DNA from: Candidatus Hydrogenedentota bacterium
GTDB taxonomy: Bacteria; Hydrogenedentota; Hydrogenedentia; Hydrogenedentales; SLHB01
Reading direction: 5' to 3'
DNA length: 16,535 nt
Assembly: GCA_029974275.1 (NCBI GenBank)
Contig: JARKSN010000317.1
Span: forward strand, 1 to 16,535
The notes beneath the pieces are model-generated. The model ran no database searches. It saw only the letters and a program-made list of their open reading frames with translations, and was not told the DNA's origin. Shown in pieces: positions 1 to 16,535 of the stretch (positions are counted from its first letter, which is position 1; each line of letters opens with the position of its first letter). The position numbers and the translations under genes were made by a program.

Positions 1-288
1 CATGCCCGCATCGGCGTCGAAGACGTGCAGACCCTGGGCGGATCGGTGCAAGCCGAGCACGTACGATGGGAAAAAAACGGACAGAAATCGGACCTATGGA
101 CAAGTGAAAAAGTGCCGCCCTGCGGCATCGTCCGCATGCAGTCTCCAAGCGGAACCATGATCTTGCGCAACTACGGGACCGGCGGCCCGTACGCAAAAAG
201 CGTGATGGACGAAGCGGCAACCTCAGCGCCGCCGGCCACATCCTCGGGGCGAACATCCCCCCCAACAAAGGTGGAGATCAAACCATGA
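1..288 (+). CDS. Hypothetical protein, C-terminal fragment (5' end outside window)
   Basis: Frame 1 is open from base 1 (HARIGVEDVQTLGGSVQAEHVRWEK...DLWTSEKVPPCGIVRM...) to TGA at 286-288. It has a beta-strand-like pattern and a Pro/Ser/Thr-rich tail, and its stop overlaps the next start (ATGA at 285-288). Confidence 0.7.
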   Translation, partial: HARIGVEDVQTLGGSVQAEHVRWEKNGQKSDLWTSEKVPPCGIVRMQSPSGTMILRNYGTGGPYAKSVMDEAATSAPPATSSGRTSPPTKVEIKP

Positions 289-1025
289 AACTGACACAAT
301 TGGCATGCTCGGCATTTCTCGCTCTCGTGGCCGCTGCATGCCAAACCCATGCCCCCATCGACGAAAGCGCTCCCCTTCCAGAAGAGATCGCCCCGCCGCC
401 TCAATTCATGCCGGCGACATACCTCGCCCCCATCCACGTCGACCGGGGCCGCTACGCCGACCTTTTTTCCCCCGCATCGTACGCCGTGTGGATCGGGGCC
501 GACGTCGCCGCGATGAAACGGACGGCAGCCTTGGCCAAAGGCGAACGCATCGACCCAGGACTCGATCGAGACGCCTCTGCCATTCTGCAAAACTACCTCC
601 TGATCGAATGCGTCCTTTCCTCTTCCTTCGCCGATATGTCCATCGCCTACGACGTGGTCGGATTGCGCGGAATCACCGCTCGCCTCCTCATGCCGGACGG
701 CACGAAACTAGACCCCATTCAAACAGTCATCGGCCCCTCAAAACCCGACGCACAGACTGGAGCCCTGAAAACCTTTCAACGCACAAACATCTTCGTGTTC
801 CCCCTGAAACCTCCATCGGGAAGCAAACCCCTCATCCCGCCGGACATCCCCTCCGTCCGCCTCGTGCTCGAGTACCAGGCAAACGCATATGCCTTCGATT
901 GGGAAAATTCGATTGGCAAGGCAGAGCCACCCCCCGCCCTGCAAAAAGCTCGGGAGCTCATCGAAAGCGTGGACTACAATCAATTGTTCGGCCAAGTGCG
1001 CCGCCTCGCGCACATGCTCGATTGA
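285..1025 (+). CDS. Putative lipoprotein of unknown function (246 aa)
   Basis: SD-like GGAG upstream. N-terminus MKLTQLACSAFLALVAAA-C has a basic residue, a hydrophobic core and a lipobox-like Cys19, followed by a Pro-rich linker. Translationally coupled to the upstream ORF. Confidence 0.75.
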   Translation: MKLTQLACSAFLALVAAACQTHAPIDESAPLPEEIAPPPQFMPATYLAPIHVDRGRYADLFSPASYAVWIGADVAAMKRTAALAKGERIDPGLDRDASAILQNYLLIECVLSSSFADMSIAYDVVGLRGITARLLMPDGTKLDPIQTVIGPSKPDAQTGALKTFQRTNIFVFPLKPPSGSKPLIPPDIPSVRLVLEYQANAYAFDWENSIGKAEPPPALQKARELIESVDYNQLFGQVRRLAHMLD

Positions 1026-1032
1026 GGCCGCC

Positions 1033-1749
1033 ATGAGCACCCTACGCACACTGCTCCAGGGAGCCCTGACAACCATAGGCATCCTCCTTGTGATCATCGC
1101 CGCACTCGCGCTCCTGGCCGCCACCCAAACCCATCGCGTGGCCGGACCGGGACTAAGCGCCGCCCTCTCCCATGCGCTGGACGTCCCCGCACGCATCAGC
1201 GACGTAAACCTCCACCCCCTGCAAGGAACCGTAGAACTGATCGACGTCTCCCTAGGCAATCCGCCGGACTTCGGCGAAGGTCCGGCAATTTCCCTAGGAA
1301 AAATCACGGCCGAATTCGATCTCGGCACAATCCTTTCCCGAACCCCCACCATTCGCACCCTGACCCTGCACGACACAAAACTCGACATTCGCCACGAATG
1401 GGGACACGGCGTAAACCTGCTCATCCTGACTCAACGCGCCCGCAAATCAGGCGAAAAAACGGATCCACAGCCCGAAACAGCCTCCCCCCACCCCTCTACC
1501 GACGCCAACGTCAAACGAGGACTCATCATCCAGAAAATCATCGGAAACGGCGCGCACGTGAACCTGACAAGCAATTTGGCGCGAGGAGGCAAGGCGGAAG
1601 TCCAAGTAGACCCATTTTCCTTCGACGGAACCGAAGGCAAAGCGGCAAATGTAGCCCAGATCACGGCCATCTTGCTCGAAAACATCCTTCGAACCGCAGC
1701 CGGCTCCAAAGGACTCCTCAAACCCCTAGCCGCCTTGATCGGCGAATAG
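1033..1749 (+). CDS. Single-TM-anchored AsmA/DUF748-like membrane protein (238 aa)
   Basis: ATG at 1033 follows GAGG, 7 nt after the previous stop (preferred over the track's 889 start, which overlaps the lipoprotein). It has an N-terminal hydrophobic helix (TTIGILLVIIAALALLA) and then the beta pattern LDVPARISDVNLHPLQGTVELIDVSLGNPPDF...ISLGKITAEFDL...PTIRTLTL typical of AsmA N-terminal regions. The family call is by pattern recognition. Confidence 0.65.
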   Translation: MSTLRTLLQGALTTIGILLVIIAALALLAATQTHRVAGPGLSAALSHALDVPARISDVNLHPLQGTVELIDVSLGNPPDFGEGPAISLGKITAEFDLGTILSRTPTIRTLTLHDTKLDIRHEWGHGVNLLILTQRARKSGEKTDPQPETASPHPSTDANVKRGLIIQKIIGNGAHVNLTSNLARGGKAEVQVDPFSFDGTEGKAANVAQITAILLENILRTAAGSKGLLKPLAALIGE

Positions 1750-1763
1750 CCCCCGCTCTCCAC

Positions 1764-1792
1764 TTGAAATCCCGCTTCCAATCCGGTATAAT
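1764..1792 (+). promoter_or_regulatory. Sigma70-type promoter of the rrf2-sbp-cysTWA cluster
   Basis: TTGAAA (1764-1769), 17-bp spacer, perfect TATAAT (1787-1792), 31 bp before the rrf2 ATG in an AT-rich intergenic gap. Confidence 0.8.
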
Positions 1793-1795
1793 CTA

Positions 1796-1820
1796 AAAGT
1801 CAATCGAGTAACTAGAGAAT
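1796..1820. promoter_or_regulatory. Candidate Rrf2 autoregulatory operator
   Basis: 25-bp AT-rich imperfect dyad AAAGTCAATCGAGTAACTAGAGAAT overlapping the predicted transcription start. Length and style resemble IscR-type Rrf2 sites. Confidence 0.45.
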
Positions 1821-1823
1821 TTA

Positions 1824-2285
1824 ATGCTCACGAAAAAAGCAAAATACGGCATCAGCGCGGTGTTGGCGCTCGCGCGCGAATACGAGCACGGCCCCATGCT
1901 CATCGCGGACTTGGCCGAGCAGGAAAAAATCCCCAAGAAATTCCTGGAGTTAATCCTCCTGGAACTCAAAAATGTAGGCCTTTTGCAAAGCAAAAAGGGA
2001 AAAGGCGGGGGATATGCGTTAGGACGACCGCCATCGGAAGTCACCATGGGGCAAATCATCCGAATACTGGACGGTCCCCTGGCACCCATTCCATGCGTGA
2101 GCAAAACGGCATACCGAAAATGTGACGAATGCCGCGACGAGCGAACCTGCGGCATCCGCTTGGTCATGAAAGACGTGCGCGACGCCATCGCGGAAGTCCT
2201 TGATCATGCAAGCCTTATGGACGTCCTCGACCGTGTCCAAGCCGCCGAGGAAAATCAGGCGAAGACGTCGATGTATTACATCTGA
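1824..2285 (+). CDS. Rrf2 family transcriptional regulator (CymR/IscR-like), with 4-Cys motif and C-terminal MYYI tail
   Basis: wHTH signature MLTKKAKYG...IADLAEQEKIPKKFLELILLELKNVGLLQSKKGKGGGYALGRPPSEVTMGQIIRILDGPL. Cysteines at C91, C100, C103, C109. Lies directly upstream of the sulfate ABC genes. Confidence 0.95.
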   Translation: MLTKKAKYGISAVLALAREYEHGPMLIADLAEQEKIPKKFLELILLELKNVGLLQSKKGKGGGYALGRPPSEVTMGQIIRILDGPLAPIPCVSKTAYRKCDECRDERTCGIRLVMKDVRDAIAEVLDHASLMDVLDRVQAAEENQAKTSMYYI

Positions 2286-2406
2286 GGGGTGACCATACGG
2301 CCGCAGCCCGCGTTGGGGTCAAGCTGACATACGAGAAGTAGGTGTTCTGTTTGCGGCTGATTAGACTACTTAATCCATGTGAAATTAGGAAACGGAGGTA
2401 TTTGCT

Positions 2407-3411
2407 ATGCGTAACGTGATTCGAATCGTAGTGATGGCAGTGGCGCTGGCGGCAGGTTCTGCATGGGCCGCCCCGCAAATCAGCATGCTCAATGTTTCGT
2501 ATGACCCGACGCGCGAGTTGTACAAGGATGTCAACACGGTCTTTGCTGCGGAATGGAAGACAAAGACAGGAAAGGACCTGGACATTAGGCAATCCCACGG
2601 CGGCTCGGGCAAGCAAGCGCGCGCAGTCATTGATGGTCTGGAGGCTGACGTGGTGACATTGGCGTTGGGGTATGACATCGACGCCATTGCGGAGAAAGGC
2701 GGTCTGCTCGACGCAAATTGGCAGAAACGCTTGCCGAACAACAGTTGCCCGTACACATCGACCATCGTGTTCTTGGTGCGCACCGGAAACCCGAAACAGA
2801 TCAAGGACTGGGACGATCTGGTGAAACCGGGGGTGTCGGTCATCACGCCCAATCCCAAGACCTCGGGTGGCGCGCGGTGGAATTATCTCGCGGCATGGGG
2901 ATATGCCTTGAAAAAAGACAACGACGAGGCAAAAGCCAAGGAGTTCATCGCGGCGTTGTTCAGAAATGTTCCGGTGCTCGACACGGGAGCGCGCGGATCG
3001 ACGACGACGTTTGTCGAGCGGGGGATCGGGGACGTGCTGCTCGCATGGGAAAACGAAGCGCTGTTGGCAATCAACGAATTGGGCAAGGGGAAATTTGAAA
3101 TTGTCGCGCCGTCAATCTCGATCCTGGCCGAACCCCCTGTAGCGTTGGTCGACAAGAATGCCGCCAAAAATGGCACGACCGATGTGGCCAAGGCCTATCT
3201 CGATTTTCTCTACAGCGACGCCGCCCAAGAGATCGAAGCGAAACACTACTACCGACCCAGCAACGAAGCCGTCGCGAAGAAGTACGCAGCACAATTTCCG
3301 AAAATCACCTTACTCACCATCGACAACGACTTCGGCGGCTGGAAATCCGCCCAGGAAAAACATTTTAATGACGGCGGCGTATTCGACCAAATCTATGCGC
3401 CGGGTAAATAA
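2407..3411 (+). CDS. sbp: Sulfate ABC transporter periplasmic substrate-binding protein
   Basis: Strong SD GGAGGT, signal peptide ending AWA-A, and family motifs [74 protein letters not shown]. Confidence 0.97.
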
Positions 3412-3481
3412 GTAAAAAAAGATGCCGGGGCAACCGCTTGGGAAAGAGGTTTCCCCGGCCGCCAAATCCCCGAGGAGACGC

Positions 3482-4309
3482 ATGCGACTGCGCGAACGGA
3501 GCATTATTCCAGGGTTTGGGTTGACGTTGGGTTTCAGCCTGACGTACCTGTGCCTTTTAGTGCTTATTCCGTTGTCAATGTTGTTTGTCCGGACGTTCTC
3601 GATGACGTGGGCCGACTTCGTGCATACCGTGACTGGGCCGCGCGCCATCGCCTCGTACAAGCTCACCTTCGGAGCATCGTTTGCAGGCGCATCGATCAAC
3701 GCCGTTTTCGGCCTGCTGGTCGCCTGGGTGCTGGTGCGGCACCGGTTCTGGGGGCGCGATTTGGTCGACGCGATGGTCGATCTCCCCTTCGCATTGCCGA
3801 CGGCCGTGGCGGGCATCGCCTTAACGGCGGTGTATTCGTCGAACGGCTGGATCGGCCGTTTTCTGGAACCGTTGGGCGTCAAAGTCGCCTTCACCCCACT
3901 AGGCGTAATTGTCGCCCTAACCTTCATCGGCTTGCCGTTTGTCGTGCGCACGCTCGAACCCGTGATCGAAGACCTCGACGCAGAGGTTGAAGAAGCGGCG
4001 GCGACGTTGGGCGCGACACGCTGGCAGACCTTCGTCAAGGTGATCTTTCCGGGGTTGCTTCCCGCGCTGTTGACAGGCTTCAGCCTGGCCTTTGCGCGCG
4101 CGTTGGGCGAATACGGATCCGTCGTGTTCATCTCCGGCAACATGCCCATGAAAACCGAAATCGCGCCCTTGTTGATCATGACGAAACTCGAGGAATACGA
4201 CTACGCCGGCGCCACGGCAATCGCCGTGACCCTCCTGCTCGTCTCGTTCGCGCTGCTGTTGTTCGTGAATCTGTTGCAATGGTGGAGCCGAAGGAGCCGC
4301 GCGACATGA
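3482..4309 (+). CDS. cysT: Sulfate ABC transporter permease CysT (CysU)
   Basis: Motifs IIPGFGLTLG, VDLPFALPTAVAGIAL, EAA loop EEAAATLGA, FARALGEYGSVVFISGNMP. Start placed at 3482 after GAGGAG (alternative 3422). Confidence 0.95.
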   Translation: MRLRERSIIPGFGLTLGFSLTYLCLLVLIPLSMLFVRTFSMTWADFVHTVTGPRAIASYKLTFGASFAGASINAVFGLLVAWVLVRHRFWGRDLVDAMVDLPFALPTAVAGIALTAVYSSNGWIGRFLEPLGVKVAFTPLGVIVALTFIGLPFVVRTLEPVIEDLDAEVEEAAATLGATRWQTFVKVIFPGLLPALLTGFSLAFARALGEYGSVVFISGNMPMKTEIAPLLIMTKLEEYDYAGATAIAVTLLLVSFALLLFVNLLQWWSRRSRAT

Positions 4310-5196
4310 CGCCTTCCGGACAAACATCCTCCGCAGAACAGACCCGGCTTGAGCCGCCGGCCGTTCGGTTCGTGTTGCTGGGCGTCTCCCTCACGTTCCT
4401 GGGCTTGTTTCTCGTGGTGCCCCTGGCGGTCGTATTCGCCCAGGCCTTCTCAAAAGGCATCCACGTCTATTGGGCCGCCATCGTCGATCCGGACGCCCGA
4501 CACGCCATCTGTCTGACGCTCGTCACTGCGCTTGTCTCGGTGCCGATGAACGTCGTCTTTGGCATCGCGGCGGCGTGGGCCATCACCAAATTCGAATTCC
4601 GGGGAAAAAACATCCTCATCACCCTGATCGACCTGCCCTTCACCGTGTCGCCAGTCATTTCGGGTCTTATCTTCGTGCTGCTGTTCGGCGCCCAAGGCGC
4701 GTTCGGGCCGTGGCTCTCCGCGCACGACATCAAAATCATTTTCGCCGTGCCGGGCATTATCCTTGCCACGACGTTCATCACCGCCCCGTTCGTCGCGCGC
4801 GAACTGATTCCGTTGATGCAAAGCCAAGGAAGCGAGGAAGAAGAGGCGGCGCTGTCGCTTGGCGCAAACGGCTGGCAAACCTTTTGGCGCGTCACGATAC
4901 CCAACATCAAATGGGGTTTGCTCTACGGCGTGATCCTATGCAACGCCCGCGCCATGGGAGAATTCGGCGCGGTGTCAGTCGTATCGGGCCACATTCGCGG
5001 CAGAACCAACACGATGCCGTTGCACGTCGAGATTCTCTATAATGACTACAATTTCGCGGGCGCGTTTGCCGTGGCGTCGCTGTTGGCGATGCTGGCGCTG
5101 GCGACGCTGGCGTTGAAGAAAATCGTCGAATGGCGCGTGCGCCAAACGCTGGCCGAGGCGGAACGGATGGCTAGCCAGGGAAAGATCCCCGCATGA
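4306..5196 (+). CDS. cysW: Sulfate ABC transporter permease CysW
   Basis: Motifs [74 protein letters not shown] overlap with the cysT stop at 4306-4309. Confidence 0.96.
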
Positions 5197-6269
5197 ACAT
5201 CGAAGTCCGCGACATCACCAAAAATTTCCACGACTTCACCGCGTTGCGCGGAGTATCGCTGCAGATGGCCTCCGGCGATCTAACCGCATTGCTGGGACCA
5301 TCCGGATCGGGCAAGACGACGCTCTTGCGGATCATCGCCGGACTCGAAACGCCGGATAGCGGACATGTGTTGTTCGATGGCGTCGAGACGACCGAACGCG
5401 GCCTGCGCGAGCGACAAGTGGGATTTGTGTTTCAGCATTACGCCCTCTTCCGGCACATGACCACCTTCGAGAACGTCGCCTTCGGCCTGCGCGTGCGGCC
5501 GCGCGAACAACGCCCCACACGAAAAGAAATCCGCGATCGCGTCATGAAACTGCTGGCGTTGGTTCAACTCGACAAATTCGCCGATCGCTATCCGAGCCAA
5601 TTGTCTGGCGGCCAGCGACAACGCGTAGCCTTGGCGCGCGCGTTGGCGATCGAGCCCAACGTGCTGTTGCTCGACGAACCCTTCGGCGCGCTCGACGCCA
5701 AAGTGCGCAAGGATCTGCGCCGGTGGCTGCGACGTTTGCACGACGAGATACACGTGACCAGCGTGTTCGTGACGCACGACCAGGAAGAGGCCCTCGAACT
5801 GGCCGACAAGGTCGTCGTCATGAACGAAGGCAAAATTGAGCAGATCGGAGCGTCGGAAGAGGTGTACCATCAACCCGCCACGCGGTTCGTGTACGATTTC
5901 CTCGGAAACGTGAACCTATTCCACGGCCGCGTGCAAGACGGCACCGCATTCATTGGCGGCATGGCCGTCGACATGCCCGAAGCAGGCCACGATGGCCCCG
6001 CGCAAGCCGTCGCGTACATCCGTCCGCATCTCCTCGATATCGCCTACCACCACAACGGCGAGAGCCATTTCCAAGCGCGGGTCACCCATATCAACGCGGC
6101 AGGCCCCATCGTCAAGGTCGAACTCGAAACCGACGTCGGCGACACCGTCCACGTCGAACTGTCGCAACAACGCTACGCCGAACTCGATCTCAAAAAAGGC
6201 GCGCACGTCTTCGTAACCCCGAAAGACATGAAAGTCTTCCTCATCGACTACGCCGACTACAGCATCTAA
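5193..6269 (+). CDS. cysA: Sulfate ABC transporter ATP-binding protein CysA (with C-terminal TOBE region)
   Basis: Walker [10 protein letters not shown]-loop VFQHYALF, signature LSGGQRQR, Walker [13 protein letters not shown]-loop [12 protein letters not shown] overlap with cysW. Ends in ...[10 protein letters not shown]. Confidence 0.97.
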
Positions 6270-6317
6270 CGCGTCGCCGCTGGAGTTCCCCAGCCGTCTC
6301 GTCCTGCAGGAAAAGAT

Positions 6318-7688
6318 TTACGGAAGTCTATCAACCGCGCGGATGGCCGACAGAACGCAGTCGTTCAAGCCAACGCCCCGATACGCGTTGCCCGCAAACG
6401 TCAGCCCCGGATGACGCGCTTCTCCCGCATCAATGGCCGCAAGCAGTTCCCCATGACGCAAAAGATATTGCGGAATGCCCGGCGCATGGCGGAAAACGCG
6501 CACCCATTCCGGAGGCGAATCAATCCCGAGCAAGGGATGGACTTCCCCCGCAAGACAATCCAGCAACTCCCGATCGCTCAAATGCGCCCCCGGGCGATCG
6601 GCATATCCGCCAAACATGCTCCGCAACAGGACGCTACCCACCGGAGCCTGACCGGGAAAGAGAGAGGATGTCCACAGACACCCCAGCACGCGCTTTCGCT
6701 CCCGAGGCGGCACAAGGAAACCGAAGCCGTCAAGCGCATGACGCACCTTCTCCCGACAATACCCCGTACACACGACCGAAATATCGGCATAGGCAATGCT
6801 CTTCAACGCTCCGGCAAGGTCTGCGTCCAACGCACCGACGGCATCCGCCGCCGCATACGCGGGCATCGCCACGATCACGCCGCACGCATCCACCATCGCC
6901 CCGCCGCCCAACGTGACGCGGTACCCCGCGCCCCGGCGCTCGATGCATTCCGCCCGCGCGCCCAAACGAACCCGTCCCGCAAGATGCGCACACGCCGCCT
7001 GCGGCAAAAAACCAATCCCCTCGCGAAACGTAGTCAGCACCCCCGAAGGACCAATGGGGCTGGCCGCCTTGTTGGTCCGGCGCTTGGCCAGCAACGCACG
7101 CGTCAAGCTTCCATAATCACGCTCCATCGCCGCCATTCTGGGAAAACAATGCGCCAATGACAACGCTTTGGCGTCTCCCCCAAAAATCCCCGTCACCATC
7201 GGAGCCACCATCGTCTCGGCCGCTTCGCGACCGATGCGCCGTGCGGCGAAATCGTAGATGGATTCGGGCGCGTCGCCGCGCCTGGCGGGAATGAGCGGTT
7301 CACACATCAACCGCAGCCGGCCGCGAACCGAAAGCAACGACGTCATAAGAAACCCAGGAGGAGGAACGACCTCCACGAGCTCGTTGTTCTTGAGAATAAA
7401 ACGATGCGCCGCGGCTTCGTTGGCCGCGTGGAGACGATCCGACTGCCCCATCCCCTGTATCCACTCAAGGGTGCGCGGCTCACGGTTGAGAAAGCCGTTA
7501 GGCCCCCAGTCCAACGTGAATCCGTCCATTGACTCCGTGCGCGTGGCGCCGCCCGCCGTTTCCGCAGCCTCGCACACAAGCACGGCGTCCTTGCCAAAAC
7601 GAAGCGCGGCATGATGCGCCGCGCACAGCCCGGTAACGCCCGCGCCCAGGATCGCCACGCGGACTTCTTCGTGATGGGTTTCAGACAT
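6318..7688 (-). CDS. hemY: FAD-dependent protoporphyrinogen/coproporphyrinogen oxidase (HemY family; often annotated hemG)
   Basis: Rossmann motif ILGAGVTGL, DWGPNGFL, GIFGGD...LS...FP, GFGFLVP, IPQY..GH and GNAYRGVGLNDC. SD GAGGTG upstream. Confidence 0.93.
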   Translation of the reverse strand: MSETHHEEVRVAILGAGVTGLCAAHHAALRFGKDAVLVCEAAETAGGATRTESMDGFTLDWGPNGFLNREPRTLEWIQGMGQSDRLHAANEAAAHRFILKNNELVEVVPPPGFLMTSLLSVRGRLRLMCEPLIPARRGDAPESIYDFAARRIGREAAETMVAPMVTGIFGGDAKALSLAHCFPRMAAMERDYGSLTRALLAKRRTNKAASPIGPSGVLTTFREGIGFLPQAACAHLAGRVRLGARAECIERRGAGYRVTLGGGAMVDACGVIVAMPAYAAADAVGALDADLAGALKSIAYADISVVCTGYCREKVRHALDGFGFLVPPRERKRVLGCLWTSSLFPGQAPVGSVLLRSMFGGYADRPGAHLSDRELLDCLAGEVHPLLGIDSPPEWVRVFRHAPGIPQYLLRHGELLAAIDAGEARHPGLTFAGNAYRGVGLNDCVLSAIRAVDRLP

Positions 7689-7810
7689 CGCTCACCTCAT
7701 GCCCCGAGACAACGTCCCCTCTACTTCCGCGAACACAAGGGCGCTAAAAAAACGACGCCTCTGCAAAACACGATTCTAAAAAAAGAACGGCCACACCGCG
7801 ATAAAAACGC

Positions 7811-9319
7811 CTAGCCACAATTCGGAAGACGTCCGCTCTCGATAAGACCGATGAACACGCCCGCGATCGCAGCGTCAAATTGGGTTCCCGAACACCGTTT
7901 CAATTCCGTGACGATCTGATCCGGCGTCATGGCCTTGCGGTAGGCGCGATCGCTCGACATGGCGTCATAGGAATCGGCAATGGCCAGCACGCGCGCCAGA
8001 TCGAATATCTGATCGCCGGAAAGGCGATCCGGGTACCCCTGGCCATCGATGCGCTCATGGTGTGAGCGAACCAACGCCAAGTGCCCCTTCGTGAGAAAAC
8101 TCACCGGAGCCAACACATCATACCCGATGACGGGATGACGCTTGATGGACTCCCACTCATCATCGGACAGCTTGGTCTCCTTGTTCAACACCGCGTCCGA
8201 TATGCCCACCTTGCCCAGATCATGCAAGGCGCCGCCAAGACGCAACGTCTCGATATCATGACGCGACATCCCCATCTCGCACGCCACGCAAACCGCATAT
8301 TCACTAACGCGTTGGCTATGGCCATGGGTATACGCATCCTTGGCTTCGAGCAACAACGCCATCGACCGCAACGTCGCCAAGTGCGCGTCTTCGACGTCCT
8401 TCAACAACCGCACGTTTTCAATCGCGACCGCCGCATGATTGGCCACGATGCTGACGGTCTTGAGATCGCTCTCGGTAAACTGGCCATTCCCCCGCTTCTG
8501 GCGCACGTTCAACACAGCCAGCACGGGCGTTCCATGGCGAACGCGCTTGCCCGCAGCGCGACCGTTCTTCGAGGTTTTCCCCTCCAGCGGCACCGATATC
8601 AACGAGGCGTCCGGAAGACCTTGGATCATTTCCTTGAGTTCAGGACTCGCCTGAGCGTCCTCGATGAGCAACGGCTTGCCATGCTTCGCCACCCAACCGG
8701 GAACGCTCGCACCCAACTCAACCGCCCCCGCCGCATCCTCTGGCGAACCCACGCTCGTCGCAACTTCCAAACGATTTCCATCTGGGTTCATCAGCATGAG
8801 CGATCCCCGCTCCGCCCCAACCCGATCGAGAGTCGCCCGCAAGACAAAATCCAACAAGATGTTCTCATCATGAATAGACGCGATGCGCTCGCTGATATTG
8901 AAGAGTTCCGTCAATTCGCGTAAACGGGCATTTTCATTCATAAGGCGGTAGCGTTCAATCGCATTGGTCACGGCGAGACGTATCTCGCTCAGGCTGAATG
9001 GCTTCAGGACGTAATCGTAGGCTCCCTCGCGCACCGCGTCCCGCGCGGTCTCGAGCGTCGCAAACCCCGTCATCACGATGGGAATGATGGAAGGATGTAG
9101 CTTTCGCGCCGCACGAATGAGATCGATGCCTCCCATTTCCGGCATCATGATATCCGTAAACAGAAGCACAAAATGGGGATCGTGCGCGAGCATATCGAGC
9201 GCTACGGCCCCGCTCGACGCCGTAGCTATTTCAAAACCTTCATCAGCAAGAATATCGACCATGAGATCTCGAATGACCGCCTCATCGTCGACAACCAAAA
9301 TCTTCGCTTTGTCAGACAT
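7811..9319 (-). CDS. Response regulator with REC-GAF-HD-GYP architecture (putative c-di-GMP phosphodiesterase)
   Basis: REC motifs ILVVDDE, LFTDIMMP, VMTG, YVLKPF. GAF motifs AERGSLML...GWVAKHGKPLLIED...SVPL...VLNV...FTESD. HD-GYP motifs EAKDAYTHGHSQRV, LHDLGK, HHERIDGQGYP, ADSYDAMSSDRAYRK. Confidence 0.93.
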   Translation of the reverse strand: MSDKAKILVVDDEAVIRDLMVDILADEGFEIATASSGAVALDMLAHDPHFVLLFTDIMMPEMGGIDLIRAARKLHPSIIPIVMTGFATLETARDAVREGAYDYVLKPFSLSEIRLAVTNAIERYRLMNENARLRELTELFNISERIASIHDENILLDFVLRATLDRVGAERGSLMLMNPDGNRLEVATSVGSPEDAAGAVELGASVPGWVAKHGKPLLIEDAQASPELKEMIQGLPDASLISVPLEGKTSKNGRAAGKRVRHGTPVLAVLNVRQKRGNGQFTESDLKTVSIVANHAAVAIENVRLLKDVEDAHLATLRSMALLLEAKDAYTHGHSQRVSEYAVCVACEMGMSRHDIETLRLGGALHDLGKVGISDAVLNKETKLSDDEWESIKRHPVIGYDVLAPVSFLTKGHLALVRSHHERIDGQGYPDRLSGDQIFDLARVLAIADSYDAMSSDRAYRKAMTPDQIVTELKRCSGTQFDAAIAGVFIGLIESGRLPNCG

Positions 9320-9355
9320 TCACTACCCCATGCCCATCTCGCATACACGCAGGGA

Positions 9356-9364
9356 AGTATACCA
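9356..9364 (-). promoter_or_regulatory. Extended -10 promoter element for the HD-GYP gene
   Basis: The minus strand reads TGGTATACT (TGn-TATACT) about 36 bp upstream of the ATG at 9319, in the argH/HD-GYP gap. Confidence 0.5.
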
Positions 9365-9435
9365 CAATTCGTTCACGAAGCCTCCAACAAAAGATGGGCC
9401 ATTTCCGAAGCGCCACGTAGAAAACGTGCGTTCGC

Positions 9436-10806
9436 CTATAACGCCTGCTTCGCGCGACGCAAGGCCGCGCGCACTTGACTCGGCGCGGTGCCGCCAAGCG
9501 TAGCCCGACGTCGAACAATCGCTTCCGGCGCGAGCGAACCGATCACATCTTCGGCAAAAAGAACCGAAAATTGACGCAGCTCATCGAGCGACAGCTCCGG
9601 CATGGTCTTGCCCGCCCGAATGCAATAGAGCACGAGCTTGCCAGTCACCTCGTGCGCTTCGCGGAACGGCATGCCCTTGGCGGCGAGATAATCGGCGACG
9701 TCCGTCGCTTCCAGGAAACCATCGCGCGTGGCGGCCCGCATGCGGTCGGCATTGAAACGAATAGACGGCAACATGCGCATCACGACGGCCAAACACAACT
9801 GCAAGGTGTCGCTCGCGTCGAACAACGGCTCTTTGTCCTCCTGCAAGTCGCGGTTGTACGTCATCGGCAACCCCTTGAGGATCGTCAATAGCGCCGTCAG
9901 ATCGCCATACACCCGCCCCGTCTTGCCCCGCACCAACTCGGCCACGTCGGGGTTCTTCTTCTGCGGCATGATGCTCGAACCCGTCGCGAACGCATCGCCG
10001 ATTTCGATAAACGCAAATTCAGGGGTCGACCACAGGATCAGCTCTTCGCTCAATCGCGAGAGGTGCATCATCGCGATCGCCGCTGCGGAACAAAACTCGA
10101 TGGCATAGTCTCGGTCGCTCACGGCGTCCATGCTGTTCGTCGAAATCGCGTCAAAACCCAACGCCTTCGCGACCTGCTTGCGGTCGATCGGATGCGGCGT
10201 TCCGGCCAACGCGGCGGAACCCAGCGGCATCACGTTGACGCGTTTGCGCAATTCGATGAACCGCTGACGGTCGCGTCCGAACATCTCGAAATAGGCAAGC
10301 AAATGGTGGGCAAGCAATACGGGCTGCGCGTGTTGCATGTGCGTGCAACCCGGCAACACGACGTCGATATGCCGTTCCGCAAGCGCAACGAATACAGCCT
10401 GCAACGCGCGGCACAACTCGATGATGCGATCAACCTGATCGCGCGTCCACAGGCGCACGTCGAGCGACACCTGATCGTTGCGACTGCGCGCGGTGTGCAG
10501 GCGTTTGCCCGCATCGCCGATGCGCTCCACCAGGGCGACCTCGATGTTGGTGTGAACGTCTTCGAGGTCCTGCCGCCAAACGAATGCGCCGGCCTTGATG
10601 TCTTTCTCGACATCGCCCAACCCGCGCACAATCGCGCGCGCATCCTTCTTCGAAATAATGCCCTGCGCGCCGAGCATCGTCGCATGCGCGATGCTCCCGC
10701 GAATGTCGTGCACTGCGAGTCGCGCATCAAACGACACCGACTCGCCTAAGCGTTCCACCAACGCGTCCGGCTCGCCTTCGAAACGCCCGCCCCATTGTTT
10801 CGCCAT
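9436..10806 (-). CDS. argH: Argininosuccinate lyase
   Basis: Motifs WGGRF, EDVHTNIE, LHTARSRNDQ, PGCTHMQHAQP, fumarase-family signature GSSIMPQKKNPD, YNRDLQEDKE, GMPFREAH. Confidence 0.98.
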   Translation of the reverse strand: MAKQWGGRFEGEPDALVERLGESVSFDARLAVHDIRGSIAHATMLGAQGIISKKDARAIVRGLGDVEKDIKAGAFVWRQDLEDVHTNIEVALVERIGDAGKRLHTARSRNDQVSLDVRLWTRDQVDRIIELCRALQAVFVALAERHIDVVLPGCTHMQHAQPVLLAHHLLAYFEMFGRDRQRFIELRKRVNVMPLGSAALAGTPHPIDRKQVAKALGFDAISTNSMDAVSDRDYAIEFCSAAAIAMMHLSRLSEELILWSTPEFAFIEIGDAFATGSSIMPQKKNPDVAELVRGKTGRVYGDLTALLTILKGLPMTYNRDLQEDKEPLFDASDTLQLCLAVVMRMLPSIRFNADRMRAATRDGFLEATDVADYLAAKGMPFREAHEVTGKLVLYCIRAGKTMPELSLDELRQFSVLFAEDVIGSLAPEAIVRRRATLGGTAPSQVRAALRRAKQAL

Positions 10807-10828
10807 GATTCGCTCCGTTAGATCATCA

Positions 10829-10856
10829 GGGAACCCTTTTTGAAAAAAAGTTTCCC
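10829..10856. repeat. Intergenic imperfect inverted repeat (stem-loop) between argG and argH
   Basis: GGGAACCCTTTTTGAAAAAAAGTTTCCC. On the mRNA strand, GGGAA pairs with TTCCC and an inner U/A stem closes a 4-nt loop. Confidence 0.5.
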
Positions 10857-10867
10857 CCGGTTCTCAA

Positions 10868-12079
10868 TCACAATCCCGCATTCTTCCGAACCCGAAGCCG
10901 CAGCGCATTCAAGCGAATGAATGCGCCCGCGTCGGCTTGTTGGTAAGCGCCTTCGTCTTCTTCGAAGGTCGATATTTTCGCGTCGTAGAGGCTCTTCGGG
11001 GCTTTGCGTCCGACGATCGTGCAGGAGCCTTTGTACAGTTTCACGCGCGCGGTGCCGGTGACGTTCTCCTGCGTCTTGTCGACCATCGACATCATCAGGC
11101 GCATCTCCGGCGAGAACCAGAAACCGTTATAGATGAGTTGCGCGATTTTCGGCGACATCTGGTCGCGGGTCAACATGACTTCGCGATCCATCGTGATCGA
11201 CTCAACCGCGCGATGCGCCGCGTACAGCACCGTGCCGCCGGGCGTCTCGTACACGCCGCGCGACTTCATGCCGACGAAGCGATTTTCGACCATATCTACA
11301 CGCCCGACACCGTGGTTGCCCGCGAAGGTATTCAGTTTGCGCATGAGCGCCGCGGGCGACAGGCGTTCGCCATTCACCGCAACAGGCCAACCTTCCTCGA
11401 AATCGATCTCGACATACTCCGGCGCGTCCGGCGCCTTGCGTGGATCCGTTGTCAACAAGAACATATCATCCGGCGGTTCCGACCACGGGTCTTCCAGAAT
11501 GCCGCCTTCGAACGAGATATGCAACAGATTGCGGTCACTCGAATACGGCTTCTTCGCCGTCACCGGCACCGGGATGCCGTGCGCTTTCGCATAATCGATC
11601 ATCTTCGTGCGGCTGATCAGGTCCCACTTCGGGTCACGCCACGGCGCGATGATCGTTACGTTTGGCTCCAACGCGTAATATGTCAGCTCGAAACGCACTT
11701 GATCATTACCCTTGCCCGTGGCGCCATGCGCGACGGCATCCGCGTTCTCCTTGCGGAGCACATCGATCTGTGCCTTCGCGATGAGCGGACGCGCCACGCT
11801 CGTCCCGAGAAAATACGTGCCCTCATAGAGCGCATTCGCGCGCATCGTCGGAAACACATACTCCTTCGCGAACTCCTCCGCGAGATCCTCGCAATACACC
11901 GCGCATGCGCCCGTGTCTATGGCCTTCTGACGCGCCGGTTCCGTTTCCTCCGCCTGACCTACGTCCGCGATGAACGCGACCACTTCCGCCTTATACGTCT
12001 CCTGCAGCCACTTCAAAATCACCGACGTATCCAGCCCGCCCGAATACGCCAACACGATTTTCTTCACTGACCCAGCCAT
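10868..12079 (-). CDS. argG: Argininosuccinate synthase (403 aa)
   Basis: Motifs [70 protein letters not shown]. Start set at ATG 12079 (MAGSVKKIV) after SD AAGGA rather than 12133. Confidence 0.98.
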
Positions 12080-12214
12080 AGTTTTCCTTGCCTCCATGTC
12101 CCCTTTCGGGGCTTTTTTCTTTATTACATACACTTCATCTCGTCTCCTGCTTTATCGCCGCATATGCGCATAGGAGGCACGCCCTTGTGCGCAACGAACT
12201 TTGCGCAGCGAATC

Positions 12215-12242
12215 GTTATAAGAGAAAGAGAATGGTTGCCAA
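12215..12242 (-). promoter_or_regulatory. Candidate sigma70 promoter for argGH
   Basis: Minus strand TTGGCA (12242-12237), 16-bp spacer, TATAAC (12220-12215). Confidence 0.4.
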
Positions 12243-12303
12243 GGCAGAACAGATGATACCTGCACCGCTCCAATAAATTCCAGGGGGGGCCGATTTTCAG
12301 GCG

Positions 12304-12333
12304 TTGACTATCAACGGTCCGTTTCCATACGAT
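12304..12333 (+). promoter_or_regulatory. Candidate sigma70 promoter for gltA
   Basis: TTGACT (12304-12309), 18-bp spacer, TACGAT (12328-12333). The -35 sits inside the dyad CGTTGA-CTA-TCAACG. Confidence 0.45.
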
Positions 12334-12457
12334 AACGCCTTGACTCCGGAAGATGGAAGCGGCCCCACCGCTACAGTCTAGGTAGGTAGGCATGGAATGG
12401 CGCTTTAGTAGAGTCCAGGGTGGCCGTTTTGCCCCAACCGCAATGGAGGGAAGCTGT

Positions 12458-13768
12458 ATGAGCACGGCAAAGTTGATCCTCGACGGCAAGGAGCATGAGT
12501 TCCCGGTAATCGTGGGAACCGAACAGGAAACCGCCATCGACATTACGACGCTCCGACAACGCACCGGCGCCATCACGCTCGATCCGGGCTACGCCAACAC
12601 GGGCTCATGCGTCAGTTCCATCACGTTCATCGATGGCGAAACGGGCATTCTGCGGTATCGGGGCATTCCCATCGAAGACCTGTGCGCATCCGCCAAGTTC
12701 CCGGAAGTCTGCTACCTACTCATCTACGGGCATCTGCCGAACAGCGAAGAAGGAGCAGAGTGGCGGCGCCAACTTACCCTGAACAGCTTTCTTCACCAGA
12801 GCATGATCAATTTCTTCGATCACTTCCCGGTCACTGCGCACCCGATGGCCATACTGTCGGCCATGGTGGCCACGCTTTCCGCGTTCTACCCGGACGTGAT
12901 GGACGATAAAAAGATCGACCTTAGTATCGTGCGGCTTCTCGCAAAAGCCAAGACGTTCGCCGCCTATTCGTTCAAGAAATCCATCGGCGAACCGGCGGTC
13001 TATCCGCGCACGGACCACAGCTATGCGGCAAACTTCCTGCGCATGATGTTCGCGACGCCAGCGGAGTTTTACGAGGTTTCGCCCGTACTCGAAAACGCGC
13101 TAAATATGCTGCTCATTGTTCACGCCGACCACGAACAGAACTGCAGCACTTCGACGGTGCGGATGGTCGGCAGCAGTCTGTCCAACCTGTATTCCAGCAT
13201 CTCGGCGGCTATATCGGCGTTGTGGGGGCCTCTGCACGGCGGAGCCAACGAGGCGGTCATCAACATGTTGCAGGCCATTCATCGGGATGGCGGCAACTAT
13301 CGCAAGTATGTCGACATGGCCAAGAAAAAAGACAGCGGTTTCCGGCTCATGGGTTTTGGCCACCGGGTGTACAAGAATTACGATCCTCGCGCCACCATCC
13401 TCAAGCGTGAGGTTGACCTGGTGTTGGGCGCGCTGGGCGTGACGGACCCATTGGTGGATATTGCCAAGAACCTCGAAGACATTGCGCTCAAGGACGACTT
13501 CTTCGTCGAGCGGAAACTTTATCCGAACGTCGACTTCTACAGCGGCATTCTTTATCGCGCCATGGGCATTCCGATGGAGATGTTCACCGCTATGTTCGCG
13601 CTAGGACGCCTGCCCGGCTGGATTGCGCATTGGAAGGAAATGCGCGAAGACCCTGCAACGCGCATCCACCGTCCGCGACAGGTTTATGTCGGGCCAAACA
13701 AGACCGCGTTTACCCCCCTCGAAAAGCGGGAACGCAGCGCCTATCAGCCGAAATTCACAAAAGAATAG
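12458..13768 (+). CDS. gltA: Citrate synthase (GltA, long Gram-negative-type N-terminus; 436 aa)
   Basis: SD GGAGG at 12445-12449 before ATG 12458. Motifs DPGYANTGSC.S.ITFIDG..GILRYRG, HADHEQNCST, GPLHGGANE, LMGFGHRVYKNYDPRA, YPNVDFYSG, RPRQVY. Confidence 0.98.
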   Translation: MSTAKLILDGKEHEFPVIVGTEQETAIDITTLRQRTGAITLDPGYANTGSCVSSITFIDGETGILRYRGIPIEDLCASAKFPEVCYLLIYGHLPNSEEGAEWRRQLTLNSFLHQSMINFFDHFPVTAHPMAILSAMVATLSAFYPDVMDDKKIDLSIVRLLAKAKTFAAYSFKKSIGEPAVYPRTDHSYAANFLRMMFATPAEFYEVSPVLENALNMLLIVHADHEQNCSTSTVRMVGSSLSNLYSSISAAISALWGPLHGGANEAVINMLQAIHRDGGNYRKYVDMAKKKDSGFRLMGFGHRVYKNYDPRATILKREVDLVLGALGVTDPLVDIAKNLEDIALKDDFFVERKLYPNVDFYSGILYRAMGIPMEMFTAMFALGRLPGWIAHWKEMREDPATRIHRPRQVYVGPNKTAFTPLEKRERSAYQPKFTKE

Positions 13769-13799
13769 GCGGCGCATCGCTCCGTCCTCTGGGAACCAC

Positions 13800-13832
13800 A
13801 AGGCCGCGCTGGACGACCGGCGCGGCCTTCTT
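13800..13832 (+). terminator. Probable intrinsic terminator/stem-loop after gltA
   Basis: 13-bp stem AAGGCCGCGCTGG / CCGGCGCGGCCTT (one G-U pair) with a 4-nt loop ACGA, ending in a short interrupted U-run (TTCTT), 31 nt after the gltA stop. Confidence 0.65.
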
Positions 13833-13861
13833 GCATCAAGCGGGAAAGTTTTGTATCGAAC

Positions 13862-15271
13862 ATGAAGGCGTTTGACAAGGAATTGGTTTCGGGCAGCATC
13901 TTGCGGTCCGTGTGGAAGCTGGCATGGCCAAGCGTGCTGCTCAATCTCGTCAACGGATCGCAAGGCATGATCGCCCAGATCATCGTCGGCCATTATCTGG
14001 GCTACACCGCCAACGCTGCCATCAGCGCCTCCTGGCAGATGTACCTCGTGCTGTTTGTATTCCTGGCCTCCCTTTTCCAAGGGATGAACGTGATCATCTC
14101 TCGGCATGCCGGTATGCGAAACCGTGAAGCCCTTAGCAACGTGGCGTATCAGACCTTTCTGACGTCCGTCTTTCTGCTGCTTTTCGTCGCCGCGCCACTG
14201 GGTTACTTCGCGTCACCATATCTGCTCGACCTCGTCCACGCAGCCCCCGAAGTGCAAGCCCACGGGTTGCCCTATCTTCGTCTTCTGTTTACCTGCTCAA
14301 CGCCGCTATTCTTGATGATCCTCGTGACCAGCGCCTTCCAGGCGAGCGGCGATCCCAAAACCCCGCTTTTCCTTGGGTTCCTCACGGCATCGCTGAATGT
14401 CAGTCTAAGCGCCATGCTCATCACGGGTTTTGGACCGGCCCCACAGATGGGCGCAGCGGGAGCTGCCCTTGGGGCGAGCCTGGCCCCAGTGCCCGCCATC
14501 GTCATCGCCATTACCCAAATCGCCCGGGGCAAGACCATTCTTCAACTCCCGAGCCGCGCATCGCTCGTGCCCGATTTCAATATCATGCACGCCGTAGCGA
14601 AGGTTGGGCTTCCGACGGGCGTGCAGACCGTACTGCTCAACATTGGCGGCGTTATTCTGCTACGCAAGGTCGGAAGTCTTCCAAACAGCGCTGCCGCCCA
14701 AGCCGCCTACGGCATCTGCTACACTCAGCTTTTCATGGTCATCACGTGGACGGCCTTCGGCCTGCGCGGGGCCGCGAGTACGCTGATGGGGCAGAACCTG
14801 GGTGCGGGCAACCCCGATCGTGCGCGACGCTGCGTTCACACATCCGCCGCGATTGGATTCGTGTGGGCGATGCTCATCGGAATGATCTTTCACTTCTTTC
14901 CTGACAGACTGCTCGCCATATTCGACATCACCCAAAGCGATGCGTTGATGTATGGCCGTTCGCTTCTGAAATTCCTGTCGTTTTCGGGCGTGTTTCTGGC
15001 AACTGCCTTGGCAATCACCGGAGGACTTCAAGGAGCGGGAGACACGAAAGGCCCCATGTACATCGCGTTCCTGACTCAGATCATCGTCTTGCTCGGAATC
15101 GTGCAAGGCTTCGAGATATTCGGCCCACTCACTCCAAACCAGATATGGACCGCTATTCTCGTTGCACACCTGTCCCGCTTGATTTTTACATGGGGTCTGT
15201 TCCGCATGGGGCGATGGGCGCGCATCAAGCTCGACCTGGGCAACGAACCGACACCGGCTGTCCCTGAGTAA
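13862..15271 (+). CDS. MATE family (MOP superfamily) transporter
   Basis: About 12 hydrophobic segments in two repeated halves. Motifs G.I.R...KLAWP, FQASGDPKTP, MGAAGAA, VGLP, GQNLGAGN..RA, GLQGAGDTK.PM. Confidence 0.92.
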   Translation: MKAFDKELVSGSILRSVWKLAWPSVLLNLVNGSQGMIAQIIVGHYLGYTANAAISASWQMYLVLFVFLASLFQGMNVIISRHAGMRNREALSNVAYQTFLTSVFLLLFVAAPLGYFASPYLLDLVHAAPEVQAHGLPYLRLLFTCSTPLFLMILVTSAFQASGDPKTPLFLGFLTASLNVSLSAMLITGFGPAPQMGAAGAALGASLAPVPAIVIAITQIARGKTILQLPSRASLVPDFNIMHAVAKVGLPTGVQTVLLNIGGVILLRKVGSLPNSAAAQAAYGICYTQLFMVITWTAFGLRGAASTLMGQNLGAGNPDRARRCVHTSAAIGFVWAMLIGMIFHFFPDRLLAIFDITQSDALMYGRSLLKFLSFSGVFLATALAITGGLQGAGDTKGPMYIAFLTQIIVLLGIVQGFEIFGPLTPNQIWTAILVAHLSRLIFTWGLFRMGRWARIKLDLGNEPTPAVPE

Positions 15272-15275
15272 ACAC

Positions 15276-15292
15276 AAAGGGCCTCGCCCTTT
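15276..15292. terminator. Short possible bidirectional terminator hairpin between convergent genes
   Basis: AAAGGGC-CTC-GCCCTTT directly after the MATE stop. The stem is short and U-tails are only 3 nt. Confidence 0.35.
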
Positions 15293-15328
15293 CAGACAAG
15301 ACCCTTCGCGCAACGAATTGCCCCTGAA

Positions 15329-16534
15329 CTACTGCTTTCGAAACACAATCGCATCCGTCGGCGTGGACGACTTGTTGCCCGCGTTATCCTCTGCTTGAAG
15401 GTAGAAGAAAAAGATGTCCGTTTGCGTGCTTGTGAAGCTGAACGATCCCGTTTCGGCGGTGCTGCTCAGACCGGTGTCCGTCCATGCGCCATTGAAGCCG
15501 ACCTTCACCCACAGCCGCACGGCTTTCAGGCCGCTGCCGGCATCGGTGGCGCCACTGTAGGTGACGGTGAACGGCACGGTTCGGGTAAACGTCGGCGAGG
15601 TCAGCTTGCCGCCGGTCGGCGCGGTTGTGTCGAACACCGTCGTCGTATCGCCCGAACCAGCGGGAGTGGCCGTTTTCCCGCCCGCGGCCGTCTGCGCCTG
15701 GGTCGCAAACGAGTAACTGTCGTCGCCGGCGAAACCGGAAAAACTAAACGTGCCGGAAACGCCCGTCGCGGTCAGACCGGTGCTGGTCCACGCGCCCGAC
15801 GTCCCTTTCTTCACCCACAAGGTCACGGACGTCGCCGTCGCCGACGCGCCCGCGTAGCTCACCGTGATCGGCGAGGTCTTCGTGTAGGCCGGAGCCGTGG
15901 CCGTGCCCGGCACAAATGTCGCCGAGTACTGCGTCGAGGCCTGGCCTTGACCGCTCGGAGACGCGGATAGGTTCCCCGCTTTGTCTTCGGACTGCAACGC
16001 AAAATAGTATGAGCCGCTGCCGGAAAACCCCGAAAAGGAAAACGTGCCCGAGGCCGCCGTGCCGCTCAATCCCGTGTCTTGCCACACCGTCGCGCCCGCC
16101 TTCAGCACCCACAAGGTCACTTGCTTCAAGCCGCTGCCGCCGGCGTCTGACACACCGCTATAACTCACCGTGATCGGCACGCTCGACGCCGTCGCGGGGA
16201 CCGTCAATGCGCCCGCAGACGGAGCGGTCGTGTCCAGCACCGTGGAACCATCCCCCACGCCCGTCGGAACCGCGGTCTTGTTGCCCGCCTTGTCCGTCGC
16301 TTGCAGCGCAAACGCATACGCGCCCGCGCCCGACGCCGCATAACTGAAACTGCCCGACGCCGTCGCCGACGTCTGGCCCGTGTCCGTCCATGCGCCCGAA
16401 CCCTTCTTGGCCCACAACCGAACCTCCGCCAATCCCGAATCCGCATCCCCAGAGCCCGAATACGAAACAACGAGCGGCGTGGCGTTCGCATACGCGGGAG
16501 GCGTCGTCTTGCCCATCACCGGCAACACATCGTC
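15329..16534 (-). CDS. C-terminal part of a large secreted/surface protein made of tandem ~100-aa Ig-like/FN3-like repeats (5' end outside window)
   Basis: The frame is open to the window edge (..DDVLPVMGK). Four repeats share DTTAP...P.TV.YSG..D..SGL..V.LW.K......W.DTG......G.FSF.......Y.F.LQA.D.AGN. Ser/Thr/Gly/Ala-rich and Cys-free, as in bacterial Ig-like adhesin domains. Confidence 0.85.
   Translation of the reverse strand, partial: DDVLPVMGKTTPPAYANATPLVVSYSGSGDADSGLAEVRLWAKKGSGAWTDTGQTSATASGSFSYAASGAGAYAFALQATDKAGNKTAVPTGVGDGSTVLDTTAPSAGALTVPATASSVPITVSYSGVSDAGGSGLKQVTLWVLKAGATVWQDTGLSGTAASGTFSFSGFSGSGSYYFALQSEDKAGNLSASPSGQGQASTQYSATFVPGTATAPAYTKTSPITVSYAGASATATSVTLWVKKGTSGAWTSTGLTATGVSGTFSFSGFAGDDSYSFATQAQTAAGGKTATPAGSGDTTTVFDTTAPTGGKLTSPTFTRTVPFTVTYSGATDAGSGLKAVRLWVKVGFNGAWTDTGLSSTAETGSFSFTSTQTDIFFFYLQAEDNAGNKSSTPTDAIVFRKQ
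15332..16534 (-). repeat. Four degenerate ~300-bp coding repeats (units approx. 16534-16235, 16234-15926, 15925-15632, 15631-15332)
   Basis: Recognised by manual alignment of the translated units (conserved V.Y.G, V.LW, W..TG, G.FS, F..Q). Divergent at the DNA level. Confidence 0.8.
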
Positions 16535-16535
16535 G

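Follow-up and report, generated by a model that had tools for sequence, protein, structure and literature searches.

A C-terminal tail on the sulfate importer ATPase CysA, a probable docking peptide for the cysteine synthase CysK

CysA, the ATPase of a sulfate ABC transporter encoded by a Candidatus Hydrogenedentota bacterium, ends in a short C-terminal tail that probably inserts into the active site of the O-acetylserine sulfhydrylase CysK as the tails of CysE and CymR do, which would make this transporter subunit a new CysK docking client. We base this reading on the enrichment of the ending, its anchoring to the C-terminus, its recurrence across lineages, its likeness to known ligands, the presence of CysK and the coupling to a second tail on the regulator of the same operon. 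The sequence-only reading of this locus had proposed that CysK binds CysA and gates sulfate uptake, and our comparisons lend that proposal partial support. The other half of the proposal, an uptake-assimilation complex with channelling, is weaker, because several reduction steps part sulfate import from CysK and because the tail would block, not feed, the active site.

The tail closes an operon in the window (the whole stretch of DNA analysed, 16,535 nucleotides), which carries the following features.

1824..2285, + strand: Rrf2-family CymR-like regulator, 153 aa, ending in ...TSMYYI (MYYI codons at 2271-2282)
2407..3411, + strand: sbp, periplasmic sulfate-binding protein (NF008022, 535.3 bits, cut-off 288)
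3422..4309, + strand: cysT, permease (TIGR02139, 413.5 bits, cut-off 246.1)
4279..5196, + strand: cysW, permease (TIGR02140, 419.4 bits, cut-off 329.1)
5193..6269, + strand: cysA, sulfate ABC transporter ATPase, 358 aa, with a nucleotide-binding domain and a CysA_C_terminal/TOBE_3 regulatory domain
6246..6266, + strand: C-terminal tail D-Y-A-D-Y-S-I, candidate CysK docking peptide (core D-Y-S-I at 6255-6266, stop at 6267-6269)

The transporter genes run in the order sbp-cysT-cysW-cysA, with cysA as the final gene. By profile match, CysA exceeds the TIGR00968 cut-off (391.3 bits against 342.75) and stays below that of the E. coli-type equivalog NF008105 (425 bits, cut-off 502). Pfam assigns it ABC_tran, CysA_C_terminal (241-283) and TOBE_3 (289-344) domains, and these domains, together with the neighbouring sbp, cysT and cysW, place it among the sulfate ABC ATPases of the CysA type; a Pfam scan found no STAS domain in the protein. 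A search of the two promoter regions of the window with a seed of 6 found no operator-like inverted repeats.

Nucleotides 6240-6269 read CTC ATC GAC TAC GCC GAC TAC AGC ATC TAA, which encodes L I D Y A D Y S I and a stop; this reading and the translated ORF at 5193-6269 bear out the earlier observation that CysA ends in DYSI. The ending exceeds chance. Across this genome, [YF]xI ends occur on 22/14186 ORFs of at least 100 aa (0.155%) and, once overlapping ORFs are removed, on 7/3459 (0.2%), with two of those seven in the sbp-cysT-cysW-cysA locus. The background of Ile ends among gene-like ORFs is 2.5%, and among the ABC-ATPase paralogues of the genome (n = 14) an Ile end is found on CysA only.

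The same ending recurs widely among CysA proteins. In a family sample of 233 non-redundant CysA C-termini, Ile is the last residue in 121: 101 have [YF]xI ends, 18 close with G.I or GI and 2 are of other kinds. Within the 101 aromatic tails, position 0 is Ile in every case (101/101), position -1 is S in 50, V in 21, A in 10 and T in 8, position -2 is Y in 81 and F in 20, and position -3 is D in 74; the family consensus is [ED]-D-[YF]-x-I-COOH, and a second class of tails ends in GGGI or GEGI. The motif is strictly anchored to the free C-terminus: [DEN][YF]xI stands at the very end of 90 of the 233 sequences, one variant tail ends in Val, and the two internal matches within the last 30 residues both fall inside the last strand, neither forming a tail.

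Conservation of a terminal [DE]-[YF]-x-I within a clade had been put forward as a check on the docking idea, and large clades of CysA in several phyla do conserve the motif. A survey of 80 named loci finds the tail in Bacillota (40/44), Omnitrophota (4/4), Thermodesulfobacteriota (2/3), Planctomycetota (1/1), Hydrogenedentota (1/1) and Nitrosomonas (1/4); the CysA proteins of the culturable, harmless Bacillota Priestia megaterium and Neobacillus carry ...PEDYSI. Tail state changes at least 18-19 times on a 120-row CysA tree, compared with 32-44 times when labels are shuffled, and the tail is under selection in many lineages. A census of the bacterium's own phylum found it on 31 of 62 CysA genes, and genomes with two cysA copies bear it on just one copy in 3/3 cases. 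E. coli CysA has no tail. Because half of the own-phylum CysA genes and the E. coli protein do without it, the tail is dispensable for transport. No hidden tail was found behind an early stop in the three tail-less orthologues that we inspected.

We compared these ends with established CysK ligands. Both DYSI and the wider family, with its predominant D at -3, its invariable Y or F at -2 and its GGGI/GEGI class, resemble validated ligands, and CysA presents the terminal Ile with a free alpha-carboxylate. Reference tails on which the sequence-only reading had drawn reappear in papers: the Mycobacterium tuberculosis (Mtb) CysE tail DFSI has been crystallised in CysK1 (2Q3C), the published tails include GDGI (enterobacterial), DFMI and DYII, S. 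aureus CysE ends in ...DDYII, and S. aureus CymR, which ends in GYMFYI, has been crystallised with its tail in the CysK active site, where the CymR peptide binds with a KD of 25 nM. Binding of the CysE tail to CysK is competed by O-acetylserine (OAS). N. gonorrhoeae CysE ends in DFMI, yet reportedly forms no cysteine synthase complex in vitro by gel filtration or SAXS; a tail alone is therefore no guarantee of a complex.

Each of the known clients shares part of the arrangement proposed for CysA. The CysE-CysK complex has the terminal Ile, the free carboxylate and the D-[FY]-x-I or G-x-G-I form in common with the CysA tail; it differs in that its carrier is the preceding enzyme of the pathway, whereas that of CysA is an ABC-transporter ATPase, and in that the CysA tail is much shorter, mostly 6-7 residues past the folded domain. 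In Bacillus subtilis and S. aureus, CysK serves through the ...M-F-Y-I tail of CymR as an OAS sensor for a non-enzyme client, much as proposed here, although CymR is a DNA-binding repressor that exerts transcriptional control, whereas control through CysA would be post-translational and act on the pump. The CdiA-CT toxin of uropathogenic E. coli 536 likewise imitates the CysE tail and reportedly docks one of its folded domains onto CysK in this way (PMC5562914, PMC4961446), and PDB entries 5j43 and 5j5v contain an E. coli CysK close to the CysK of this genome; CdiA-CT, however, is a toxin with CysK as its activating cofactor and forms no housekeeping regulatory circuit.

The operon also encodes a likely second CysK client of the locus, its Rrf2 regulator. 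With its tail (M-Y-Y-I against M-F-Y-I in S. aureus), this protein probably works like CymR, but it lies outside the CymR equivalog, since it scores 92.4 bits on NF047409 (cut-off 195) and passes only the Rrf2 superfamily model. Ile ends are present in 113 of its 120 best homologues. A preprint states that CymR has so far been seen only in Gram-positives. Of 24 operons, 13 carry both tails and 10 carry neither; 1 has the regulator tail alone, and none has the CysA tail alone. The regulator and CysA genes sit in one operon and therefore share their history: the coupling reflects about four independent changes, with one independent pair on well-supported branches and four on all branches, so that the naive Fisher p = 5.6e-6 overstates the case and the independent-pairs test is without power.

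Strict anchoring to the free C-terminus would suit any protein that reads a terminal carboxylate, and the tail might accordingly serve another reader of hydrophobic C-termini with no part for CysK, such as a PDZ-type or tail-specific protease or adaptor, with the tail as a degron that sets CysA turnover, or another protein of sulfur metabolism. The aromatic-x-hydrophobic-COOH form is that of class II PDZ ligands and of the outer-membrane protein (OMP) tails read by DegS, and the CysA tail shares it. We consider such a reader unlikely. The acidic -3 position and the all but exclusive terminal Ile, with its single Val variant, equal the tails crystallised in CysK; the GGGI/GEGI class mirrors the known CysK class GDGI; and a CymR-type tail on the operon's regulator accompanies that of CysA. 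Moreover, most bacterial PDZ proteases are periplasmic, whereas CysA is cytoplasmic.

Structure predictions bear on how such a tail could be presented. In an AF2 monomer model of CysA (mean pLDDT 87.6), the last strand spans residues 347-351 and residues 354-358 are coil with pLDDT <50; the tail is predicted to be exposed, outside the fold and hanging off the folded regulatory domain. A typical short-tail orthologue, also modelled as a monomer, has its last five residues in coil, with a block pLDDT of 69 compared with 94-95 just upstream. Tail-less orthologues end 0-5 residues past the last strand, and because they stop there and the tail is low-confidence coil, the fold does not need the tail. 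In 82 of the 101 aromatic tails, 6-7 residues follow the aromatic residue of the strand, and the motif begins 2-3 residues after the last strand in most orthologues; for docking to occur, the regulatory domain would thus need to abut the entrance of the CysK cleft directly.

The shortness of most tails, only 6-7 residues beyond the last strand, would also be compatible with an action within the transporter itself, in which the tail folds onto the TOBE or nucleotide-binding domains or onto CysT/W for autoinhibition or assembly and its likeness to CysK ligands is a convergent accident. C-terminal domains of related ABC ATPases (ModC, MetN and MalK) mediate trans-inhibition, which lends this idea some precedent, and our AF2 models cover monomers only. 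We nonetheless hold it to be rather improbable. The monomer models show no packing of the tail, the linker varies from 2 to 17 residues across the family while the end itself stays constant, the tail has disappeared at least about 18 times while the protein otherwise stayed intact, and the same motif ends unrelated proteins, namely the Rrf2 regulators (in the 113/120 homologues noted above) and CysE.

The proposed partner is present. The sequence-only reading had made its case depend on a CysK-type enzyme in the genome, and two CysK genes exceed the family cut-off (TIGR01139, 460.9 and 457.2 bits, cut-off 350.95). These proteins match the structures of tail-binding CysK enzymes from E. coli, H. 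influenzae, Mtb and Arabidopsis at 353-408 bits, and T70, N73, T74 and Q143 of the substrate loop do not vary across 49 sequences. As for the suggested co-occurrence of the CysA tail with CysK, CysK exceeds the family cut-off in 27 of 29 CysA-bearing genomes of the phylum, which agrees with the suggestion, but tail-less genomes have CysK equally often, and the presence of CysK therefore does not discriminate.

We also considered whether tails on CysA and CysE exclude one another, and rejected the idea. Own-phylum genomes with a CysA tail comprised 7 with and 11 without an Ile tail on CysE, and those without a CysA tail comprised 1 with and 6 without; CysE ends were taken by a simple ORF heuristic, under which two loci yielded no candidate and two extended past the contig end. 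The only SAT-like protein of the genome studied here has no Ile tail, and its closest relative likewise lacks an Ile-tailed CysE.

Textbook control of sulfate uptake is transcriptional, via CysB or CymR, and we know of no molecular mechanism for fast post-translational control of bacterial sulfate uptake in ABC-type systems. A CysK-gated pump, if it exists, would supply one. In the mechanism that we propose, CysA would plug CysK with its final residues, a short linear motif of the form [ED]-D-[YF]-x-Ile whose carboxylate is free. At low OAS, when sulfur is sufficient, a CysK dimer would engage both tails of a CysA dimer, restraining ATPase activity and transport; under sulfur limitation, OAS would build up and compete the tails out, freeing pump and enzyme alike. 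The same OAS signal would release the CymR-like repressor, so that a single sensor would inform both transcription and the activity of the transporter. Least secure in this scheme is the sign of the transport effect, which could be a brake or a stimulation.

Such a brake would be akin to inducer exclusion, in which EIIA-Glc binds the regulatory domain of MalK and stops transport. There too a cytoplasmic metabolic sensor acts on an ABC importer through the C-terminal regulatory domain of its ATPase, although the sensor and the interface are different and no terminal peptide takes part. Another parallel would be the lowering of SULTR1;2 uptake by a plant cysteine synthase: Arabidopsis OASTL-A binds the STAS domain of SULTR1;2 and lowers uptake (Shibagaki and Grossman 2010, as summarised in PMC4212615). 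As proposed for CysA, a cysteine synthase there contacts a sulfate transporter at its C-terminal, cytoplasmic portion; the activity of the enzyme changes as well. The carriers differ, in that SULTR1;2 is a secondary carrier of the SLC26/SulP type with a STAS domain, which CysA lacks, and so does the effect on the enzyme: OASTL-A is activated on SULTR1;2, whereas an active-site tail of CysA would inhibit CysK. The two pairs are analogous, not homologous.

Whenever a tail occupies the active site, CysK is necessarily barred from catalysis, and with neither this genome nor its closest relative encoding an Ile-tailed CysE, CysK may have its main clients in CysA and the regulator. Membrane-bound CysA could then be a sink that keeps CysK inactive, or a localiser of it, that leaves transport unregulated and controls cysteine synthesis or the free CysK pool available to the regulator. 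Such an arrangement is decidedly unlikely given that transporter copy number is probably low relative to CysK, that the plant precedent shows an effect on uptake, and that a tail on one copy in all three two-cysA genomes better fits the regulation of a particular pump.

Beyond docking itself, CysK may be a general OAS-sensing hub in at least six phyla, in which CysA tails gate the pump within seconds and a CymR-like Rrf2 tail sets transcription, a broader claim for which we see the chances as evenly balanced. If it holds, this would be the first ABC importer regulated by the insertion of its own C-terminus into a metabolic enzyme's active site, and bacteria would have arrived by convergence at a counterpart to the SULTR-OASTL module of plants. 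Docking, if true, would add a transporter to a CysK client list that so far comprises CysE, CymR and the CdiA toxin, and contact between cysteine synthase and a sulfate transporter would have arisen independently in plants and bacteria. The CysA tails would also form a large natural peptide library for CysK inhibitors modelled on natural tails.

The tail has probably been overlooked until now because model organisms, E. coli among them, do not show it; to our knowledge, B. subtilis and S. aureus are without this pump or pathway. The sequence-only reading had known of no account of such a tail on a bacterial CysA, and in the literature that we searched we likewise found no description of a CysA-CysK docking tail; the scope of that search did not extend to the Campanini 2015 review of moonlighting CysK (PMC4506874), which could mention transporter partners.

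Gene neighbourhoods were also surveyed. Of 80 loci, 3 have cysK within the cysA flanks, two of them immediately downstream of cysA, and CysA carries the tail in 3/3. A Pfam scan of 14 long CysA relatives found no CysA-CysK fusion; other fusions among them comprise one with Usp, one with PilZ and one CysW-CysA.

We located the isoleucine-ended tail that the sequence-only reading had ascribed to the sulfate importer ATPase CysA: the C-terminal residues DYADYSI, with DYSI as their core, are read at 6240–6269 and close the last gene of a sulfate operon laid out as follows.

1824–2285, + strand, Rrf2-family regulator, preceding the sbp-cysT-cysW-cysA operon
2407–3411, sbp, operon gene ahead of cysT
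3422–4309, cysT, between sbp and cysW
4279–5196, cysW, between cysT and cysA
5193–6269, + strand, cysA, 358-aa ORF, last operon gene, with the tail codons within 6240–6269

The protein was identified as a sulfate ABC-transporter ATPase by TIGR00968 (391.3 bits, cut-off 342.75); the E. coli-type equivalog NF008105 was not reached (425 bits, cut-off 502), and the Pfam domains are ABC_tran, CysA_C_terminal (241–283) and TOBE_3 (289–344). In its AF2 model (mean pLDDT 87.6), the last strand stops at residue 351 and residues 354–358 fall below pLDDT 50. In a typical short-tailed orthologue ending VFVEDYVI (mean pLDDT 91.3), the final five residues are modelled as coil, and average pLDDT drops from 94–95 to 69 in the last block. 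The tail is predicted by these models to be exposed, outside the fold. Orthologues lacking it end 0–5 residues past the last strand, and no tail was concealed beyond the stop codons of those tail-less orthologues that were checked. Aromatic tails run 2–17 residues past the strand aromatic (6–7 in 82 of 101) and the window's runs 9; its doubled DY unit (D-Y-A-D-Y-S-I, 6246–6266), also found in P0002, a database protein 98% identical to it, resembles a small duplication within the tail, giving a linker of 9 residues versus the usual 6–7.

We assessed conservation of the tail in four samples of CysA relatives. Among the best 120 of 1136 database matches to the C-terminal domain, 109 were at least 330 aa long and comprised 36 [YF]xI ends, 7 G.I or GI, 1 other Ile and 65 without Ile; 80 loci from named genomes gave 41 [YF]xI, 10 G.I or GI and 29 without a tail. 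The C-terminus was reached in 60 of 150 representatives of 50%-identity clusters (19 [YF]xI, one of which, LFAI, is probably a mere strand end; 1 GI, 1 other Ile, 39 none), and a census of 121 Hydrogenedentota genomes yielded 63 CysA-grade matches, one cut by a contig end and 62 read (30 [YF]xI, 1 GEGI, 31 none). Taken together, the first three samples and the first 30 loci of the phylum census comprised 267 sequences and 233 distinct C-termini, 121 of them Ile-ended. Retention of a terminal [DE]-[YF]-x-I in part of the family, proposed as a check, was borne out, with 101 of the 233 carrying aromatic Ile tails that have E (44), D (18) or Q (12) at position −4, D (74) or N (10) at −3, Y (81) or F (20) at −2, S (50), V (21), A (10) or T (8) at −1, and I in all 101 at position 0. 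The form [DEN][YF]xI is the very C-terminus in 90 of the 233 ends, occurs internally within the last 30 residues in two (both unrelated, within the last strand), and has a non-Ile last residue in one (EDYTV). So close a tie to the free carboxylate is the pattern expected from some reader of the CysA C-terminus. E. coli K-12 CysA has no Ile tail, ending LALAQSA.

Chance ends of this kind are infrequent in the window's genome, in which 2.5% of 14186 ORFs of at least 100 aa end in Ile and 22 (0.155%) in [YF]-x-I. With overlapping ORFs removed, the counts are 88 and 7 of 3459, and the sulfate operon supplies two of those seven, CysA and the Rrf2 regulator; CysA alone has an Ile end among 14 ABC-ATPase paralogues.

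The likeness of DYSI to tails that plug the active site of the O-acetylserine sulfhydrylase CysK was confirmed in published work, which gives M. tuberculosis DFSI and the S. aureus ends DYII and, for CymR, MFYI. DFSI is the native M. tuberculosis CysE tetrapeptide (crystal 2Q3C), and in H. influenzae most of the binding energy comes from the terminal Ile (2022 review, PMC9547175). S. aureus CysK has been crystallised with the CysE decapeptide NGEIQDDYII and with the CymR decapeptide EDLDGYMFYI in its active site, where T73, N76, T77 and Q145 hold the terminal Ile carboxylate; the CymR peptide binds with a KD of 25 nM, a pentapeptide alone is enough, and both complexes are dissociated by O-acetylserine (OAS) (10.1101/2024.09.19.614015). 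CysE tails on record include GDGI, DFMI and DYII (10.1101/2025.03.26.645513). With its consensus of [ED]-D-[YF]-x-I, the CysA tail therefore falls in the same class as the CysE D-[FY]-x-I tails, and the minority GGGI and GEGI ends of CysA mirror the GDGI class. Compared as sequences, the CysA motif is identical in form to the CysK-plugging tails. Caution in inferring docking from a tail alone is warranted by N. gonorrhoeae CysE, which ends DFMI yet formed no complex in vitro (10.1101/2025.03.26.645513), and the mostly very short CysA tails count against docking.

The window's genome has the CysK-type enzyme that docking would need, encoded by two genes that reach 460.9 and 457.2 bits on TIGR01139 (cut-off 350.95). 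The names borne by the best CysK hits point to Hydrogenedentota as the likely phylum of the organism. The CysK loop T70-S-G-N73-T74 and Q143 are invariant over 49 aligned sequences, and the nearest solved structures include E. coli CysK as bound to CdiA-CT (5j43 and 5j5v, 408 bits), H. influenzae 1y7l (373 bits), M. tuberculosis CysK1 2q3b/2q3c (359) and Arabidopsis 2isq (353). The proposed co-occurrence of tail and enzyme held in part: CysK exceeded the cut-off in 27 of 29 genomes, but tail-less genomes have it too. CysK-like genes lie in the cysA flanks at 3 of 80 loci, all three with an Ile-tailed CysA. In a Geomonas and a Planctomycetia locus the gene sits directly downstream of cysA; in one from Geobacteraceae the distance downstream is about 2 kb.

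6481–7419, locus L034, CysK-like gene flanking cysA
7132–8040, locus L065, CysK-like gene flanking cysA
9044–9955, locus L019, CysK-like gene flanking cysA
1315–2142, − strand, contig C110 of the window's genome (locus L004), gene for a serine acetyltransferase (SAT)-like protein, with counterpart L152 in the closest relative, G002

That SAT-like protein is the only one in the window's genome, which is 100% complete by markers; it scores 115.6–117 bits on the CysE model (cut-off 210.65) and ends FDYKSVD, with no Ile tail. G002 likewise has only a divergent SAT-like protein without an Ile tail (115–119 bits over both genomes), and canonical CysE is present in 26 of 29 other phylum genomes. Within the phylum, with CysE ends called by a heuristic, an Ile tail on CysE is neither incompatible with one on CysA nor dependent on it. 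Same-class CysE/CysA pairs occur as GGGI with GEGI (L147 and L105, genome G045) and SDYSI with ADYAI (L143 and L101, genome G068); tail classes are not consistently matched, being alike in two genomes and different in five.

The Rrf2 regulator ends AKTSMYYI, close to the GYMFYI of S. aureus CymR; a CymR-type tail stands on the regulator beside a tailed CysA. Of its best homologues, many from Geobacter relatives, 113 of 120 end in Ile, nearly all as [YF]-x-I (for example LMYYI, VDFQI, LNFYI and IDYTI). CymR has so far been seen in Gram-positives only, according to a 2024 preprint (10.1101/2024.09.19.614015). Four cysteines lie within PCVSKTAYRKCDECRDERTCG, so the regulator may hold an Fe-S cluster. 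Bacillus subtilis CymR is not known to have these four cysteines. The genome has a second gene of the family, with no NCBIfam family matched among its neighbours.

2394–2930, − strand, contig C158 of the window's genome (locus L200), second Rrf2-family gene, ending TKTRMYHI, a CymR-type tail

Across 24 operons with an Rrf2 gene beside cysA, pooled from Hydrogenedentota and other phyla, Ile tails were on both proteins in 13, neither in 10, the regulator only in 1 and CysA only in none. Coupling of the two tails is suggestive (naive Fisher p = 5.6e-6); each trait changes only about four times on the tree and an independent-pairs test is powerless, and the coupling is therefore not proven.

The CysA tail is under selection, exposed and fixed to the C-terminus, and the genome also encodes CysK; the tail is reasonably likely to serve as a CysK docking peptide. 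At low OAS, CysK would dock on the CysA tails; when sulfur is limiting, OAS would displace it. CysK could then act as common sensor for the sulfate pump and the operon's repressor. Docking would probably restrain transport, by analogy with other ABC importers that are controlled through their regulatory domains and with the plant system, in which OASTL-A binds the STAS domain of SULTR1;2, with uptake in yeast down and OASTL activity up (PMC4212615). As the sequence-only reading had supposed, a full-text literature search confined to non-subscription papers found none in which a tail connects CysK with CysA or another part of a sulfate ABC transporter; what would be new here is the extension of an already known docking-tail system to a transporter.

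On trees built with the last 15 residues trimmed, tail state changes at least 24 times (135-row FastTree), at least 18 (quick IQ-TREE) and at least 19 (careful IQ-TREE), the latter two over the same 120 rows, left once 15 with long branches had been dropped. On the quick tree, 32–44 changes were needed when the labels were shuffled. Among the 80 named loci, tails are present in Bacillota (40/44), Omnitrophota (4/4), Thermodesulfobacteriota (2/3), Planctomycetota (1/1), Hydrogenedentota (1/1), Nitrosomonas (1/4) and unnamed lineages (2/4), and absent from Acidobacteriota (0/8), Gemmatimonadota (0/7), and Actinomycetota, Myxococcota, Nitrospirota and Elusimicrobiota (0/1 each). Each of the three Hydrogenedentota genomes that have a second cysA copy (L167–L169 versus L091, L098 and L100; genomes G058, G094 and G089) carries a [YF]xI tail on one copy and none on the other, which suggests one CysK-gated and one ungated pump.

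No CysA–CysK fusion was seen among 14 long CysA relatives. A CysW–CysA fusion (P0125) retains QDYSI as its end, and other relatives have a Usp (P0131) or PilZ (P0251) domain fused at the C-terminus. These last two fusions mark the CysA end as a place for attaching regulatory inputs, and it looks like a general port for them. Seven CysA orthologues of phylum genus g34 (L190–L195 and L197) share a terminal Phe (FENMSHF, FDNLTNF, FEDETDF), which may be another C-terminal motif with its own reader.
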